Below, one piece after another: positions 1-64,000 of a stretch of DNA of 64,000 nt. A program made the translations under genes and the position numbers. Positions within the stretch are counted from its first letter, which is position 1. Every line of letters begins with the position of its first letter. Source of the stretch: a virus (Duplodnaviria; Caudoviricetes); the IMG/VR virus record IMGVR_UViG_3300032116_000009, one strand, 5' to 3'. The notes beneath the pieces are model-generated. The model worked only from the letters and a program-made list of their open reading frames with translations. It did not search any database and was not told the DNA's origin.

Positions 1-1200
1 TGGTGTAAATTTTGTATTTGCATTGAATCCAGCTCTTTGCGCTCTTTCCAATAGATATTGGGGCATTTGTTGATATCTACCAATTGCTCCTCGTGCGTTT
101 TTAGCCAACCACCCAATCGTTTGCTCTGTAGCCTTACCGGGAGTTTTTCCTGCACTTGTATTAAAACTATCATATCCTTCCGGACCTTGTTCGACTGAAG
201 CAATAAGATCTAATACCCCCTTTTCTCCAGTCGTAGTAACACCAGGTGATCCAGAAACACCAGGTGCTCCAGGTGCTCCTGTAGCTCCTCGAGCTCCATC
301 TTTCGCTTGTGTAGATGTGGATTTTCCTCCTCCAGGTTGTTGTTTTGATGGTCTCGTTGATAATGACTTTAGAACAGCAGAAAATCTATCTAATATTGCA
401 TTAAACTTGTCTAGTAATGGTCCAGATAATCCTTCACCAGTTTCTCCCATTAACTGAGGTTGAACTCCACCGCCAACGTCTTGAAGAGCATTGGTCACCA
501 TTGCTCCAGTGCCTGCACCAGCAAGAGCAGCACCACCCAACATTAATCCAGGGCGTCTTCTCATAGACCTTAATATTCCAGTGTTTCCCGCTCTTTTTAA
601 TGGTGGGCCTGGAACTTTAACATCCAAATCTATTCCACCACCTCCTGCATTAGCTGTAGGTAGATTGGAAAGTTGATCGACTATTCTTATAATTGTTTGA
701 CGAATGCTTTTAGCGACTTTGAAAGTTTCATCGAATACTTTCCTGAGTTCTACTAAACTTTCATTTAGACTTTTTATATTATTTGGATTTGCAAAAAATC
801 TTATATATCCAATTGCTTTATCATATAAACTCAAGAAATTGGATAAAATTTTATTCGGAGCGTTTGCATCAATAGAATCTGTTTTAGAAATAAATCTATT
901 TTGTAAATCTCCTACAGTTTTTTGAACAATCTGATTTACATTTTGAGTTATTGCTTGTACTCTATTCTCAACATTGTTTAAAATATTTGATGATAAAGTA
1001 TTAATGATCGAACCAAGATCTGGAACTTGTGGAGCAACTCCAGCAGTTCCTCTTTGAAATCCTACAATTTTGTTAGCAGCACTAGCAACCACAGAAGATC
1101 CAAGAGGAGAACCACCAGAAATAAAGTTCTGAACTGCTTCTGGTGTAACTCTACGTTCTCTAGCAATAACTCCTGGATTTAGTGGTGATTTAATTGCCAC
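1..1200 (-). CDS. Virion structural protein (tail/baseplate hub region) with lysozyme-like domain; partial, runs off the left edge
   Basis: GTG at 1200 overlaps the gp51 stop and the frame stays open to base 1. My translation near the edge reads LDLIASVEQGPEGYDSFN...GAIGRYQQMP, resembling lambda-lysozyme/lytic transglycosylase motifs. Absent from the ORF track because the stop lies outside the window. Confidence 0.65.
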   Translation of the reverse strand, partial: MAIKSPLNPGVIARERRVTPEAVQNFISGGSPLGSSVVASAANKIVGFQRGTAGVAPQVPDLGSIINTLSSNILNNVENRVQAITQNVNQIVQKTVGDLQNRFISKTDSIDANAPNKILSNFLSLYDKAIGYIRFFANPNNIKSLNESLVELRKVFDETFKVAKSIRQTIIRIVDQLSNLPTANAGGGGIDLDVKVPGPPLKRAGNTGILRSMRRRPGLMLGGAALAGAGTGAMVTNALQDVGGGVQPQLMGETGEGLSGPLLDKFNAILDRFSAVLKSLSTRPSKQQPGGGKSTSTQAKDGARGATGAPGAPGVSGSPGVTTTGEKGVLDLIASVEQGPEGYDSFNTSAGKTPGKATEQTIGWLAKNARGAIGRYQQMPQYLLERAQRAGFNANTKFTP

Positions 1201-1381
1201 GATTTGCCGCCTGTTGTGCCTTTAAGTTTTCTTCTTCAATATGTTGTTTCAATAGGGCAAGATAGATATCTCTTTCCCAAGGCATTAAATTTTCAACCTC
1301 AGTCAAAGAGTATTTATGGAACTGCATGAGAGCAAAATTAATACGATAATAGGCTTCCAAATCAATGTGAGCCATTGTCAA
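1190..1381 (-). CDS. gp51: Baseplate hub assembly catalyst gp51
   Basis: YYRINFALMQFHKYSLTEVENLMPWERDIYLALL is the typical T4-like gp51 motif; directly downstream of gp26. Confidence 0.9.
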   Translation of the reverse strand: MTMAHIDLEAYYRINFALMQFHKYSLTEVENLMPWERDIYLALLKQHIEEENLKAQQAANRGN

Positions 1382-2106
1382 CCGAAAAAACTGGTTAAAC
1401 CCTCCAACGTAACCGTATTTTCTACTCCAGTCTTCGGATTTTTTACAGTAAAAGTATGAGATAATTTAGGCATTGTCTCAAAAAACTGTTCAATTTTCTT
1501 AAACTGAGATGAATTCATACTCTCTATAAACTCAACAAGTTCTTTCTTCGTACAATCTGAAGCAGCCCAAGATTCTTCTGCAGTAAAAATAGCTTCAATA
1601 CAAGATGAAATAATATCAAAAGACTTATCAATTGTACTTGCAGATTCTTGTACACTGAAATCAAAGTTATTTTTAATGAATTGATCTAGTGATGGATATT
1701 TCATTTTTACAACAATATCATCATCTAGTTTAATTTCCGAAGTATGTTCAGAGTCTTTTTGTACATTGATTTCATCAACGTACACTTTAACTGGGACTTC
1801 TGTAGTACCATCATCGGAACAAGTTACAACCAGATCTATGGCCTCTCCAACAGATTTTCCACGAACATTTAAGAAAATGTATTCAATATCGAAAGAAGGT
1901 AGATCTTCTATTTTAATTCCTTTTGTTATAATACAATCTTTTAGTACTTGTTTAATAGCAAGTGTGATTTGTTTAATATCTTGACTTTCAAGAGCTAAGA
2001 TAAGAATTTTTTCTTCTTTAACGAGGAATGGTCTATATTTTATAGATTTTCCAGTAGAAGGCAACTCAAGTTCATAAGTTGGTGTAGAAATCTTTGGTAA
2101 TGGCAT
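1378..2106 (-). CDS. gp26: Baseplate hub subunit gp26
   Basis: MPLPKISTPTYELELPSTGKSIKYRPFLVKEEKILILA N-terminus and FDIEYIFLNVRGKSVGE motif. Confidence 0.93.
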   Translation of the reverse strand: MPLPKISTPTYELELPSTGKSIKYRPFLVKEEKILILALESQDIKQITLAIKQVLKDCIITKGIKIEDLPSFDIEYIFLNVRGKSVGEAIDLVVTCSDDGTTEVPVKVYVDEINVQKDSEHTSEIKLDDDIVVKMKYPSLDQFIKNNFDFSVQESASTIDKSFDIISSCIEAIFTAEESWAASDCTKKELVEFIESMNSSQFKKIEQFFETMPKLSHTFTVKNPKTGVENTVTLEGLTSFFG

Positions 2107-2131
2107 TGAATATTATAAATTCAGATAAAAT

Positions 2132-2138
2132 TATTTAG
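2132..2138 (-). promoter_or_regulatory. T4-type late promoter (CTAAATA) for gp26-gp51
   Basis: CTAAATA about 25 nt upstream of the gp26 ATG; close to the T4 late consensus TATAAATA. Confidence 0.55.
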
Positions 2139-2144
2139 TGCGGG

Positions 2145-3086
2145 TTATGTAGTAGATCTTGTATTACCTGTTGGAGTTGGTAAATTATTGGTAGAATTTT
2201 GAATAGATTGTCCGGATTGACTTCCACTACCGTTATTTGTAGCAGACAATATTTGTTGACCACTAGAAGTTACTTTTTGTTCATAGTCAGGTGATCCAGT
2301 TCCATTGTGTTTTAAGACAACATATCGATCATAGTTAAAAGTAACACTTGTCTTTGTTACTGTACTTCCTTCATAAGAAACTGGTAATGCAGTTAAATTC
2401 ACTGGAAAAGCATTTAAAAACTGATACGTTAACATTGATGGGGACTCTAAAAGATTCCCATAGCTATCAAACTGTACATTTCTCTCAAATTTAGTTATTG
2501 ATATTTTTCTTTTATAGGTGTTCGGATACCTCATTCTATAGAAATTTTCATCATCAAAACTTACTTCATCACTTGTACTTCCTCTGGAAGATCCTCTGAT
2601 AGATTTACCGTTTACAGTATGAAGAGGATTTATAAAATTAATCCACTCTTCAAATAAACGAATAACTCCATAATCCGCATCAACATAAAAATCTAAAGTA
2701 AGTTCTGGAAATTGTCTCATTATTGGAAATCTTTCCATAACTCCTTGTCTACTTCCAGATTCTTCTAAAGTGGATAAGGTTGAACCTGGAAGAATAGCAT
2801 TATGACACATGAATTCATATTGAAGTGAACTTAAACTCTTGTCAAAAATCCCACAAGAAACTAACCAAGAATTTAAATTTGAGTCCGACTCAACGGTAGA
2901 TACGTTTTCTCCAAACCAAAGAGTGATCTTAAATTGACTAGTAACTGATAATTCACCAAAAAGATCTTGAACACTAGGAAGAGAACTTCTACTATCTCTA
3001 GTGTTTCTTGGTAGAGTCATCCTAAGATAGATGGGATCAACTCTATATGGATTACCTGGGAAATCAGGCCTAAATGGCTCAGCCAT
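2145..3086 (-). CDS. Tail tube-fold protein (gp54/gp19-like baseplate tail tube initiator)
   Basis: LTLDFYVDADYGVIRLFEEWINFI and YQFLNAFPVNLTALPVSYEGSTVTKTSVTFNYDRY match gp19/gp54 tube-fold motifs; position next to gp4 and gp48 fits. Confidence 0.75.
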   Translation of the reverse strand: MAEPFRPDFPGNPYRVDPIYLRMTLPRNTRDSRSSLPSVQDLFGELSVTSQFKITLWFGENVSTVESDSNLNSWLVSCGIFDKSLSSLQYEFMCHNAILPGSTLSTLEESGSRQGVMERFPIMRQFPELTLDFYVDADYGVIRLFEEWINFINPLHTVNGKSIRGSSRGSTSDEVSFDDENFYRMRYPNTYKRKISITKFERNVQFDSYGNLLESPSMLTYQFLNAFPVNLTALPVSYEGSTVTKTSVTFNYDRYVVLKHNGTGSPDYEQKVTSSGQQILSATNNGSGSQSGQSIQNSTNNLPTPTGNTRSTT

Positions 3087-3087
3087 C

Positions 3088-3095
3088 TATAAATA
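3088..3095 (+). promoter_or_regulatory. T4 late promoter TATAAATA for the gp4-gp2-gp48-gp53 operon
   Basis: Exact TATAAATA 25 nt upstream of the gp4 ATG (3121). Confidence 0.7.
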
Positions 3096-3120
3096 TTTCT
3101 TAAGGATCTATAGTATGTAT

Positions 3121-3558
3121 ATGAGTTATAAAGGAAAATATCGTCCAGAAAATCCAAAAAAGTATAAAGGTGATCCCACAAATATTGTTTATCGTTCTTT
3201 GTGGGAAAGAAAATTCATGCGTTATTGTGACTTAAATGAAAATGTAAATCAATGGCAATCTGAAGAATTCTGGATTCCATATCTTTGCCCTCTTGATGGT
3301 AAAGTTCATAGATATTTTCCAGATTTTTTTGTAAAGTATAAAGATAAGAGTGGAAATACACGAACAGTAGTTATAGAAATAAAACCCAAAAAAGAAGTAG
3401 ACATGCCAGAACAAAATCCAAAAAGAAGGACAAAATCTTGGGCATATAAAGTTCAAACTTGGGTAAAAAACCAAGCAAAATGGAAAGCAGCTAAAGAGTT
3501 CTGTGCAGATCGTAATTATGAGTTCCGAATCATGACTGAGGAGGATTTAGGAATATGA
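3121..3558 (+). CDS. gp4: Head completion nuclease gp4 (TnsA-like endonuclease fold)
   Basis: MSYKGKYRPENPKKYKGDPTNIVYRSLWERKFM, HRYFPDF, EIKP and AKWKAA motifs. Start moved from the ORF-track 3031 to the conserved Met. Confidence 0.93.
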   Translation: MSYKGKYRPENPKKYKGDPTNIVYRSLWERKFMRYCDLNENVNQWQSEEFWIPYLCPLDGKVHRYFPDFFVKYKDKSGNTRTVVIEIKPKKEVDMPEQNPKRRTKSWAYKVQTWVKNQAKWKAAKEFCADRNYEFRIMTEEDLGI

Positions 3559-4082
3559 GTTTCGATGGCACGTTCGAACCTGGAAAAGGTTTTGGATACG
3601 ATCTCATTAAAAAAACCAAAGGAAAAAATGTAAAAAATGATTGGTATACTGGACAACTAAGACAGTATCTTGGTGAACTGGATCAATTTAATATTAATGA
3701 AATGGATACAGGAGGTATAGAAGTTGGTAAGATGTATTTTTTTATCTACGGAGCATCTACTCCTGGACTTAAATTTTTTGATACTCAACCATTGACGTAT
3801 GTTACTGAAGTAAGTTACAGTAAAAATTATTTCATTGGAATAAATTTGCATTATATTAATAGGCAATATAGGGAAGGAATAGCAAAAAGCCTAATAAATA
3901 ATTCAGATACCGTAAGTGTACCTCGTAATAGCATTCATCGTTACTTTTTTTCTGGAGTTGGAGGGGGATTTTTGAGAGTTCCTGAAAAGGATTGGCCCTC
4001 CGTTTCAATATTACCAACTGAAAAATTTGTTGATACAAGGGGTCAACCATTTCCAAATCACAAAGCTTGGAGTAAACCTTAA
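3555..4082 (+). CDS. DNA end protector gp2-like protein
   Basis: MYFFIY...FDTQPL...FIGINLHY resembles T4 gp2 (YYDxK...DxFPL...GLNLHY); adjacent to gp4. Confidence 0.7.
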   Translation: MSFDGTFEPGKGFGYDLIKKTKGKNVKNDWYTGQLRQYLGELDQFNINEMDTGGIEVGKMYFFIYGASTPGLKFFDTQPLTYVTEVSYSKNYFIGINLHYINRQYREGIAKSLINNSDTVSVPRNSIHRYFFSGVGGGFLRVPEKDWPSVSILPTEKFVDTRGQPFPNHKAWSKP

Positions 4083-5567
4083 GTGACATATCAAAATATT
4101 TCACCAGTACCATACTTTACAAAAAATTCTGTAAATTATAATTTACAGTACAATAAACGTACTGGTGAAGTACAACTCATTCAACAAAATGCTGCCACTG
4201 GGACACCAGCGATTTATACGGATGGTAAATGGAATTCTTCTAGTGTCAATTCTTTATCAATATCTTCACAAGAACAACAAACAATACACGAAAATATTCA
4301 AACTTCTGTAAGAACTTCGTTTAGGGCTTTAGGTGGAACTTCTGCTGGTTTAGTTCTACCTGCTTGGGCCCAACAACAGAATCAAGGACAACCTCCGGGT
4401 CAAAGTACATCAACTCCAAGTCAAAGTGTTTCGAGTAATTCTACAAGTCCGGGAAACATAGGAGCAGCATTTGGAGCACTAATAAACCCAAGTGAAGCTA
4501 TAAGAGAAATAGCAAATCAAGACTATGGAGCTGGAAATGAAGCTAAATTACTTTTCAAAGGATTGAAGTATCCAATTGATATGAATTCCAGGAAACAGGA
4601 TACTCTCTTTATAAGTCAATTTGAGTATGCTGCTCCAGCTGGAGATCAACTTCTAAATGGAGACTTTTCAAGTATTATTCAAAATGGTTTACAGAGAGGT
4701 AGTGATTTTAGACCAGAAAAAGTTATAGGAACTGTAACTTTTCCTATGCCTTCTAGTATCTCCGAAACCAAGGATGTTGGATGGGGTCCAGATCAAATGA
4801 ATAATATTAGTGCTGGAATGATGGCAGATGTCATAAAAAATCCAGGACAATATGCAGCAGCAGGTTTAGTTGGCGCTGGGTTGGGTGCTTTTATTAGTAG
4901 TAAGATGGGCGGCAGTGTTGCTGGTGGAGCAGGATCTGGAGCATCCGCAGGAGGTCAAACACTTGCTTATGGTAAACTCCTTAACGAAGCAAGTGCCACA
5001 GCAGAAGGGAGAGGTTTAATGGGAACCATTGGTGTTCAAAAACTTCTTCAAATGGCTCAATTTGGAACTGAAATAGAAACAATATTGGCTAGAGGTGCAG
5101 GAATTGTTCCAAATAATAATTTAGAGTTGTTATTCAACGGACCCCAATTAAGATCTTTTGGTGTTAGTTATAGACTAACAGCAAGAAGTAGAGATGAAGC
5201 GATGATGATTAGGAGAATACTCAGATTCTTTAAACAAGGAATGTCACCAAAAAAGAGATCTGGTAGAGGTGCAGGAGGAGCATCTTATTTTCTTAAAACT
5301 CCAAATGTATTCAAATTGGAATTTAAAACAACAACTGGAGAAAATAAAGCAATCAGTAGATTTAAGACTTGTGCGTTGGTTTCTATGCAAACAGATTATA
5401 CCCCAGATGGTTTCTGGGTTGCATATGATGAAGGTCAACCAGTTTCTACAAGAATAACCCTACAATTCGCAGAACTTGAACCAATTTATGATGTCGATTA
5501 TCAAGATACAGTCAACTCACAAAGAACAGATCTTTCTCCAGTTGCTAACGACGCAGTAGGTTACTAA
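4083..5567 (+). CDS. gp48: Baseplate tail tube cap gp48
   Basis: NNNLELLFNGPQLRSFGVSY, FFKQGMSPK, YFLKTPNVF, CALVSMQTDYTPDG and LQFAELEPIY motifs; GTG start. Confidence 0.9.
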   Translation: MTYQNISPVPYFTKNSVNYNLQYNKRTGEVQLIQQNAATGTPAIYTDGKWNSSSVNSLSISSQEQQTIHENIQTSVRTSFRALGGTSAGLVLPAWAQQQNQGQPPGQSTSTPSQSVSSNSTSPGNIGAAFGALINPSEAIREIANQDYGAGNEAKLLFKGLKYPIDMNSRKQDTLFISQFEYAAPAGDQLLNGDFSSIIQNGLQRGSDFRPEKVIGTVTFPMPSSISETKDVGWGPDQMNNISAGMMADVIKNPGQYAAAGLVGAGLGAFISSKMGGSVAGGAGSGASAGGQTLAYGKLLNEASATAEGRGLMGTIGVQKLLQMAQFGTEIETILARGAGIVPNNNLELLFNGPQLRSFGVSYRLTARSRDEAMMIRRILRFFKQGMSPKKRSGRGAGGASYFLKTPNVFKLEFKTTTGENKAISRFKTCALVSMQTDYTPDGFWVAYDEGQPVSTRITLQFAELEPIYDVDYQDTVNSQRTDLSPVANDAVGY

Positions 5568-5568
5568 T

Positions 5569-7893
5569 ATGGCATACTTTACAGAACTACCAAACGTTGA
5601 ATATGTAAATAGATTTCCAAATACGAAATCTAATGATGAAACAACTTTAGCAAAAAATATATTCAGAAGAGTAAAAGTAAGAGAAGATTTAATATCAGTT
5701 TTTGCTGGATTTGAATATTATACTATTGTTGAAGGAGAGAGACCAGATCAAATAGCAGAAAAACTATATGGAGATGCAGGTCTTGATTGGGTTATCTTAG
5801 TTTCAAATAATATTATCAATTACTACGATCAGTGGCCATTAACTGTAAATGAGTTTAATAACTATTTAATCAGTAAATATGGAACTGAAGATGCATTACA
5901 GGAGATACATCACTATGAAACTATAGAATTAAGAGATTCATTTAATAGAGTTGTACTTCCAAAAGATTTAATTGTAGATGAAACATTTTATAATGCTCCA
6001 GAATATGAAACAATCACAGAAACTCCTCCTGGAATCACATTTCCTCCGATTTATTTAAATCCTGTTGTTGCAATTACTTCATGCATTATAGAAAGTGGTG
6101 GAGTTACAGAAATTGATATTATAGAAGAAGGTTTTGGTTATAAACAAGTACCAAAACTAACCTTCTCAGAGCCCACCATCACAAGTTCAGCGTCAGCATC
6201 TGTTGGAATTCAAAGTTTTAGGGTATCTTCTGTTACATCATTAACTTCTGGATTTGGATATAAATCTGTACCTGTAGTATCCATTTCAACGGCTCCAACT
6301 TCAATCCAAGCAGTAGGAGTTAGTTCTCTAGGTCAAACAGAATTCACTGGAGGTACAGTAGTAAGTGTAGAAATTACTAATTCTGGATGTGGATATGGAT
6401 TAACTCCCCCATCAGTATCCTTCAGTTTACCACAAAACTTTATCTCAAATACCATCTACAGAGAACAATCTCCAGTTTCTGTTGGAAATCAAATAGAAGG
6501 GATGTATGTAAAATCTGATGGATATAAAGTCTATACTGCAAGCACTATAGGATCAAATCTAATTAAAGAATTTACGTTGTCTACAGCTTGGAATATTACA
6601 ACTCTTTCTTTATCTTATGAATTAGATGTTAGTGCAGTATTCGGTTATTGTACTGGAATAGAATTTAGTCCAGATGGAACTAAAATGTTTGTTACTGGTG
6701 GACTTAGTGGTAATTTCTTTGTTGCTGCTTATAATTTATCCACACCATGGTCAATATCCACAGCAACATATGTAAATCAAACTTCATTGACAGCTCCTGG
6801 TGGTGTTAGATTCAAGTCTGATGGTTCTAGGATGTATTCATTAAACATGGACTCCCCAGATTCCATTGAAGAATATACATTATCATCGGCATGGAACGTT
6901 ACAACGAAATCTTTCGTAGCCTCATATAATATAGAAACACCAACAGGAGACAATGAGATTATTGGATTTTCTTTCTTGAATGGTGGAAATAAAATGTATG
7001 CAACTGGACTATCAAACTCCACAGTATATGAATTTAATTTAAATTCCTGGGACTTAACAACCTTAACATTCAGTAGTTTCCTATATGTTGGAGATAGAAT
7101 TCCAAATCCATCCGATGCATTTATAAGTTCAGATGTAGAACACTTATTGGTATCTGGTGGGTCTGGAGATTCTATATTTGAATATTCCATAAAAGTCAGA
7201 GCTAAAGGAACCGCAAACTTAGTTAATGGATCTCTTAATTCCATTACTATTTCCGAAGTTGGATTTGGATACACGACAGCCCCATCGGTAACGATTGGTG
7301 CTCCATATCCAGCAGTAAATGCAACGGCAACGGCTACAGTAGTTGATGGATCTGTATTGTCTGTCAATATTACTAATGCTGGATTCGGTTATACTATCGC
7401 ACCTACGGTCACGATTGCTCAAGCACCAACTTATTCAAGAGCAACAGGAATTGCTTCAGTAGTTGATGGAAAAATATCAGCAATTACAATTACTTCTCCA
7501 GGAGAAAATTATGATAACCCTCCGTCAATAACTTTTGATATATCACCAGAACAGGTTCTCAATGTAGAAGTTGACGAAACTTACACTCAAAATAACAAAA
7601 TTTGGAAATGGAATGGAACCGCATGGCAAGAACAAATCACAAGACCATTCCAATTCTTAGATGGATTGAATATAATTAGTGTAAATGGTAGTGGTATTTC
7701 CAAACCGATAACGAATTTGGAATATGAATTAAGATTAAACGAAGAAAAAACTTTAATTATTGTACCAAAACCATCATATATTTCTACTATTATTGATGAT
7801 CTAAAGAAAATTATGAAGTATAATAAAGATTCTGAAAACGTAGTTTCATCTAAATTAAAGAGAACTTATAATCCTAAATTTACTGGAGTATAA
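5569..7893 (+). CDS. gp53: Baseplate wedge gp53 (LysM) with a ~500 aa internal insertion of Ig-like repeats and a beta-propeller
   Basis: N-terminus MAYFTELPNVEY...GERPDQIAEKLYGDAGLDWVILVSNNIIN...QWPL and C-terminus ITNLEYELRLNEEK...PKPSYI are gp53. The middle holds ITNxGxGY repeats and F(S/K)xDGxKM(Y/F) repeats. Confidence 0.85.
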   Translation: MAYFTELPNVEYVNRFPNTKSNDETTLAKNIFRRVKVREDLISVFAGFEYYTIVEGERPDQIAEKLYGDAGLDWVILVSNNIINYYDQWPLTVNEFNNYLISKYGTEDALQEIHHYETIELRDSFNRVVLPKDLIVDETFYNAPEYETITETPPGITFPPIYLNPVVAITSCIIESGGVTEIDIIEEGFGYKQVPKLTFSEPTITSSASASVGIQSFRVSSVTSLTSGFGYKSVPVVSISTAPTSIQAVGVSSLGQTEFTGGTVVSVEITNSGCGYGLTPPSVSFSLPQNFISNTIYREQSPVSVGNQIEGMYVKSDGYKVYTASTIGSNLIKEFTLSTAWNITTLSLSYELDVSAVFGYCTGIEFSPDGTKMFVTGGLSGNFFVAAYNLSTPWSISTATYVNQTSLTAPGGVRFKSDGSRMYSLNMDSPDSIEEYTLSSAWNVTTKSFVASYNIETPTGDNEIIGFSFLNGGNKMYATGLSNSTVYEFNLNSWDLTTLTFSSFLYVGDRIPNPSDAFISSDVEHLLVSGGSGDSIFEYSIKVRAKGTANLVNGSLNSITISEVGFGYTTAPSVTIGAPYPAVNATATATVVDGSVLSVNITNAGFGYTIAPTVTIAQAPTYSRATGIASVVDGKISAITITSPGENYDNPPSITFDISPEQVLNVEVDETYTQNNKIWKWNGTAWQEQITRPFQFLDGLNIISVNGSGISKPITNLEYELRLNEEKTLIIVPKPSYISTIIDDLKKIMKYNKDSENVVSSKLKRTYNPKFTGV

Positions 7894-7932
7894 AAAAACC
7901 CTGGCTTCCAAAAAAGCCAGGGAATTTTTTTC
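7892..7932. terminator. Bidirectional intrinsic terminator between convergent gp53 and gp32
   Basis: CCCTGGCTT-loop-AAGCCAGGG stem flanked by an A7 run and a T-run. Confidence 0.85.
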
Positions 7933-7942
7933 GGACTATTTT

Positions 7943-8872
7943 TCAGCTCTCAGCTAGTTTTTGAAAGTAACTCAGAGCATCATCTGCATCTTCATCATCT
8001 TCCTCATCACGAGACACTGGTTTAGAGATTTCAAAGGAAGGAGTAGACCGCTTAGGAGAAGGTTCTCCACGACGTTCGGCTTCCCACTCTTCTTCTTCTG
8101 CAACTACTTCAGGGTCTTGATTCTTAGGGACACCACGAACCCCCAGAGTGTAGTCTAGGCGCTTCTTCAGTTCTTCATAGGACTTGAAGTTCTTTGCGTC
8201 ACTGAACTCATTGAGATCGTTCAGGTTCTTGTAGATGCGTTCCAGTTTGTCATCATCATCCGAAAGTGCAGAAGGACGATCAAACTCAGACTTATCATAG
8301 TTCCAGTAACCTTCGACCTTACGGATCTTCAGTTTGAAGTTAGCACCAGCCCAGAAGTCGAAAGGATTAATAGCTTCCTCATCTGCAAACTGTGGTTGCA
8401 TCGCTTCGGTAATCTTGTCAAAGATTTTCTTACCGAATTTATAAAGGAATACACGACCTTCGTTCTCAGGGTGTGCAGGATCACTCACCACATAGATGTT
8501 GGCGTAATAAGAGAGTTTGCGTTTTTGTTTCCGAGCAATCTCCTTATCACGATCAGATCCAGAGTTCCACAGAACACGATTGTGTTCAGACACAGGATCT
8601 TTTTGTCCCAGAGTTGTCAGAGAGTTTTCGATGTACCAACCACCAGGACCTTGGAAAGCATGACTCCATACTTGGGCCCAAGGAAGTTCACATCCTTCGG
8701 GTGCGGGGAGGAATCGGATAACTGCATAACCATTTCCGGCTTTGTCTACTTCAGGTTTCCAGAAACGTTCATCAGATCCACCTTCTCCACTATTCAGTTT
8801 TTCAACTTGTTTGATCAGTTTTTCAGTCAGCGAACCAGCGCGGGACTGTTTCTTGAGATCAGCAAAAGACAT
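7943..8872 (-). CDS. gp32: Single-stranded DNA-binding protein gp32
   Basis: DERFWKPEVDKAGNGYAVIRFLPAP, FQGPGGWYIENSLTTLG, FDFWAGANFKLKI; acidic C-terminus. Confidence 0.97.
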   Translation of the reverse strand: MSFADLKKQSRAGSLTEKLIKQVEKLNSGEGGSDERFWKPEVDKAGNGYAVIRFLPAPEGCELPWAQVWSHAFQGPGGWYIENSLTTLGQKDPVSEHNRVLWNSGSDRDKEIARKQKRKLSYYANIYVVSDPAHPENEGRVFLYKFGKKIFDKITEAMQPQFADEEAINPFDFWAGANFKLKIRKVEGYWNYDKSEFDRPSALSDDDDKLERIYKNLNDLNEFSDAKNFKSYEELKKRLDYTLGVRGVPKNQDPEVVAEEEEWEAERRGEPSPKRSTPSFEISKPVSRDEEDDEDADDALSYFQKLAES

Positions 8873-8916
8873 TTGTATTCTCCGTATTGAGTGTATTTGG
8901 CCTTTGGGACGACTTT

Positions 8917-8945
8917 AGTTTACCGCAGTGAACTGGGGATGTCAA
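8917..8945 (-). promoter_or_regulatory. Sigma70-type promoter for gp32
   Basis: TTGACA-N17-TAAACT; the -35 box sits inside a GGGG...CCCC inverted repeat. Confidence 0.75.
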
Positions 8946-8958
8946 GCCCCATCTAGAA

Positions 8959-9531
8959 TTATTTTTTCTTGGTTGGTTTCGTTTGAGGTTCATTACGAAC
9001 GTAAACTTTTTGTTTACCAAACTGTTGTGCAGTAATATTTGGTTTTCCAACCACATCTCTTGCAGTCGAAAGAGAAAGATCATAACTAGTTTTCTTATTG
9101 TAATCTCCTGCAGGCCCAAAATTTCCAGTGTCTTGGACAGAAGTTTTTGCAACGGGTGTAACTCCAGGAGCTCTAGTCATGTGAAGTTTAGTTCCAAATG
9201 GTGTAGATGGTTTGGAACTAGTTTTAGATGCATAAGGAACTGCAACTAATTTTTGTTTGTCATCAAACTTATGTCCACTAGCGGTTAGTGATCCAGGAGT
9301 ATCTGCCTTACTATATGAACTTACATTCACTGGTTTCCATCCATATCTCTTTTGTTCATCACCAGTATGAGCTCTTTGAGTAAATTTTCCTGTTGATTTA
9401 TCAAGTACTCCTGGTTGATAGTTTTTATAAGCAAGAACTTGTTTATTTGGTTTGGGTTTTGGTTTTTGACCAAATCCAAATAGTTCTTGTACTTGATAAG
9501 CTTCTGTGCAGAATTGTTTGAAAGTCTTCAT
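8959..9531 (-). CDS. RlpA-like double-psi beta-barrel (lytic transglycosylase-like) protein
   Basis: SSYS...LTASGHKFDD...VAVP...PFGTKL...VQDTG...YDLSLSTA follows the RlpA/3D DPBB pattern; MKTFKQF N-terminus typical of cyanophage proteins. Confidence 0.65.
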   Translation of the reverse strand: MKTFKQFCTEAYQVQELFGFGQKPKPKPNKQVLAYKNYQPGVLDKSTGKFTQRAHTGDEQKRYGWKPVNVSSYSKADTPGSLTASGHKFDDKQKLVAVPYASKTSSKPSTPFGTKLHMTRAPGVTPVAKTSVQDTGNFGPAGDYNKKTSYDLSLSTARDVVGKPNITAQQFGKQKVYVRNEPQTKPTKKK

Positions 9532-9800
9532 TAGTCTTTAGGCATTTCTTCTGGATTTTCTAGAGCCACCTCGAAAAGAAGTGGATGACATAGTTCATCA
9601 ATCAGATAATTAGACCACCTATACATATCTTCAGATGTGTATGAATAATTATCTTCAGCTTCCATTTGAATATAAGGATCTTGTTGCATAATTAAAGGAA
9701 TATCATCAAATGTAAAAGGAATTCCATTGATGAAATACATGTCTACAATCTCACCATTGTGATAACAATATGCGGAGGTGATTTTGTAGTGGTAGGACAT
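9531..9800 (-). CDS. Conserved cyanophage hypothetical protein
   Basis: Operon-packed ORF (MYFINGIPFTFDD) overlapping its neighbours. Confidence 0.7.
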   Translation of the reverse strand: MSYHYKITSAYCYHNGEIVDMYFINGIPFTFDDIPLIMQQDPYIQMEAEDNYSYTSEDMYRWSNYLIDELCHPLLFEVALENPEEMPKD

Positions 9801-9801
9801 G

Positions 9802-10134
9802 TTATTCTATTTCTGCAATTTTATCTAGTCTTTCTAGAGTATTTTCCATTTCAGAAAATAACTCATTGACATTATTACCATTAAACCCAAGAAACTCTGC
9901 AGCTTCTTCAATTCTTTGTTTCATTTCTAGTGCTTCTGGGTCATCAGAAAGTGAGAGACGAAAGTATAAATTCTTCTGTTTCTCTAGAAAAGTTCTCATC
10001 AGTTCTACATGTTCCTTCTTTTCTTCCCTATTCATCATGGGAGCTTTAAAGGTTTCTCTAATAATACGTTGTTGAAGTTCTTCCATCTCTTTGATGGATT
10101 CTCTTACAATTTCGGATTGAAAAAATCCACTCAC
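9802..10134 (-). CDS. Conserved cyanophage protein (DUF1825-like)
   Basis: FFQSEIVR...EELQQ...LEKQKNLYFRLSLSDDPEA; in its usual position downstream of gp59. Confidence 0.75.
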   Translation of the reverse strand: MSGFFQSEIVRESIKEMEELQQRIIRETFKAPMMNREEKKEHVELMRTFLEKQKNLYFRLSLSDDPEALEMKQRIEEAAEFLGFNGNNVNELFSEMENTLERLDKIAEIE

Positions 10135-10721
10135 AATACAATCTCCTTTAGTGTCTGTGTGTACTTTTCCTTATCAATATTTAGGAAAGACTTGTATTTT
10201 TTTATACGCAAACTGACGGATTCCCACACAGGATCTAGTAGTTTTTTATCAAATTTTTTAGAAAAATTTAGGATTATATCCATTATAACGAAAGTTTCTA
10301 TGGATATTGCGTTTTGTAGATATTTTTTAAGAATATCTGGGTGAGATGAACCTTTAATCTCAAATAATGAATCAAAAGAATCTTTATGTAGAAACACTTC
10401 AGCCTCAGTTTTGAAGAGATAAGAAAGACTTTGTGATCTTTTTAACCAGTTGGTGTAATTTTTTTCACCTGACTCAATAATTTCACCGATCCAGAGTTTA
10501 GAAGGATCATCACATTCTACAAAATTAGCCAAGAAGTATTGACGGATCTCGTCATCAGATTTCTGACGAGACATACGTTCAAAGAAGTAACGATCTTTCC
10601 TTTTGTTAAAGGACTCTGTTGAAGCCCTGGACTTTCCGCAATATTGAAAATAATCGTAGTTTGGTTTAGTGAAATGATTCTTGAATGCCAGGTATGTTTT
10701 ATATACCTCTATTGGCGTCAT
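10131..10721 (-). CDS. gp59: Helicase loader gp59
   Basis: YLAFKNHFTKPNYDYFQYCGK...FNKRKDRYFFERMSR...ISIETFVI. Confidence 0.93.
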   Translation of the reverse strand: MTPIEVYKTYLAFKNHFTKPNYDYFQYCGKSRASTESFNKRKDRYFFERMSRQKSDDEIRQYFLANFVECDDPSKLWIGEIIESGEKNYTNWLKRSQSLSYLFKTEAEVFLHKDSFDSLFEIKGSSHPDILKKYLQNAISIETFVIMDIILNFSKKFDKKLLDPVWESVSLRIKKYKSFLNIDKEKYTQTLKEIVL

Positions 10722-10984
10722 CAGAATACTAATTTAGCACGACTTGTTTTTTTAAGAAAATTAAGTTGGGTTGCTTCGTTTCTTAATTTTTCTTTTAGTG
10801 GTTTAGAAATTAACTTTGATATCGATTCAAATTCAATTCCATTTTCTTCACAATAGGTTACAATAGCCTCTATGTAATTAATTTTAGATGTCATTACAAG
10901 ATACTCGATATCCTGTGCAAACTTTGACTGACAAAGAAACTTTTCTTTTATTAGTGAGTCTACTTGTTCAGTATTGTTATACAT
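10721..10984 (-). CDS. gp33: Late promoter transcription accessory protein gp33
   Basis: KFAQDIE...NYIEAIVTYCEENGIEFESISKLISKPLKEKL...LNFLK. Start set at ATG 10984, overlapping the exonuclease stop. Confidence 0.93.
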   Translation of the reverse strand: MYNNTEQVDSLIKEKFLCQSKFAQDIEYLVMTSKINYIEAIVTYCEENGIEFESISKLISKPLKEKLRNEATQLNFLKKTSRAKLVF

Positions 10985-11654
10985 AGGTTTCTGTTTTGTG
11001 AGTGACGAACTCTCGGATGTATTTGGTAAGAAGTTTAATATAGTGATCCTTGTTTCTTTTTTCATAGACAAAACATTCTCCATTGTCAGCGACCATAATT
11101 GTAATCAATTTTTTAACTGGAATACCAGTCATTTCATAATACATGCAAGCATATGCTGTTTCCTGGACAAAATAATTTTCAATCCATTCTTCTGGTTTTA
11201 TTTTCTTTGAAGTCTTGAAGTCAATAACTGCGAGCTCCCCTTCGTACTCTGCGATACAATCAACTCTGCCCGCAAGTCCGAAATAGTCACTATAGAGCGA
11301 CTTTTCCAAAGCATGTATATTATTTATACGATCAAGATAAGGTTTTGCCGCAAGAAATAGAAACTTCGTTACAGGAAGAGGATTGTATTTGTCAATGTCT
11401 TCATTCAACAAATACTTTTCAACAATGTCATGAAATTTTGTTCCTCGATCTGTTGCAACCTTAGTGATCTTATTGGCTTCTTCTTCACCAACTTTCTTAC
11501 GCCAATCAATGAATTTTTGTCTTCCGTAAAAACTAGTTACGGAAGTGATTGAAGGATATAATTTACCAGAAGGGACTCTGTAAAAACGAGTCCCTTCAAT
11601 CATTTCTGCTTGTAAATCAACTTCTTCTTTTAAATAATCTAAATGAACGAACAT
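10977..11654 (-). CDS. PD-(D/E)xK exonuclease (cyanophage exonuclease A-like)
   Basis: YPSITSV, RGTKFHDIVE, AGRVDCIAEYEGELAVIDFKTS and YFVQETAYA motifs. Confidence 0.88.
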   Translation of the reverse strand: MFVHLDYLKEEVDLQAEMIEGTRFYRVPSGKLYPSITSVTSFYGRQKFIDWRKKVGEEEANKITKVATDRGTKFHDIVEKYLLNEDIDKYNPLPVTKFLFLAAKPYLDRINNIHALEKSLYSDYFGLAGRVDCIAEYEGELAVIDFKTSKKIKPEEWIENYFVQETAYACMYYEMTGIPVKKLITIMVADNGECFVYEKRNKDHYIKLLTKYIREFVTHKTETYV

Positions 11655-12412
11655 TACATACCTAGAGCCAATTTAGTAACAATGTAGTTTTTGACTAGTC
11701 CAGAACGAACAATATCATCAACTCCAAATTCAACCATTGAGAAATCATATGTCATTGCACGAATAATTTTCATGAAATCAATAATTCCATTTCTTTCATT
11801 GGTTTTAATTAAGTCAGATTGAGTTGCGTCACCACAAAAAACAATCCTACTATTTTCACCAATACGAGTAATTATACTATCTAATTCATGGAAGTTCAAG
11901 TTTTGCATTTCATCTACAAGGACAATTGCATTATCAAGAGTAGTACCACGAATAAAACTTGTAGACCAGAATGAAATTGTTTCTTGAGCTTTCAGATTAC
12001 CATAGAGCATTTCAAAGTCTGCATCTGATGGAAGTTCAAACATGTACTTACACATGTTCTTATAAGGAATTTGATAAAGACTAGACTTATCTTCATGGTC
12101 TCCTGGAAGGAAACCAATTTCACGAGTAGCAACAAGAGATCTTACAATGTAAACTTTTTCATAAGGAGTTCTTTCATCAAGAACGTCTCTAAGAGCAAGG
12201 TACAATCCTACAAATGTTTTACCAGTACCAGCAGCACCATAGGCAAAAACATTCTTTCCTTTTTTATATTCATCAAAGAATAATTTTTGATTGTCAGTTA
12301 GTGGAGAAATGTCCACCATCAAATCCGAATTAATGGGCTTTTTGCGCCTCATTTGTTTGGCACTCATTCCGACTCCAATGTTGCCAGTTGATGATTTTCT
12401 TGATCTTGCCAT
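11654..12412 (-). CDS. phoH: PhoH-family ATPase
   Basis: Walker A GAAGTGKT; IGFLPGD, FIRGTTLD, DEMQN and GDATQSDL motifs. Confidence 0.95.
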   Translation of the reverse strand: MARSRKSSTGNIGVGMSAKQMRRKKPINSDLMVDISPLTDNQKLFFDEYKKGKNVFAYGAAGTGKTFVGLYLALRDVLDERTPYEKVYIVRSLVATREIGFLPGDHEDKSSLYQIPYKNMCKYMFELPSDADFEMLYGNLKAQETISFWSTSFIRGTTLDNAIVLVDEMQNLNFHELDSIITRIGENSRIVFCGDATQSDLIKTNERNGIIDFMKIIRAMTYDFSMVEFGVDDIVRSGLVKNYIVTKLALGM

Positions 12413-12655
12413 TTAGAGTTTTTTTACAGTAGAACCAGGTGCTTTTGAGGCTTTGTGGAGAACATCATTCCAGCCTGGATTTCTGGAGATCAGTTTATCT
12501 TTCCACTCACCGACTTCACCGACAGAAGCACATCCTTGAGACCAATCTTTGTCCCAATTAGGATTGTCCTTCCTCCATTGTTCATAGTCTTTCACAGACA
12601 TTACGAGTTCTTGAGTTTCGCCAGTTTCAAGATTGATTACAGGATATGTGGGCAT
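12413..12655 (-). CDS. Conserved cyanophage small protein (FmdB-like N-terminus)
   Basis: MPTYPVINLETGE...GEVGEW...GWNDVLHKASKAPGS; ATAAATA late promoter at 12678-12684. Confidence 0.75.
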   Translation of the reverse strand: MPTYPVINLETGETQELVMSVKDYEQWRKDNPNWDKDWSQGCASVGEVGEWKDKLISRNPGWNDVLHKASKAPGSTVKKL

Positions 12656-12680
12656 AAGATAATAATGACTATGAGTTTAT

Positions 12681-13484
12681 TTATTGGGTTATTTTTCGAG
12701 CAATGTAGTTTTGATTATCTACTTGTTCTACATTCCATTTTACCACAGGATCAACATAAAAGTCATCTCCTTTATATCTTTTGTACTTTTTCATATTAAG
12801 TACAGTATGGTGAGATAATATTGCATAGTCGATATAAGAATCAACATCTCTAGATTTTTTCACCAAAAGACTTTCAAGATCTTCTTTAATTTGTTGATTG
12901 GTGTGATATGCCTCAAAATTTTCTATTCTCTTTTTATTGTCATGTGAAAGAGTAAAAGCTGTTTGATGTGTGTGTCGTATTTTTTTATGTTTTAATCCAC
13001 ATAAGAGAAGTCTATTTACAATTTCATCGTCTTCCCAAGCTACAAACTCTCCCATATTTTCATTATACCCACCAATTTTTTGGTAGTTTTTTCTAGTAAC
13101 ATATAAAGTTCCCCATAGAGGTCTATAACATGGATGTGGTGGATTATACATTCCACTTACAAAACATGTATCATCTACTTCATATTGTTTGAAAAAATTA
13201 TAGTATGGATTCAAAATTGTATCCGAATCTAAGTTTAATATATTATCTCCTTTAGTCAAGCTAAATGCGAGATTTAATGACTGAGTTTTGTTAAAGTATT
13301 TTTGATCTGGAACATAAACTCTTTTTATTTTCTCACTAATCTTCAAGAGATGATCTGAAGACTTATCAGAACTCCAGTCTACGAATACAATTTCATCAAT
13401 TTCATCAAATAAAACCCAAGAATTTATGGATACACTAAGAGGATCTACCCTATTCATGCAAGCAGAAATTACCGACACACTCAT
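12681..13484 (-). CDS. Glycosyltransferase family 2 (GT2/GT7-like)
   Basis: SVISACMNR...IVFVDWSS...LNLA...LDSD...GGYNENM...WEDDE. Confidence 0.85.
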   Translation of the reverse strand: MSVSVISACMNRVDPLSVSINSWVLFDEIDEIVFVDWSSDKSSDHLLKISEKIKRVYVPDQKYFNKTQSLNLAFSLTKGDNILNLDSDTILNPYYNFFKQYEVDDTCFVSGMYNPPHPCYRPLWGTLYVTRKNYQKIGGYNENMGEFVAWEDDEIVNRLLLCGLKHKKIRHTHQTAFTLSHDNKKRIENFEAYHTNQQIKEDLESLLVKKSRDVDSYIDYAILSHHTVLNMKKYKRYKGDDFYVDPVVKWNVEQVDNQNYIARKITQ

Positions 13485-13493
13485 TTTTAACTT

Positions 13494-14636
13494 TTAGATA
13501 TTTGTAGGCTCAATTTTCTTTAAAATCTGTTCGACATCATGTAGTTCTTCTTCTACATTTTCTACTTCTTCAGAGTTATCTTGAACTTCTTCTTCATCAT
13601 CACACTGAATCTCTTCCATAAGTCTTTCCAACTCAGAAAAAGTTTCTTCCTCTAAATTTTGAAGTTCATGAAGTTTTTCTTTTTCAAAAGCAACATCAAC
13701 TTCTAATTCGATTTTGTTATTCAGTTCTTCCAACTCTTCTGGTTTATAAAGTTCTTTTTTCTTAGCTAAAAAGACACCAGGGAGAACTTCTTTAGTTTTC
13801 CAGTCAAATAATTTATATCGATAATAGCCTTTCCTATCATCTATATGTCTTTTAACGTTTGGATTATTAATAAAGTTTTTAACTCCAAACTCATGCATGT
13901 TTTTCTCTTTATGTTCTCTAGCCAAATGAGAATATTTTACTAATTGAACAGATGGATCTAACAAACCTAACATACCTTGAGGATGTTCTTTACCAGTAGT
14001 TTCTTGATAGATCTCAAATGCATTCTCATCAAATTTTTCTGAAGACTCTTCATATCCTTCAAAATTTTCTACCCTAACCCTATCTGGATGTGGAATATGG
14101 ATAGCAGAAAGAACTTTTAAATGAATTGGTAACGCTTCCAATCCAAAGGTTCTTAGGCGCATTACTAATTCATCATCTTCAACAGCATAATATTTACCCA
14201 TCTTTTCATTAAATCCATTTACGTTAATAAAGTCTTCTTTTCTAACATAAAGAATTCCCCAAAGAGGATGCACACAAGGATCATCAACTTTATCATTAAT
14301 TCCAGTATAAAAAATACCTTTTCGACCGAAACTATGGATATTAAAAAAATTATAATAAGGATTTAGGATATGATCACAATCTAATTTGAGTATATTTTCT
14401 TGTGTTGCAAATCTAGCTGCAAGATTTAATGGTTGCGATTGATTGAAATATTCTTCATTATTAACTCTAATGACTTTGATTCTAGAACTCAAAGAAGCTA
14501 AATGATGAATAGGTTGATCAGAACTCCAATCAACAATAATAATTTCTTTTACTTCGTCAAATAACAACCAAGAACTCAAAGAAATTTTAAGAGCATTCAA
14601 CCTATTTTTACAGGCACATATAATAGATACAGACAT
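13494..14636 (-). CDS. Glycosyltransferase family 2 paralog with acidic C-terminal tail
   Basis: SIICACKNR...IVDWSS...LNLA...LDCD...GFNEKM...EDDE; last ~90 aa are Glu-rich. Confidence 0.85.
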   Translation of the reverse strand: MSVSIICACKNRLNALKISLSSWLLFDEVKEIIIVDWSSDQPIHHLASLSSRIKVIRVNNEEYFNQSQPLNLAARFATQENILKLDCDHILNPYYNFFNIHSFGRKGIFYTGINDKVDDPCVHPLWGILYVRKEDFINVNGFNEKMGKYYAVEDDELVMRLRTFGLEALPIHLKVLSAIHIPHPDRVRVENFEGYEESSEKFDENAFEIYQETTGKEHPQGMLGLLDPSVQLVKYSHLAREHKEKNMHEFGVKNFINNPNVKRHIDDRKGYYRYKLFDWKTKEVLPGVFLAKKKELYKPEELEELNNKIELEVDVAFEKEKLHELQNLEEETFSELERLMEEIQCDDEEEVQDNSEEVENVEEELHDVEQILKKIEPTNI

Positions 14637-14637
14637 T

Positions 14638-14820
14638 TTATTGGCTCAACTCCATAATTGAATAATCTAAACTATGAATTTCTTCTGGATTTATTTCCTT
14701 TTTAACCATGTTTCCATCTTCATTATATTCTACAATCCACTTATCTTTATTTGAATTGTCTACAATTGTGCATGTTGTCCAACCATTGTCTTTGGATAGG
14801 GCTTGTGTTTGATAGTACAT
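14638..14820 (-). CDS. Hypothetical protein
   Basis: 60 aa ORF packed between thyX and GT2; preceded by a GGAGG SD. Confidence 0.6.
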   Translation of the reverse strand: MYYQTQALSKDNGWTTCTIVDNSNKDKWIVEYNEDGNMVKKEINPEEIHSLDYSIMELSQ

Positions 14821-14853
14821 GATTATACCTCCTATAGGGGCAATTTTATATAG

Positions 14854-15486
14854 TTACCATTCCAGTGCTTCAGCCACTGAAGGGAACTGTTCTTTAAAGA
14901 CTTCTTTGCAAGCCAAGGCAATATCCATGTGTTCTTTTTGAGTTCCATTTTCAGAACGCAGATTGATATAATGAATCCAACTACGGCAAGAGCCAGACAT
15001 GTAGATACGTGTAGGTGTAGCCAAGGGAAGAACAAAACGAGCACACTCCTTTGCAACACCATGAGAAAGAAGTTGTTTATAAAGTTGCATTGATTGTGCG
15101 AAGTGTTCTTGAATCTTACTTTGAAGAGTCAGTTTCTCATAGTCTGGAATATCATCAATTGAGTTCTGACGATTCTTGGTATCTTGACGACGAAGATCTG
15201 GAACAGGAATATAGTCACTCAACAAAGAAGAATCTGCATAACGTTGTGAAAATTCTTGATATGTAAACGAACGGTGTCGAAGGATTTGGGCTGCGATACC
15301 ACGATTCGTTTCAATTTCAAGAGTCATAAAAGACTGTTCAAAAACAGACCAATGATTATGCTTAATACAATAAGCAAGCAACTTGGCATAGTTTTCGTTG
15401 TCTTGATTCGCAGGATTACTAACTCGTGCAACATACGCCATTGTTTTTTCTGCATCAGGCGTTACCGAAATAAGTTTTACAGTCAT
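14854..15486 (-). CDS. thyX: Flavin-dependent thymidylate synthase ThyX
   Basis: ThyX motif RHRSFTYQEFSQRY; HWSVFE, ECARFVLP and TQKEH motifs. Confidence 0.97.
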   Translation of the reverse strand: MTVKLISVTPDAEKTMAYVARVSNPANQDNENYAKLLAYCIKHNHWSVFEQSFMTLEIETNRGIAAQILRHRSFTYQEFSQRYADSSLLSDYIPVPDLRRQDTKNRQNSIDDIPDYEKLTLQSKIQEHFAQSMQLYKQLLSHGVAKECARFVLPLATPTRIYMSGSCRSWIHYINLRSENGTQKEHMDIALACKEVFKEQFPSVAEALEW

Positions 15487-15495
15487 TTCAATTCC

Positions 15496-15663
15496 TCAAT
15501 CTGGGTATCCATCGTCGTCAAAAACCTCATCATAATCACTGATATGATTCAGGTTTTCTTTTGGTTGTTTGTAAGAATCTGGATCCGAATAAACTTCAGA
15601 TTTAAGTGCATCTACAAGTGATTCCAAATTTCTTACGATTAATTTTAGTCTTTCTTTATCCAT
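15496..15663 (-). CDS. Conserved cyanophage small protein (MDKERLKLIVRNLESLVDALKSEVYSD...)
   Basis: Hand-translated 55 aa ORF directly upstream of thyX. Confidence 0.7.
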   Translation of the reverse strand: MDKERLKLIVRNLESLVDALKSEVYSDPDSYKQPKENLNHISDYDEVFDDDGYPD

Positions 15664-15693
15664 GGAATAATAGTTCTCTCATCCATTTTACCA

Positions 15694-15720
15694 TAAAAAA
15701 AGGAGGGGATCAACCCTCCT
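15694..15720 (-). terminator. Intrinsic terminator closing the DUF4278 operon
   Basis: GGAGGG-loop-CCCTCC followed by T7 on the minus strand. Confidence 0.8.
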
Positions 15721-15727
15721 CAATAAT

Positions 15728-15817
15728 TTACTTATAAATCCATTGAATATACAAGGATAACATTATCGTAGTTAAAGCAATTGCAGCAGTAGACGATATG
15801 ATGATTTGTGCCATCAT
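15728..15817 (-). CDS. Small membrane peptide (29 aa)
   Basis: MMAQIIISSTAAIALTTIMLSLYIQWIYK; ATGA overlap with the upstream ORF. Confidence 0.5.
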   Translation of the reverse strand: MMAQIIISSTAAIALTTIMLSLYIQWIYK

Positions 15818-15912
15818 TTTGCCCCTACTAATTGTGCAAGTTGAGCTTGATAACGACGATCTTGTTTTTGTTTTTGTTCTTTAATGAGTTGTAGGAAGTT
15901 AAGTTTTTTCAC
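15814..15912 (-). CDS. Small basic peptide (MKKLNFLQLIKEQKQKQDRRYQAQLAQLVGAK)
   Basis: GTG start overlaps the DUF4278 stop (GTGA) and has a GGAGG SD. Confidence 0.55.
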   Translation of the reverse strand: MKKLNFLQLIKEQKQKQDRRYQAQLAQLVGAK

Positions 15913-16067
15913 TTCTGCACCTCCATGTTTTTGCATGGACGATACGCTACTCCACGATATGTATTTTGTGGATGAGCAGGAGCGTGTGTTTTGTTATACC
16001 AAGACACATACTCTTTCTTTGCATCTTCAGTGTCGTACTGACACCCTCTATAAACGACTTTAGACAT
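15909..16067 (-). CDS. DUF4278-family small protein
   Basis: Two YRG motifs (VVYRGCQY...TYRGVAY), the DUF4278 hallmark; AAGGAG SD at 16073-16080. Confidence 0.8.
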   Translation of the reverse strand: MSKVVYRGCQYDTEDAKKEYVSWYNKTHAPAHPQNTYRGVAYRPCKNMEVQK

Positions 16068-16097
16068 TAGGGTTCTCCTTAATTTTGAGGCTAAAGA

Positions 16098-16270
16098 GCG
16101 TTCCTTCAGTCGGCTTTTGCGTCTATAAAGCAACCTTTTTTAGTTACTTGTTTAACCTCCCAAACTATATCATTTCTTTGTTGAGCGTCCAATTTTGGAT
16201 GGGTAATTACCCTCCCAATAATAAAATTGGCCTGAAGACAAGTTAAAAGGAATGCTTCCATAGATGAACG
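16098..16270 (-). ncRNA. glnA-type (glutamine) riboswitch aptamer 2 with a 133-nt P2 loop
   Basis: P1 CGTTC/GAACG; P2 TCTAT (16264-16260) pairs with ATAGA (16126-16122); junction CGCAAAA-AGCCGACT-GAAGGAACGC resembles the glnA motif 3' half. Confidence 0.7.
16106..16261 (-). CDS. Small C-x35-C protein nested in aptamer 2
   Basis: MEAFLLTCLQANF...KKGCFIDAKAD (51 aa); AUG in the P2 stem, stop in the aptamer 3' half. Confidence 0.65.
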   Translation of the reverse strand: MEAFLLTCLQANFIIGRVITHPKLDAQQRNDIVWEVKQVTKKGCFIDAKAD

Positions 16271-16273
16271 ATC

Positions 16274-16519
16274 CGTTCCGAGTCGGCTTACTTCCGTCCT
16301 ATTCAGTTTTAGCACTTATTGACAACATCCTTTCGGAGTTCTAATAGCAATCGGTCTTCTACTCTTTGAATAACTACATCGTCGTTTTTAACGATGTCCA
16401 TTAGTTCCCACGCTGCGTCACAACTTATACTCACAGGAAATGACTTTGGTTGTGGCGTAGAAACAGAAAGAAGTGGAACCCATGCCAAAAGCAAAAGTGC
16501 CTTAGTCATAGGATGAACG
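16274..16519 (-). ncRNA. glnA-type (glutamine) riboswitch aptamer 1 with a 205-nt P2 loop
   Basis: P1 CGTTC/GAACG; P2 TCCTAT (16513-16508) pairs with ATAGGA (16302-16297); CGGAAGTA junction as in the glnA motif; only 3 nt from aptamer 2. Confidence 0.72.
16309..16509 (-). CDS. Small C-x35-C protein with hydrophobic N-terminus nested in aptamer 1
   Basis: 66 aa ORF starting in the P2 5' strand and otherwise contained in the P2 loop; signal-like LLLLAWVPLL. Confidence 0.65.
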   Translation of the reverse strand: MTKALLLLAWVPLLSVSTPQPKSFPVSISCDAAWELMDIVKNDDVVIQRVEDRLLLELRKDVVNKC

Positions 16520-16529
16520 TTAGAGGATT

Positions 16530-16559
16530 ATTATACCTCTATTCATACTATCTATGCAA
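16530..16559 (-). promoter_or_regulatory. Sigma70-type promoter for the riboswitch/DUF4278 operon
   Basis: TTGCAT-N18-TATAAT; predicted TSS about 16522, just before aptamer 1. Confidence 0.65.
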
Positions 16560-16566
16560 GTTATTT

Positions 16567-16582
16567 TGTATTATTTGTTACA
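16567..16582. promoter_or_regulatory. NtcA binding site
   Basis: TGTA-ACAAATAA-TACA on the minus strand, the exact cyanobacterial TGTA-N8-TACA consensus, just upstream of the -35 box. Confidence 0.75.
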
Positions 16583-16583
16583 A

Positions 16584-16901
16584 TTAATCTCTTTGTCTCC
16601 AATCATCTGGTTTATCACCAGAAAAGAAGTCGATTATATCATCTACACTATTGAATCCTGTTCTATGATTTGAAGGATCTGGATCACCTAAATCTAGTTG
16701 ATTCATAAAGTCATCCATATCACCTTCTTGCATATTGGGATTAGCAGCACGTCGTCTTGCTTGTCTTAAAATTGTTGCTGCACTTCTGTTAGACTTAGAT
16801 AATTTTTCTGCCCATATCATATCACTTAGCTCTACAGATTCACCTTTTGCAATTCGTTCACAGATTGCTTCTAGGCGAAGACGGTATTGAGTAGAGAGCA
16901 T
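16584..16901 (-). CDS. Conserved cyanophage hypothetical protein
   Basis: MLSTQYRLRLEAICERI...WAEKL...LRQARR...LDLGDPDPSNH; CTAAATA late promoter upstream at 16922-16928. Confidence 0.8.
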   Translation of the reverse strand: MLSTQYRLRLEAICERIAKGESVELSDMIWAEKLSKSNRSAATILRQARRRAANPNMQEGDMDDFMNQLDLGDPDPSNHRTGFNSVDDIIDFFSGDKPDDWRQRD

Positions 16902-16928
16902 ATACTTCTCCAGATATAGTGTATTTAG

Positions 16929-17255
16929 TTAACGCTCAATATAACTTAGTGTGTGATTTGTTGCATTTAGTTGTGCAATTATTATATCACATCCTATTTT
17001 TGGATTACAATCTCCACATGTATAAACATCACATGCGGCTTTACCATCTTCCGGCCAAGTATGAATACTTATATGACTCTCAGATAATAAACAGAGTACA
17101 GTTACTCCTTGTGGATCAAATTTTTTAAAGATAGTTTGACATACAGTTGCTCCACTTGCAGCTGCTGCATTTTCTAAGAGATCCATAAGAAAATGCTCAT
17201 CGTTCAAGTGAGCGAATGAGCATCCAAACAAGTTAAGAAGATAGTGCTTTCCCAT
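16929..17255 (-). CDS. speD: S-adenosylmethionine decarboxylase proenzyme
   Basis: GKHYLLNLFGC, FDPQGVT, LSESHISIHTWPE (pyruvoyl cleavage site) and DVYTCG. Confidence 0.93.
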   Translation of the reverse strand: MGKHYLLNLFGCSFAHLNDEHFLMDLLENAAAASGATVCQTIFKKFDPQGVTVLCLLSESHISIHTWPEDGKAACDVYTCGDCNPKIGCDIIIAQLNATNHTLSYIER

Positions 17256-17405
17256 TTAAGTAGGATTGTCCTCCTGATCCTTTAGTAAACGACTTACGAT
17301 TTGTTCTCTTCCGTCCATCATGGCTACAGTGTAAATAGAAGATCGCATATACCTTTTAATTTTTTTATACTGTTTTTTCACTTCCTTGATTTGATCAAGG
17401 TTCAT
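17256..17405 (-). CDS. Hypothetical protein
   Basis: MNLDQIKEVKKQYKKIKRYMRS; operon packing. Confidence 0.55.
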   Translation of the reverse strand: MNLDQIKEVKKQYKKIKRYMRSSIYTVAMMDGREQIVSRLLKDQEDNPT

Positions 17406-17428
17406 TTGAATATTTAAATCACCAGAAA

Positions 17429-17686
17429 TTACTTTTTCTTTTTCTTCTCTGGTGGTTGATAGTTCCACATCTTTGGATTGATCGTTCCGTCCGTCCATTT
17501 AATACCTCTCACATCTCTGTACTTATCCCAATAATAATTAAAAATATCAACTTGTGATCCAGCTTGAACTACATCATACTGGACATCATCATCTATACCA
17601 TAAGTAACTAGATATGAGTTCCTGGGCAGATCACGATTTTTTGCAAGAACGGGATCACAATTTCCATGAATAATATTCACTGACAT
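17429..17686 (-). CDS. Conserved cyanophage hypothetical protein
   Basis: MSVNIIHGNCDP...LPRNSYLVTY...FNYYWDKY...GTINPKMW. Confidence 0.75.
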   Translation of the reverse strand: MSVNIIHGNCDPVLAKNRDLPRNSYLVTYGIDDDVQYDVVQAGSQVDIFNYYWDKYRDVRGIKWTDGTINPKMWNYQPPEKKKKK

Positions 17687-17687
17687 A

Positions 17688-18242
17688 TCAAGAACGATTC
17701 CCCCATGTAATATCAGGGTACGCCTCAGATACAAGTTCTTTGGTGATATTATATTTAGTTTGAAGTTTTTTATCTTTTACAAGACATAATACCTCAGCCT
17801 CTCCTGGGTGAAAAGATTCCAACATATTAATAAACATCGTTTCTTTACGAAGTTTATTCATACTATCATTTCCACCTTTCACAAAGTTATAAAATTTACT
17901 CCATTCTTTACGGATATTAGAACTTGGAGATTTATCAGCATTTTCATTTTGTTGAATAGGAACTTCTCCCTCTGGAAGGACTGAGGTTATTGACTCATCA
18001 AAGTTCCAAATCAAAAGAGATTTAATAAAGTTTTCATTATATTGTTGAAGGATATTAATTTTTTTATCCTTAGTTCTTTCGGCAACAACAGCCGAAAAAA
18101 TTTCATGGACGTAAGAAGTTGGAGTCAATTCAATCTTCTCTACGGTTTTAGTAACCTTAGGAGTCGTTGTCTTTTTTGCGACAGGACTTTTAGTAGTTGT
18201 CGAAGACTTTTTACTAGTCGTCGTCTTCTTCGTAGTCGTCAT
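17688..18242 (-). CDS. Conserved T4-like phage hypothetical protein
   Basis: T/K-rich N-terminus; LIWNFDESI-S-LPEGEVP, KLRKETMFINMLE and LCLVKDKKL. Confidence 0.8.
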   Translation of the reverse strand: MTTTKKTTTSKKSSTTTKSPVAKKTTTPKVTKTVEKIELTPTSYVHEIFSAVVAERTKDKKINILQQYNENFIKSLLIWNFDESITSVLPEGEVPIQQNENADKSPSSNIRKEWSKFYNFVKGGNDSMNKLRKETMFINMLESFHPGEAEVLCLVKDKKLQTKYNITKELVSEAYPDITWGNRS

Positions 18243-18438
18243 AGCTATTTTCAAATCGTACTGCAATTATTTCGTCTGGAATGATATTCCCATTGTCGTC
18301 AAACATTTCTGGATGAGCGAATACTTGTTGAGGAGTTGAAAAAACAACATGTTCTTTCCATAACCAACCCACTATACCACCAATTATTAAGAACATGAAA
18401 GATACCATACAAAATATGGCAACTAATGGTGCTGTCAT
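18214..18438 (-). CDS. Conserved cyanophage membrane protein
   Basis: N-terminal TM helix followed by HPEMFDDNGNIIPDEIIAVRFE. Confidence 0.7.
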   Translation of the reverse strand: MTAPLVAIFCMVSFMFLIIGGIVGWLWKEHVVFSTPQQVFAHPEMFDDNGNIIPDEIIAVRFENSYDDYEEDDD

Positions 18439-18442
18439 GGTT

Positions 18443-18634
18443 CTACCTCCGAGAGATTCCTTTCTTTTTTATGTCAAATGAAAATTCAAAATAGACGTGA
18501 ATCTCTCTTCTAAGGAGAGAAACCATCTTACCAAAACTGAACTTAAAGGTTTTTGGTTGATCAGGTTTTTCCCTCCTTTTTCTTAACAATAATTCCACAC
18601 CTCTATTTATGTACAACTCACGAGGCTTAGTCAT
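18443..18634 (-). CDS. Conserved hypothetical protein
   Basis: INRGVELLLR...LLRREIH; operon packing. Confidence 0.65.
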   Translation of the reverse strand: MTKPRELYINRGVELLLRKRREKPDQPKTFKFSFGKMVSLLRREIHVYFEFSFDIKKKGISRR

Positions 18635-18636
18635 AA

Positions 18637-18873
18637 TTATAGAACTGAAAGTTCTTTTAGGTACTTGATAGTATCATTACAACCACCTAAAACTTTGTTG
18701 TCCATAACAACTTGTGGAAAGGTACTTCCTTCACCAAATTCTGAATAAAATTCTTCTTTAGTAAAGTGTTTGTCTAAAGTATAAACAACAAATTCTTTAC
18801 CACAAAGTTCTAGAACTTGTTTAATTTTATAACAATAAGGACATTCAGGTTTAGAATATACAGTAAACTTCAT
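18637..18873 (-). CDS. Glutaredoxin
   Basis: CPYC active site; TFPQV and GGCND motifs. Confidence 0.9.
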   Translation of the reverse strand: MKFTVYSKPECPYCYKIKQVLELCGKEFVVYTLDKHFTKEEFYSEFGEGSTFPQVVMDNKVLGGCNDTIKYLKELSVL

Positions 18874-19039
18874 TTTTTGTTGTTGATATTTTGTAATATT
18901 TAGAGTTCTATTTCATACTCATTTGTGTAATCATACACTCTATCTGCAATTAAGTCAATCTGTATTTGAATACCTTTTACGTCTTCTTCAATCACATTAA
19001 TTTTTTTAAAGAGGAGATCAATTTTTTCTTCTAAAGTCA

Positions 19040-19249
19040 TCACTCCTCCATTGGATGGCCTTTACGCCAAGTAGATGTGTTAGGAGGATCACACTTTGCA
19101 TCCCAAGACCTAACAAGCAATTCTGTAAAGAGTTCCATTTTATCTGGATGGACTGAAGCCGGATTTTGATTGATTGCATTTTTAAGTGCTACCAACTCGT
19201 TCCATTCGGAATCTGTCAGAGAACCTGTTTGAAAATTGGAATGAGTCAT
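19040..19249 (-). CDS. Conserved cyanophage hypothetical protein
   Basis: EWNELVALKNAINQNPASVHPDKMELFTELLVRS; GGAGG SD. Confidence 0.65.
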   Translation of the reverse strand: MTHSNFQTGSLTDSEWNELVALKNAINQNPASVHPDKMELFTELLVRSWDAKCDPPNTSTWRKGHPMEE

Positions 19250-19344
19250 AAACCTCCTCGTTTGTGTTTAAATTCTAACACAACGCCCATCAATATCTAT
19301 GATAGTTAATAATGTTTTTATATTTGATTTACAAGCAGTAACAA

Positions 19345-19578
19345 TTACATTCCAAAAGGGCCCCAACGACCCCTCTTACTATCATCATCTCCGTTCATCC
19401 TTTCTTCCAATTTATCAATTAATTTATCTGCAGAAATGAGATTATCAATATCCATAATCATATCTGCAATATGTTTACCGACGAAAGGTTTTTCTTGGCG
19501 AGCAGCATACGCAAGAGCATTACGCAAAGATTGTTCGGCTTCTTTTAAACTTGTTTCTACAGATTCACTTAGTGCCAT
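19345..19578 (-). CDS. Conserved cyanophage hypothetical protein
   Basis: MALSESVETSLKEAEQSLRNALAYAARQEKP. Confidence 0.7.
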   Translation of the reverse strand: MALSESVETSLKEAEQSLRNALAYAARQEKPFVGKHIADMIMDIDNLISADKLIDKLEERMNGDDDSKRGRWGPFGM

Positions 19579-19734
19579 TTAGTCTATCCTCACATTTAGT
19601 ATAAAAGGTTCCATTTACATAACAAGACTTACCTGGTTCATAATATTTTATTACAGGTGTTTGTATCCTTGGATATTCTACCACATTTTTTACATGACAG
19701 AAAAGATTGTATCCACAAATAAGAGCTTCAATCA

Positions 19735-20595
19735 TCAGCACTCATCCATTCCAAGTGATTTAGTAACTTTGCGAAGAGTATAAGAACCATTATTATTATC
19801 TACCCACTCAACTTGATCTCCTTCTTTAAGGTTTGCAGCTTCTAGAAGATCATCTGGAAAATTTACATAATAGTCATCCACACCATCAATTACTGATTGT
19901 TGAACGGGAAGTAACCACTTCTTTACTTTATCTTCCTTGATCAAAACTCGTTCAGTTTCTCCAGGATTGCGAGCATAAACTGTCTTCCCTCCATCTGGAG
20001 ACTCATAAATTTTCCCACTGAAGGGGTTCAACCGACTTGGATCATTTCGGTCATAATCATAGTAATATTTGGAGTATTCTCCATCAAGTTTTGCTCGTTT
20101 ATCGTAGTACTCAGCTTCTCTTAGATTATATTCACGACACTTTTCTTTTTCCTGATCCGATGATGCTTTGTCACACATCTCATTCAGTTCTTCTTCGGTA
20201 TAACGAAGTGCTTCCATATCACTATGTCCCCATGGGGGCATACAGTCATCTTTACTTACACTACTTACCGTCGAACCTTTGTATTCTTCTGGATAATAAT
20301 TCTCTTCCCAGAAAGAAGTCCAAGACTTTTTACATTCTTCAGATGAATCGTCCTTATCACAACTGAAAACTTTATTCAGATGAGTCTCATATTTGTTACT
20401 CTGACTATTACCATTTAGAAGAACAAGTAATTCATTACAACGATTTGCATTAATTGTGAAGTGATTATATTGTTCTTCAACGACACCTTTGATTACATCA
20501 TAGATTTCCTGTGGGGTTGCTTCAGAAGAAGACAAAGAATCATACATCCAATTTTCAAGATTCTCAAGAGAATACTTCTTATAGTCAAAGTCCAT
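19735..20595 (-). CDS. Multi-domain hypothetical protein with C-terminal AbrB/MazE-like domain
   Basis: C-terminus YYVNFPDDLLEAANLKEGDQVEWVDNNNGSYTLRKV fits the AbrB swapped hairpin; also carries IYESPDGGKTVYAR. Confidence 0.6.
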   Translation of the reverse strand: MDFDYKKYSLENLENWMYDSLSSSEATPQEIYDVIKGVVEEQYNHFTINANRCNELLVLLNGNSQSNKYETHLNKVFSCDKDDSSEECKKSWTSFWEENYYPEEYKGSTVSSVSKDDCMPPWGHSDMEALRYTEEELNEMCDKASSDQEKEKCREYNLREAEYYDKRAKLDGEYSKYYYDYDRNDPSRLNPFSGKIYESPDGGKTVYARNPGETERVLIKEDKVKKWLLPVQQSVIDGVDDYYVNFPDDLLEAANLKEGDQVEWVDNNNGSYTLRKVTKSLGMDEC

Positions 20596-20764
20596 CGGTC
20601 AAGTCCTTGATTGCTTGTTCCATAATAATCTTAATTTGATCATCTGTCAAGTCATTTAGCCAAGACCATCGTTCATCGTTTTTATCCCACTCAAAAGCAA
20701 AAGAGCCGTCATCATTTTGGATAATATTTAATCCACTGGGATGTATAGGAGTATTTTCAGTCAT
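20585..20764 (-). CDS. Hypothetical protein
   Basis: Hand-translated 59 aa ORF (MTENTPIHPSGLNIIQNDDGSFAFEWD...) overlapping both neighbours. Confidence 0.55.
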   Translation of the reverse strand: MTENTPIHPSGLNIIQNDDGSFAFEWDKNDERWSWLNDLTDDQIKIIMEQAIKDLTDGL

Positions 20765-21725
20765 CTCTTTCTAAATCTAAAGTTACACAATGGAAACACC
20801 CACTTAAAGTTCTTGAGTGTCTCATAGGAAGCATGGCACAATCTATACCATATTTTTCTAACTCTTTTCTTGTTGGTTCTTGATGTTCTTCTAAAACAAC
20901 GAGATTAGGATTGACACTAAAAAGATTCATGTTAATCCATGTTGAGGCATGATTATAACCTGGATAGTATCCAATGTCAACAGGTTCTGGGCACCAAATT
21001 ACATCCCAATTTTTAAATGGTGCAGGAAGAACATCTTTACTCTTAATCCTTTCTGGATTAGCCAATAATAATCCCTCTCTTAGAAATGCAATTGTTGTGT
21101 CAATGTGCATATAACTATACACACCTTGAAGTAAATGAACTTGAATGTCTGGACCCAAAACTTGTTGAAGTTTATTCGCACCAGAAATGTTTCCACTATT
21201 AGAAACTAGATATAAAACATGATCATTAGCCCTAATAATATTGGCAGCATCAAAAGCAGGAGAGTGTTCAGTGAGTGCTAAAACATCTTTATTCCCTAGA
21301 CATTCATCATTATACAATTTGTCATCATAGGTACAAGTTAATGGAACTAATCCATCAAAATGATGAGCGATTGAACCAAAATTATACCTCCTAGCCTTTA
21401 GGGGCATTGGAGTTGCAAAATAGTTATTTCCATGGATGAATATACAATCTCTGGGACAGAAATTATAATATCCTGTTGGTTCACTATGAGGTCTTACTAC
21501 ATCTACTCCCTCTTGTCTTAAGAAGTTTGCGAAGATTTCTAGATCTTCATTAGCTTCTTGTATAACTTGATCAGGATATAATCCTGACTTTACATCGGAA
21601 ACATCTTCACGATCTGCATAGTTAATCAATCTCAGACTACGATCCATTTCAGGCACTCTTGCATAATCTGCAATACCCACAATAACCTTTTTTAATCTTC
21701 CCCACTCATTAGTACTATTGTTCAT
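20757..21725 (-). CDS. Amidinotransferase (glycine/inosamine-phosphate amidinotransferase family)
   Basis: NEWGRLKKVIVG, CPRD, FDAAN, HIDTT, INMNL and GCFHCVTLDL, with the catalytic Asp/His/Cys present. Confidence 0.88.
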   Translation of the reverse strand: MNNSTNEWGRLKKVIVGIADYARVPEMDRSLRLINYADREDVSDVKSGLYPDQVIQEANEDLEIFANFLRQEGVDVVRPHSEPTGYYNFCPRDCIFIHGNNYFATPMPLKARRYNFGSIAHHFDGLVPLTCTYDDKLYNDECLGNKDVLALTEHSPAFDAANIIRANDHVLYLVSNSGNISGANKLQQVLGPDIQVHLLQGVYSYMHIDTTIAFLREGLLLANPERIKSKDVLPAPFKNWDVIWCPEPVDIGYYPGYNHASTWINMNLFSVNPNLVVLEEHQEPTRKELEKYGIDCAMLPMRHSRTLSGCFHCVTLDLERDD

Positions 21726-22221
21726 TTAATACTCCAGTTACTTGAATTGCATATCTATCTTTCATACTGAAATTATAAAATGCATGGATTTCATCATAGT
21801 TCCAGTAAAAACAATCACCAGCCTTCCAATCACAGTAACAAGTATCTTTCACTTGCAAAATTTGGCCTGGAGAATTATCTTCCAACATAACCATACATCT
21901 AATAACATTTTCAGATCCTATGTTATTAATTTCTAGATATTTACCAAAAAGATCTGTATGAAGAGGTAGATATTGTCCTGGTTTAAAATAATTTACTGCT
22001 GCGCCAACTTTATCTAAAAAATAAAATTGAGGAATGATATATTCCTCAACGCACTTTGGCATTGGATCTGGTTGTTGGTACTTGTATATAGATAATTTTT
22101 CCTCACTGTGACCAGAACTTAAATATTGGTTAACCAACTCTTCATCTTTATGTGTAGACAAAACGTAGTCTAGATTATAAAAATCTTTGATATTCCAATT
22201 AGGTTTTATATGATTTAACAT
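21715..22221 (-). CDS. 2OG-Fe(II) oxygenase-like (cupin) protein
   Basis: YLPLHTD...IHAFYN...RYAIQVTG gives an HxD...H facial triad. Confidence 0.7.
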   Translation of the reverse strand: MLNHIKPNWNIKDFYNLDYVLSTHKDEELVNQYLSSGHSEEKLSIYKYQQPDPMPKCVEEYIIPQFYFLDKVGAAVNYFKPGQYLPLHTDLFGKYLEINNIGSENVIRCMVMLEDNSPGQILQVKDTCYCDWKAGDCFYWNYDEIHAFYNFSMKDRYAIQVTGVLNEQ

Positions 22222-22814
22222 TTAAACACAGACATGTCAGGTAAGTGTGGGTAATCTAGATAAGTCCATTTTTTAGGTTGTTTATCACGAACTTCATTAA
22301 ACCTAAAAGAACCCAAGATAGCTGTCTCTGGAGTCATATAATAATGATAACCTACGGTATCAATGTCTTGTTTAGCCCAAGGCTTAGAAACATCTCTACC
22401 ATCGTAAGACATTTTCTTTAGTATATCATAGTCATTTTTGTTTTGCAACAGAATCATTCCACCCCTACCAACACTAAGATGTTTTTTATACTGGAAACTA
22501 AGGCACATGTAGGTGTCAGGAATATAACTATTTTCTTTCCATAGTACAGCAGCGTCAATAATATTTGAATTGCCTAGTTGATAATAATCTTCCCAGTCTT
22601 CATTTCTCCATGTCCAATTCAATTCCAATTTCATTAAAGTCATTGGAATAGAAACATAAGTGTTAGTTGGAATAGTCAAATTATTGCATGAAGTATGTCT
22701 AAGACATAATTCTATTGCATGTGTACATGAGTCTACAGCTACAGCATATGGGGCTGAGAAATATTCTGCGACTTTGTTTTCAAACTCATTTACTTTTTCA
22801 AACATACTTATCAA
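22215..22814 (-). CDS. DegT/DnrJ/EryC1/StrS-family PLP aminotransferase (short, 199 aa)
   Basis: AVAVDSCTHAIELCL, IIDAA, SFQYKKHL (PLP Lys), GRGGMIL, GYHYYMT; C-terminal small domain absent. Confidence 0.8.
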   Translation of the reverse strand: MISMFEKVNEFENKVAEYFSAPYAVAVDSCTHAIELCLRHTSCNNLTIPTNTYVSIPMTLMKLELNWTWRNEDWEDYYQLGNSNIIDAAVLWKENSYIPDTYMCLSFQYKKHLSVGRGGMILLQNKNDYDILKKMSYDGRDVSKPWAKQDIDTVGYHYYMTPETAILGSFRFNEVRDKQPKKWTYLDYPHLPDMSVFKC

Positions 22815-23649
22815 TGTCGGGTTCTCTAGGTGTTATAACTCTATCATTTGGTTTTCCATACATGAAAAACTCTTCTAATGTATAATCATCTCTCAGAACG
22901 GTCCACCATTTCTTATAAGCCTTCCTAGCAAGAACTAAATCAGGTCTATCAGATCTTACATAATTTACCGAATAACTACCAATATCTGGATTTACACTTA
23001 TCAAAGGCATTGAATAAGTTCTTCCACTATGTATTAGGAAATAATCTATAGTTACATTAGGTATATCTAGTCCTATCGACCATTTCCAATTTGAAATTTT
23101 ATGAGCAAGATTATACTTTTCATCTACACAAAAAAGTCTTATTAATTTTTCTGCGTAACTTCTTCTTATCAATGCAGCTCCACTATCATGTCCAGACAAT
23201 ATTGGATGTAGATAACATGGAATAATTTTTTCATTTTCAAAACCCAGTTGAATACAATCCCAATCGAAAGGAATGTTATTCATCAAGTATTCCCAATCAA
23301 AATGCCAATAATCAATATAACTTAAATCATAATCATCTTCCATTAAGATAACATATTCTTCAATTGTATTTTCCAACCAACTTTTGAGCATATCAATAGT
23401 GGAAAGAGCAGTAGCTACTTCTATTAAATGTTGTCTCCACCTTTTACATGTTGAAATATCATTCAGTATTACTTTACTTTTCCATTCATCAAAATTTTGA
23501 AGTTGATAACTAGAAGCAGAAAACCTTTTAAAGTTACTAATTTTATATTTTTCGTATTGTTCTTCAGTATATTGTTTTCTATCAGGTCTTTCGTCAAGAT
23601 TTAAATAATAAATCGTTGGCAATCCTTTAAGTTTATCTTTTAAATTCAT
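22798..23649 (-). CDS. Glycosyltransferase family 25-like
   Basis: LPTIYYLNLDERPDRK...ILMEDD...PFDWDCIQLG. Confidence 0.8.
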   Translation of the reverse strand: MNLKDKLKGLPTIYYLNLDERPDRKQYTEEQYEKYKISNFKRFSASSYQLQNFDEWKSKVILNDISTCKRWRQHLIEVATALSTIDMLKSWLENTIEEYVILMEDDYDLSYIDYWHFDWEYLMNNIPFDWDCIQLGFENEKIIPCYLHPILSGHDSGAALIRRSYAEKLIRLFCVDEKYNLAHKISNWKWSIGLDIPNVTIDYFLIHSGRTYSMPLISVNPDIGSYSVNYVRSDRPDLVLARKAYKKWWTVLRDDYTLEEFFMYGKPNDRVITPREPDIDKYV

Positions 23650-23650
23650 A

Positions 23651-24451
23651 CTATAACTTTATTAATAGATCGTTTTTATTGACAGAATCTATAGACATTA
23701 TATCACATATATTGTAGTTTGTACTCTTATTTTTCCACCAATCTAAAACAACTTCATCAGACTTTTTAGCTAGATGGTTTGGTTTATCCAAATAACCATC
23801 ACTTATAAAATGAGAATTCGATATGAAGAGGGGTAGGGAATAAGTAACGCCTATTTGATATGGAACAAAATCACCAGATTGATAATGATACTTTGGCCAT
23901 TTTTCACTTAATCCATAGTTTGTATAAAATTTAAAGAATCCATTGTCATAGTGCAATCTTATCATTTTCTCTGCATAAGATCTTGTTATCATAAAACAAG
24001 TTGCAGCATGATTGTTCTTAGTCCACTTCGATAAGAACATTGGAATATACCTCTCGCCTATGATATGAAATTGAATGCAATCCCAATTACAAGGAAGTTT
24101 GTTAAAGATATCTTTCCAATTAAAGTCCCAGTATTCTACCGTATCAAATGATAGATCATCCTCTATCATCATACAAACTTCAGATGTATTTGAGTTATAC
24201 CAATCCACAATACTCTGTATCCTATTCAATAATACAGAAAGAAATTGCGGTTGAGTTAAAATATCATCCGCAATTATTTTTGACTTCCACTCAGAATAAT
24301 TTTTTGGGTCATAACGTGAGGCAGAAATTCTAGTATAATTTTTAATATTATACTTTCTAAACTGATTTTCAATATACAGCTTTCTTTCTACTCTATGATC
24401 CAAATTCAAGTAATAAATTGGAGGAATATCTTTTAATTTCGATTCAGTCAT
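23651..24451 (-). CDS. Glycosyltransferase family 25-like (paralog)
   Basis: IPPIYYLNLDHRVERK...MIEDD...PCNWDCIQF. Confidence 0.8.
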   Translation of the reverse strand: MTESKLKDIPPIYYLNLDHRVERKLYIENQFRKYNIKNYTRISASRYDPKNYSEWKSKIIADDILTQPQFLSVLLNRIQSIVDWYNSNTSEVCMMIEDDLSFDTVEYWDFNWKDIFNKLPCNWDCIQFHIIGERYIPMFLSKWTKNNHAATCFMITRSYAEKMIRLHYDNGFFKFYTNYGLSEKWPKYHYQSGDFVPYQIGVTYSLPLFISNSHFISDGYLDKPNHLAKKSDEVVLDWWKNKSTNYNICDIMSIDSVNKNDLLIKL

Positions 24452-25230
24452 TCAACAACCGGTACAGTCATTAGATGATCATATTTTTTACCGTATGTGA
24501 AAAAATCCTTTAGGGTAAAATCATCTCTATTGTTTTTCCACCAATTATAATAAAGATCTCTACAAATGAAATGATGTTTCTTTGGAATCTCATCTAGATT
24601 TGGGTTTTGTGTAATCAAAGGAATCTGATATGTCTTACCAACAAATCCAAAAAACTGATCTAATCCTAGACATCTATAAAAATATTCTGGACCATAGTTA
24701 TGGATAAAGGAATATTTTCCCTTGATCGTGTGGATATCGATTAACTTTTGTGCAAAGTGTCGATTTATTAATACTGGTCCATAAAAACTATGGCTTGTTT
24801 TTGGGTGCAGAAAGAATGAAATATAATTATGAGATTCAAATCCCAATTGAATACAGTCCCAATCATATGGAAGATGAGTCATTAGATATTTCCAATCAAA
24901 ATGCCAGTATTCTATTAGGTTCAGATCATAATCATCTTCAAACAAAATAAGATATTTTTCATTCGTATTCTCTAACCAATGTCTAACCATTTCCAATGTG
25001 GAAAGATTTATACAAACCTTTAAGTAGTCTTGTTCTTTGTATATTTCACTTTTATAAACAAGACTTTCCCACTCTTTAAAATTCTCCGGATAAAAAATAC
25101 CTTCAGAAAATCTAGTTACATTTGAAATTTCCCATTTATCGAATTGGGATTCCATGTATTCTTTTCTTTCTGTTTTACTATCAACATTTAGATAGTATAT
25201 GGTAGGAAGTCCTTTAAGTTTTTCAGACAT
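24448..25230 (-). CDS. Glycosyltransferase family 25-like (paralog)
   Basis: LPTIYYLNVDSKTERK...ILFEDD...PYDWDCIQLG. Confidence 0.8.
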   Translation of the reverse strand: MSEKLKGLPTIYYLNVDSKTERKEYMESQFDKWEISNVTRFSEGIFYPENFKEWESLVYKSEIYKEQDYLKVCINLSTLEMVRHWLENTNEKYLILFEDDYDLNLIEYWHFDWKYLMTHLPYDWDCIQLGFESHNYISFFLHPKTSHSFYGPVLINRHFAQKLIDIHTIKGKYSFIHNYGPEYFYRCLGLDQFFGFVGKTYQIPLITQNPNLDEIPKKHHFICRDLYYNWWKNNRDDFTLKDFFTYGKKYDHLMTVPVVE

Positions 25231-26440
25231 ACCAAGTTATAATAGAATATCTTGTTCCTGAAGTAACAGGCATAACTTCATGCGGATACATAAAGTTTGA
25301 TGGGAAGAGAATGGCGTCTCCCTTTTTAGTCTTAATAACTATCTCTCTATCAAAAAATGCAAATTCACCACCCTCATAATCATCATTCAAACTGAATGAA
25401 CAACTAATTGCTCTTTGTTGTAATTTAAATGAATCTGTATGTTGAATATAAAATTGACCTTCTTTATATCTGAGTAGATCATATCCAGTATCTATATCTA
25501 CATTTGCATCAGGAAATTTTTCTTTATACTTCTGAAGGGCTTGTGAAGCGGAAAGAAAGAAATCTGAATCAAGTTGTTTTCTATATTGTGTATTGTACTG
25601 TAAGGTATTTTCTTCACTAATATTCAATACTGAACAACTTCTAACGTTTGGATTTACTTCACCACCGCCGACACTTGTATCTTTCCATAAGTCACAATCT
25701 TTATATTCAGATATAATTTTATTACAAAGTTCATCTGATACTAAAGAATCTAAAACAACAATAAAATCTTCTAGCTTTGTTTGACTTCTAATACTAGGTT
25801 TAACTATAAGTTCTGGAGTTTTTATAATTTTACTTTCTTCTAAAGTTTTTTCAACTTTATTTCCATGTTGATCACAATTTATCCCTAAATGACTTTTATC
25901 AAAATAACTATTAACTCTATTTCCACGACTGAAAACATAATGCAGGAATACTTGTGTGTACCATTCACCATCATATTCATCTCTCCAGTGAGGTGCATCG
26001 CATCCCATATACAGTAATGCATCTCCAGGAGACAACATAATATTATGTTTATCACTATTGGGAGTTTCAATCCAAATTAACCACGGCCGATCACTACCTA
26101 AGTTAACAGTCAATGATACTTCACATTGATCTTTATCAGTGTGTTTTTTTAAAACACTGCCCTTTCGATAAGTTCTGGCATAAGAATAAGTAGGCAATAC
26201 AGTTTCCCCACAGATTTTACTAATCTCTGGAGTTTTTTCACAAAGAAGTTCTAAGAAAGAAATATAATTGTATACCGAGGACGAGTTTAAAGCCTGATCG
26301 TCACCAAGTACATTATTTTTATCACAGAAAGAATTAAACTCATCTGATAAACTTTTAGATCTTTTAATGTCTATAAAATTTTTGACAACAAGATAATTGT
26401 TTACCTTGATGGAAGGATTTAGATTATTCATAACAAACAA
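25223..26440 (-). CDS. Tandem two-domain 2OG-Fe(II) oxygenase (prolyl 4-hydroxylase-like)
   Basis: Domain 1: KHTD...APHWR. Domain 2: QHTD...YPHEV...GTRYS. Confidence 0.85.
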   Translation of the reverse strand: MFVMNNLNPSIKVNNYLVVKNFIDIKRSKSLSDEFNSFCDKNNVLGDDQALNSSSVYNYISFLELLCEKTPEISKICGETVLPTYSYARTYRKGSVLKKHTDKDQCEVSLTVNLGSDRPWLIWIETPNSDKHNIMLSPGDALLYMGCDAPHWRDEYDGEWYTQVFLHYVFSRGNRVNSYFDKSHLGINCDQHGNKVEKTLEESKIIKTPELIVKPSIRSQTKLEDFIVVLDSLVSDELCNKIISEYKDCDLWKDTSVGGGEVNPNVRSCSVLNISEENTLQYNTQYRKQLDSDFFLSASQALQKYKEKFPDANVDIDTGYDLLRYKEGQFYIQHTDSFKLQQRAISCSFSLNDDYEGGEFAFFDREIVIKTKKGDAILFPSNFMYPHEVMPVTSGTRYSIITWYV

Positions 26441-26447
26441 AAAAATT

Positions 26448-26984
26448 TTAAATTTCTTTTAACAACTCTTCAATATCGTAATAAATTTGATCCTCTTCCG
26501 ATACTTCATTGTCTACAGACTCAAGTTCTTCGTAGTTTATATCACCAACCACCAAATCAGATTCAGAAGCTTCTTCTACACTTTGATTTTCAAAGTCTTC
26601 AGCCATTACATCAATTTCAACTATCTCCTCTTCCTCTTCTTCTTCCAAAATATAATCTAGAGCCATTAGATCATCTAAGTCACCATATCCTTCATACTGA
26701 GAAAAATTGCGAACTTCCATCAATGCTTTTTGTTCTTCCAACCACAATTGATGTTCTTCTTTTTTCTTTTGCCATAACTCTATAGATTGTTCCCAAACAC
26801 CCAACTCTGTAATTTCGATATTCGGATCTTGAGTAACCAACTCTACACTACCATGATCACCATACCACTGAACAGCGTGTACAGCTACACCATTGATTTG
26901 GGGAACCCAACTCATATCAATGTCAGAATAATACTCACCGTCTATGTAAACAGTTCTATCACTTGGAATTATCGTCAGTCTCAT
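26448..26984 (-). CDS. Tail-fiber-associated hypothetical protein, acidic C-terminus
   Basis: MRLTIIPSD...HAVQWYGDHGSVE; follows the fiber-like genes. Confidence 0.55.
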   Translation of the reverse strand: MRLTIIPSDRTVYIDGEYYSDIDMSWVPQINGVAVHAVQWYGDHGSVELVTQDPNIEITELGVWEQSIELWQKKKEEHQLWLEEQKALMEVRNFSQYEGYGDLDDLMALDYILEEEEEEEIVEIDVMAEDFENQSVEEASESDLVVGDINYEELESVDNEVSEEDQIYYDIEELLKEI

Positions 26985-27324
26985 TTTCTTCTCCGAAAGG
27001 CAATCCTGTTTGAGTCAATGGAGTTACATTGACAGGAACAAAGTTTTGATTCATTAATCCTTGTATATATATTTCCCTATTCGTTTCGTTAGCCTTAACA
27101 ACTTCATTTCTAAATGACTCTACAGCAGCTCCAGTAGATCTTTGTTGTTGAGAGTTTTCTATTGTAAGCATTGGCATCCATGAAACAGCGCATCCCCAGT
27201 GATCAACATCTTCACCAGTATTTGGATTCATACCTCTAACATGCATATACCAAGCACATTTATTTTCAATGCAATCTTTTTTGATTAAAGGGCAGTATGT
27301 CCCAGGTTCAGTCTTTTTAAACAT
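26959..27324 (-). CDS. Conserved phage protein (Cys-rich N-terminus) next to fiber-like genes
   Basis: CPLIKKDC...CAWY...WGCAVSWMPML-IENSQQQR-TGAAVESFRNE. Confidence 0.7.
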   Translation of the reverse strand: MFKKTEPGTYCPLIKKDCIENKCAWYMHVRGMNPNTGEDVDHWGCAVSWMPMLTIENSQQQRSTGAAVESFRNEVVKANETNREIYIQGLMNQNFVPVNVTPLTQTGLPFGEENETDDNSK

Positions 27325-27362
27325 ATAAGATCAGTCCACGAATACAATAATTATACCAAAAA

Positions 27363-27884
27363 TTAGGATAAAGAACAAATTATAACATCAATATATTGAA
27401 CTCTAAAATCTATACTTGCTGAAAAAGGAGCTGTACCGCTCCATGGGTGTGAGTGAGCCCCACCATTAGGTACGGGGTTAGCTCCACTATTGGGGAAATT
27501 TCTTGTCCAACCTCCACCAGAGGCAACATCACCGCCACCAGGAGTTAATCCTATGGATCCACCATTAGCATGAGTGTGCGAAGGTAGTTGTGCTGTCGTA
27601 AGAGTAGTATCCCCTACAGTTCCAGTAATAGTAACTGTAGTAGTAACAGGTTTTAAACTATTAGGGAAAGCAGATGAAAAAGCAGTAGTACCTCCAGAAC
27701 CACCACCAGTACCAGAAACGACTCTTAAAGCCTTATCGTTTTGGGTCGTTACTTGAGCCCATCCAGTAGGGGCAGATGCTTGGAAAAAAACCGATACGCT
27801 ACTCTGAGGCACTATTCCATATTTGGAATTTAGTGATGTACCGTCACCAAACGTTATTCCAGTTGTTGTTAATACTGCTGCCAT
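27363..27884 (-). CDS. Short tail fiber/collar-like protein
   Basis: FFQASAPTGW...NDKALRVVSG...LTTAQLPSHTH...HSHPW...YIDVIICS. Confidence 0.65.
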   Translation of the reverse strand: MAAVLTTTGITFGDGTSLNSKYGIVPQSSVSVFFQASAPTGWAQVTTQNDKALRVVSGTGGGSGGTTAFSSAFPNSLKPVTTTVTITGTVGDTTLTTAQLPSHTHANGGSIGLTPGGGDVASGGGWTRNFPNSGANPVPNGGAHSHPWSGTAPFSASIDFRVQYIDVIICSLS

Positions 27885-27925
27885 TATACTATTATCCGAC
27901 TAAGAGATATTTTAAGTTATTTATT

Positions 27926-28474
27926 TTATCCATCAAAACTACACATGATGATGTCAATATATTGAACACCGACACTTAGACCCAAACTACCAATTGGACC
28001 AGATCCTGTAAATGGATGGGTGTGAGTTTGATCTGATCCACCTGAACCTGTTGCTGGTGAATTTCTTGACCAACCAGTTCCAGCTCTAACATCTCCACCA
28101 GTATATGAACCATCTGGGTTTTGAGGGTTAATAGTTAAGGATACTTCACCACCATTGGAGTGGATGTGGGAAGGAATTTGACTTGTAACTAAAGCAGGTC
28201 CAGGTTGAATTCCACTGGTAGGTGCAGTTACTGTTCCAGTTAAAGCTACAGTAGGGGAAAATACCGTAGTAAAATTTGTAGTTCCACCAGAACCTGCACC
28301 CGTACCCGAAACAACTCTTAAAGCTTTATTATCTTGTGTTATTATTTTGGTCCATCCAGTAGGTGCAGCTGCTTGAAAGTATGACCAAACTGTTGAAGTT
28401 GGAAAAAGTTGTCTCCTAGAATTTAATTCATTTCCAGCAGAGAAAAATATTCCATTAGTAGTTAATATAGCCAT
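27926..28474 (-). CDS. Short tail fiber/collar-like protein (paralog)
   Basis: YFQAAAPTGW...DNKALRVVSG...QIPSHIH...HTHPF...YIDIIMCS. Confidence 0.65.
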   Translation of the reverse strand: MAILTTNGIFFSAGNELNSRRQLFPTSTVWSYFQAAAPTGWTKIITQDNKALRVVSGTGAGSGGTTNFTTVFSPTVALTGTVTAPTSGIQPGPALVTSQIPSHIHSNGGEVSLTINPQNPDGSYTGGDVRAGTGWSRNSPATGSGGSDQTHTHPFTGSGPIGSLGLSVGVQYIDIIMCSFDG

Positions 28475-28618
28475 ATATCTACCTTAGTTTGACCATAATC
28501 AAATTATTTATTATTGCTTCTTGGTTTGGAACATTCATTGCAATAGTATGAATAACCATCTCGAAAATACTTGACAACTTCAAAGTTTTCTTTTAATGAT
28601 TTTTCAATTCCACACTTA

Positions 28619-28798
28619 TCACAAATCCTTGTCTTTTTTTGTAGACTTTCGGATTCGTTTGAGCTCTTTGAGTTCCATCTTAATATTTTTGTAAGCAGTG
28701 TCAGCATCTAATTTGCCTCCCATTTCCATCGCTATGATGACATCGACTCTTGTACCAAAGTGTGCTAAAGCTTTTTCAAAGTCATCTAGTTCATACAT
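28619..28798 (-). CDS. Conserved cyanophage small protein
   Basis: Hand-translated MYELDDFEKALAHFGTRVDVIIAMEMGGKLDADTAYKNIKMELKELK. Confidence 0.65.
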   Translation of the reverse strand: MYELDDFEKALAHFGTRVDVIIAMEMGGKLDADTAYKNIKMELKELKRIRKSTKKDKDL

Positions 28799-29060
28799 TG
28801 TTGTCAGTCCATTTTTCAGCAGTCAATATATCTATACGAGCATCAACAGCATCAATAGAGTTTGTAATTTCGTATAGAGTATTTGTAGTCTCAACATTCT
28901 CATCTTCAAGTTTACGAACGTCAAAAATGAGACTAGTGTACCTGTCCTCCAGTTCAGATACTCTACGTTGAAGATCAACTAGAAGATCTGTTAAAGAGTA
29001 TTTTTCTCCTGTAATTTCATCAATAACAAATGTGTGATTTGTAAAACTATAATCATTCAT
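28791..29060 (-). CDS. Coiled-coil hypothetical protein
   Basis: VSELED...ENVETTNTLYE...VDARIDIL; start moved to ATG 29060. Confidence 0.6.
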   Translation of the reverse strand: MNDYSFTNHTFVIDEITGEKYSLTDLLVDLQRRVSELEDRYTSLIFDVRKLEDENVETTNTLYEITNSIDAVDARIDILTAEKWTDNNV

Positions 29061-29112
29061 GATTTTTTTCCAAACAGATTGAAATTTTAGAGAAAACTTA
29101 TCAATATAATAT

Positions 29113-29766
29113 TTAAACATTAATACTATCCCAATCCTTTTGGAAGATATCAAGTCCTTCACGAGTAAGAACACTTTCATACATTTTATCAAAGATTGAT
29201 GAAGGAATAGTTACAATATCAGCTCCCTCACGATAACACAACGCAACTACTTCTGGACTACGAACTGATGCGGCCAAAATTTGCGGAACAGAAGTATCAT
29301 AACAGTTATCATAAATCATACGAATACTCTTAATCAACTCAAGTCCATCAAATCCATTATCAGTCAAGCGTCCTACAAAAGGAGAAACATAAGTTGCACC
29401 AGCCTTTGCAGCAAGAACAGCTTGAGATGCAGAGAAGATGAGAGTTACGTTAACTGTTGCACCAATACTACGAAGTTGTCTACAAGCTTTAAGTCCTTCT
29501 ACAGTACAGGGAACTTTTATTGTAACGTTATCAAGTTGCAAATATGGTTGAGCTTGCTCGACCATACCTTCACATGTATTCGAAACTACTTCTGCAGAGA
29601 TAGATTCAAACTCAGAGAAAGATTCTGAAATACTTTTAATAACTTGATATGGATCTTTACCACTCTTTTTAATTAGAGTTGGATTGGTGGTAACTCCATC
29701 AATCAATCCTGTGACATACTTATCAGAAATTTCTTCAAAATTTGCAGTATCCAAAAATATTTTCAT
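29113..29766 (-). CDS. talC: Transaldolase (TalC/fructose-6-phosphate aldolase type)
   Basis: MKIFLDTAN, GVTTNPTLI, VTIKVPCT (Schiff-base Lys), NVTLIFS, YVSPFVGR and ILAASVR. Confidence 0.95.
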   Translation of the reverse strand: MKIFLDTANFEEISDKYVTGLIDGVTTNPTLIKKSGKDPYQVIKSISESFSEFESISAEVVSNTCEGMVEQAQPYLQLDNVTIKVPCTVEGLKACRQLRSIGATVNVTLIFSASQAVLAAKAGATYVSPFVGRLTDNGFDGLELIKSIRMIYDNCYDTSVPQILAASVRSPEVVALCYREGADIVTIPSSIFDKMYESVLTREGLDIFQKDWDSINV

Positions 29767-29783
29767 AATAATCTCCAAAAAAT

Positions 29784-30005
29784 TTACAGTATTCCAACTT
29801 CTTTTAGGTATCTTCTATATGCCATAAATCTGCGAAGAGAAGGTTGCCCTGGAATAGGGCCTAAACTTTCACAGATTTCACAATAACATAACCAATCATA
29901 CCACGGAGTTGTTGGATCCAGAGCTGGGTGTGGACTCCTTTGTGTGTAGTTCTTTAAGGAGTTGAAGAAGTTCTGGAGTTTCGTCCCATTCCCAAATTGT
30001 TCCAT
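29784..30005 (-). CDS. Conserved cyanophage hypothetical protein (start uncertain)
   Basis: PHPALDPTTPWYDWLCYCEICESLG...RRFMAYRRYLKEVG. Confidence 0.55.
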   Translation of the reverse strand: MEQFGNGTKLQNFFNSLKNYTQRSPHPALDPTTPWYDWLCYCEICESLGPIPGQPSLRRFMAYRRYLKEVGIL

Positions 30006-30033
30006 CTTTTTGTGTGTAAGTTCTTTTAGTCAT
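29896..30033 (-). CDS. Small hypothetical protein (MTKRTYTQKDGTIWEWDETP...)
   Basis: Hand-translated 45 aa ORF overlapping the previous ORF in a different frame. Confidence 0.5.
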   Translation of the reverse strand: MTKRTYTQKDGTIWEWDETPELLQLLKELHTKESTPSSGSNNSVV

Positions 30034-30150
30034 AGTTTTAGATGTTTAAATAACTCTACAAAATTTGCATGTCCCTTATATAATACACCACCTATAATTA
30101 TTAAGTCAAGCAAAAAAAGAATAACTAGGACAATTACAAGTGGTACTGTA

Positions 30151-30378
30151 TTAGATTGCGGGTGTTGGTTGGTCATTAGTATTTAATTCTATATAAATGT
30201 CCTGACTATCATTCCAATGTCTAATTACTCCCGCAACAATAAAACAATTTGTAATTAGGTATGTGATAAAAATAAAAGTTCTTATCCAAGCAACAAGGTC
30301 AGACTCTTTATCGCACTTAGATGCCTTTTCCCCAAGAGCTTTTGCCCACCATCTCCATATAGTCTTTTTTCTTTTCAA
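30151..30378 (-). CDS. Conserved cyanophage membrane protein
   Basis: WRWWAKALGEKA...AWIRTFIF...IVAGVIRHW. Confidence 0.7.
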   Translation of the reverse strand: MKRKKTIWRWWAKALGEKASKCDKESDLVAWIRTFIFITYLITNCFIVAGVIRHWNDSQDIYIELNTNDQPTPAI

Positions 30379-30596
30379 AGTTTTCCTCCAACAAAACTTT
30401 CATATTTAATTTCTGTTTCAGAAAACCCTTCCTGTTTTTGTTTTAGATACCACCGAGTTGCATTAATACAATTTTCCTTTGTCAGTGAGGTTATAATACT
30501 CTTACCATCTCTATCGTAAGAGTCCCATGTACCCCACTTGCGTTCTTCTACTCGAAACGCATCGTCAATCCACTCAAAATTTTCCATAGTTATCAA
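30375..30596 (-). CDS. Conserved cyanophage hypothetical protein
   Basis: WIDDAFRVE..KWGTWDSYD...YESFVGGKL. Confidence 0.7.
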   Translation of the reverse strand: MITMENFEWIDDAFRVEERKWGTWDSYDRDGKSIITSLTKENCINATRWYLKQKQEGFSETEIKYESFVGGKL

Positions 30597-30765
30597 GAAT
30601 TTACAGTCAACTCGTAATCTTTTTTATTAAGTTTATGTCTAGTAAGATACTTATCTAGATGTTCTTTACATTCAAACCAACAGGTTCTTTTGTCTTTACC
30701 CTCCTTTACATCAAGTCTATACGGAAAAGATTCGTAAGGAAATTTTTCATTACTAGAAATGGCCA

Positions 30766-31239
30766 TTATTCTCCGAGGGTATGAATCACTGGTTTTTCGT
30801 GTGCAAGAATGCGATACAGTTCTGCATCCTGAGCGGCAGAAATTGGAACAAATTCGGTCTCAGGGTTGAAGTCTTCGTCACGAATTGCCTGATTGATGAC
30901 GATTGAACCTTCCTCACCAGAATATGAGCGATGATAGGTCATCTTTGGAATCACAAGAGCACCAGAACTACGATTCAGGTGAACAATATGATATGGATAC
31001 CTCCAAGTTGGATTCACAAGTTCAAAGGTTCTGATTCCAGACAGTACACGATTGTGGTCAATCTGTTGATAGTGAATATAAAATTGTTTTGCACCGACAA
31101 CATCATCAGGTGGAGAAATTGCAGGACCTGTATGAACAACAAGGTCTTGTGCATTTGAGTTTTCTACTGAAATATCATAGAAGACAACCGAATCTGTCTC
31201 ACGGAAAACCCTGTGTTTTTTGAAAGATACTTCGCTCAT
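30766..31239 (-). CDS. Conserved cyanophage/cyanobacterial cupin-like protein
   Basis: FRETDSVVFYDI...HTGPAISPPDD...QFYIHYQQIDHNRVLSG...YHRSYSG. Confidence 0.7.
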   Translation of the reverse strand: MSEVSFKKHRVFRETDSVVFYDISVENSNAQDLVVHTGPAISPPDDVVGAKQFYIHYQQIDHNRVLSGIRTFELVNPTWRYPYHIVHLNRSSGALVIPKMTYHRSYSGEEGSIVINQAIRDEDFNPETEFVPISAAQDAELYRILAHEKPVIHTLGE

Positions 31240-31264
31240 GATTGATTATATAATAATGTTTTGT

Positions 31265-32143
31265 TCATAAACTTACATAAGATTTAGACATTTTTTTCCA
31301 TTGCATTTCTGGAGAATTTAGATCATACAAAAAATTAGTTCTTTCAAATGTTCTTATTTTGAGATCTTCTTGTTGAATAAAATTAAAAACTTTTTCACTG
31401 ACTTTTAAATTTGGTATTATTTTTGTTAAATACGAAACATGATCAATAGGTGGAGGATGTAAATCATACTTGTACCTATATCTACCGCAATCATTCTTTT
31501 TTATTTTTACTCCAGGCCAAGTAGTTGAATTATACTGCACTGTTAGGAAATCTGGTTCTATTTCATTTAATAGATCTTTATATAAATCTAACACGTCAGA
31601 TGTATCCAATACTACATCATCTAGAGAATTGTAAGAATGACAATTAGTTGTTTTTTTGATAATAGGCATATGACTCAACATCAAAAAGTCCGAATCAATG
31701 TAATTTAAAAAATTAAAAGTTAATGATATTAATCCAAGATCTCTAATTAGAAATCCTCTATAATCGACATAATTTTTAATATATTGTAAATCATACAATC
31801 CGTCATGAATAGAATTGTATATGTTTCCACAACACTGCCATTTTCTATTAATATATCGGTCTTCACGATTTACTGTAGTCCACATTACTATTATCAAATC
31901 TTTATTGTTAAAATGAAATCTTTGATTCATTTCAGCAACTTGATTTGATATAAATGCGTTTCCGGCTCCAGGAGATCCAAAATTATAATATTTTGGAATG
32001 TGAAGTCCGATAACGTCAGCCCAAGTTGGCCAAAAATAGTCAGTCATACTACATCCAAAAGAAAAGAATCTCTCATACTTATTAAAGTTTAGATGATCTA
32101 TTTTTGGCACTTTAATAAAAATAATTTTTATATTATTTAACAC
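31265..32143 (-). CDS. SGNH/GDSL-like hydrolase-fold hypothetical protein
   Basis: FSFGCSMT...NFGSPGAGN...VMWT...DLHP follows the SGNH block pattern. Confidence 0.55.
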   Translation of the reverse strand: MLNNIKIIFIKVPKIDHLNFNKYERFFSFGCSMTDYFWPTWADVIGLHIPKYYNFGSPGAGNAFISNQVAEMNQRFHFNNKDLIIVMWTTVNREDRYINRKWQCCGNIYNSIHDGLYDLQYIKNYVDYRGFLIRDLGLISLTFNFLNYIDSDFLMLSHMPIIKKTTNCHSYNSLDDVVLDTSDVLDLYKDLLNEIEPDFLTVQYNSTTWPGVKIKKNDCGRYRYKYDLHPPPIDHVSYLTKIIPNLKVSEKVFNFIQQEDLKIRTFERTNFLYDLNSPEMQWKKMSKSYVSL

Positions 32144-32303
32144 ATTTTACTTGGATATCCACAGACTTTGTGGCATTAGACATCTCACGATAACCCATAC
32201 CAACATACACCTGACCACTCACTACGGCAATGGCCATGATTCCCCAAAAAATATAGTACCATTTAGATTTTACTTGGTGATGTTTAAGTAGATCTTTTTC
32301 CAT
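32133..32303 (-). CDS. Small membrane protein
   Basis: Hand-translated MEKDLLKHHQVKSKWYYIFWGIMAIAVVSGQVYVG. Confidence 0.55.
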   Translation of the reverse strand: MEKDLLKHHQVKSKWYYIFWGIMAIAVVSGQVYVGMGYREMSNATKSVDIQVKCVK

Positions 32304-32310
32304 AATTATC

Positions 32311-33348
32311 TTAAGTATTTGGATTAAGTATTCTTGGTTTGATTAGACCTTGATTCTTTAACTGATTATAATTTCTAACCCACTTATTAACATTAACATC
32401 AATAGTACAATGACAATATTTTTTATTACAAATGACAGGCATAGTCGGCCATTTTATTTGTTCAAACTCATCTATATTTCCAATGGGTCCACCAATACCA
32501 CAATTAGCTAGATATATCTGTCCAGATGAATTTACAAATAAACTTTTCAATCCAACTTCACAAACATATCCTTCAAAATTAGTCATACCACAATTAATAA
32601 ATTCTATTGAATTTATATTGTTATTTGGGTCATCTAACAAAATAGATCCATCTTCAAATTGAAAATCGGATGTTATTTTTAGAATTTCCTGTTTTCCCAA
32701 ATGTTTTAGTATCTTTTGGTGGGGTTTTGCAGCTTCATCAGTATGAAACCAATCTAATTGATCTTTTGTGTAGATATGAGTTTCTTTATGTTTACTACCC
32801 CAATCCATAATTCTAACTGGTTCCAAAAAGCAAGTATCAATATCTTTTAATGAATTGAAAACTTCTATACAATGATCCCACTTAGAAGGAAGCATCATTA
32901 GTCGCACAGTTACGAATGTGTTTAAACTTGCAGCAATTACTTTTTCTTTAAAATCTTTAACAGGAAATTCTGGGTGGTATGAAAAACAAACATACTTTAA
33001 ATACTTTGAAATATCTTCCCAATATTCTATTGGTTTAAATGCATTACTAGTTGTACCTATAGTATGACCATTAGAATTAAAAAACTTTACCAACTCAGGA
33101 AAAAAGTGACTAATACTTGGCTCACCACCAGTAACTGAACAATGAATTTTTGGATACTTTTCGAATAATAATTCTAAGAATTTTTTTGCATTCTCCCATT
33201 TATAATGATGACCTTTACCTGAGTTTAATTCTGGTAAACAATATGTGCATTTATTATTGCATATATTATTAATCATCCATGTCAAATGCATCAAAGATGA
33301 ATCTTTTTGAATTACTCGAATAATTTTTTTATCCTTTAATTCAATCAT
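32311..33348 (-). CDS. Radical SAM protein with C-terminal Cys-rich (SPASM/twitch-like) region
   Basis: CNNKCTYC (CxxxCxxC), TGGEP and a C-terminal CEVG...C...C-x4-C-x-C. Confidence 0.88.
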   Translation of the reverse strand: MIELKDKKIIRVIQKDSSLMHLTWMINNICNNKCTYCLPELNSGKGHHYKWENAKKFLELLFEKYPKIHCSVTGGEPSISHFFPELVKFFNSNGHTIGTTSNAFKPIEYWEDISKYLKYVCFSYHPEFPVKDFKEKVIAASLNTFVTVRLMMLPSKWDHCIEVFNSLKDIDTCFLEPVRIMDWGSKHKETHIYTKDQLDWFHTDEAAKPHQKILKHLGKQEILKITSDFQFEDGSILLDDPNNNINSIEFINCGMTNFEGYVCEVGLKSLFVNSSGQIYLANCGIGGPIGNIDEFEQIKWPTMPVICNKKYCHCTIDVNVNKWVRNYNQLKNQGLIKPRILNPNT

Positions 33349-33535
33349 ATAAATTTTGTTCTTGTTGTACTCTATCTATATGATGATAGATGGTTGAGTT
33401 TGAATATTGAAATTCTTTGAACCGTTGGGGTTTTTTCTTTTGCATTGTTATGAGCATGTTGATCCAGTCGTAACGTTTATCCACAGACCAACCATACCGA
33501 CGTTCATCGTGAAATAAATCAAAAATTGAAATCAT
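33341..33535 (-). CDS. Hypothetical protein
   Basis: Operon-packed ORF. Confidence 0.55.
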   Translation of the reverse strand: MISIFDLFHDERRYGWSVDKRYDWINMLITMQKKKPQRFKEFQYSNSTIYHHIDRVQQEQNLYD

Positions 33536-33726
33536 TATTTTAAATAGTTAGGTTTTTCAGTATCAAATGTCGTCCATTTTGCATCTTTCATTCTAAGACA
33601 CATTAACAAAGTTTGATGTTCACGATCATATAATTCCCAGTCTCCCTTACACTTGGCAAAATATCGTCTTCGATAGGCACAACACCAAACATTATAATAA
33701 ATTTTTGACTTCTCAGAAAGAGCCAT
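33535..33726 (-). CDS. Conserved cyanophage hypothetical protein
   Basis: YYNVWCCAYRRRY...REHQTLLMCL. Confidence 0.6.
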   Translation of the reverse strand: MALSEKSKIYYNVWCCAYRRRYFAKCKGDWELYDREHQTLLMCLRMKDAKWTTFDTEKPNYLK

Positions 33727-33967
33727 TTCCTAAACACTCAAAACAAACACTATTAAATTTACCTTCGACTCCACGAAGAATAAGTTTAGTGTGAGAAGAT
33801 TTTACAATCATTTTCTCAACATAATAAATTCCACCATAGATAAGAAGATTTTCTGGATCAGTATTATTACCCCACATAACTTGTTCTCGGGTGCATCCAG
33901 TAAATTTTACAAAGTCTCCTTCCTTGATTTCTCTAGAAATATATTTAATTTTTCGGAGGTCTTTCAT
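33713..33967 (-). CDS. Conserved hypothetical protein
   Basis: GCTREQVMWGNNTDP...SHTKL.L.GVEGKFNSVCF. Confidence 0.6.
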   Translation of the reverse strand: MKDLRKIKYISREIKEGDFVKFTGCTREQVMWGNNTDPENLLIYGGIYYVEKMIVKSSHTKLILRGVEGKFNSVCFECLGNGSF

Positions 33968-34239
33968 TTTACTACGGTTGTTTGAGTTTTGGGTTGTGTT
34001 TTTACTTTAGTCGGATCTTCATAGGGAACTTTACCATTTTTCTCATACATTAAAATGTCGTACTTAAATTTACATTCATGAGGCCTTTGATTACAGAGAA
34101 TCAAAGTGTCTTCTACAGAACGATAAGATCCAGTAGAAGATCCAATAGAACCACCAATTAAAATGGATAATCCGAAGATTCCAATGTTTTTAATGGTAAC
34201 AATACGATCAATCATGTTCAGAATATATGTTTCCCACAT
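33964..34239 (-). CDS. Hypothetical membrane protein
   Basis: One hydrophobic segment; operon packing. Confidence 0.5.
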   Translation of the reverse strand: MWETYILNMIDRIVTIKNIGIFGLSILIGGSIGSSTGSYRSVEDTLILCNQRPHECKFKYDILMYEKNGKVPYEDPTKVKTQPKTQTTVVK

Positions 34240-34273
34240 TCTACCACACTTTTGATTTTATGCAAGGTGGGTG

Positions 34274-34993
34274 TCAGTTGACTTTGGGCTTTCCAATCCA
34301 TCTAGCTTTCTTACCACTAGAAAAATTATATTCAAATATAGGTCGTGACTCTACATTTACTTCAATAAAAAACGCACAAACAACTCTAAGTTTATCAGAA
34401 GCTTTGAACGAATGCCATGTCACATCTTTTTCTGGACAAAATAAAATAGAAGAGTTTGGTTTCCACTCTACTATTTTTTGTACATCATCTTCAGATTCAA
34501 TAGAGTGTAGTATTGTTCCTATGTTATTTTCTGGTGAGAGATAAACTATAAAAGTTATAATTTTTCTACTAACATCATCATGCGGAGGAAACCAATTATA
34601 AGGAAAATCTAAGTTGATGTTTGCCTGAACAAAAACTTCTTGTTCTGGTGATGGTTTTCTACTATTAGGATACCTATCAAGGATAGACTTAGATAACTTT
34701 AAAAAATCTTGAGCAACATCAAATAATACTTCAACCACATCTTCGGACACTCCGCACTTAATTAAATCCAGAATATCAAGTACGGCTCCTCCAGGTGAAG
34801 TCCTAGCATCAAAAAATATCTTCTCCTTAAGAAAAGAATTTTTTTGAATATTTTCTTTAGTTAAAAGGAATCTTGGTATCGTCTTTAAAACTTCAAAAGA
34901 TTTTTGATCTATAGTTTGTTCTATGATCTGATGAGGCCAAGGTTCTTGTAATATTTGACCTCCAACAATAGGTTCCTCATTTAACAACATCAC
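34274..34993 (-). CDS. 2OG-Fe(II) oxygenase-like protein
   Basis: PPHDD...ITFIVYL...WKPN...TWHSF...LRV gives HxD...H plus the Arg. Confidence 0.75.
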   Translation of the reverse strand: MMLLNEEPIVGGQILQEPWPHQIIEQTIDQKSFEVLKTIPRFLLTKENIQKNSFLKEKIFFDARTSPGGAVLDILDLIKCGVSEDVVEVLFDVAQDFLKLSKSILDRYPNSRKPSPEQEVFVQANINLDFPYNWFPPHDDVSRKIITFIVYLSPENNIGTILHSIESEDDVQKIVEWKPNSSILFCPEKDVTWHSFKASDKLRVVCAFFIEVNVESRPIFEYNFSSGKKARWIGKPKVN

Positions 34994-35880
34994 TCTTCTC
35001 GTAGGTAGTCAAATGTCATACAATGTAGTCCCCCATCCCACAAATACCTATGCCTAAAGGGAACAATGATTGGTTCAACATTATGTTTTTCCAGAAACTC
35101 GAAAACTTGTTTGTTATATCTAGTAACCATTAGATGTTCTGAATCTAATTGAAGAGCATTAACATCAAAAAAAGTTTCTGGAGAATATCCTACCCAATCT
35201 TTATACTCATACGGAATTTGATTTGGGGACCAAACAAATTTATCTTTGGTCATATCCATAGCCTTAATGTCTTGAGTATTGTGTTCCAAGTACAAAATAT
35301 CCCACCCAGGAAAACAATGTTCCAAGTTACGACCTTGAGGTGTAGATATGATTACACCTTCTTTTACAACCACAAAGACTCCATCTGTGTGTCGTTCGAT
35401 ATTAAAATCCCTACAAGAAAATCTTTCATAAATACATTCCACTTCAGGATTTGCATTTTTAAAGTAATCGAATCTCTTTCTCGTCCATGCAACTGCATCA
35501 AAATAAACTCGATCAGCTCGGATAACACTAGGAGCACAAAGATTATCTAACGTAATATAGTTACTTCTATGATCTAACAACTCCAACCAATCAATGATAT
35601 TTTCTTCATATCTAGGACCAACATACAACTTATTATTAATATATTGTAGGTGATCTCTTGCATGTAGTAGTTGAGGTTTTTTTGTTACATCTGGATTTTT
35701 ATATGTCGGTCTTTTAACTACAACACCAAATGTTTCCAATACTTCTGAAAAGTTTTTTAGATCTTCTTCAGTTTCATCAAGAATTTCTTTGATAAAAGAA
35801 TCTTCAACGAGATCGGACGAGTAGGCCCTACCCACCCAACATTCTTTAAGTTTGTTATATTCTGGAAAATATTTACTCAT
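34990..35880 (-). CDS. Second amidinotransferase-family protein
   Basis: EYNKLKECWVG, HARD, HTDG, FDVNAL and WDGGLHCMTFD. Confidence 0.82.
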   Translation of the reverse strand: MSKYFPEYNKLKECWVGRAYSSDLVEDSFIKEILDETEEDLKNFSEVLETFGVVVKRPTYKNPDVTKKPQLLHARDHLQYINNKLYVGPRYEENIIDWLELLDHRSNYITLDNLCAPSVIRADRVYFDAVAWTRKRFDYFKNANPEVECIYERFSCRDFNIERHTDGVFVVVKEGVIISTPQGRNLEHCFPGWDILYLEHNTQDIKAMDMTKDKFVWSPNQIPYEYKDWVGYSPETFFDVNALQLDSEHLMVTRYNKQVFEFLEKHNVEPIIVPFRHRYLWDGGLHCMTFDYLREE

Positions 35881-35914
35881 TGTGATATAATGTCTTTAGA
35901 AATTATAACATGAA

Positions 35915-36649
35915 ATGAAATTATTTGCAGGTCCTTGTGCTCTAGAATCCGGAGAGGTTTGTTTTGAAGTTGCAAAAACAATTTCAAAATACATCCCAAA
36001 ACACGTAGACTTTTACTTCAAAACTTCTTTCGAGAAAGCAAACAGATCAAGTCATAATAGTTTTACTGGAAAAGGTTATGGATACGCAATGGACGTATTC
36101 TCAGAACTCAGAACGTCTGGGTATAAAATTATCACTGACATACACTTACCAAATCAAGTAGATTTATTTCATGATTATGTAGATGCATTCCAAGTTCCAG
36201 CATTTTTGTGTAGACAGTCGGAACTATTAGAAGCTGTTGCAAAAAGTGGAAAACTAGTAAATGTAAAAAAAGGACAATTTATTTCTCCTAGAAATGCAAT
36301 TCTTCTTGGAGAAAAGATGGAATCGTATGGTTGTGAAGATTTTTATATTTGCGAAAGAGGAAGTTGTTTTGGATATGACAACTTAGTAGTAGACTTTAGA
36401 ACAATTGATATTCTTAAGAATGCAGGATTCAAAGTATGTTTTGATGCAACACACTCTACTCAGGAAGGAGGAGACTCTGTTACAAGTGGAAACTGGAAGT
36501 ATGCAGAAAAATTGTCCAAGAGTGCTCTCGTTTGGGGAACTGATGCACTGTTTGTAGAAGTGCATCCTAAGCCCTCTGAGGCACTCTCAGACAAGGATTG
36601 TCAGATTCCTTTATCAGAGTTTCCGAACTATCTCTCTAGCGTCTTCTAA
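35915..36649 (+). CDS. kdsA: KDO-8-phosphate synthase
   Basis: FAGPCALE, FKTSFEKANRSS, VNVKKGQF, CERG-CFGYDNLVVD, FDATHS and EVHP.P.EALSD. Confidence 0.93.
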   Translation: MKLFAGPCALESGEVCFEVAKTISKYIPKHVDFYFKTSFEKANRSSHNSFTGKGYGYAMDVFSELRTSGYKIITDIHLPNQVDLFHDYVDAFQVPAFLCRQSELLEAVAKSGKLVNVKKGQFISPRNAILLGEKMESYGCEDFYICERGSCFGYDNLVVDFRTIDILKNAGFKVCFDATHSTQEGGDSVTSGNWKYAEKLSKSALVWGTDALFVEVHPKPSEALSDKDCQIPLSEFPNYLSSVF

Positions 36650-37315
36650 GTCTTCTGGGGTGTCTACAGAAAACACATCATGTTCTGTTTCATAAGAAAA
36701 AACAGAAACATCATTATCAAGAAACCGTAGTTGTTCCAACCTCTCAGTCTCTTCCAACTGGGAGGTTTTTAATTGACTAAAATTCTCTAAAAAATTTCTA
36801 GTGTATCCATATATTCCCATATGAATTTTTAGTTGATCAGTTCCAATAGGATGTCTACTAAAATATAGAACTTTTCCAGATTGACTAGTAACTAATTTTG
36901 GTTTATCTTGAGACTTTCCGTACTTACTATTTTTATCATATAGTTTATACGGAGTAACAACATCATAATTTTCTTTAAGGAGATGCTCATTCATTTCCAA
37001 AATAGCTTCTGGTGAAATGAATGGTTGATCACCTTGAACATTAATAATTTTTTCTCCAGGAATAGATGTCATCACATTAGAAATGCGTTCTGTTCCACTA
37101 GAGGCTTCGGCTTGTTGTAAGACTACTTTCACTTTAGTGTCTCTAACAGACTCATAAACTTCAAAACTATCTGTGATTACATAAGTTTCCAGACCAGTAA
37201 TCATACACTGGTTTACCACTCTCTGAATTAAGGTTTTACCTCCAATATCAGATAAAACTTTCTTCGGTAAACGAGAACTTTCAATTCTTGCAGGAATAAC
37301 AATAGTAGCGTTCAT
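36614..37315 (-). CDS. kdsB: CMP-KDO synthetase (3-deoxy-manno-octulosonate cytidylyltransferase)
   Basis: IPARIESSRLPKKVL, SGTER, INVQGDQP, HMGIYGY, LEQLRFL and SVDTPEDL. Confidence 0.92.
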   Translation of the reverse strand: MNATIVIPARIESSRLPKKVLSDIGGKTLIQRVVNQCMITGLETYVITDSFEVYESVRDTKVKVVLQQAEASSGTERISNVMTSIPGEKIINVQGDQPFISPEAILEMNEHLLKENYDVVTPYKLYDKNSKYGKSQDKPKLVTSQSGKVLYFSRHPIGTDQLKIHMGIYGYTRNFLENFSQLKTSQLEETERLEQLRFLDNDVSVFSYETEHDVFSVDTPEDLEDAREIVRKL

Positions 37316-37468
37316 AGATTATCATTAATTGTTTTATATTTAATTCTCTGGAATTCTTCTACTATTTCAAGAATTCTGCGAGAAGTTTTTTTAGCAGAGT
37401 CTTCATTCCAACTTTCATTAGAAACATTTAATAGATATATTTCATTAGAAATTGCGTCAATAACTTTA

Positions 37469-37708
37469 TCATAGTTTGTCATTATTGAACTCCTTATGTA
37501 ACTCTTCAGCGATTTTCATAGCTCGTCTCCACATCATATACTTTACTATTGGATTACGAGGGTTATGAATTAACCACCATTTAGTTTTCTCATACTGAAA
37601 CCTAAGAAGTTTAGTTGCAAGATCAACCAATCTAGCAACACTTGAATCGGTTACAATAAAATATGCAGCAAGTGCAAATAAGAAAAACCAAAAATAGTAG
37701 TATTCCAT
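37469..37708 (-). CDS. Conserved cyanophage hypothetical protein
   Basis: YFIVTDSSV...WWLIHNPRNPIVKYMMWRRA. Confidence 0.65.
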   Translation of the reverse strand: MEYYYFWFFLFALAAYFIVTDSSVARLVDLATKLLRFQYEKTKWWLIHNPRNPIVKYMMWRRAMKIAEELHKEFNNDKL

Positions 37709-37709
37709 T

Positions 37710-37973
37710 TTACTCCCAACGAAGTGTTTTTAAATACTCAAGGACAGTTTCTCTAACATCCATAAGTTCATGGAAGCACTTCTGATCATGTGCAGCCTGT
37801 CTAAGTTCATTGTCAGGTTTATGGACACTTTCAATAAACAAATCTAGACCCCGATTCCACTTATCCTGTTTAGATTCAGCATCATAAATGTAATAAGTTT
37901 CTTTCATTTTTTTAGTTGCAATAGGACTATTCAAAAGATTGTCGATAAAAATCTTCTTTAATAATTTGTGCAT
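37710..37973 (-). CDS. Conserved cyanophage hypothetical protein (start likely near MKETY)
   Basis: KWNRGLDLFIESVHKPDNELRQAAHDQKCFHELM. Confidence 0.65.
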   Translation of the reverse strand: MHKLLKKIFIDNLLNSPIATKKMKETYYIYDAESKQDKWNRGLDLFIESVHKPDNELRQAAHDQKCFHELMDVRETVLEYLKTLRWE

Positions 37974-38281
37974 CTTGATTTTCTGGATGTTTTTCCAAGT
38001 ACATTTTCATGGCTTTATAAACAATCCTTTGTTCTGGGATAGTAAAGTACAACACTCTGTTGATAGCCGAAACCCGAACATCAGTCATACTACTTCCTCC
38101 AAACCTTCTATGTTAGAAACGGGTACTTCATAATCAGCAATTCTGTAATAATGTTCACCTTCTCTTTGACCAAGATACTCAATATCACTACAAGAGTACT
38201 CACGCATCCATGCTTGTAGTCGCATGTGCATTAAATCTGATCGACTCGGAACGTTCATAACCAAGTTTTAAACTCTCGGTT

Positions 38282-38310
38282 ATTCTATAGTATTTAACCA
38301 CTTCGGTCAA
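38282..38310 (-). promoter_or_regulatory. Sigma70-type promoter just downstream of tRNA-Ala
   Basis: TTGACC-N17-TAGAAT. Confidence 0.55.
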
Positions 38311-38324
38311 GTGAGATTTTAAAA

Positions 38325-38397
38325 TGGAGAATAGGGGACTCGAACCCCTCACCCCTGCCGTGCAAAAGCAGTGCTCTACCAAATGAGCTAATTCCCC
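38325..38397 (-). tRNA. tRNA-Ala(UGC)
   Basis: GGGGAATTAGCTCA...CTGCT-TTTGCAC-GGCAG...GTTCGAGTCCCCT-ATTCTCCA forms a cloverleaf; CCA not encoded. Confidence 0.92.
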
Positions 38398-38405
38398 AAA
38401 GAATC

Positions 38406-38720
38406 TCAAGATTCTTGAGACAGAAATTCAACTTCGGTCTTCCATTTAAATCCTGGAGTATCCCAAGTTTGATTATTATTTAGAATTTTATTAGAATTAT
38501 CCTCAGATTCCTCAGTATTTTTTAATGAAGATATATCTTCTATTGTATTTCCTTGATAAAGTTTATTTAATTTTTCTTTACTAGGAAAATACTTTAAAAG
38601 GTACTTAGCATTTAATTTAATTTTTTCAGGAACATCTGTCAACTTTTCTAGATTTGCAAGATCTTCAAGAAAAGCTCTAGTAGCAATAAGTGAATTATGT
38701 TCTTGATGTGGCAAAATCAT
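38406..38720 (-). CDS. Hypothetical protein
   Basis: ORF with ATRAFLEDL...KYLLKYFP. Confidence 0.55.
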   Translation of the reverse strand: MILPHQEHNSLIATRAFLEDLANLEKLTDVPEKIKLNAKYLLKYFPSKEKLNKLYQGNTIEDISSLKNTEESEDNSNKILNNNQTWDTPGFKWKTEVEFLSQES

Positions 38721-38902
38721 AATTATCTTGAATACTGTTCAATAATGAATAATACCTCATTCAGGTATTTGTCGGCAAGTTCTTTCTCGCCAGGATATCT
38801 ATCTTCTTTGATCAACTTGTTTTTTAAATTGATCACTCTGACCTTAATCTCTTCTTTAGTCAGTTCATTTCTTGGCATAAAAAAGTTCCAATGCGTTCTT
38901 AT

Positions 38903-39106
38903 TTATTCTTTATTTGAATCATTATTATGTTTTTTAGAACAAGCACTTCTAGCCCAAGCACGACTCAAACTATTAACATGAGAACATGACTTTCCCTTCT
39001 GACCGCAATGAGGGCATATTGCATCAGGTGGGTCCGCAATATATCCTTCCGGTGTATACACTTTGTTTTTCAAATTCTCCGATTGTTTATGTTTTCTGGG
39101 ATTCAT
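38903..39106 (-). CDS. Small zinc-ribbon-like hypothetical protein
   Basis: CPHCG...CSHVNSLSRAWARSAC. Confidence 0.55.
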   Translation of the reverse strand: MNPRKHKQSENLKNKVYTPEGYIADPPDAICPHCGQKGKSCSHVNSLSRAWARSACSKKHNNDSNKE

Positions 39107-39411
39107 ACCCTCACAGGTTCTGCTTGTCTGTCTGGAAGCTTAATTTGTGGTAGTTTTTCTGGTTCTTTTACTTCCCAAGAACCCCCAACACCACCATCCA
39201 TATTCACCACAATCTCATTCGTTGGCAATGCCTTTGGAATCTCAATATCAATCACTGGACTCATCAGTGTTTTGTTTTTTATAATTTCACGATTTGGTCC
39301 GTCTAAATGCATCATCATTCTTGCATCTTCAAAATTACCACAATCACAGATTTTCTTATGAGTCCTTCTTTCTCTTACTGTGAAATAATCTTCATCGTTG
39401 TACTTGTTCAT
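39103..39411 (-). CDS. Conserved cyanophage hypothetical protein
   Basis: KICDCGNFEDARMM...DGGVGGSWEV. Confidence 0.65.
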   Translation of the reverse strand: MNKYNDEDYFTVRERRTHKKICDCGNFEDARMMMHLDGPNREIIKNKTLMSPVIDIEIPKALPTNEIVVNMDGGVGGSWEVKEPEKLPQIKLPDRQAEPVRV

Positions 39412-39620
39412 TAATTAAATCCTTTAGACTTACTTTTTTCTTTTTGTTTATCCAGAACTTCCACATGACTTAGAAACTGTTCTGGAGTTTGCCACCATTC
39501 TTTCCGAAGATCCTCAAAGTTATCAAAAATAGAACACTTTTTATTAGAATAAACTAATTTATAATCATGTCTATCATAGGGATGATCTGAAGTTTGTTGA
39601 AAGTTTTTTGGAAGATTCAT
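39411..39620 (-). CDS. Conserved cyanophage hypothetical protein
   Basis: PYDRHDYKLVY...LSHVEVLD. Confidence 0.65.
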   Translation of the reverse strand: MNLPKNFQQTSDHPYDRHDYKLVYSNKKCSIFDNFEDLRKEWWQTPEQFLSHVEVLDKQKEKSKSKGFN

Positions 39621-40015
39621 TACAATTATTTTCTTTTTTAGAAGGTCTGTAAAGTTGAGGCCAAGTGTCTCGAATAATTTCTGACAACTTATAAGGAGTT
39701 TCAGAAGAAATCATTTTTTTTAAAATCTACCAGGAGTATACTGCATTCCTTCCAGAAGTTCTTCCAACATTGCTCCATATTCTTTAAATCTTTTATCTCC
39801 AGCAATAAAACATCTTTGCCTCATCCAAAGAGCATCCGCAAGTAGTTTGATCTGGTCTTCTGAAAGTGATAGAGTTTTCATAGTCATAGTGCAACCTTTC
39901 TATGTATTAGAGTTTTGGGTTATAGACATTATAAACATAAAAACTCCAAAGAGAATAAAAAGTGTGAGAATCAAGATCATAAAAAAAGGAGTTCAGAGAA
40001 CTCCTTTATTTATTT

Positions 40016-41077
40016 TTAGAGTGCGTTTCCGCGAGGTAGAACTTCCTCTGGGAACACAAACTGTTCGTGAGGTTGATCTACTGGAGCCATCCAGGCACGT
40101 AGTCCTTCATTTAGAAGAATATTCTTCGTATAAAAGGTTTCAAACTCAGGGTCTTCTGCAGCCCTTACTTCCTGACTTACGAAATCATAAGCACGGAGAT
40201 TGAGAGCGAGACCAATAATGCCAATAGAAGATGTCCAGAGCCCCATAACAGGAACGAAAAGCATAAAGAAATGAAGCCAACGCTTATTGGAAAAAGCAAT
40301 ACCAAAGATCTGCGACCAGAAACGGTTAGCCGTGACCATAGAGTAAGTCTCTTCCTCTTGGGTAGGTTCAAATGCCTTAAAAGTGTTTGATTGTTCACCA
40401 TCTTCATAAAGTGTGTTTTCTACTGTTGCTCCGTGAATAGCACAGAGAAGTGCTCCACCCAGTATACCAGCAACTCCCATCATATGGAAGGGGTTGAGAG
40501 TCCAGTTGTGGAAACCCTGAAGAAACAGTAGGAAGCGGAAGATGGCAGCGACCCCAAAGGAGGGAGCAAAGAACCAACTGGATTGACCCAGTGGGTACAT
40601 CAGGAAGACGCTGACGAATACAGCGATAGGACCAGAGAATGCGATTGCATTATAAGGACGAATGCCCACTAGACGAGAGATCTCAAACTGACGCAACATG
40701 AAACCTATAAGAGCGAAGGCTCCGTGGAGCGCCACAAAAGGCCAGAGTCCCCCAAGTTGGAACCACCTGACGATATCTCCTTGAGCCTCAGGGCCCCAGA
40801 GAAGAAGAAGAGAATGACCCATAGCATCTGCTGGAGTACTAACTGCCGCAGTAAGAAAGTTTGCACCCTCAAGATAGGAGGATGCAAGGCCATGAGTGTA
40901 CCAACTCGTAACGAAAGTTGTCCCAGTAAGCCAACCACCAAGAGCAAGATAAGCTGTGGGAAAAAGAAGAAGTCCAGACCAGCCAACAAAAACGAAACGG
41001 TCTCTTTTAAGCCAGTCATCGAGTACATCGAACCATCCCCGTTGTGAAATAGGTTGTGAAAGTGTTGAAGAAGTCAT
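40016..41077 (-). CDS. psbD: Photosystem II D2 protein
   Basis: [23 protein letters not shown]...[15 protein letters not shown]...[10 protein letters not shown]; AAGGAGG SD. Confidence 0.99.
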
Positions 41078-41103
41078 AGCCTCCTTAGTTATTTCTCATA
41101 TTT

Positions 41104-41132
41104 ATCTTAACATTACTTAACAAGGAAGTCAA
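41104..41132 (-). promoter_or_regulatory. psbD promoter (sigma70 plus overlapping late ATAAATA)
   Basis: TTGACT-N17-TAAGAT, with the -10 overlapping a late-type ATAAATA. Confidence 0.7.
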
Positions 41133-41145
41133 TGAGTGTTTGTAC

Positions 41146-41268
41146 TCATCCCCAGTAAATCTGCCCGAGGGTGAATAAGACAAATACAAGAACAGTAAAT
41201 ACCATCATACCTACACCTGCCCAGATGACCCAGGAAGGCATAGGTTCGTAGTTGTGATTATGAGACAT
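41146..41268 (-). CDS. Small membrane peptide between psbA and psbD
   Basis: Hand-translated MSHNHNYEPMPSWVIWAGVGMMVFTVLVFVLFTLGQIYWG. Confidence 0.55.
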   Translation of the reverse strand: MSHNHNYEPMPSWVIWAGVGMMVFTVLVFVLFTLGQIYWG

Positions 41269-41293
41269 AAAAAAAGAGGGTTGTTACACCCTC
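41269..41293 (-). terminator. psbA terminator
   Basis: GAGGGT-loop-ACCCTC followed by a T-run. Confidence 0.75.
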
Positions 41294-41319
41294 CAATTAT
41301 ATCAGTTATTCAGTTTTTA

Positions 41320-42402
41320 TCAACCAATCGCAGGTGCGGTGAGAGCAACAGGAGTGTTCTCAGCAGCAGCAAGATCGAGAGGGAAGTTGTGAGCGTTACG
41401 CTCGTGCATCACTTCCATGCCCAGACCAGCACGATTGAGCACATCTGCCCAAGTGTTGATCACTTTACCTTGACCATCAACGATGGACTGGTTGAAGTTG
41501 AAACCGTTGAGGTTGAACGCCATCGTAGATACGCCCAGGGCAGTAAACCAGATACCGACAACAGGCCAAGCAGCAAGGAAGAAGTGTAGCGAACGAGAGT
41601 TATTGAAGGAAGCATATTGGAAGATCAGTCGTCCGAAGTATCCGTGAGCGGCAACGATGTTGTAGGTCTCTTCTTCTTGTCCGAACTTGTAACCATAGTT
41701 CTGAGACTCTTGCTCTGTCGTCTCGCGGACAAGGGAAGACGTAACCAGACTTCCGTGCATAGCACTAAACAGAGAGCCACCAAATACCCCAGCAACCCCA
41801 AGCATGTGGAACGGATGCATAAGGATATTGTGTTCTGCTTGGAAGACGAGCATGTAGTTAAACGTACCCGAGATTCCGAGAGGCATTGCGTCAGAGAAGG
41901 AACCTTGACCGAAAGGATAAACAAGGAACACCGCAGAAGCAGCAGCAACAGGAGCAGAGTAAGCAACGCAAATCCAGGGACGCATACCAAGACGGTAAGA
42001 AAGTTCCCATTCACGACCCATGTAAGCATAGATACCAATCAGAAAGTGGAAGACGACCAGTTGGAATGGTCCACCGTTGTAAAGCCACTCATCTAGGGAA
42101 GCAGCTTCCCAGATGGGATAAAAGTGCAGTCCAATAGCATTGGACGAAGGAATTACAGCACCAGAGATGATGTTGTTTCCGTACATGAGTGAACCAGCAA
42201 CGGGTTCACGGATACCATCAATGTCCACTGGGGGAGCACCGATGAATGCGATGATGAAACAAGTTGTAGCAGCAAGTAGGCAAGGAATCATGAGGACTCC
42301 AAACCAACCGACATAAAGACGGTTATCGGTTGATGTAACCCAATTGCAAAACTGTTCCCAAATATTCGATTGTGATTGTTGACGTGAAAGTGTAGCAGTC
42401 AT
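41320..42402 (-). CDS. psbA: Photosystem II D1 protein (360 aa, uninterrupted)
   Basis: MTATLSRQQ...[14 protein letters not shown]...[13 protein letters not shown]; start set at ATG 42402. Confidence 0.99.
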
Positions 42403-42418
42403 TGTTTTTTTTAAAAAT

Positions 42419-42512
42419 AGTAGGACCATCAGGGAAATGGTGGTGATACTATGTTCCCGCCACCCTCAGGCAGGATATGAGAGACGTTTTTATACTCCCC
42501 ATAGGTCTCGGT
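42419..42512 (-). ncRNA. PhotoRC-II-like structured 5' UTR of phage psbA
   Basis: CCGAGAC...GTCTC hairpin, ATCC-GCC-TGAGG-GTGGC-GGA region and CACCACCATTTCCCTGATGGT. I recall this as the conserved cyanophage psbA leader; an Rfam scan is needed. Confidence 0.65.
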
Positions 42513-42562
42513 TAGTGGGAGTTCGACAATGTTACGAGAACTTTTGGTTTCGTAACATTTGT

Positions 42563-43381
42563 TTACCTATTTATCATACTACGGGTTCCCATGGGTGTCA
42601 AGGGCCTTGGGCCCCAATCAACGTTGTCATCCATTACATACTCAACATTGTCCAAAACCAACCTATCCAAAAGATTTTGATAGTCACTAAAAGTCAAACA
42701 CTTTGTAGTCATTATAACAGGATACATTCTTTTCCAAAGATCAAAATCATTTTCCCTTAAAGTCAAAAAAACTCCTGGTTCTGGTTTATCTTTTAACTCT
42801 AGTTTCTTATATTCTTCATAGGCTATTTCAATGCCAATAATTCTCTGAATATCTTTCCTATAAAAATCTAAAAACAAAGTAGAATTACTCAGATCAATAT
42901 CTTTCCAACTATCATTATTGACGATATCACTAACCAAATCCGAAAGATTATGGTTCGATTCTGGGTCATCTTTAGTTCTATTAAAAATTACATCAACTTT
43001 TTTGTCTGGGAAGTAATTAGAAATTATTAAAACTCTACCTGCACCAGAACATATATGAGTTAAATTTACGTCGGAAACAATAGGAAATCTAAAAGATTGT
43101 TCCGTTAAAAGGGCTTTATATAGATGAGGCAACTTTGTAAAATTACTTATCTTACAATGTTTGCAGGATTCCTCAAAAGTTTTATAAGGTCCATACTTTA
43201 TTTTTAAGACTAATTTTATAAAATCACACAGATAATCCTCAGTAAAAATCTGAGGAACGTTTATAGATTTTTTGTAGACATAAGAAATCTGGATATCTTT
43301 TGGATCTATTTCTCGATACTTAGAAATAGCCCAATAACTAGGATCACAATATTTCTCGTAACATAAAATATTTTTTATCAT
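42563..43381 (-). CDS. Paralog A of a five-member uncharacterised family (ParB/Srx-like motif)
   Basis: FTKLPHLY...SFRFPI...SGAGRVLIISNYFP...WKDIDLS. Confidence 0.65.
   Translation of the reverse strand: MIKNILCYEKYCDPSYWAISKYREIDPKDIQISYVYKKSINVPQIFTEDYLCDFIKLVLKIKYGPYKTFEESCKHCKISNFTKLPHLYKALLTEQSFRFPIVSDVNLTHICSGAGRVLIISNYFPDKKVDVIFNRTKDDPESNHNLSDLVSDIVNNDSWKDIDLSNSTLFLDFYRKDIQRIIGIEIAYEEYKKLELKDKPEPGVFLTLRENDFDLWKRMYPVIMTTKCLTFSDYQNLLDRLVLDNVEYVMDDNVDWGPRPLTPMGTRSMINR
42568..42601 (-). promoter_or_regulatory. psbA promoter (sigma70 plus overlapping late ATAAATA)
   Basis: TTGACA-N17-TATGAT overlapped by ATAAATA. Confidence 0.75.
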
Positions 43382-44247
43382 ATTAAAACTTCAGTCTCCG
43401 AAATTATATTATCTAATAATTTTAGATAATCTTTTTCTTCATTAAGATTAGAATTAATTATTAATTCATAAATTGTTTTCCAGACAATATCCTTAGATAA
43501 AATCTTATCATAAAAATTTTTGTTATTTTTATTAAATTCTATACCTTCAATGTAGTAAATATCTTTCATCTTACCAAACATTTTGGCATGGCCACGTTGA
43601 AGTTCTTTTCCTATAATTATATCTACATAATCAAATTCAATATTTGATTTCAGTTGAATGTGATTACAGAGATCTTCAATTGTGTTAAAACAAATATCTC
43701 CTCTTGATTTCCCGTTAACTTTATCACTTATGGCATAGTCTACTCTAATATCTGGAAAATATAAATGACCCAATAATGCCCTAGAAACTCCAGTTATTTG
43801 ATATAGTTTTATATTATCATTTAAATCATAAACAGATGTCATTAAAAAAGGCATCATAAATTTACCAAAATTTTTAAGATCTCGATAAAGATATGGTAAT
43901 GTCATCAAAAAAGATCTCATAAAACCCGTCTTATCGGTGATACAAGTTTCATGAGGAAATCTAGTAGGCACAATATAATTGGAACCCATAGAATACTGCA
44001 TAGTTTGTTCGAAGTATTCAGATATTCCATATTTTTCTGAATTACTTTTCACATCATTTATATCGGTAACAAAAGTATTCCACGATCTATTAAAAACTAT
44101 TGGAGAAATCTTAACGTTTTCTATGTAGTTTACTCGGATTTCTCTATTTGATATCTCTTCAAGATGTTCTTCTATGTCAGGATCAATATCATCAAATATT
44201 TTGTTCTTAGAGCTATCATTAAATTGATAATAATAATTGATATTCAT
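43378..44247 (-). CDS. Paralog B (most divergent)
   Basis: LPYLYRDL...FMMPF...TGVSRALLGHLYFPD...YYIEGIEF. Confidence 0.6.
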   Translation of the reverse strand: MNINYYYQFNDSSKNKIFDDIDPDIEEHLEEISNREIRVNYIENVKISPIVFNRSWNTFVTDINDVKSNSEKYGISEYFEQTMQYSMGSNYIVPTRFPHETCITDKTGFMRSFLMTLPYLYRDLKNFGKFMMPFLMTSVYDLNDNIKLYQITGVSRALLGHLYFPDIRVDYAISDKVNGKSRGDICFNTIEDLCNHIQLKSNIEFDYVDIIIGKELQRGHAKMFGKMKDIYYIEGIEFNKNNKNFYDKILSKDIVWKTIYELIINSNLNEEKDYLKLLDNIISETEVLI

Positions 44248-45053
44248 TTAAATTTCCAAGTATATAATTTTTTAGTTAGAGAAAGATTATCAAAAATTAT
44301 TTGATCCAATAAAACTACAAGATCATTGTAGTTATTGACATCAAAATTGATAATGGATTCTTTAATACTATTCCAAAGTTCTATGTTTGCACTTTTTTCA
44401 ATAAAAGATTCGGGTATTCTAGCTTTATAATTATTGAAATAATCTTCGTCAGTAATGTCTATTGATTTAATATAATACAAATCCTGAAAATTTTCAATAG
44501 TCATAATAATAACTTTGTTGGATAAATCAAAATCTTTCCAATATCGATTTTCTAAAACTGAATCTATAAACCTATGACAAATTTCTTCAGACCCTACCCC
44601 GTAATCTGAAGAATGAACTGAGATATCAAATTCAAATTCTGGAAAATATCTATATGCAATAAGTGCTCTACCATGTCCACCAGCTTGTAATTGATTCTTA
44701 GATCTCAAAGTATGTGGAGTGTAGATGAATGGGTACATGTAAGACTTATGTTCGATCAAATCCAAGTAAAGGTATCCCAACTTTGTGAATATATCAAAAT
44801 ATATTGGCTCAAAAATTCCAGGGGGACCACCATATGGAACTCCATTTACATATTCTTTTTCATAAGAAGAATCAACATATGTCTTTTTCACATCCAAAAC
44901 ATCACTCATAAAGACTTTGAGAGATTCATTAAACCTGTCCTCAACAATCTTTTGGTTTCTACGATATTCAAAATTCATTACCTTTAATGGATTTGTTTTA
45001 GAAAAAAACAATCTCTCACCGGTAACGTCATCAAAATATTTTATATCATACAT
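44244..45053 (-). CDS. Paralog C
   Basis: MYDIKYFDD...FTKLGYLYLDL...YMYPF...GGHGRALIAYRYFPE...KKLYTWK. Confidence 0.7.
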   Translation of the reverse strand: MYDIKYFDDVTGERLFFSKTNPLKVMNFEYRRNQKIVEDRFNESLKVFMSDVLDVKKTYVDSSYEKEYVNGVPYGGPPGIFEPIYFDIFTKLGYLYLDLIEHKSYMYPFIYTPHTLRSKNQLQAGGHGRALIAYRYFPEFEFDISVHSSDYGVGSEEICHRFIDSVLENRYWKDFDLSNKVIIMTIENFQDLYYIKSIDITDEDYFNNYKARIPESFIEKSANIELWNSIKESIINFDVNNYNDLVVLLDQIIFDNLSLTKKLYTWKFK

Positions 45054-45056
45054 AAC

Positions 45057-45851
45057 TCATTTCCATGTATAAAGTTTTTTAGCAAGAGGTAGAGTATCAA
45101 ATATTACGTGGTCAAGTATTTCAAAAAATCCATCAATATTATTTTGAAGTTTATAATTAATGATCACATCTTTCATGCGGTGCCATATTTCTATCTTACA
45201 AGAGTTTTCCAGAAAATAATCTGGTCTAATATTCTGAAACGTTTGATAGTAATTATCGTCTACGAATTCTATAGACTTAATAAAAAATAAATCTCTATCA
45301 TTCAATTTATAGTCTTCAACATTTTCAATATTGAGAATTATTGTTTTATCCGAAATATCAATATTTTTCCAATATGTTCCGTTCTTAACTTTGTCCACAA
45401 AATCTTGCATTAATTCTTCCGACCCTATCCCAAAACTGGTTGAGTTAACAACGAAATCAAAAGTTTTCTCTGGAAAATATCTCCAGGCCAATAATGATCT
45501 ACCATGACCAGATTTAATAACATCATCGTTTAGAACGATAGGATACATAAAACTCTTCTCAAGAAGAAGATCCAGATACAAATAAACTAATTTAGTAAAT
45601 CTATCAAAGTAAACTTTATTTTGTCGTTGACCTTCTAATCTTTCGATATATGAAATCTCACTACAAAATGGTCCATCCATATCCCTACACTCTAAGACAT
45701 CCTCCATAAAAACTCTGAGGCCATCTTTATACATTTCCTTTGTTATTTTTTCACTTTCTCTATATTCAAATCCCATTATTTGTAAAGGATTTTCTTCCGT
45801 AAATATTAATTCCTCTCCCGACTGATCATGAAAATATTTTATATCATACAT
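45057..45851 (-). CDS. Paralog D
   Basis: MYDIKYFHD...FTKLVYLYLDL...FMYPI...SGHGRSLLAWRYFPE...KKLYTWK; start set at ATG 45851. Confidence 0.7.
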   Translation of the reverse strand: MYDIKYFHDQSGEELIFTEENPLQIMGFEYRESEKITKEMYKDGLRVFMEDVLECRDMDGPFCSEISYIERLEGQRQNKVYFDRFTKLVYLYLDLLLEKSFMYPIVLNDDVIKSGHGRSLLAWRYFPEKTFDFVVNSTSFGIGSEELMQDFVDKVKNGTYWKNIDISDKTIILNIENVEDYKLNDRDLFFIKSIEFVDDNYYQTFQNIRPDYFLENSCKIEIWHRMKDVIINYKLQNNIDGFFEILDHVIFDTLPLAKKLYTWK

Positions 45852-46509
45852 TTGACATCTCTCCAAAATATTTTTTCCAAATTTCAGAATACTCACAATC
45901 TCTATAATTTTCAAACCAAGGACCACCCTCAGTATAATGTAATGCTTTTGGATTACCCTCCTTATACCAACCAACTAACCAATTCCATTCCAAAGGCAAC
46001 TCCCCAATCTCATCATCTTTTAGCCAAGTAAATCTATGCAGTTCTTGAGGAGATAACTTATTAACGGTTTCTACATTTAGATTTTTATTGGATGGATGAT
46101 TACAGTTCCACAAAATAAGAGAACTCCAGTTCTTTCTGGGATAATTCACTTGCAATTGTCCATCCATTTTAATTTTATTTATTGGGTTGTATTCGTGTTT
46201 GACAACTAAAACTGCATACTTATCGTCTCTGAATTTAAACAGTTCTTCTATATCAGATAGCCATAAAAAATCACAATCACAAAAAACAGACCAACCAGAA
46301 TAATTAGATAAGTGTGGAGTTAAAAATCTTGTATATGAAAATTCAGTTGAGGATGGCTCATCAAAAGGTCTATAATAACAACCAGATGATCTTAAATCCG
46401 ATTGTATTAAAGGTATAACTTCTACCTTAGATTGATGTTTTATAAGACTATATTTACAAACCTGATATGCAACATCTTCTCTAGAATCATATCCAATAAA
46501 AACTTTCAT
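45844..46509 (-). CDS. Glycosyltransferase (GT-A fold, GT8-like phage family)
   Basis: KVFIGYDSRE, STEFSYTRF, FCDCDFLW (DxD), YPRKNWSS, EWNWLVG and HYTEGGPWF. Confidence 0.85.
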   Translation of the reverse strand: MKVFIGYDSREDVAYQVCKYSLIKHQSKVEVIPLIQSDLRSSGCYYRPFDEPSSTEFSYTRFLTPHLSNYSGWSVFCDCDFLWLSDIEELFKFRDDKYAVLVVKHEYNPINKIKMDGQLQVNYPRKNWSSLILWNCNHPSNKNLNVETVNKLSPQELHRFTWLKDDEIGELPLEWNWLVGWYKEGNPKALHYTEGGPWFENYRDCEYSEIWKKYFGEMSNV

Positions 46510-46553
46510 TACCAATAATCAATCTATATAATTTAATTATTCTATTATTTAAC

Positions 46554-47357
46554 ATGTATGATATAAGGTATTTTGATGATGATAGAGGAAATGAAATAGA
46601 ATTGCCGTCAAAGATAATGAGATTTAAAACTGAATCTCAAAGAGTATTGCCAAGTAATATTTTAATAGACTCCTATAAATCCTTCAAAGATAATATGCAA
46701 CAAGCGATAGAAGATTATGAGACATTCTTTAATACCGATGAGTATGAAGATAGAACAAATGAAAAGTTTTCTATAAAAATACAAAAATTTACAAAATTAG
46801 TTTACTTGTACTTGGACTATTGTGAAGATGATTGTTTTATGTATCCTTTTATTCTTGTGAAAGATCCTACAACCACAAATGAAGACAAATGGATTTCAAT
46901 GGCAGGTCAAGGTCGAATACTAATTAAATGGAAATATTTCCCAAAATCTTTTAGTGATGTATCATATCATTCTATTGATTATGGAATAGGATCAGATGAT
47001 GTAATAAAAGAATATATTGATTATGTTAAAAACACAAAATTTTGGAAAGACAAAGATATCTCAGATAAAACTATAAGGATAACATTTGAAAAATTTAATG
47101 CAAGAGAAAAAATTTATAATATAAAACATTTAGAATTTGCACCTAAAGAATACTACAATAACTATAGAATGCAAAGACCAGATTATTTTTTAGAGAATGT
47201 TTGTGATTTGGAAATATCAAAAAACATAAAAAATCTTTTCTTAAATTCTGGGATACAAAAAGATTCTCCAGCTTCAGATTATATACAACTACTAGATGAC
47301 TTTATTAAAACAAGCACGAATATTGCTAAAAGAAAATATACCTGGAAAATGACATAA
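46554..47357 (+). CDS. Paralog E (opposite strand)
   Basis: MYDIRYFDD...FTKLVYLYLD...FMYPF...AGQGRILIKWKYFP...KRKYTWK. Confidence 0.7.
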   Translation: MYDIRYFDDDRGNEIELPSKIMRFKTESQRVLPSNILIDSYKSFKDNMQQAIEDYETFFNTDEYEDRTNEKFSIKIQKFTKLVYLYLDYCEDDCFMYPFILVKDPTTTNEDKWISMAGQGRILIKWKYFPKSFSDVSYHSIDYGIGSDDVIKEYIDYVKNTKFWKDKDISDKTIRITFEKFNAREKIYNIKHLEFAPKEYYNNYRMQRPDYFLENVCDLEISKNIKNLFLNSGIQKDSPASDYIQLLDDFIKTSTNIAKRKYTWKMT

Positions 47358-47388
47358 AAAAAGAGAGGAGAATTCTCCTCTCTAAAAT
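47356..47388. terminator. Bidirectional terminator
   Basis: Perfect palindrome AGAGAGGAGAATTCTCCTCTCT between convergent genes. Confidence 0.8.
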
Positions 47389-47389
47389 A

Positions 47390-47923
47390 TCAGACTACTA
47401 CAGGAGTCTTTGATTTTACATATGAAAGAACTTTGTCTGGAGTAGAATATTCATATGGATCGGTATCCGCATTATCTCGTTTACCATCTTCCATAAACAA
47501 CTGTTCAATTACTCCGTCATTAATGACAGCAGCGTATCTCCAAGAACGTAGGGCAAATCCCAAATTACGTTTTTGAACTAACATGTCCATGCCTTGAGTG
47601 AATTCACCATTACCATCTGGAATCAGTTTAACTTTCTCGATTCCTTGATCTTTGGCCCATGCATTCATTACAAATGCATCATTAACGGAAAGACAATACA
47701 CTTCGTCAATACCAGCTTCAATAAATTCAGAGTAGTTTTCCTCAAATCCAGGAAGTTGATATGCACTGCATGTAGGAGTAAATGCACCAGGAAGTGCGAA
47801 CAACACTACTTTTTTTCCACCGAAGAGTTCTTCAGTAGATCGAGTTACAAATTCACCATTTTCGCGGAACATGAAGTTCACAGATGGAATATTTACGATT
47901 TCTTCAGGAATTAGTTGGGGCAT
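47390..47923 (-). CDS. Peroxiredoxin (Prx5/type II redoxin)
   Basis: KKVVLFALPGAFTPTCS, VNDAFVM..W, DGNGEF and RSWRYA. Confidence 0.9.
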   Translation of the reverse strand: MPQLIPEEIVNIPSVNFMFRENGEFVTRSTEELFGGKKVVLFALPGAFTPTCSAYQLPGFEENYSEFIEAGIDEVYCLSVNDAFVMNAWAKDQGIEKVKLIPDGNGEFTQGMDMLVQKRNLGFALRSWRYAAVINDGVIEQLFMEDGKRDNADTDPYEYSTPDKVLSYVKSKTPVVV

Positions 47924-48188
47924 GATTATAAGGGTGTTTTTGTTTAAGTTCAGGATTTGGTTGTGAAGGAACAACTGGGTTCCTTGATTTGTTTTTAATT
48001 ACAATAAATGCATCATTTTGATAGGATACAGTTCCAAAGGGTTTTGCCCATTTTGGATTTGCATCTGGGTGAGTAGCAGTTCCTGTGACTGCAACTCCGC
48101 CAATCTCTACAGAGATTTCATCATCAGCAGTCCATTCTAATTTTTGAAGAGCAATGGAGAGTTGCCCCAACCAGTCAGCACTTCTCAC
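47904..48188 (-). CDS. Conserved cyanophage hypothetical protein
   Basis: VEIGG..VTG...[19 protein letters not shown]; downstream of petF. Confidence 0.7.
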
Positions 48189-48478
48189 AGATTCTCTTCC
48201 TGTTCAGTCAGAATCACACAATCGCTGGTGGGGTATGCAACACAAGTGAGTACCCAACCCTCAGCAATCTGATCATCATCAAGAAACGATTGTTCCTCGT
48301 TATCTACAGTTCCACTAATCAGTTTGCCAGCACAAGCAGAGCAAGCACCTGCTTTACAAGAAGAAGGAAGGTCTACACCTGCTTCTTCAGCAGCTTCAAG
48401 AATGTATTGGTCATCAGGACACTGAATAACAGTTTCGGTGCCATCAGGAGATTGGAGAGTAACGTTATAAATTGTCAT
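48185..48478 (-). CDS. petF: Plant-type [2Fe-2S] ferredoxin
   Basis: [17 protein letters not shown]...VLTCVAYP. Confidence 0.96.
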
Positions 48479-48535
48479 GAAGTTAATTTGAGTTACTTGT
48501 AGAGTTTACCAAAAATTTTTTAATCAGTCAACTAG

Positions 48536-48655
48536 TCACCAAATACCAGGAATGATTTGACCAGTAGTGAGATAAGTACCAACAGCAATGACGAAACCGA
48601 GCATTGCCAAACGAGCATTGAGGATTTCTGCCTCAGGGGTAAAACCAAATTTCAT
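48536..48655 (-). CDS. hli: High-light-inducible protein
   Basis: Hand-translated MKFGFTPEAEILNARLAMLGFVIAVGTYLTTGQIIPGIW (ExxNxRxAM motif). Confidence 0.88.
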   Translation of the reverse strand: MKFGFTPEAEILNARLAMLGFVIAVGTYLTTGQIIPGIW

Positions 48656-48667
48656 TTTTGTTCTCCT

Positions 48668-48856
48668 TTATTTTACTTTAGAATAGATAGAAGTTTCACC
48701 ATAATCGCGGTGAGTTTTATAACCAACAACTGCACCCTTTGTATTCATCAAAGCGGGCATAAAAGCAATTGTAAAAAATACTGCTGGTGCTCCAATAAAG
48801 AGAGCAGCAACGATTACATAATAAGTCAGCAGTTCAATTAGTGAGTGTTCCATCAA
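48668..48856 (-). CDS. Conserved cyanophage small membrane protein
   Basis: TM helix followed by FMPALMNTKGAVVGY. Confidence 0.6.
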   Translation of the reverse strand: MMEHSLIELLTYYVIVAALFIGAPAVFFTIAFMPALMNTKGAVVGYKTHRDYGETSIYSKVK

Positions 48857-48938
48857 TAAGTTTCAGAAAGTTTTTCTACAGAAACTGCCAACAGTACGAA
48901 GAATGCGACAGAGGTAAGAGTAAAGATTAATTCAGTCA

Positions 48939-49133
48939 TCAGAAGATACCGAAGAAAAGTTTACCTGTGAGAGAATAAGAAATAGCCCCAGCAATAATGC
49001 CGAGCATAGCCCAACGTCCATTGTACTTCTCCTTTACTTGGTTAGGTGTATCCATACCATAATTTTCGTAGTACATGGTAGGTTCTTTCGCCCACATATT
49101 TTGTTGGCCGCGATCATTAGTTGTTACAGTCAT
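48939..49133 (-). CDS. hli: High-light-inducible protein
   Basis: MTVTTNDRGQQNMWAKEP...EKYNGRWAMLG...TGKLFFGIF. Confidence 0.9.
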   Translation of the reverse strand: MTVTTNDRGQQNMWAKEPTMYYENYGMDTPNQVKEKYNGRWAMLGIIAGAISYSLTGKLFFGIF

Positions 49134-49160
49134 TGCACATTCGTTAAGAATTGTTACACA

Positions 49161-49199
49161 ATTATATAGGAAAAAGAAAGGGGTGTCAAGCACCCCCCG
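49161..49199 (-). promoter_or_regulatory. Consensus sigma70 promoter for the hli operon embedded in the porin terminator
   Basis: TTGACA-N17-TATAAT; the -35 lies in a GGGGGTG/CACCCC hairpin followed by TTTCTTTTT. Confidence 0.85.
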
Positions 49200-49229
49200 T
49201 AGTCATTTATACTTAATTTTGTTAGGAGA

Positions 49230-50699
49230 TCAGAACTTAAAAGTAGTCTGAATCACACCACCCCAGTTAGAGGAGTTGTCGGCAAGACGTTGGTTATCAC
49301 TTCCGTAGATGATTGCAGGAGTGACACTGATGTTATCCGAGACTTGATACTTGTAGAAGATTTCAAGCATCGTTGATTTCTCAAGGTTCTCACCAGTAGG
49401 TGCCTGACCGATAGCAACACCAGCGGAATTACCACCAACAAACACATCTTCCCACTGAAGACCAGCAAACCAAGACTGGCTATCAGTAGCATCGCTAGGA
49501 GTACCACTTACAGTATTCCATCCATAACCAGCGGAAATAGAAGGAACAATACCCGATTTCTGAGGTTGCCAGTAAGCGTTCAGAGCATAACCATTAGAGG
49601 TTTGACCAGGAACCAGAGTACCAGAAGCACCATTCAGACCGTTATAGGTGCGAACACGAGTTCCTTCAGTACCATAACGGTAACCAAATGCAGCACCCCA
49701 GTTAGTACCACGATAACCAATTTGTGCAAGAGTATTCAGAGCACCAGTCTCATCAAATACTCCAGTCTCACTATCGTTACCACTTTGAGCAACGTAGTTT
49801 ACACCAGCAATAAGACCTTTCTTACCATACTGAGCACCGAAACCAGCACCAGTTGCTTTGTTATAAACACCAGGAGTACCAGCAACAGCAAAGAAGTCAA
49901 GAATACCAGACTTATAAGCAGAAGGCATCCAAGCAATCTCAGTGTTACGAACTGCGGCACCTGCAGTCAGAGTTGCTTTGTTATTAAAAGCAGGGAATGA
50001 ATAATACAGACGATCGATAACTACATTGTTACCAACTTCACTGGTAGTGTTGTCTGCTTTATCCAGTTTGAACAGAGAAGAACTAGAACCGAAAGGATCG
50101 CCACTGAAGTTGGATGAGCGCAGACGGGTACGGAGCAGATCCTTACCAGTAAATGAAGTATCCAGATTCAGGCGAAGATCGTAGTTGAATGCGGTGCGGG
50201 TTGTATCACCACCTTTGGTACGATAGTCATCAACACCACCAAGAACAAAGTTTGCTTCACCACGAAGTTTAGTAGTAGTAGAGAATTGAGTTGCCCCAAG
50301 AGAACCAACCACTCGTTCTAGTCCATCTACACGACCTTGAAGAACGGTCAGTTCATCACGGAACTCATTAGCAAGACGCTTGAGTTCATCAGTTTGTTCA
50401 GTTACACGGTCAAGACAGGCATTCAGAAGTGCGGCTGCTTCATAACGAGTCATTGCACGGCCACCACCAAAGGTTCCGTTTGCATAACCAGCAACACAAC
50501 CATAACGTTCTACAAGGTTGCTGAGTGCTTGATATGCCCAATCAGTGGGTTGCACGTCAGAGAGTTGTTTGATGCTTGAGACTTGTTCCGAGGAAGTATA
50601 CTGGTTGACTGCTGCCATATTGAGGTCTGCGGCATTCGCAGCAACAGGAGCAACCATACCCAGAGCAACGGGTGCAAGCATCAGTTGTTTGAGTTTCAT
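49230..50699 (-). CDS. Cyanobacterial Som-type outer membrane porin (SLH domain plus beta-barrel)
   Basis: Signal peptide; SLH motif DVQPTDWAYQAL..LVERYGCVAGY...TRYEAAALLNACL; FSTTTKLRGE; RLNLDTSFTGKDLL; C-terminal Phe (TTFKF). Confidence 0.92.
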   Translation of the reverse strand: MKLKQLMLAPVALGMVAPVAANAADLNMAAVNQYTSSEQVSSIKQLSDVQPTDWAYQALSNLVERYGCVAGYANGTFGGGRAMTRYEAAALLNACLDRVTEQTDELKRLANEFRDELTVLQGRVDGLERVVGSLGATQFSTTTKLRGEANFVLGGVDDYRTKGGDTTRTAFNYDLRLNLDTSFTGKDLLRTRLRSSNFSGDPFGSSSSLFKLDKADNTTSEVGNNVVIDRLYYSFPAFNNKATLTAGAAVRNTEIAWMPSAYKSGILDFFAVAGTPGVYNKATGAGFGAQYGKKGLIAGVNYVAQSGNDSETGVFDETGALNTLAQIGYRGTNWGAAFGYRYGTEGTRVRTYNGLNGASGTLVPGQTSNGYALNAYWQPQKSGIVPSISAGYGWNTVSGTPSDATDSQSWFAGLQWEDVFVGGNSAGVAIGQAPTGENLEKSTMLEIFYKYQVSDNISVTPAIIYGSDNQRLADNSSNWGGVIQTTFKF

Positions 50700-50758
50700 A
50701 AAGATTTGTTTTTAGTACTAAACTACAAAAAGTCTTAACAATTTCGTAAGACTTGAGA

Positions 50759-50787
50759 TATACTATAACCTTTTTTTCGTTTTGTCA
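50759..50787 (-). promoter_or_regulatory. Sigma70 promoter for the porin
   Basis: TTGACA-N17-TAGTAT. Confidence 0.65.
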
Positions 50788-50799
50788 ACTAAGAAAAGG

Positions 50800-51597
50800 T
50801 TATGGAGTTGGTTGTTGAGCTTCTGAAGTTCTTCCTAGATATGGATCATAATCCATCAATCTATCCAATTCCAAATCAGAACCTCTAGTTTTCCACAAAT
50901 CAGTCAATCCATTATGACTTCCCCTGTGGAATATTTCAATATGTTCTGGATGAATAGAAGAACCCAGTTCAATTTTATAAAGAAAAATTGGAATAGAAAA
51001 TGTATTACCTGAGTTATAAATTAAATCATCAGCAACAGCTCTAGGTTTAATTTGATAATCAAGTTTATACTTATCTCCACGGCAGTGGAACCTTACGATT
51101 TTTTCCGCATGATGACGAGTAATCATGTAGCAAGCGGTTGAAAAATCATTTACAAATCTTTTGTGTAGATTTACATGCAGAGTTCCTGGACAAATGATAG
51201 CAAGTTGAACTACATCATAATCATACGGAACTCTAGCAAAAAATTGACTCCAAGTAAAACTCCAATGATGGACTGTACTTAGATCGATGTCATCTTCCAT
51301 GACAACACAATATGGGGAATCAGAATTTTCAAGAAAATGTTTGAGTATTTTAAGATGAGATGTTACGCAACCGATTTCTCCAGAACTCATATTTTCTGGA
51401 TAACGGCCATGAATGATGTCACTTAGATCATCATCTCTACCATCGTATGCAGAGATTCTCTCATAGTTTTCAATTTCCCAATACTTAAATTGATCCTCCA
51501 TGTACTCTTTTCTATCTGGTTGACCATCAAGATTCAAGTAATAGACAGGTCCAATTCCCTTAAGTTTGTAAGCAGCTTTATTCTTGTCCAAAGTCAT
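50800..51597 (-). CDS. Glycosyltransferase family 25
   Basis: VYYLNLDGQPDRK, EIGCVTSHL, VMEDD and DVVQLAII. Confidence 0.85.
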   Translation of the reverse strand: MTLDKNKAAYKLKGIGPVYYLNLDGQPDRKEYMEDQFKYWEIENYERISAYDGRDDDLSDIIHGRYPENMSSGEIGCVTSHLKILKHFLENSDSPYCVVMEDDIDLSTVHHWSFTWSQFFARVPYDYDVVQLAIICPGTLHVNLHKRFVNDFSTACYMITRHHAEKIVRFHCRGDKYKLDYQIKPRAVADDLIYNSGNTFSIPIFLYKIELGSSIHPEHIEIFHRGSHNGLTDLWKTRGSDLELDRLMDYDPYLGRTSEAQQPTP

Positions 51598-51605
51598 TGT
51601 TCAAA

Positions 51606-52460
51606 TCACATTACAATCCAGTTTTCAGGATAAAGATCTTTAGTATCTTTATCGGAATATGCAGGTCCAAACCAATTCTTGGGAGCAACTACTTTACCGG
51701 ACCCGTTTTGCAACCAAGCGCCCCACCAAGACAGTGTTGAGTTAGCGGTGATTCCACCCTTACAGTTAGCCATAATACAAAGGTCAACATAAGGAGTATA
51801 GGATCCATCTGGATATTTTTCTTCAGGAGTAGAAACATAGAATCTATCTGGTTTAAAGAGTTCTTGTTCCATAACCCACTCCGGAGAATCCGAGACAACA
51901 ACAACTTCTTGATCATCTGGGAAAAGTTTTAGAGCTTCTTCATAATATTCCAGAGTTTGTGGAGGATGCATAGAAGAACATTCGGTATAAGCCCACTTAA
52001 ATCCTCTAGCATCAACCAAATTAGGATCACCACGACGAACGTGTAGGAAAATAGGATCTTTAAGTTCTGAAAGAAATCCCGTAACTGGTTCTAAAAGATC
52101 ATCATGGAACGTAAAGTCTTTACGAATATCTTGTTCAATGTGTTTGAAATACTTTTCAGACTGAAAGAATCCATGAATAGAGACATCATTTGGACAAAGT
52201 TGTAGAAGTTCTTCATCAAAATGGAAATGTTTTTCCATGACGATAGGAGCGAATCCACGATCCAAAATATAAAGGTTTGTGGATTTCACACTATCAAGAG
52301 TAAAACAATTAGCTAAACTATAATTATCAACCCTTGGTACTTTATATGGAGGAATACACCAATCATATCCTTTATTAGCAGCTATACCACGAAGAGCTGC
52401 ATATTGAAACATTTGGTTCCCTAGACGACCAATGTTACCCAATTCATTAAACGCTAACAT
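51606..52460 (-). CDS. Alpha-1,2-fucosyltransferase-like (GT11)
   Basis: GRLGNQMFQYA, GFFQSEKYF, LHVRRGD and ANSTLSWWGAWL. Confidence 0.9.
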   Translation of the reverse strand: MLAFNELGNIGRLGNQMFQYAALRGIAANKGYDWCIPPYKVPRVDNYSLANCFTLDSVKSTNLYILDRGFAPIVMEKHFHFDEELLQLCPNDVSIHGFFQSEKYFKHIEQDIRKDFTFHDDLLEPVTGFLSELKDPIFLHVRRGDPNLVDARGFKWAYTECSSMHPPQTLEYYEEALKLFPDDQEVVVVSDSPEWVMEQELFKPDRFYVSTPEEKYPDGSYTPYVDLCIMANCKGGITANSTLSWWGAWLQNGSGKVVAPKNWFGPAYSDKDTKDLYPENWIVM

Positions 52461-53268
52461 CTAATTGTTTCCTCCTTTCTGCGATATAAGATTGTTGTTG
52501 ATAATAAGAGAATAGTTTTTGAGAATCCCAAGTTCTAATGTTTTGCCAAAGATTATGATTATCCATAAATTTGGGATTGTGATAATGTGAATTAAAAGTT
52601 CTACCATGTTCAAAGTGGTAGACATCTCTATTTACTCTGCCAACTTTTCGACCAAATGCATTTAGTCTATAGTAAAATTCACAATCTTCTGCACCCCAAG
52701 AAATAAAATTTTCATTCCAGAATCCAATTTCAATCTCAGTTTGTCGTTTAATCATTTGACCCCAACCAATGGAAGAAGCAACTCTAAATTTAGATTCTTC
52801 CAAAACACTAAAATCAAAATTAGAATCTAAAAATTGATTGAAAGTATTTTCAGAATAGTTTACAGCCCACTGATAAACACCACACCCAAATGGATATACT
52901 GCATCTGCAGTTCCATCTTTGATGTATGCATATGCAATTTCGTAACTAGATTTTGGTAATACAATATCTACATCATGATTATAAACGATCTCAGTCTCAG
53001 AAGCAACTAAAAGATCGTTGAGAATTCTAGTTTTATGGAAAAACTTATCATCATTCTCTTCAAAGATATGTGTTAAATTATCAACTGCAACATACTTTTT
53101 AATTACAGGTAGAGCCCTGAACTTAAAATGAGAATGTGTATCGACTTCTTTTATAATTACTTTGGACTCTGGGAAATTTTTTAAGAGATAAGTAACGGAA
53201 GTAATTACATTTTTTAGTCTATCTTCAGACTCAATTCTACATGGTAGAAGAAATGTTAAATCTTTCAT
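52447..53268 (-). CDS. Glycosyltransferase (GT2/GT7 galactosyltransferase-like)
   Basis: DRLKNV, HDVD, WNENFISWGAED-E and YHFEH. Confidence 0.8.
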   Translation of the reverse strand: MKDLTFLLPCRIESEDRLKNVITSVTYLLKNFPESKVIIKEVDTHSHFKFRALPVIKKYVAVDNLTHIFEENDDKFFHKTRILNDLLVASETEIVYNHDVDIVLPKSSYEIAYAYIKDGTADAVYPFGCGVYQWAVNYSENTFNQFLDSNFDFSVLEESKFRVASSIGWGQMIKRQTEIEIGFWNENFISWGAEDCEFYYRLNAFGRKVGRVNRDVYHFEHGRTFNSHYHNPKFMDNHNLWQNIRTWDSQKLFSYYQQQSYIAERRKQLDVSV

Positions 53269-54161
53269 GATTCAGCGGGTATTGGAGATGGATCGTTGTG
53301 AATTTTGATCCACCTTTCAGGGATCATGTCTTTCATATTGTAATGAGCGTAAGCAGGCCCAAACCAAGGATCTGGAGCAACGACTTTACCAGAATCTCCT
53401 TGTAACCAAGCTCCCCACCAACTCAGAGAAGAATTAGCAATAATTGCACCTCCACATAGACTCATGAGGCAGAGATCGATGTAGGGGACGGCCGCACCAT
53501 CTCCGAAGGTTTCATAGGAAGAGTCGGAGAAGTGGAACCTATCTCCCTGCAACCAAGATTGACGTTTACACCAATCAATAAGATCTGAAACAACAATCAC
53601 ATTCTTGTCTTCTGGAAACTCTTTTAAGGCTTGAATATAATAATCTTCTTTACAGAGTGGGTGATATTCCTGCACCATTTGATAAGACCACTTCTCACCT
53701 CTCCTACCAGTGAGATTGGGAGAACCACGGCGAACATGAAGAAAAATACAGTTATCTCTTCCACCAAGGCTGTCAACAAATTCTTGACAAGGTTCTAAGT
53801 AGTCTTTTTTGAAAACAAAATCTTCACGAATAGATGAAGCAATTGACTCAAAGTATTTTTCTGTTTGAAAATTACCAGAAAAATTTGTATTATCTTCACA
53901 ATTATTGAAGATCTCTTCATTGAAGTGCATGTCCCTATACTCTACAGTTCTGTAGAAGGGTTCTCCAGTATTCTTACTTAGATCACAATTAGTAAGTTCA
54001 AAGGCATCAAACAACCCATAATTGTCTAAACGATCTGCGTCTGGAGGTGGAATAATCCAATCAAATCCACGATTGGAAGCAAGTCCACGAATAAATGCGT
54101 ATTGAAACATTTGATTTCCGAGGCGCCCCTCATTACCAAGTCCTTTAAATGATACAGCCAT
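53265..54161 (-). CDS. GT11 paralog
   Basis: GRLGNQMFQYA, GNFQTEKYF, LHVRRG and ANSSLSWWGAWL. Confidence 0.9.
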   Translation of the reverse strand: MAVSFKGLGNEGRLGNQMFQYAFIRGLASNRGFDWIIPPPDADRLDNYGLFDAFELTNCDLSKNTGEPFYRTVEYRDMHFNEEIFNNCEDNTNFSGNFQTEKYFESIASSIREDFVFKKDYLEPCQEFVDSLGGRDNCIFLHVRRGSPNLTGRRGEKWSYQMVQEYHPLCKEDYYIQALKEFPEDKNVIVVSDLIDWCKRQSWLQGDRFHFSDSSYETFGDGAAVPYIDLCLMSLCGGAIIANSSLSWWGAWLQGDSGKVVAPDPWFGPAYAHYNMKDMIPERWIKIHNDPSPIPAES

Positions 54162-55021
54162 TACTTACTCCACTCTTGAATAATCCAACGATCAGGAACA
54201 ATGTCCGAAGTATCTAGGTGAGTCATTGCAGTACCAAACCATTTCTTAGGATCTGGAGCAATTACTTTACCTCGATCATTTTGCAACCATGCTCCCCACC
54301 AGGAGAACGATGAGTTTGCAATGATAGCACCAGAACAAAGACTCATCAGACACAGATCAACCTGCGGTAGAAGAGTGTTTTGCATTTTTCCAGTACCATC
54401 AATAGTACGATATGTATATCTACCATTACTATCATTAAACAAGAAACGATCTTGTTTAAAAAATTCTTGAGACTTACACCACTCCATATCGTCAGTAAAA
54501 ACGAAACAAGGAGTGTCCTCAGGAAATTCTTTCAACGCATCTTCAAAAAATTGTATCGGGAGGATGGGATGATACTGTTCTCTTCCGATATTATCACTCT
54601 GGCGAATATGAAGGAAAATAGGGCTAGAAGGTAAACTATCAATATACTCCTGGCAAGGAGTGAGATAGTCTTCTCTAAATGTGAAATCTTCACGGATTTC
54701 TTTTGCGATGTGACTGAAATATTTTTCAGTTTGGAAATATCCATCAAGACTCACATTGTCTGGACATTCTTCAAAAAACTCTGGAATAAAACAGTGATCA
54801 TTCTCTTGTATGTATTCACCATTAACAAATCCAATGTTGGATTCATTAACATTTGTCAATTTAAATGTTTCAAAGAGACCATAATTATCTTTATGATCAT
54901 AAGTATCTGGAGGAATAACCCAGTCGTATCCTCGTTTTGCAGCAATACCTCTGAGTGCTGCATATTGGAACATCTGATTTCCTAGACGCCCGTTACTTCC
55001 TAGCCTATTATATCCAATCAT
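54161..55021 (-). CDS. GT11 paralog
   Basis: GRLGNQMFQYA, GYFQTEKYF, LHIRQSD and ANSSFSWWGAWL. Confidence 0.9.
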   Translation of the reverse strand: MIGYNRLGSNGRLGNQMFQYAALRGIAAKRGYDWVIPPDTYDHKDNYGLFETFKLTNVNESNIGFVNGEYIQENDHCFIPEFFEECPDNVSLDGYFQTEKYFSHIAKEIREDFTFREDYLTPCQEYIDSLPSSPIFLHIRQSDNIGREQYHPILPIQFFEDALKEFPEDTPCFVFTDDMEWCKSQEFFKQDRFLFNDSNGRYTYRTIDGTGKMQNTLLPQVDLCLMSLCSGAIIANSSFSWWGAWLQNDRGKVIAPDPKKWFGTAMTHLDTSDIVPDRWIIQEWSK

Positions 55022-56163
55022 AGTTTAATTGCAAATGTATTAATTGTTTCTGGTGGCTCACCAAAGTGTATTTTATCACCATATAGATTGGTTAACAAGA
55101 CTTCAACCTGTTTAATGATGTGTGGGTTATCGGATACATAGACTTCATATCCAGCTTCTAAAAGATCCAAACAAAGTTTATATTGTTGACTTTCAGTTAA
55201 AATATCAGTCCCTCTCTTATAAGAAATATATTCAAAATGGAATGGGAGATTTTCTGTATTTTTATTAATGAAATAACCTTTCAAGAATTTAGAATGTTCA
55301 TTATTGAAATCATCAGTGGTTGTCCCTAGATTATATTTCAATCCCAGTTTTTCTGCATATTTACCAAAAGCTCTATTGTCCCTAGGTAAACAAGGTCCAC
55401 CAAATCCAAATCCATATTTCAGATATTTACTACCAATTCTAGTGTCGCTAGCAATAGATGAAAGAACTGTCTCAATTTCATCTTCGAGACCAGAAAGAAC
55501 AAGGACTTGTCCTATCATATTTGCAAAACTAATTTTAGTAGTCATATAACAGTTAATTGCAATCTTAACTATTTCCGCAGAAGTAGCTGACATTACAGAA
55601 ATAACTGGTTTATTCACTTGAATTTTTTTATAAATTTGAGATAGAACTTCTAAAACTTCAGAGTTATCTCCACCAAGTAGAACCATATCCGCATGAGTTA
55701 GATCCCTAATAATAGATCCCTGTGCAATGAATTCTGGATTGTAAATAACACTTACACCATAAGACTTAAGTTGTTCTTGGAATCTCGAACAATCTCCAGG
55801 ATTAGTAGTGCATCCAACTACAAGAGTTTTTCCTTGAACATTTTGACTTTCTTGGAAGTCACGAATGACGTTCCATACAGAACTAACATCGTAGGAGCCA
55901 TCATCTAAAGATGGAGTAGCAACTAAAGTAAAAATAATGTCACATTCACTAATGACTTTTTTATTATCAGTAGTCGCTTCTAGATACTTAGCTTGTTTTA
56001 AATGTTCTTGTACAAATGGTTCTGTACTAGAAATAATTTTTTTATTGAGGTTTTCTACATAATCCTCACGAATGTCAGAAACAAGAACATCATATCCTGC
56101 ATTTTCCATTAGAAGTGCAAGACAGATTCCTAGTCTTCCCGCTCCAATTAGTCCGATTTTCAT
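55018..56163 (-). CDS. ugd: UDP-glucose/GDP-mannose 6-dehydrogenase
   Basis: GAGRLG Rossmann motif; NPEFIAQG, AEIVK, GFGFGGPCLPRD. Confidence 0.85.
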   Translation of the reverse strand: MKIGLIGAGRLGICLALLMENAGYDVLVSDIREDYVENLNKKIISSTEPFVQEHLKQAKYLEATTDNKKVISECDIIFTLVATPSLDDGSYDVSSVWNVIRDFQESQNVQGKTLVVGCTTNPGDCSRFQEQLKSYGVSVIYNPEFIAQGSIIRDLTHADMVLLGGDNSEVLEVLSQIYKKIQVNKPVISVMSATSAEIVKIAINCYMTTKISFANMIGQVLVLSGLEDEIETVLSSIASDTRIGSKYLKYGFGFGGPCLPRDNRAFGKYAEKLGLKYNLGTTTDDFNNEHSKFLKGYFINKNTENLPFHFEYISYKRGTDILTESQQYKLCLDLLEAGYEVYVSDNPHIIKQVEVLLTNLYGDKIHFGEPPETINTFAIKL

Positions 56164-56948
56164 AGCTTAAATGTTGGAATAGATTCCATTTTGTGTTTAT
56201 TTTGAATGTGAAACTTTTGATATACATTGATCGCATTTGTTTCTTCCTCATTATGGAACATAGGATCTTCTGACAATCCTTTTTCCATAACCCACTCAAG
56301 TAAAGAGTAAGAAGTTCCAATTTGATCTTCATCTGTTCTACCATCATCCCACAAACCATCAGTGGGTGCTGCAGAAATAATTCTTTCATCAATACCCAGA
56401 TGTTCTCCAAGCATCCATACTTCAGTTTTATAAAGATCTGCAATAGGTGCAATATCTACACCACCGTCCCCATATTTAGTATAAAATCCTACACCATAAT
56501 CTTCAACTTTATTTCCAGTACCAACTACAATACCACCAACAGATCCAGCAATTTGATATAAAGTTACCATACGAACTCTAGATCTTGTATTGGCTTGTGC
56601 AAGTTTATTTGTTGCAAACTGTTCCCCCATATCACTTGCAATGGTTTGCAAAAATGAATCATAAACCTGACTCATATCAGTTTTGATAAACTCAACGTTG
56701 TAGAATTTTTCAGATAACCATATACCATGAGCATCAGAAAGAGATTCTTGATTTTCAAGTTGATTAATAGGCATACCCACAACGTAGGTTTTGATACCAG
56801 TCAAAGCACAAAGAGTAGAAACTACGGAAGAATCAATACCTCCTGAAATTCCTACTACAAGACTTTTAATATTATAATAGATACAGTAATCAGAAATCCA
56901 TTTAACAATACGATCTTCTAAGTCACTATAATCTTTGATTCGATTCAT
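56160..56948 (-). CDS. nadE: NH3-dependent NAD+ synthetase
   Basis: GISGGIDSS PP-loop; ANTRSRVRM, GTGNKVE, FYTKYGDGGVDIAPIADLYKTEV and PTDGLW...TDEDQIG. Confidence 0.92.
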   Translation of the reverse strand: MNRIKDYSDLEDRIVKWISDYCIYYNIKSLVVGISGGIDSSVVSTLCALTGIKTYVVGMPINQLENQESLSDAHGIWLSEKFYNVEFIKTDMSQVYDSFLQTIASDMGEQFATNKLAQANTRSRVRMVTLYQIAGSVGGIVVGTGNKVEDYGVGFYTKYGDGGVDIAPIADLYKTEVWMLGEHLGIDERIISAAPTDGLWDDGRTDEDQIGTSYSLLEWVMEKGLSEDPMFHNEEETNAINVYQKFHIQNKHKMESIPTFKL

Positions 56949-57724
56949 TGATCTTTTACCTTAGCTAGAATTACAGTATTTTCATAATCTTTAGAAGTAG
57001 TAAACTCAAAACGTTCACTCATTCTATCGGTAAACTTATTATAATAGAAATCGTTAAAGTTGACAAGATTATAAATGATGTAAGCAAACTTAGAATTTGC
57101 AACTAACTTATCATAGTAATTAATTTGAGTATCATAATCACACTCAGATAGAGCATAATTACTAATAAAAAGGTCTACATCTTTTACTTCCTCAAGGTCA
57201 TCACAACTAATGAACTTGCATTTTTTTGCGAGTTCAGGAAAGTTATTGATATATTTTTCTTGCACTTTGACTGCTTCAGGCAAGTCAACAAGAATATACT
57301 CGTCAAAATCACAGACAACACTAAGAGTCTTACAAAGTCCGCCATACCCGCCACCAACTTCTACTACACGACTAATAGGAGACTCACCTAGAAGAGTCGC
57401 CATCTCAAATACATTTTTAATGTATCTAATTGTAGTGGGAGAGATTTTACCCGTTTCTGGATAAGAAAACTTATCTGGAGTACCAATAAGATCGTTTTCT
57501 TTAAAAGCCTCCAAATTTTCAAGTAGTGCATCTGAAGCCATTTCCATGGCTAGTTGTAGATACTCTGAACCTTGACGAGGAGTTACGTGTTCAAGAATAT
57601 TTTTATATCCTTGAAGTGATTTAAATTTTGCAAAAACTTCATCATCTTCAACTGCACTGCGACAAGTTTCAAGATAATCAATTGCAATTTTTTCTTCAGC
57701 TTCCCAGCCCTTATAAGTACTCAT
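56945..57724 (-). CDS. Putative sugar O-methyltransferase
   Basis: ISPTTIRY, VVEVGGGYGG (SAM motif I), LVDLPE and ISNYALSE. Confidence 0.8.
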   Translation of the reverse strand: MSTYKGWEAEEKIAIDYLETCRSAVEDDEVFAKFKSLQGYKNILEHVTPRQGSEYLQLAMEMASDALLENLEAFKENDLIGTPDKFSYPETGKISPTTIRYIKNVFEMATLLGESPISRVVEVGGGYGGLCKTLSVVCDFDEYILVDLPEAVKVQEKYINNFPELAKKCKFISCDDLEEVKDVDLFISNYALSECDYDTQINYYDKLVANSKFAYIIYNLVNFNDFYYNKFTDRMSERFEFTTSKDYENTVILAKVKDQ

Positions 57725-58521
57725 TTCCAGTAAGTTTCGTAGAGGTGATCTTCTGCCACTGGCAGATTGTTGGCACGTTCAAAGTTATCTTTAATCGCAT
57801 CCATTTTAGAATAATAAAGTTCTTCTGTCAATGTAGAAACATCAAAGTTGTCATCCAAGAATATAATACCATCCTCGTTGAAATACTCTGTTACTCCTCT
57901 ACAACCGTAGAAGATGGGGATTGTCCCTGTTGCGAAACAGTCCGTTAGTTTCTCTGTAAAGTATGTATCATAGACGGCATTCTCTACGGCAATAGAGAAC
58001 ATATAATCTCTAAGTCCATCTTCTTTTCTATTAAGATCACGAAATCCACGACCATAAAGATCAACTTGATCCTTGAATTTATCTACAAATTCTAGTCTTT
58101 TACGGTGCCCAGGAACCATAGACTTGTTTGATGAGATCATTGAAACAAGTTTAGTCTTTTTAAATACCTGTCTATCTTCTACCCAAGGAGCTGCGTTTGT
58201 AAGTGCATATTGAAACTTAGGGTACTTCTCACAAAGTTCTTTATCTGGAGAAAGAATACCATCAACTCTAGATGCAACAAACTCATAGTTTGCGAGAATC
58301 CAATCATAAACTCCTTGAATAATTTGTTTGGATTCAAGAAGCCAAATATATTTGGGTGTACTAGAGACATCTTGAAAAATGTCAAGAGATCTCTGATTTA
58401 CATATAGACTTACAGATCCAGAACCATCATAAACCCATTCAGTATACTTGGAAGTATTTTTATCTGAGGTAGAAGGAAGAAGAGAGTCGTTACAATAAAG
58501 ATTAATTTTGAACTTGCTCAT
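57721..58521 (-). CDS. GT10-like (alpha-1,3-fucosyltransferase-like) protein
   Basis: YMFSIAVEN...YFTEKLTDCFATGTIPIFYG, the GT10 motif. Confidence 0.75.
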   Translation of the reverse strand: MSKFKINLYCNDSLLPSTSDKNTSKYTEWVYDGSGSVSLYVNQRSLDIFQDVSSTPKYIWLLESKQIIQGVYDWILANYEFVASRVDGILSPDKELCEKYPKFQYALTNAAPWVEDRQVFKKTKLVSMISSNKSMVPGHRKRLEFVDKFKDQVDLYGRGFRDLNRKEDGLRDYMFSIAVENAVYDTYFTEKLTDCFATGTIPIFYGCRGVTEYFNEDGIIFLDDNFDVSTLTEELYYSKMDAIKDNFERANNLPVAEDHLYETYWK

Positions 58522-59359
58522 TCTTCATTGCCTCAAATACTTTAGCGATACCTTGATCAATTGTCGTTTTCGGAGTCCACCATTTCATTAAGTAAGTATC
58601 TGGTCTATTTCTCTTATCCATTTGAACACTATCTTTTTCTGATGATGGTTGTATTGTCACATCATATCTACCAATCAAATTAAACTGTCCACAAATTATG
58701 TTCGCAACATCAAGGATCTTTGTAGAGTGGAAGCTGGTGATGTGAAGATTGTCTTCAGAAGTAAAATCATTGTAATTTTCCATGATCGTTTCAAGTGCTT
58801 CACAGCAGTCTTCTGCGTATAGAAACTCTCTTTCCTCTTTACCATCAGTAAGCATGTCAATAACACCAGTTTCAAAACCCTTGCGGATGAAGTCCGTAAT
58901 GACATGGGATTTTTCGTGATCTTTTTCAATTCCATAAACATTCCAAAACTTTACGATCAGACCATTCAATGATTTGGTATAGAGTTCTCCAACATTTTTA
59001 AGTACACCATACGGAGAATAACTCATGTTACTCATTTGAGATGATGCAAATACAAACTTCTTATTATATTTTTTAAGAAGTCCAAAAGCATTAGCCATCA
59101 GACGAGTGTTGTTATCAATAAACTGGAAAGTATGTTGATACTTTTTCAGATAACGAGAACCACCGACATCAAATGCAAGGAAGAATACAAAATCAGAATC
59201 AGAAATTCTTTCTTCCAAAAGAGGATTAGGGATGAGCGTCATATCCTCATGAGGATTGTTTACTACGTCAAATTCATAGACATAGTGACCCTTAGAACGC
59301 AAATAATCTGTAAGGTAGGCACCAATTTGCCCACTAGAACCGAGTACTGTAATTTTCAT
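58502..59359 (-). CDS. NAD-dependent epimerase/dehydratase
   Basis: GSSGQIG, FASS, YGVLK (YxxxK), NVYG and REFLYAED. Confidence 0.85.
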   Translation of the reverse strand: MKITVLGSSGQIGAYLTDYLRSKGHYVYEFDVVNNPHEDMTLIPNPLLEERISDSDFVFFLAFDVGGSRYLKKYQHTFQFIDNNTRLMANAFGLLKKYNKKFVFASSQMSNMSYSPYGVLKNVGELYTKSLNGLIVKFWNVYGIEKDHEKSHVITDFIRKGFETGVIDMLTDGKEEREFLYAEDCCEALETIMENYNDFTSEDNLHITSFHSTKILDVANIICGQFNLIGRYDVTIQPSSEKDSVQMDKRNRPDTYLMKWWTPKTTIDQGIAKVFEAMKNEQVQN

Positions 59360-59928
59360 CAGACAATTGTGATTTCGTGTGCATTTCCAAAGTTGACAAT
59401 ACCAGTACCACTCATATGAGCAATCTCAGTAACATCAAACTTTTCTTCAGGAATTTCATCCCACATTAGTTGAATATCAGGCCAGTCAGGTCCAATATCA
59501 TCATGAATCATGATACCTTTCCAACCTTTATCACGTAACCAGTCCATCATGACACGTTCTTGTGAACCATCATGTGGATCTACATCGATCATTACAATAG
59601 AAACATTATCCCAGTCGATTGTATCATCTTGCATAAAGTCCTGAATCTTCCAAGTAATATTTTCTCTTTTAATATTACTTGCACCTTGTTCAACTAGATC
59701 ATAACTAATTACCTTATTGGTTGGATTATATGAAAGTGCAAGACCAGATCCTCCAGTACGAGTTCCAATATCTAAGATAGTAGTTTTATTAAAAAATGTA
59801 GATAAGTAAGCATAAAGACGATACTCACTTTGACCTGCAGGGAGCCAATCATTTTGATTTAGAGACATATCTCTAAGATGACTAACATCCAGATTCTTTA
59901 CATGTTCTTTAATTATTTCAATTTTCAT
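59359..59928 (-). CDS. Class I SAM-dependent methyltransferase
   Basis: ILDIGTRTGGS, MIDVDPHDG and HDDI. Confidence 0.8.
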   Translation of the reverse strand: MKIEIIKEHVKNLDVSHLRDMSLNQNDWLPAGQSEYRLYAYLSTFFNKTTILDIGTRTGGSGLALSYNPTNKVISYDLVEQGASNIKRENITWKIQDFMQDDTIDWDNVSIVMIDVDPHDGSQERVMMDWLRDKGWKGIMIHDDIGPDWPDIQLMWDEIPEEKFDVTEIAHMSGTGIVNFGNAHEITIV

Positions 59929-60976
59929 TATTCTTCTCAGCAATTTGTTCAGAAATCCATGCGTATGTTTTACGAATACCTTCTTCTAGAGTCTGTGAAT
60001 AATCCCATCCTAGTTCCCTACGAACTACATCATTATTAGAATTACGACCACGGACACCAAGGGGACCATCAATATGATTCTTCTCTACTGTTTTACCTGA
60101 TACTTTAGCCGCAGTATCCACAAGTTGATTAATGGTAACCATTTCTTCAGAACCAATATTTACAGGTCCAATAAAATCACTATCCATTAGTCTTCTAGAC
60201 GCTTCAATGCATTCATCAATGTACAAGAAGGAACGAGTTTGTAGGCCATCTCCCCACACCTCGATGGATCCACCTTCTTTCGGGAGGTAAGCGACTTTAC
60301 GGCAGATTGCAGCTGGAGCTTTTTCTCTTCCACCTTCCCAGGTTCCTTCTGGGCCGAAGATGTTGTGATAACGAGTAACACGAACAGGAATACCGTAATT
60401 ACGGTGATAAGCGAAGTAAAGTCTCTCCGAGAATAATTTTTCCCATCCATATTCAGAATCCGGATTAGCAGGATAAGCAGACTCTTCACGACAATCTGGA
60501 TTGTCAGGATCTAGTTGATTGTGCTCTGGATACATGCAAGCAGAACCAGAGTAGAAAATTTTAGTTTTAGTAGTGCCAAGTTTTTCATTCATCTGACGTT
60601 GCATTTCAAGAACGTTCAGATTAATAGTAACAGAATTATGCATAATATCTGCATCGTTCTCGCCAGTGAAAACGAATCCAGCACCACCCATATCAGCAGC
60701 AAACTGATAGATCTCATCAAATGACTGAATATAACGATAAGGAACTGACTGATAAAAGTTTCCCCTATCTCCTTTATATTCAAGGACACGACGAACAAAA
60801 TCTACATCACGCAGATCCCCTTGAATAAATTCGTTTGCTTCAGTTGGAGAATACTCAGGATACTTAAGGTCTACACCACGAACCCAGTAACCTTCGGAAC
60901 GAAGTCTACGAACCATATGACTTCCAATAAAGCCACCGGCACCAAGCACAAGTGCCTTTTTAATATATTGACTCAT
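59918..60976 (-). CDS. NDP-sugar epimerase (GDP-mannose 3,5-epimerase-like, WcaG superfamily)
   Basis: GAGGFIGSH, QFAADMGGAG, YSGSACMYP, YGWEKLFSE, GGREKAPAAICRK and GVRGRNS; start set at ATG 60976. Confidence 0.92.
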   Translation of the reverse strand: MSQYIKKALVLGAGGFIGSHMVRRLRSEGYWVRGVDLKYPEYSPTEANEFIQGDLRDVDFVRRVLEYKGDRGNFYQSVPYRYIQSFDEIYQFAADMGGAGFVFTGENDADIMHNSVTINLNVLEMQRQMNEKLGTTKTKIFYSGSACMYPEHNQLDPDNPDCREESAYPANPDSEYGWEKLFSERLYFAYHRNYGIPVRVTRYHNIFGPEGTWEGGREKAPAAICRKVAYLPKEGGSIEVWGDGLQTRSFLYIDECIEASRRLMDSDFIGPVNIGSEEMVTINQLVDTAAKVSGKTVEKNHIDGPLGVRGRNSNNDVVRRELGWDYSQTLEEGIRKTYAWISEQIAEKNNEN

Positions 60977-61016
60977 TTTTTGATCAAAAATAATAATCTC
61001 AATAGTATATATTATA

Positions 61017-61048
61017 CTAAAAAAGGTGGGTTTATGCAACCCACCTTT
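61017..61048 (-). terminator. Intrinsic terminator directly after the structured RNA
   Basis: AAAGGTGGGTT-loop-AACCCACCTTT followed by a T-run. Confidence 0.8.
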
Positions 61049-61049
61049 G

Positions 61050-61195
61050 TAACTCAGGCTCGCCACCTATTCTTTTTGACGAACGGAAAAATAGGAAACC
61101 GTTGCAGATGCTCCGCACCAGTTGGCATATTTAAAGACCCTTACCAACGGGGTCAGAATGGGTCATTGACTCCACCACCTAGTTTACCAAACTAG
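61050..61195 (-). ncRNA. manA/wcaG-class cyanophage structured RNA
   Basis: Hairpins CTAGTTT/AAACTAG and GACCC/GGGTC; interleaved AACGG/CCGTT and CCTATT/AATAGG pairings (pseudoknot); two UGGYG copies; upstream of a WcaG-family gene. Family assignment is from memory. Confidence 0.6.
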
Positions 61196-61415
61196 GAAAA
61201 GTTAGTTGAATTAATTTTGGAATTTCAATTGCGGCATAGAAAGCACACAATACAAGAATATCCCAAAACTTATACTTGATTGCAAAAGGAACGACAAAGA
61301 CATTGCCGATACATTTTACAAGTAATCCAACTTTAGGATCTCCCCATAACAGAACAAAATATCCTGAAAGAAGGAGGAGATTTCCAATGTATCGAAAAAG
61401 ATTCGATTTAGACAT
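61179..61415 (-). CDS. Small membrane protein
   Basis: Three hydrophobic segments; the stop codon lies in the first hairpin of the ncRNA. Confidence 0.6.
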   Translation of the reverse strand: MSKSNLFRYIGNLLLLSGYFVLLWGDPKVGLLVKCIGNVFVVPFAIKYKFWDILVLCAFYAAIEIPKLIQLTFPSLVN

Positions 61416-61441
61416 AAGGGGTTTGCTCCCGACCAGTGCTG

Positions 61442-61702
61442 TTATAGACCATCCGTGTCTTCATCATCCCGAACATAACAGGGAACTCGATCTGGATCTA
61501 ACCATTTCGCATACTCAATGTCTTCCATTGCAGTAGTACATTGTAGACCATTATCAAAAAGATAAATGTCATTCCAGCGTTTGGTATAAGAATCCTTTTT
61601 TTGCATTCTATAATCAGGCATACCATTGAGTTCAATGATACCTTTTTGAACAAACCTATATCCTTCTCTTTCAAGAAGAACTTTAGGGAGTGTTTCGATC
61701 AT
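61442..61702 (-). CDS. Conserved cyanophage hypothetical protein
   Basis: YRFVQKGIIELNGMPDYRMQK...YLFDN.LQC..AMED.EYAKWLD. Confidence 0.75.
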   Translation of the reverse strand: MIETLPKVLLEREGYRFVQKGIIELNGMPDYRMQKKDSYTKRWNDIYLFDNGLQCTTAMEDIEYAKWLDPDRVPCYVRDDEDTDGL

Positions 61703-61920
61703 TATGCAAGAACTCCTTCAGCTTCCAGATCATTATAAATGTATTCCATCAAGATTTCATAATCATCAAGAGGATCACCTGAAAACATTGCACCATTAGA
61801 TTCATAAAACCTACGAACTTTTTTGTAAAGTTTCGGATTCTTCACATCGAGATAAGATTCTCCATTCGCAGCAGACTTCAGGGTTTGAAGATCTTTTTTG
61901 AATTTAGCAGTGAGTGACAT
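61702..61920 (-). CDS. Conserved cyanophage hypothetical protein
   Basis: LDVKNPKLYKKVRRFY..G..FSGDPLDDYEIL. Confidence 0.75.
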   Translation of the reverse strand: MSLTAKFKKDLQTLKSAANGESYLDVKNPKLYKKVRRFYESNGAMFSGDPLDDYEILMEYIYNDLEAEGVLA

Positions 61921-61944
61921 TTTTTTTGTTTTGTTTACCTTGTT

Positions 61945-61973
61945 ATTATAGGGGTTAGACTTAGAGAAGTCAA
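61945..61973 (-). promoter_or_regulatory. Sigma70 promoter downstream of the tRNA pair
   Basis: TTGACT-N17-TATAAT. Confidence 0.75.
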
Positions 61974-61997
61974 GATGGACGGTTTAAAAACTGTCCA

Positions 61998-62070
61998 TGC
62001 TGGTTGAGGGGATCGAACCCACCTGAGACCGATTATGAGTCGGGCGCTTTCACCAGATAGCTAAACCAGC
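61998..62070 (-). tRNA. tRNA with CAU anticodon (elongator Met or lysidine Ile2)
   Basis: GCTGGTT acceptor, CCCGA-CTCATAA-TCGGT anticodon arm and GTTCGATCC T-arm. Confidence 0.88.
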
Positions 62071-62073
62071 AAG

Positions 62074-62145
62074 TAGGACTGCAGAGAATTGAACTCTGTT
62101 CACACCGTTATAAGCAGTGGGCCTTAACCAATAGGCGACAGTCCC
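62074..62145 (-). tRNA. tRNA-Ile(UAU)
   Basis: GGGACTG/CAGTCCT acceptor, CACTG-CTTATAA-CGGTG anticodon arm and CAGAG-TTCAATT-CTCTG T-arm. Confidence 0.85.
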
Positions 62146-62155
62146 ATAAAAACCC

Positions 62156-62184
62156 AGTTTAGTTTGGGTAAGTAAACTTGTCAA
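62156..62184 (-). promoter_or_regulatory. Sigma70 promoter for the tRNA pair
   Basis: TTGACA-N17-TAAACT, with the -10 about 10 nt before the tRNA-Ile 5' end. Confidence 0.75.
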
Positions 62185-62393
62185 GTACCTTCTTCGTGGT
62201 CGGTATGTATTCGTATGAGTTCTTCATCCGAAGGAAGATCTTCAAATATTTTTACAACTTCTTTGTGTGGCACAATAATTGCGGTTCCGTGTTCACTAAC
62301 AATTCTAAAAGATTCACCATCTTCAACTCTATTAAAGAGTTCGTCGAATCTATTTTGGAATTCCTCAACCGTGAATTGTTCCATTGATTTCAT
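62181..62393 (-). CDS. Phd/YefM antitoxin-like small protein
   Basis: FTVEEFQNRFDELFNRVEDGESFRIVSEHGTAIIVP fits the Phd N-terminal pattern. Confidence 0.6.
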   Translation of the reverse strand: MKSMEQFTVEEFQNRFDELFNRVEDGESFRIVSEHGTAIIVPHKEVVKIFEDLPSDEELIRIHTDHEEGT

Positions 62394-62430
62394 TTCGTTA
62401 GACTTATTTTAACTTAGATTTTTACCGTTG

Positions 62431-63672
62431 TCAAGGGGCCTTTCTGATTTTTATTGCATCCCATATTCGTTGGAATTCTGGGAATGTTTCTATAACACTT
62501 TCATTTCTTAATTTATCAAACTTTCTCATCGATCTTAAGAAATCTGGTATCAATAATTGTTCTTGGTACAAATCTATGTAAGTTATTAGACTTTCAAAGA
62601 AAATTACACTCCTAGTAGATCCATTCGGTATTAAGAAATTATCAATATGATTTCTAATATTTTCTTTTGCAGCTTGTTTGGTTTTTTTATCCAATACCCA
62701 AACAGTCATTTCTCTTGGACCTTGCATGAAATTTAAGAAGAAGTAATCAATATTCTTCATTAGTCCACTATTATAAAGATATTGATGTAATGTAACAACA
62801 TCAAAAATATTCAATGCTTGGACTGTACAATCAAAATGCAATTCATGAGTATGTTCCTTATCTTTGAATCTTTCTCTAAATTGTTTTGCATGTGAAAGAA
62901 ACCTGTCCCACTTAAATCCTTTCCTAATCAATTCACCTCTTTTTCCTACACCATCAACACTTATATGCACTTCTACAGCGTTATTAAACTTATCCCACAA
63001 ATCGAAAATATGTCTTCCTTTATAAATTAGATTACTAAAGTTACTATTATAAGCAAGAGTAACTTCATCATTTTTACCTAGTTCAACTAATTTGTCTAAG
63101 ATTTTCCAATGTTCATCTATGATTAATGATTCTCCACCAGAGAAATATAAATGTTTAGCAACACCTAGATAAGGTTCTACTTCTTCATATGCTTTCTCAG
63201 ATGCGTTCCACCTTCCAGAAATCTTACCAGTTTGTTCTAATTCAAAACTAGAACTGGAGGTTACACTACACATCCTACACTTGAAGTTACATTTACTACT
63301 CAGTTTTACATCCCATTGAACAAATCCAGGTTCTGTAACTGAGTAATCATCATTTGTTTTATAAACAAATTCAGGATAATCTCTAAACAAACTACCATTT
63401 AAGTCTTGTCTGAGGGAACTCTTTCCAGCCTTTTCATTAACATAACATACCTCACAATTTTTATGAGGTACTCCATTAAGCATGTTTTCTCTAAGTTTCT
63501 TTATGGGATCATCATTCCAAATTTCCCATAAAGATTTTTGTTTGATATCTCCATAAAGATATTCAGAAACACAACAAGGCTTCACTTCACCATCTTGACG
63601 AATATCTAGATTCATCCAAGGTGCAACACAAAAAACTTTACCGTTTACATTAATTCTACTTGTATCAATCAT
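62431..63672 (-). CDS. Radical SAM protein with N-terminal SPASM/twitch Cys cluster
   Basis: FCVAPW...KPCC...CEVC, then CNFKCRMC (CxxxCxxC) and FSGGESL. Confidence 0.9.
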   Translation of the reverse strand: MIDTSRINVNGKVFCVAPWMNLDIRQDGEVKPCCVSEYLYGDIKQKSLWEIWNDDPIKKLRENMLNGVPHKNCEVCYVNEKAGKSSLRQDLNGSLFRDYPEFVYKTNDDYSVTEPGFVQWDVKLSSKCNFKCRMCSVTSSSSFELEQTGKISGRWNASEKAYEEVEPYLGVAKHLYFSGGESLIIDEHWKILDKLVELGKNDEVTLAYNSNFSNLIYKGRHIFDLWDKFNNAVEVHISVDGVGKRGELIRKGFKWDRFLSHAKQFRERFKDKEHTHELHFDCTVQALNIFDVVTLHQYLYNSGLMKNIDYFFLNFMQGPREMTVWVLDKKTKQAAKENIRNHIDNFLIPNGSTRSVIFFESLITYIDLYQEQLLIPDFLRSMRKFDKLRNESVIETFPEFQRIWDAIKIRKAP

Positions 63673-64000
63673 TGCCCAGAACTCTCTCTAATTCAGGAAA
63701 AACTTCTAAAGAATTTTCATTCCGTATACTATCTAGTGCAGACATATAAGCTTTAAAATGCGGAATTAGATTATCTTTCTTATCTGTAGATAAAAGTTTA
63801 AGAATCGATATGTATTGTTTAATTGATTCTTGTGCCTTTGCTGGTACAAGATAATTTTCTATATGATATTTAATCTTTTCTCCAAGTAGTTTTCTTGACT
63901 TAGAATCAAGAATAAGAACTGACATGAAATCTGGATTATGCAAAATACACAAAGAAAATTCATCCCAACTCTTAATTATTCCTCTGAGGTAAAGCTCTTT
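63665..64000 (-). CDS. C-terminal part of a probable radical SAM paralog (runs off the right edge)
   Basis: Frame open to base 64000; the C-terminus (HIENYLVP...LDSIRNENSLEVFPEL) parallels the 62431 gene (HIDNFLIP...FDKLRNESVIETFPEF). Confidence 0.65.
   Translation of the reverse strand, partial: KELYLRGIIKSWDEFSLCILHNPDFMSVLILDSKSRKLLGEKIKYHIENYLVPAKAQESIKQYISILKLLSTDKKDNLIPHFKAYMSALDSIRNENSLEVFPELERVLGND

Follow-up and report, generated by a model that had tools for sequence, protein, structure and literature searches.

The leader of a small, nitrogen-linked operon of a freshwater cyanophage is probably one large type 1 glutamine-sensing RNA, in which two aptamer cores sit on a shared P3 helix and two nested genes would compete, through their translation, with folding of the sensor. 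We put this reading at roughly two chances in three. The leader was found on the minus strand of a 64,000-nt stretch of DNA (hereafter the window) from a virus of the class Caudoviricetes (IMG/VR record IMGVR_UViG_3300032116_000009). An original prediction, made from the letters of this stretch, had described the region as two glutamine-riboswitch aptamers in tandem, each with a small ORF inside its P2 loop, and had supposed such a nested-ORF architecture to be undescribed; no description of it was found in the literature searched.

Anatomy and family membership of the leader

The two glnA-type (RF01739) glutamine-aptamer cores occupy positions 16519-16098 (minus strand, as for all features below), and the letters previously quoted for both units were all found in the window. 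The first core begins with the 5' strand of the outer P1, CGUUC (16515..16519), followed by the junction A (16514) and the 5' strand of P2a, UCCUAU (16508..16513), whose final two bases are the A and U of the ORF1 start codon. ORF1 (66 aa + stop; 16309..16509) is nested in the 205-nt P2a loop. The 3' half of this core then reads ATAGGA (16302-16297), ACGGAAGTAAGCCGACTC and GGAACG (16279-16274). It includes the P2a 3' strand AUAGGA (16297..16302), the junction ACGGAAGUA (16289..16297), which is the family consensus and matches that of Rfam, with the linchpin base X1 = G at 16294, and the first strand of the shared P3, AGCCGACU (16281..16288; antiparallel partner 16115-16108). The inner P1 hairpin, GAACG-GAU-CGUUC (16266..16278), has the linker GAT (16273-16271) as its loop, in which the G at 16273 is Y1.

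The 5' half of the second core consists of CGTTC (16270-16266), A and TCTAT(GGA) (16264-16257), the last of these being the P2b 5' strand UCUAUGGA (16257..16264). Its 3' half runs (TTT)ATAGA (16129-16122), ACGCAAAAGCCGACTGAA and GGAACG (16104-16099). Along it lie the P2b 3' strand UUUAUAGA (16122..16129), the junction ACGCAAA (16116..16122), which is off the ACGGAAGUA consensus and holds X2 = C (16119), the second P3 strand AGCCGACU (16108..16115), and GAA with the 3' strand of the outer P1 (16098..16107), which match the consensus GAAGGAACGC. Y2 = C (16098) directly follows the last GGAACG.

ORF2 (51 aa + stop; 16106..16261) is nested in the P2b loop and starts at an ATG inside the 8-bp P2b stem. 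The loop measures 133 nt with a 5-bp stem, or 127 nt if all eight pairs are counted, G-U pairs included. The earlier placement of both ORFs inside P2 loops stood for ORF1 and for most of ORF2, but not for the end of ORF2, which overruns the loop through the P2b 3' strand and into the core. Its last six codons (D-A-K-A-D-stop, encoded by GACGCAAAAGCCGACTGA) draw their letters from the final two bases of the P2b 3' strand, from junction J2 and from the second P3 strand. Stop-free stretches in frame with the following ORFs (from GTG 16315 and TTG 16133) had also been pointed out; these are due to chance, since the phase of the ATG relative to CGTTCA varies between loci, and in-frame stops break the extension in 18/58 ORF2 loci and 68/85 DUF4278 loci. 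N-terminal extensions from these codons were rejected for absence of conservation.

When the window was searched with Rfam, no match was obtained in the region at the gathering cut-offs, nor at E<=10, because of the 127-205-nt inserts. Assignment of the window to the glnA class therefore rests on homology to short-loop relatives, and these natural relatives were used as a stand-in for insert-deleted window sequences in scoring against RF01739 (gathering cut-off 35 bits). Sister loci with short loops and the same core halves scored 35.4-42.7 bits. Single cores in sister loci cleared the cut-off by themselves, with matches of 47-57 nt and 35-40 bits, and a second core whose 3' half is identical to that of the window (locus L105) reached 40.1 bits. 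At the homologous place in phage S-CREM1, the deposited annotation is glnA. Together with the DUF4278 family of the downstream gene, these matches bear out the predicted arrangement of glnA-type cores 5' of a probable DUF4278 gene.

The P1 strands CGUUC and GAACG and the junction A are present in the window in both copies. The consensus letters are divided between the cores: ACGGAAGUA of core 1 and the last strand GAAGGAACGC jointly match RF01739 and make up an outer core, and core 2 alone is off consensus, with ACGCAAA as its junction and C instead of GAA before its GGAACG. On these letters, core 2 may perhaps bind no glutamine. The local P3 hairpin of the RF01739 class is absent in the window; AGCCGACN of J1 pairs with MGCCGACU of J2, and the inner core occupies the place of the P3 loop. 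In cellular aptamers with X = G, a C follows GGAACG in 98/100. The phage leader RNA is presumed to bind L-glutamine.

P2 stems and distribution of the nested genes

Pairing of the P2 strands across the long inserts, as originally proposed, was borne out by homologues, more clearly for P2b than for P2a. Among 32 distinct long-insert strand pairs of P2b, each of positions 1-5 was paired in 28-32, positions 3-5 showed 3-4 pair types, and none of 10000 partner shuffles reached the observed pairing. The covariation of P2a over long inserts was weak (521/10000 shuffles reached the observed pairing); elsewhere its pairing is kept as UCC/GGA, UCCAA/UUGGA or UCUCAUGCU/AGUAUGAGA. Short-loop relatives displayed both-sided changes in every P2a pair and in 3/4 of the P2b pairs. 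For the window itself, the predicted pairing probability was 0.94-0.98 for P2a across its 205-nt loop and, for P2b, 0.81-0.97 over its first five pairs. Natural inserts gave P2 probabilities of 0.66 and 0.89, as against 0.32 and 0.31 for mononucleotide-shuffled inserts.

Viral loci were retrieved by a pattern that fixes the junction and the 3-nt linker. The resulting 118 viral contigs contained distinct long-insert loci for the first core (30) and for the second core (58), and short loops and ORF-bearing loops were present in all four combinations. The layout of the window recurs in P-SSM4 and P-HM1, where both nested ORF families are annotated as genes; at this locus their deposited annotation has no riboswitch feature, nor did an Rfam search of the homologous place detect one in either phage. 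This recurrence is far beyond chance. A short hairpin module (UUCGCUAUU...) was found at either the P2a or the P2b position. In cellular genomes (120 genome loci), the 5' half lay within 60 nt in 104/126 among the matches listed, and the search for ORF-bearing P2 loops among these yielded two loops of 73 and 83 nt without an ATG-initiated ORF. RNA-library contigs from two studies covered each ORF along with its flanking halves, which indicates presence only. These contigs leave the stretch partly uncovered and end near 16519-16533, which is not readable as transcript ends or as absence; in one community, they carry short-loop variants in place of 16123-16263.

The nested genes might be mere passengers. 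The sensor would then control the DUF4278 gene only, and the P2 loops would be tolerant landing sites without coupling, where small genes are gained and lost through recombination between the repeated core halves. Consistent with such a history are the mosaic of insert presence and absence among close relatives, the occurrence of the hairpin module at either P2 position, the ORF-free cellular loops of up to 73-83 nt among the matches listed, and the exchange of 16123-16263 for short-loop variants within one community. Against this stands the placement of the genes: the start codon always lies within the P2 5' strand or at its end, the stop falls in the 3' half or about 10 nt away, and six ORF2 codons are common to the core and P3. 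Moreover, P2 closure is far likelier with natural than with shuffled inserts, and if the ORFs are translated, their physical overlap with the stems would make some interference unavoidable. We consider uncoupled passengers unlikely.

Contacts between the cores and coding signature of the inserts

In the solved type 1 aptamer, the linchpin pair is given as G23-C60 (as cited in Klahn et al. 2018, PMC6212724). In the phage loci, the corresponding bases are Watson-Crick partners only across cores, not within a core. Of 86 distinct loci, 45 had G-C at X1-Y2 and the other 41 had C-G, without exception, although these are two states only, which track the platform class, and the 86 loci may go back to few evolutionary events; X2-Y1 was C-G in all loci. 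In alignment A4, X1-Y2 was GC in 19 sequences and CG in 6. The shared P3 of the window (16281-16288 with 16115-16108) has 6 Watson-Crick pairs and two A.C mismatches. At the last position of this 8-position J1-J2 helix, U-A was found 60 times, G-C 8 times and A-U 5 times, with 1 exception (73/74 Watson-Crick), and the counts on A4 were GC 14, UA 8 and AU 3. The second-strand variants GUUGAC and GUUCGC, found elsewhere, kept or improved the pairing with the first strand. Unaided, RNAalifold predicted the outer P1 and the inner hairpin from 25 short-loop relatives; the inner hairpin is also part of the minimum-energy fold of the window. The best Infernal alignment of one relative (L116) covered both cores as one aptamer.

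Because the linchpin and the J1-J2 helix covary across the cores, the cores appear to share P3 and to be interlaced. The P1 strands are invariant in all loci and carry no covariation information on their partner, which was therefore inferred from the linchpin and P3; most likely, the partner of the first CGUUC is the last GAACG, at a distance of about 415 nt.

The original description, two tandem aptamers that fold independently, each on a P1 of its own, is on this evidence probably wrong. In such an arrangement, each CGUUC would pair with the next GAACG over its own insert and the cores would have no contact. The P1 strands are compatible with it, one core of a sister locus can by itself pass Rfam (47-57 nt, 35-40 bits), and the independent kind is what is seen in cellular tandems, e.g. 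in SAR86. Yet those cellular tandems have 6-9-nt linkers and their own G-C linchpin in five of six cores, whereas linchpins within the phage cores would be G.G or C.C in 45/86 loci, the window among them. On A4, within-core linchpins pair in 24%, compared with 99.7% of cells paired for the interlaced structure. The covarying J1-J2 helix and the division of consensus letters, with ACGGAAGUA in core 1 only and GAAGGAACGC in core 2 only, likewise argue for interlaced cores, and we judge independent folding of the two units quite improbable.

Two further arrangements were tried and rejected. The register that RNAalifold chose for the J1-J2 contacts (AGU with ACU) is nearly invariant and has no compensatory change, and the covarying register was preferred. 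A circularly permuted aptamer, with P2 formed between the 3' strand of core 1 and the 5' strand of core 2, gave two base pairs or fewer in 21/58 loci; the nested pairing was longer in 54/58.

The inserts carry a coding signature. An ORF was open in 87/87 distinct inserts despite changes in length, always starting 3-6 nt after CGTTCA and stopping within the 3' half or about 10 nt from it. Median dN/dS was 0.33 for ORF1 and 0.55 for ORF2, with values <1 in 92-100% of pairs, and in both families column entropy fell from the third to the first to the second codon position. Both families thus look coding, although the constraint on ORF2 appears only moderate. The C-x35-C spacing noted earlier for the two peptides is present in the window (C30/C66 in ORF1, C8/C44 in ORF2), and both Cys are invariant in the alignments of ORF1 (A1, 28 sequences) and ORF2 (A2). 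The suggested paralogy is plausible: hhalign aligned Cys to Cys with 67.5% probability (E 5e-5).

AlphaFold2 predicted a helix-loop-helix for both peptides, with helices 30-41 and 48-65 in ORF1 (pLDDT 72) and 8-19 and 26-38 in ORF2 (pLDDT 86). Read by eye, ORF1 has a signal-peptide-like N-terminus ahead of its two-Cys helix-loop-helix. ORF2 matched phrog_504, a group of phage proteins of unknown function, at E 2.8e-5, as did 47/56 of its relatives (best 5.2e-25). PHROG profiles gave no match to the ORF1 of the window; phrog_6471 was matched only by a P-SSM4-like subtype. Pfam returned nothing for either ORF, and for ORF2 the best hit of a PDB profile search with the family had an E-value of 0.18 and the protein atlas gave unnamed clusters only.

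These signatures support ORF1 and ORF2 as real small coding genes. That the inserts are instead non-coding, structured P2 expansions with untranslated ORFs is very improbable: long non-coding P2 extensions do exist in cellular cyanobacteria, but a single ATG-to-stop frame in all 87 distinct inserts, the codon-position pattern and dN/dS values, the invariant Cys pair of both families and the confident ORF2 model all speak for translation. Finally, the insert-bearing units could be dead aptamers, their halves kept for, e.g., intergenic processing or ribosome loading and their complementarity a relic, as the missing Rfam match in the window might suggest, but the halves are equally conserved in insert-bearing and intact loci, P2 changes are compensatory across the inserts and the linchpin and P3 covary in long-insert loci too, so that we give this explanation almost no credence.

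Operon, proposed mechanism and comparison with known systems

The leader is preceded by a sigma-70-type promoter (TTGCAT, 18 nt, TATAAT; 16530..16559) and, 8 nt 5' of the -35, by an NtcA-type box, GTA-N8-TAC (16568..16581). Among 113 distinct upstream regions, 94 had GTAN8TAC <=130 nt 5' of the first CGTTCA, usually between -58 and -62, and 100 had TTGNNN-16..19-TANNNT with its end 7-10 nt before CGTTCA; the box ends 8 nt from the -35 in most loci. The -35 of the window has 3/6 consensus matches, which is why a simple promoter scan missed it. Transcription is predicted to start at about 16520-16523, a few nt 5' of the first CGUUC.

At the other end lies the expression platform (16075..16098), in which the anti-SD CUCUUUAG (16098-16091) begins with Y2 and pairs with UUAAGGAG (16082-16075). 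RNAfold formed this 7-8 bp hairpin across loci of the main platform class. Switching by the anti-SD helix would agree in its logic with the model for the gifB leader. As originally noted, an SD (AAGGAG) and a DUF4278-like gene follow the second unit. This gene (15909..16067) encodes an IF17-like protein of 52 aa with two YRG motifs, Y6-R7-G8 and Y37-R38-G39, which are nearly invariant in the family. The protein scored 21.8 bits against Pfam DUF4278 (PF14105; E 2.5e-4, cut-off 25.3 bits) and matched phrog_5049 at E 1.4e-11; DUF4278 was matched by 32/35 downstream proteins of sister loci (E<=0.01; best 2.9e-7). The rest of the operon comprises a 32-aa ORF (15912-15814; GTGA overlap), a 29-aa hydrophobic ORF (15817-15728; ATGA overlap) and an intrinsic terminator (15721-15700). 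By tblastn, 32 sister loci contained the 32-aa peptide and 10 contained the 29-aa peptide.

We propose the following mechanism. The outer core would be formed by the first CGUUC, P2a, ACGGAAGUA, the shared P3 and the last GAAGGAACG-C, and the inner core, at the far end of P3, by the local GAACG-GAU-CGUUC as P1 together with P2b and ACGCAAA. P2a and P2b would be directed away from the cores, each with a loop that is a small gene for a two-Cys helix-loop-helix peptide. The AUGs lie in the P2 5' strands and the end codons of ORF2 are letters of the core and P3; a ribosome on a nested gene would therefore block folding of the sensor, and the folded sensor would bury the start codons of both nested genes. 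Glutamine binding would fix the X1-Y2 linchpin, by analogy with the Synechocystis gifB switch, and so draw Y2 from the anti-SD helix and turn on translation of the IF17-like gene. At low glutamine, the nested peptides would be made; at high glutamine, the nested genes would be shut and the IF17-like protein made, a relation that is likely reciprocal. Termination of a ribosome at the ORF2 UGA, which lies 9 nt 5' of the anti-SD, could make the SD accessible at any glutamine level and so blur the proposed reciprocity. The stronger form, a glutamine-operated toggle between two protein outputs on one mRNA, with ribosome traffic on the nested genes deciding whether the sensor forms, is offered only tentatively.

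Riboswitch aptamers are usually taken as compact non-coding domains, and covariance-model scans rely on that. Here, a validated sensor class retains its core with stems that reach across whole genes. Cyanophage isolates with the present locus, P-SSM4 and P-HM1 among them, escape riboswitch surveys. In one such survey, of phage genomes, only two isolates were reported with a riboswitch (PMC9004378). The interlaced fold calls for a redrawing of the 'tandem' phage glutamine riboswitch. The layout would pit ribosomes against ligand-dependent folding on one molecule, which is testable in isolates already in culture. It also suggests that the phage controls nitrogen assimilation in its host via the IF17-like protein, behind an NtcA-type box that precedes two unknown peptide families as well. 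If the toggle is true, a riboswitch with translated genes inside its aptamer stems, and with those stems gated by the genes, would introduce a new principle of regulation, and model-based surveys would undercount riboswitches wherever loops bear cargo.

The closest cellular counterpart is the gifB leader of Synechocystis, a type 1 glutamine riboswitch (Klahn et al. 2018, PMC6212724). The phage leader resembles gifB-type leaders in P1 (CGUUC/GAACG), junction A, a covarying P2, ACGGAAGUA, GAAGGAACG-C and the G-C linchpin; like that of gifB, it lies 5' of a DUF4278/IF17-like gene and has an anti-SD that overlaps the linchpin C. It differs in that P3 is a two-stranded helix into a second core rather than a hairpin, in that the P2 loops hold whole genes, with paired strands 133-415 nt apart, and in that the Rfam model is blind to the window. 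S-CREM1 (OP535465; PMC9964418) shares the homologous locus, near-identical core halves, the same 3-nt linker, the platform class and the downstream family, but its loops are GAAA and 6 nt where the window has ORF1 and ORF2. Its element was reported as a plain glnA cis-regulator, and interlacing and nested genes go unmentioned in that report (PMC9964418). Cellular tandems (SAR86 MAGs; loci L148, L173 and L195) also have two glnA-type cores in a row before one gene; those of SAR86 differ in their 6-9-nt linkers, in the G-C linchpin that five of six cores have of their own, and in having a P3 hairpin in all cores and an ORF in none.

Translated uORFs within aptamers were reported for the glycine, cobalamin and YdaO riboswitches of M. 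tuberculosis, in one closing remark without detail, their effect on riboswitch function being then under study (D'Halluin et al., bioRxiv 10.1101/2022.06.01.494293). As in those Mycobacterium tuberculosis uORFs, the same letters serve translation and aptamer folding in the phage leader, but in the phage leader protein-conserved genes of 50-70 codons fill a hairpin loop that still closes around them. Group I and group II introns carry protein genes, for homing endonucleases or maturases, in peripheral loops while the ribozyme core is retained. The phage RNA likewise keeps its core with ORFs in peripheral loops, but would be a ligand sensor, and its ORFs overlap both paired strands and letters of the core.

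Locus anatomy and probable glutamine riboswitch identity

The phage is a T4-like cyanomyovirus whose closest records are Kyanoviridae phages of Synechococcus and Prochlorococcus, and DNA near-identical to the window comes mostly from freshwater metagenomes. All letters quoted in the original prediction were present on the minus strand. In RNA order, the first aptamer core reads CGUUC-A-UCCUAU, ORF1 (66 aa), AUAGGA-CGGAAGUAAGCCGACUC-GGAACG, and a GAU linker joins it to the second core, CGUUC-A-UCUAUGGA, ORF2 (51 aa), UUUAUAGA-CGCAAAAGCCGACUGAA-GGAACG-C. There follow an anti-SD/SD hairpin, a 52-aa DUF4278/IF17-like gene (the presumed regulated gene), a Lys/Gln-rich 32-aa ORF and a hydrophobic 29-aa ORF (15728-15912, with GTGA and ATGA overlaps), and a terminator (15700-15721), all on the minus strand. 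Among the loci listed, tblastn recovered the 32-aa ORF in 32 sister loci and the 29-aa ORF in 10. The adjoining ORFs are presumably thyX-like and speD-like, judging from translations read by eye. At 42441-42534, 61052-61156, 38325-38397 and 61998-62145, the minus strand also carries a PhotoRC-II RNA (79 bits), a wcaG RNA (42.6 bits, barely over the cut-off) and three tRNA genes.

An Rfam scan of the window gave no glutamine riboswitch at the locus, whether the gathering cut-offs were applied or the limit was relaxed to E<=10. At the homologous place in Synechococcus phage S-CREM1, these halves recur ahead of a gene of the same family, with the two ORFs replaced by a GAAA loop and by a loop of 6 nt; the deposited S-CREM1 record holds a 'glnA riboswitch' feature. 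In DSL-LC03 the first loop is short and the second contains an ORF; in P-SSM4 and P-HM1 each of the two loops contains an ORF, annotated there as a hypothetical gene. Scanning viral contigs for the core junction yielded at least 118 loci, in which short and long loops occurred in every one of the four possible combinations. In nine of those listed, short-loop cores reach 35.4-42.7 bits, over the Rfam cut-off, and the second core of one of these (L105) has a 3' half identical to that of the window. These scores are the natural counterpart of deleting the inserts and rescoring.

Genes within the P2 stems

Each first-core insert listed contains one ATG-to-stop frame (30 of 30 distinct inserts), which fills the loop in 29. 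The exception, L087, has a 515-nt loop with a frame of only 12 codons and was excluded from later counts; a third CGTTCA and an additional core-like 3' half apparently lie upstream of its usual pair, a hint that some leaders may string together three or more cores. Of the second-core inserts listed, all 58 distinct ones likewise hold one ATG-to-stop frame. The nested frames start 3-6 nt past CGUUCA and end within the 3' half or at most ~11 nt from it. The last six ORF2 codons double as the last two P2b bases, the junction strand J2 and one P3 strand, and in the P-SSM4-like subtype the ORF1 stop is the UAA of ...AAGUAAGCC.

Both ORFs carry a coding signature: median NG86 dN/dS was 0.33 for ORF1 and 0.55 for ORF2, and column entropy was highest at the third codon position, followed by the first and the second. 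Besides the start Met, two Cys ~35 residues apart are the sole invariant residues, with three more in the ORF1 family. AlphaFold2 predicts a helix-loop-helix for both window peptides (pLDDT 86 for ORF2, 72 for ORF1), in which one Cys opens the first helix and the other lies at or just past the end of the second. ORF2 is a member of phrog_504; the PHROG search gave no match for the window's ORF1 subtype, and family and structure searches suggested no function. In a profile comparison the Cys residues of the ORF1 and ORF2 families line up (67.5% probability, E 5e-5), which makes the proposed paralogy plausible on sequence grounds but not proven.

Pairing of P2 across the inserts is best supported in the second core. 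Among the loci listed, 32 distinct strand pairs flank inserts of 113-183 nt; positions 1-5 are paired in 28-32 of them, positions 3-5 show three or four pair types, and 0/10000 partner shuffles matched the observed pairing. This covariation couples the letters just 5' of the ORF2 AUG to the codon preceding ...DAKAD: UCUAU with AUA (Ile), UCCCA with UGG (Trp) and UCCUCA with GAG (Glu). P2a varies less across long inserts (15 distinct pairs among the loci listed; 521/10000 shuffles matched the observed value) and its covariation there is weak, but short-loop relatives have both-sided changes at all four P2a pairs. In thermodynamic folding, the predicted probability of P2 closure averaged 0.66 and 0.89 with natural inserts versus 0.32 and 0.31 with shuffled ones, and in the full 469-nt window leader predicted pairing was 0.94-0.98 for P2a and 0.81-0.97 for the first five P2b pairs. 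A rival pairing, between the P2 3' strand of one core and the P2 5' strand of the following core, fails in 54 of the 58 loci listed.

A short hairpin module, UUCGCUAUU..AAUAGCGAA, is located in P2a or in P2b depending on the phage (L105, L115, L118, L015, L047 and L062 versus L113, L005, L010 and others), suggesting from sequence comparison that the two pseudo-repeated cores exchange hairpin modules by recombination. Two cellular glnA aptamers from cyanobacterial MAGs (L131, L190) have P2 loops of 73 and 83 nt that fold as long hairpins, with no ATG-initiated ORF in either loop, evidence that cellular aptamers, too, can accommodate an enlarged P2. RNA-library contigs from two studies span ORF1 with both halves (16234-16533) and ORF2 with both halves (16097-16292), and include relatives with a short loop in place of 16123-16263; they document presence in RNA libraries and are not evidence of transcription, ends or levels. 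In runs X15 and X18, contigs bridge 16123 to 16263 (minus strand) by 8-9 different letters; these are relatives in the same communities, with a short P2b loop replacing ORF2.

Probable interlacing of the two cores

Taken as a whole, the original observation was confirmed and its interpretation partly supported: the nested genes and their P2 stems stood, but the reading as two independent tandem aptamers is probably wrong. In the solved aptamer, as given in passages of PMC6212724, G23, which is letter four of ACGGAAGUA, forms the linchpin pair with C60, which directly follows GGAACG. Among the cellular loci listed, 98 of 100 aptamers with G at the linchpin place have C after GGAACG. With X1 and X2 as the linchpin bases of cores 1 and 2, and Y1 and Y2 as the bases after the middle and last GGAACG, the 86 distinct phage loci listed, retrieved by a pattern with the junction fixed, read X1,Y1,X2,Y2 as G,G,C,C in 45 (including the window) and C,G,C,G in 41, with no others. 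Because only these sets occur, the partner of X1 is Y2 and that of X2 is Y1; linchpins drawn within a core would give G.G and C.C in half of these loci. X1-Y2 has only two states, which track platform class, yet the shuffling of insert modules extends over both classes, and the P1 strands are invariant across loci.

Further evidence comes from an inter-core helix, in which AGCCGACN, 3' of the core-1 junction, is antiparallel to MGCCGACU, 5' of the last GAAGGAACG, with six Watson-Crick pairs and two A.C mismatches. Its N-M pair covaries among the loci listed (U-A 60, G-C 8, A-U 5, one exception), with these types occurring in both linchpin classes, and the helix is retained or improved where J2 reads GUUGAC or GUUCGC. 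These variants replace GCCGAC in the second P3 strand of a marine subgroup (L009, L013, L022, L032, L043, L106 and others), where ORF2 ends in ..DAQVD or ..DAEVD and one A.C mismatch in P3 becomes A-U. In 25 short-loop relatives, 99.7% of cells are paired in the interlaced structure, and linchpins of the tandem reading pair in 24%. RNAalifold, unaided, paired the first CGUUC with the last GAACG and formed the middle GAACG-GAU-CGUUC hairpin, and the best Infernal alignment of L116 treated both cores as a single aptamer whose P3 takes an insertion of 46 nt. The consensus is split, with ACGGAAGUA in core 1 only and GAAGGAACGC at the far 3' end only. The simplest fold would be two three-way junctions, head to head via a shared P3, each keeping the circular order of the family (P1, A, P2, ACGxAA.., P3).

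Proposed regulation and known systems

A TTGNNN-16..19-TANNNT promoter motif ends 7-10 nt 5' of the first CGUUCA in 100 of the 113 distinct upstream regions listed, and the RNA should therefore start almost at P1. A GTA-N8-TAC box is present in 94 of the 113, mostly 8 nt 5' of the -35. In the window (16530-16581, minus strand), this NtcA-type box lies 8 nt upstream of the sigma-70-like promoter, with the box centred roughly one helical turn 5' of the classical activating position. Most sister loci keep this arrangement, so the operon may sense 2-oxoglutarate, via NtcA, besides glutamine.

We propose that the sensor could fold only with ORF1 and ORF2 clear of ribosomes and, when folded, would hide both AUGs. 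Glutamine would promote the fold and stabilise the X1-Y2 pair, freeing the SD and switching on the IF17-like gene. Given this exclusion and the freed SD, reciprocal expression would be expected, with nested peptides at low glutamine and the IF17-like protein at high glutamine. As a complication, ribosomes terminating at the ORF2 stop, 9 nt from the anti-SD, might open the SD too. The main rival holds that the ORFs are cargo carried by tolerant loops, without regulatory meaning.

The glutamine riboswitch class and its occurrence in cyanophages are already known; glnA RNAs, tandems and phage copies are discussed in passages of Weinberg 2010, Klahn 2018 (PMC6212724), the S-CREM1 paper (PMC9964418) and a methylophage paper, and these passages are silent on genes within P2 and on interlaced folding. 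As far as the literature was searched, stem-nested genes, as originally supposed, and the shared-P3 double core are undescribed. The closest precedent is a remark, in a passage on M. tuberculosis, that some translated uORFs sit within aptamers (bioRxiv 10.1101/2022.06.01.494293). Cellular tandems of SAR86 differ from the phage double core in having linkers of 6-9 nt and, in 5/6 cores, a G-C linchpin of their own. In the gifB model, as outlined in passages of PMC6212724, the linchpin C and its neighbours cover the ribosome-binding site until glutamine binds. In the main phage platform class, the anti-SD helix (CUCUUUA with UAAGGAG) opens with Y2 as its first base, a position that fits the gifB masking logic.
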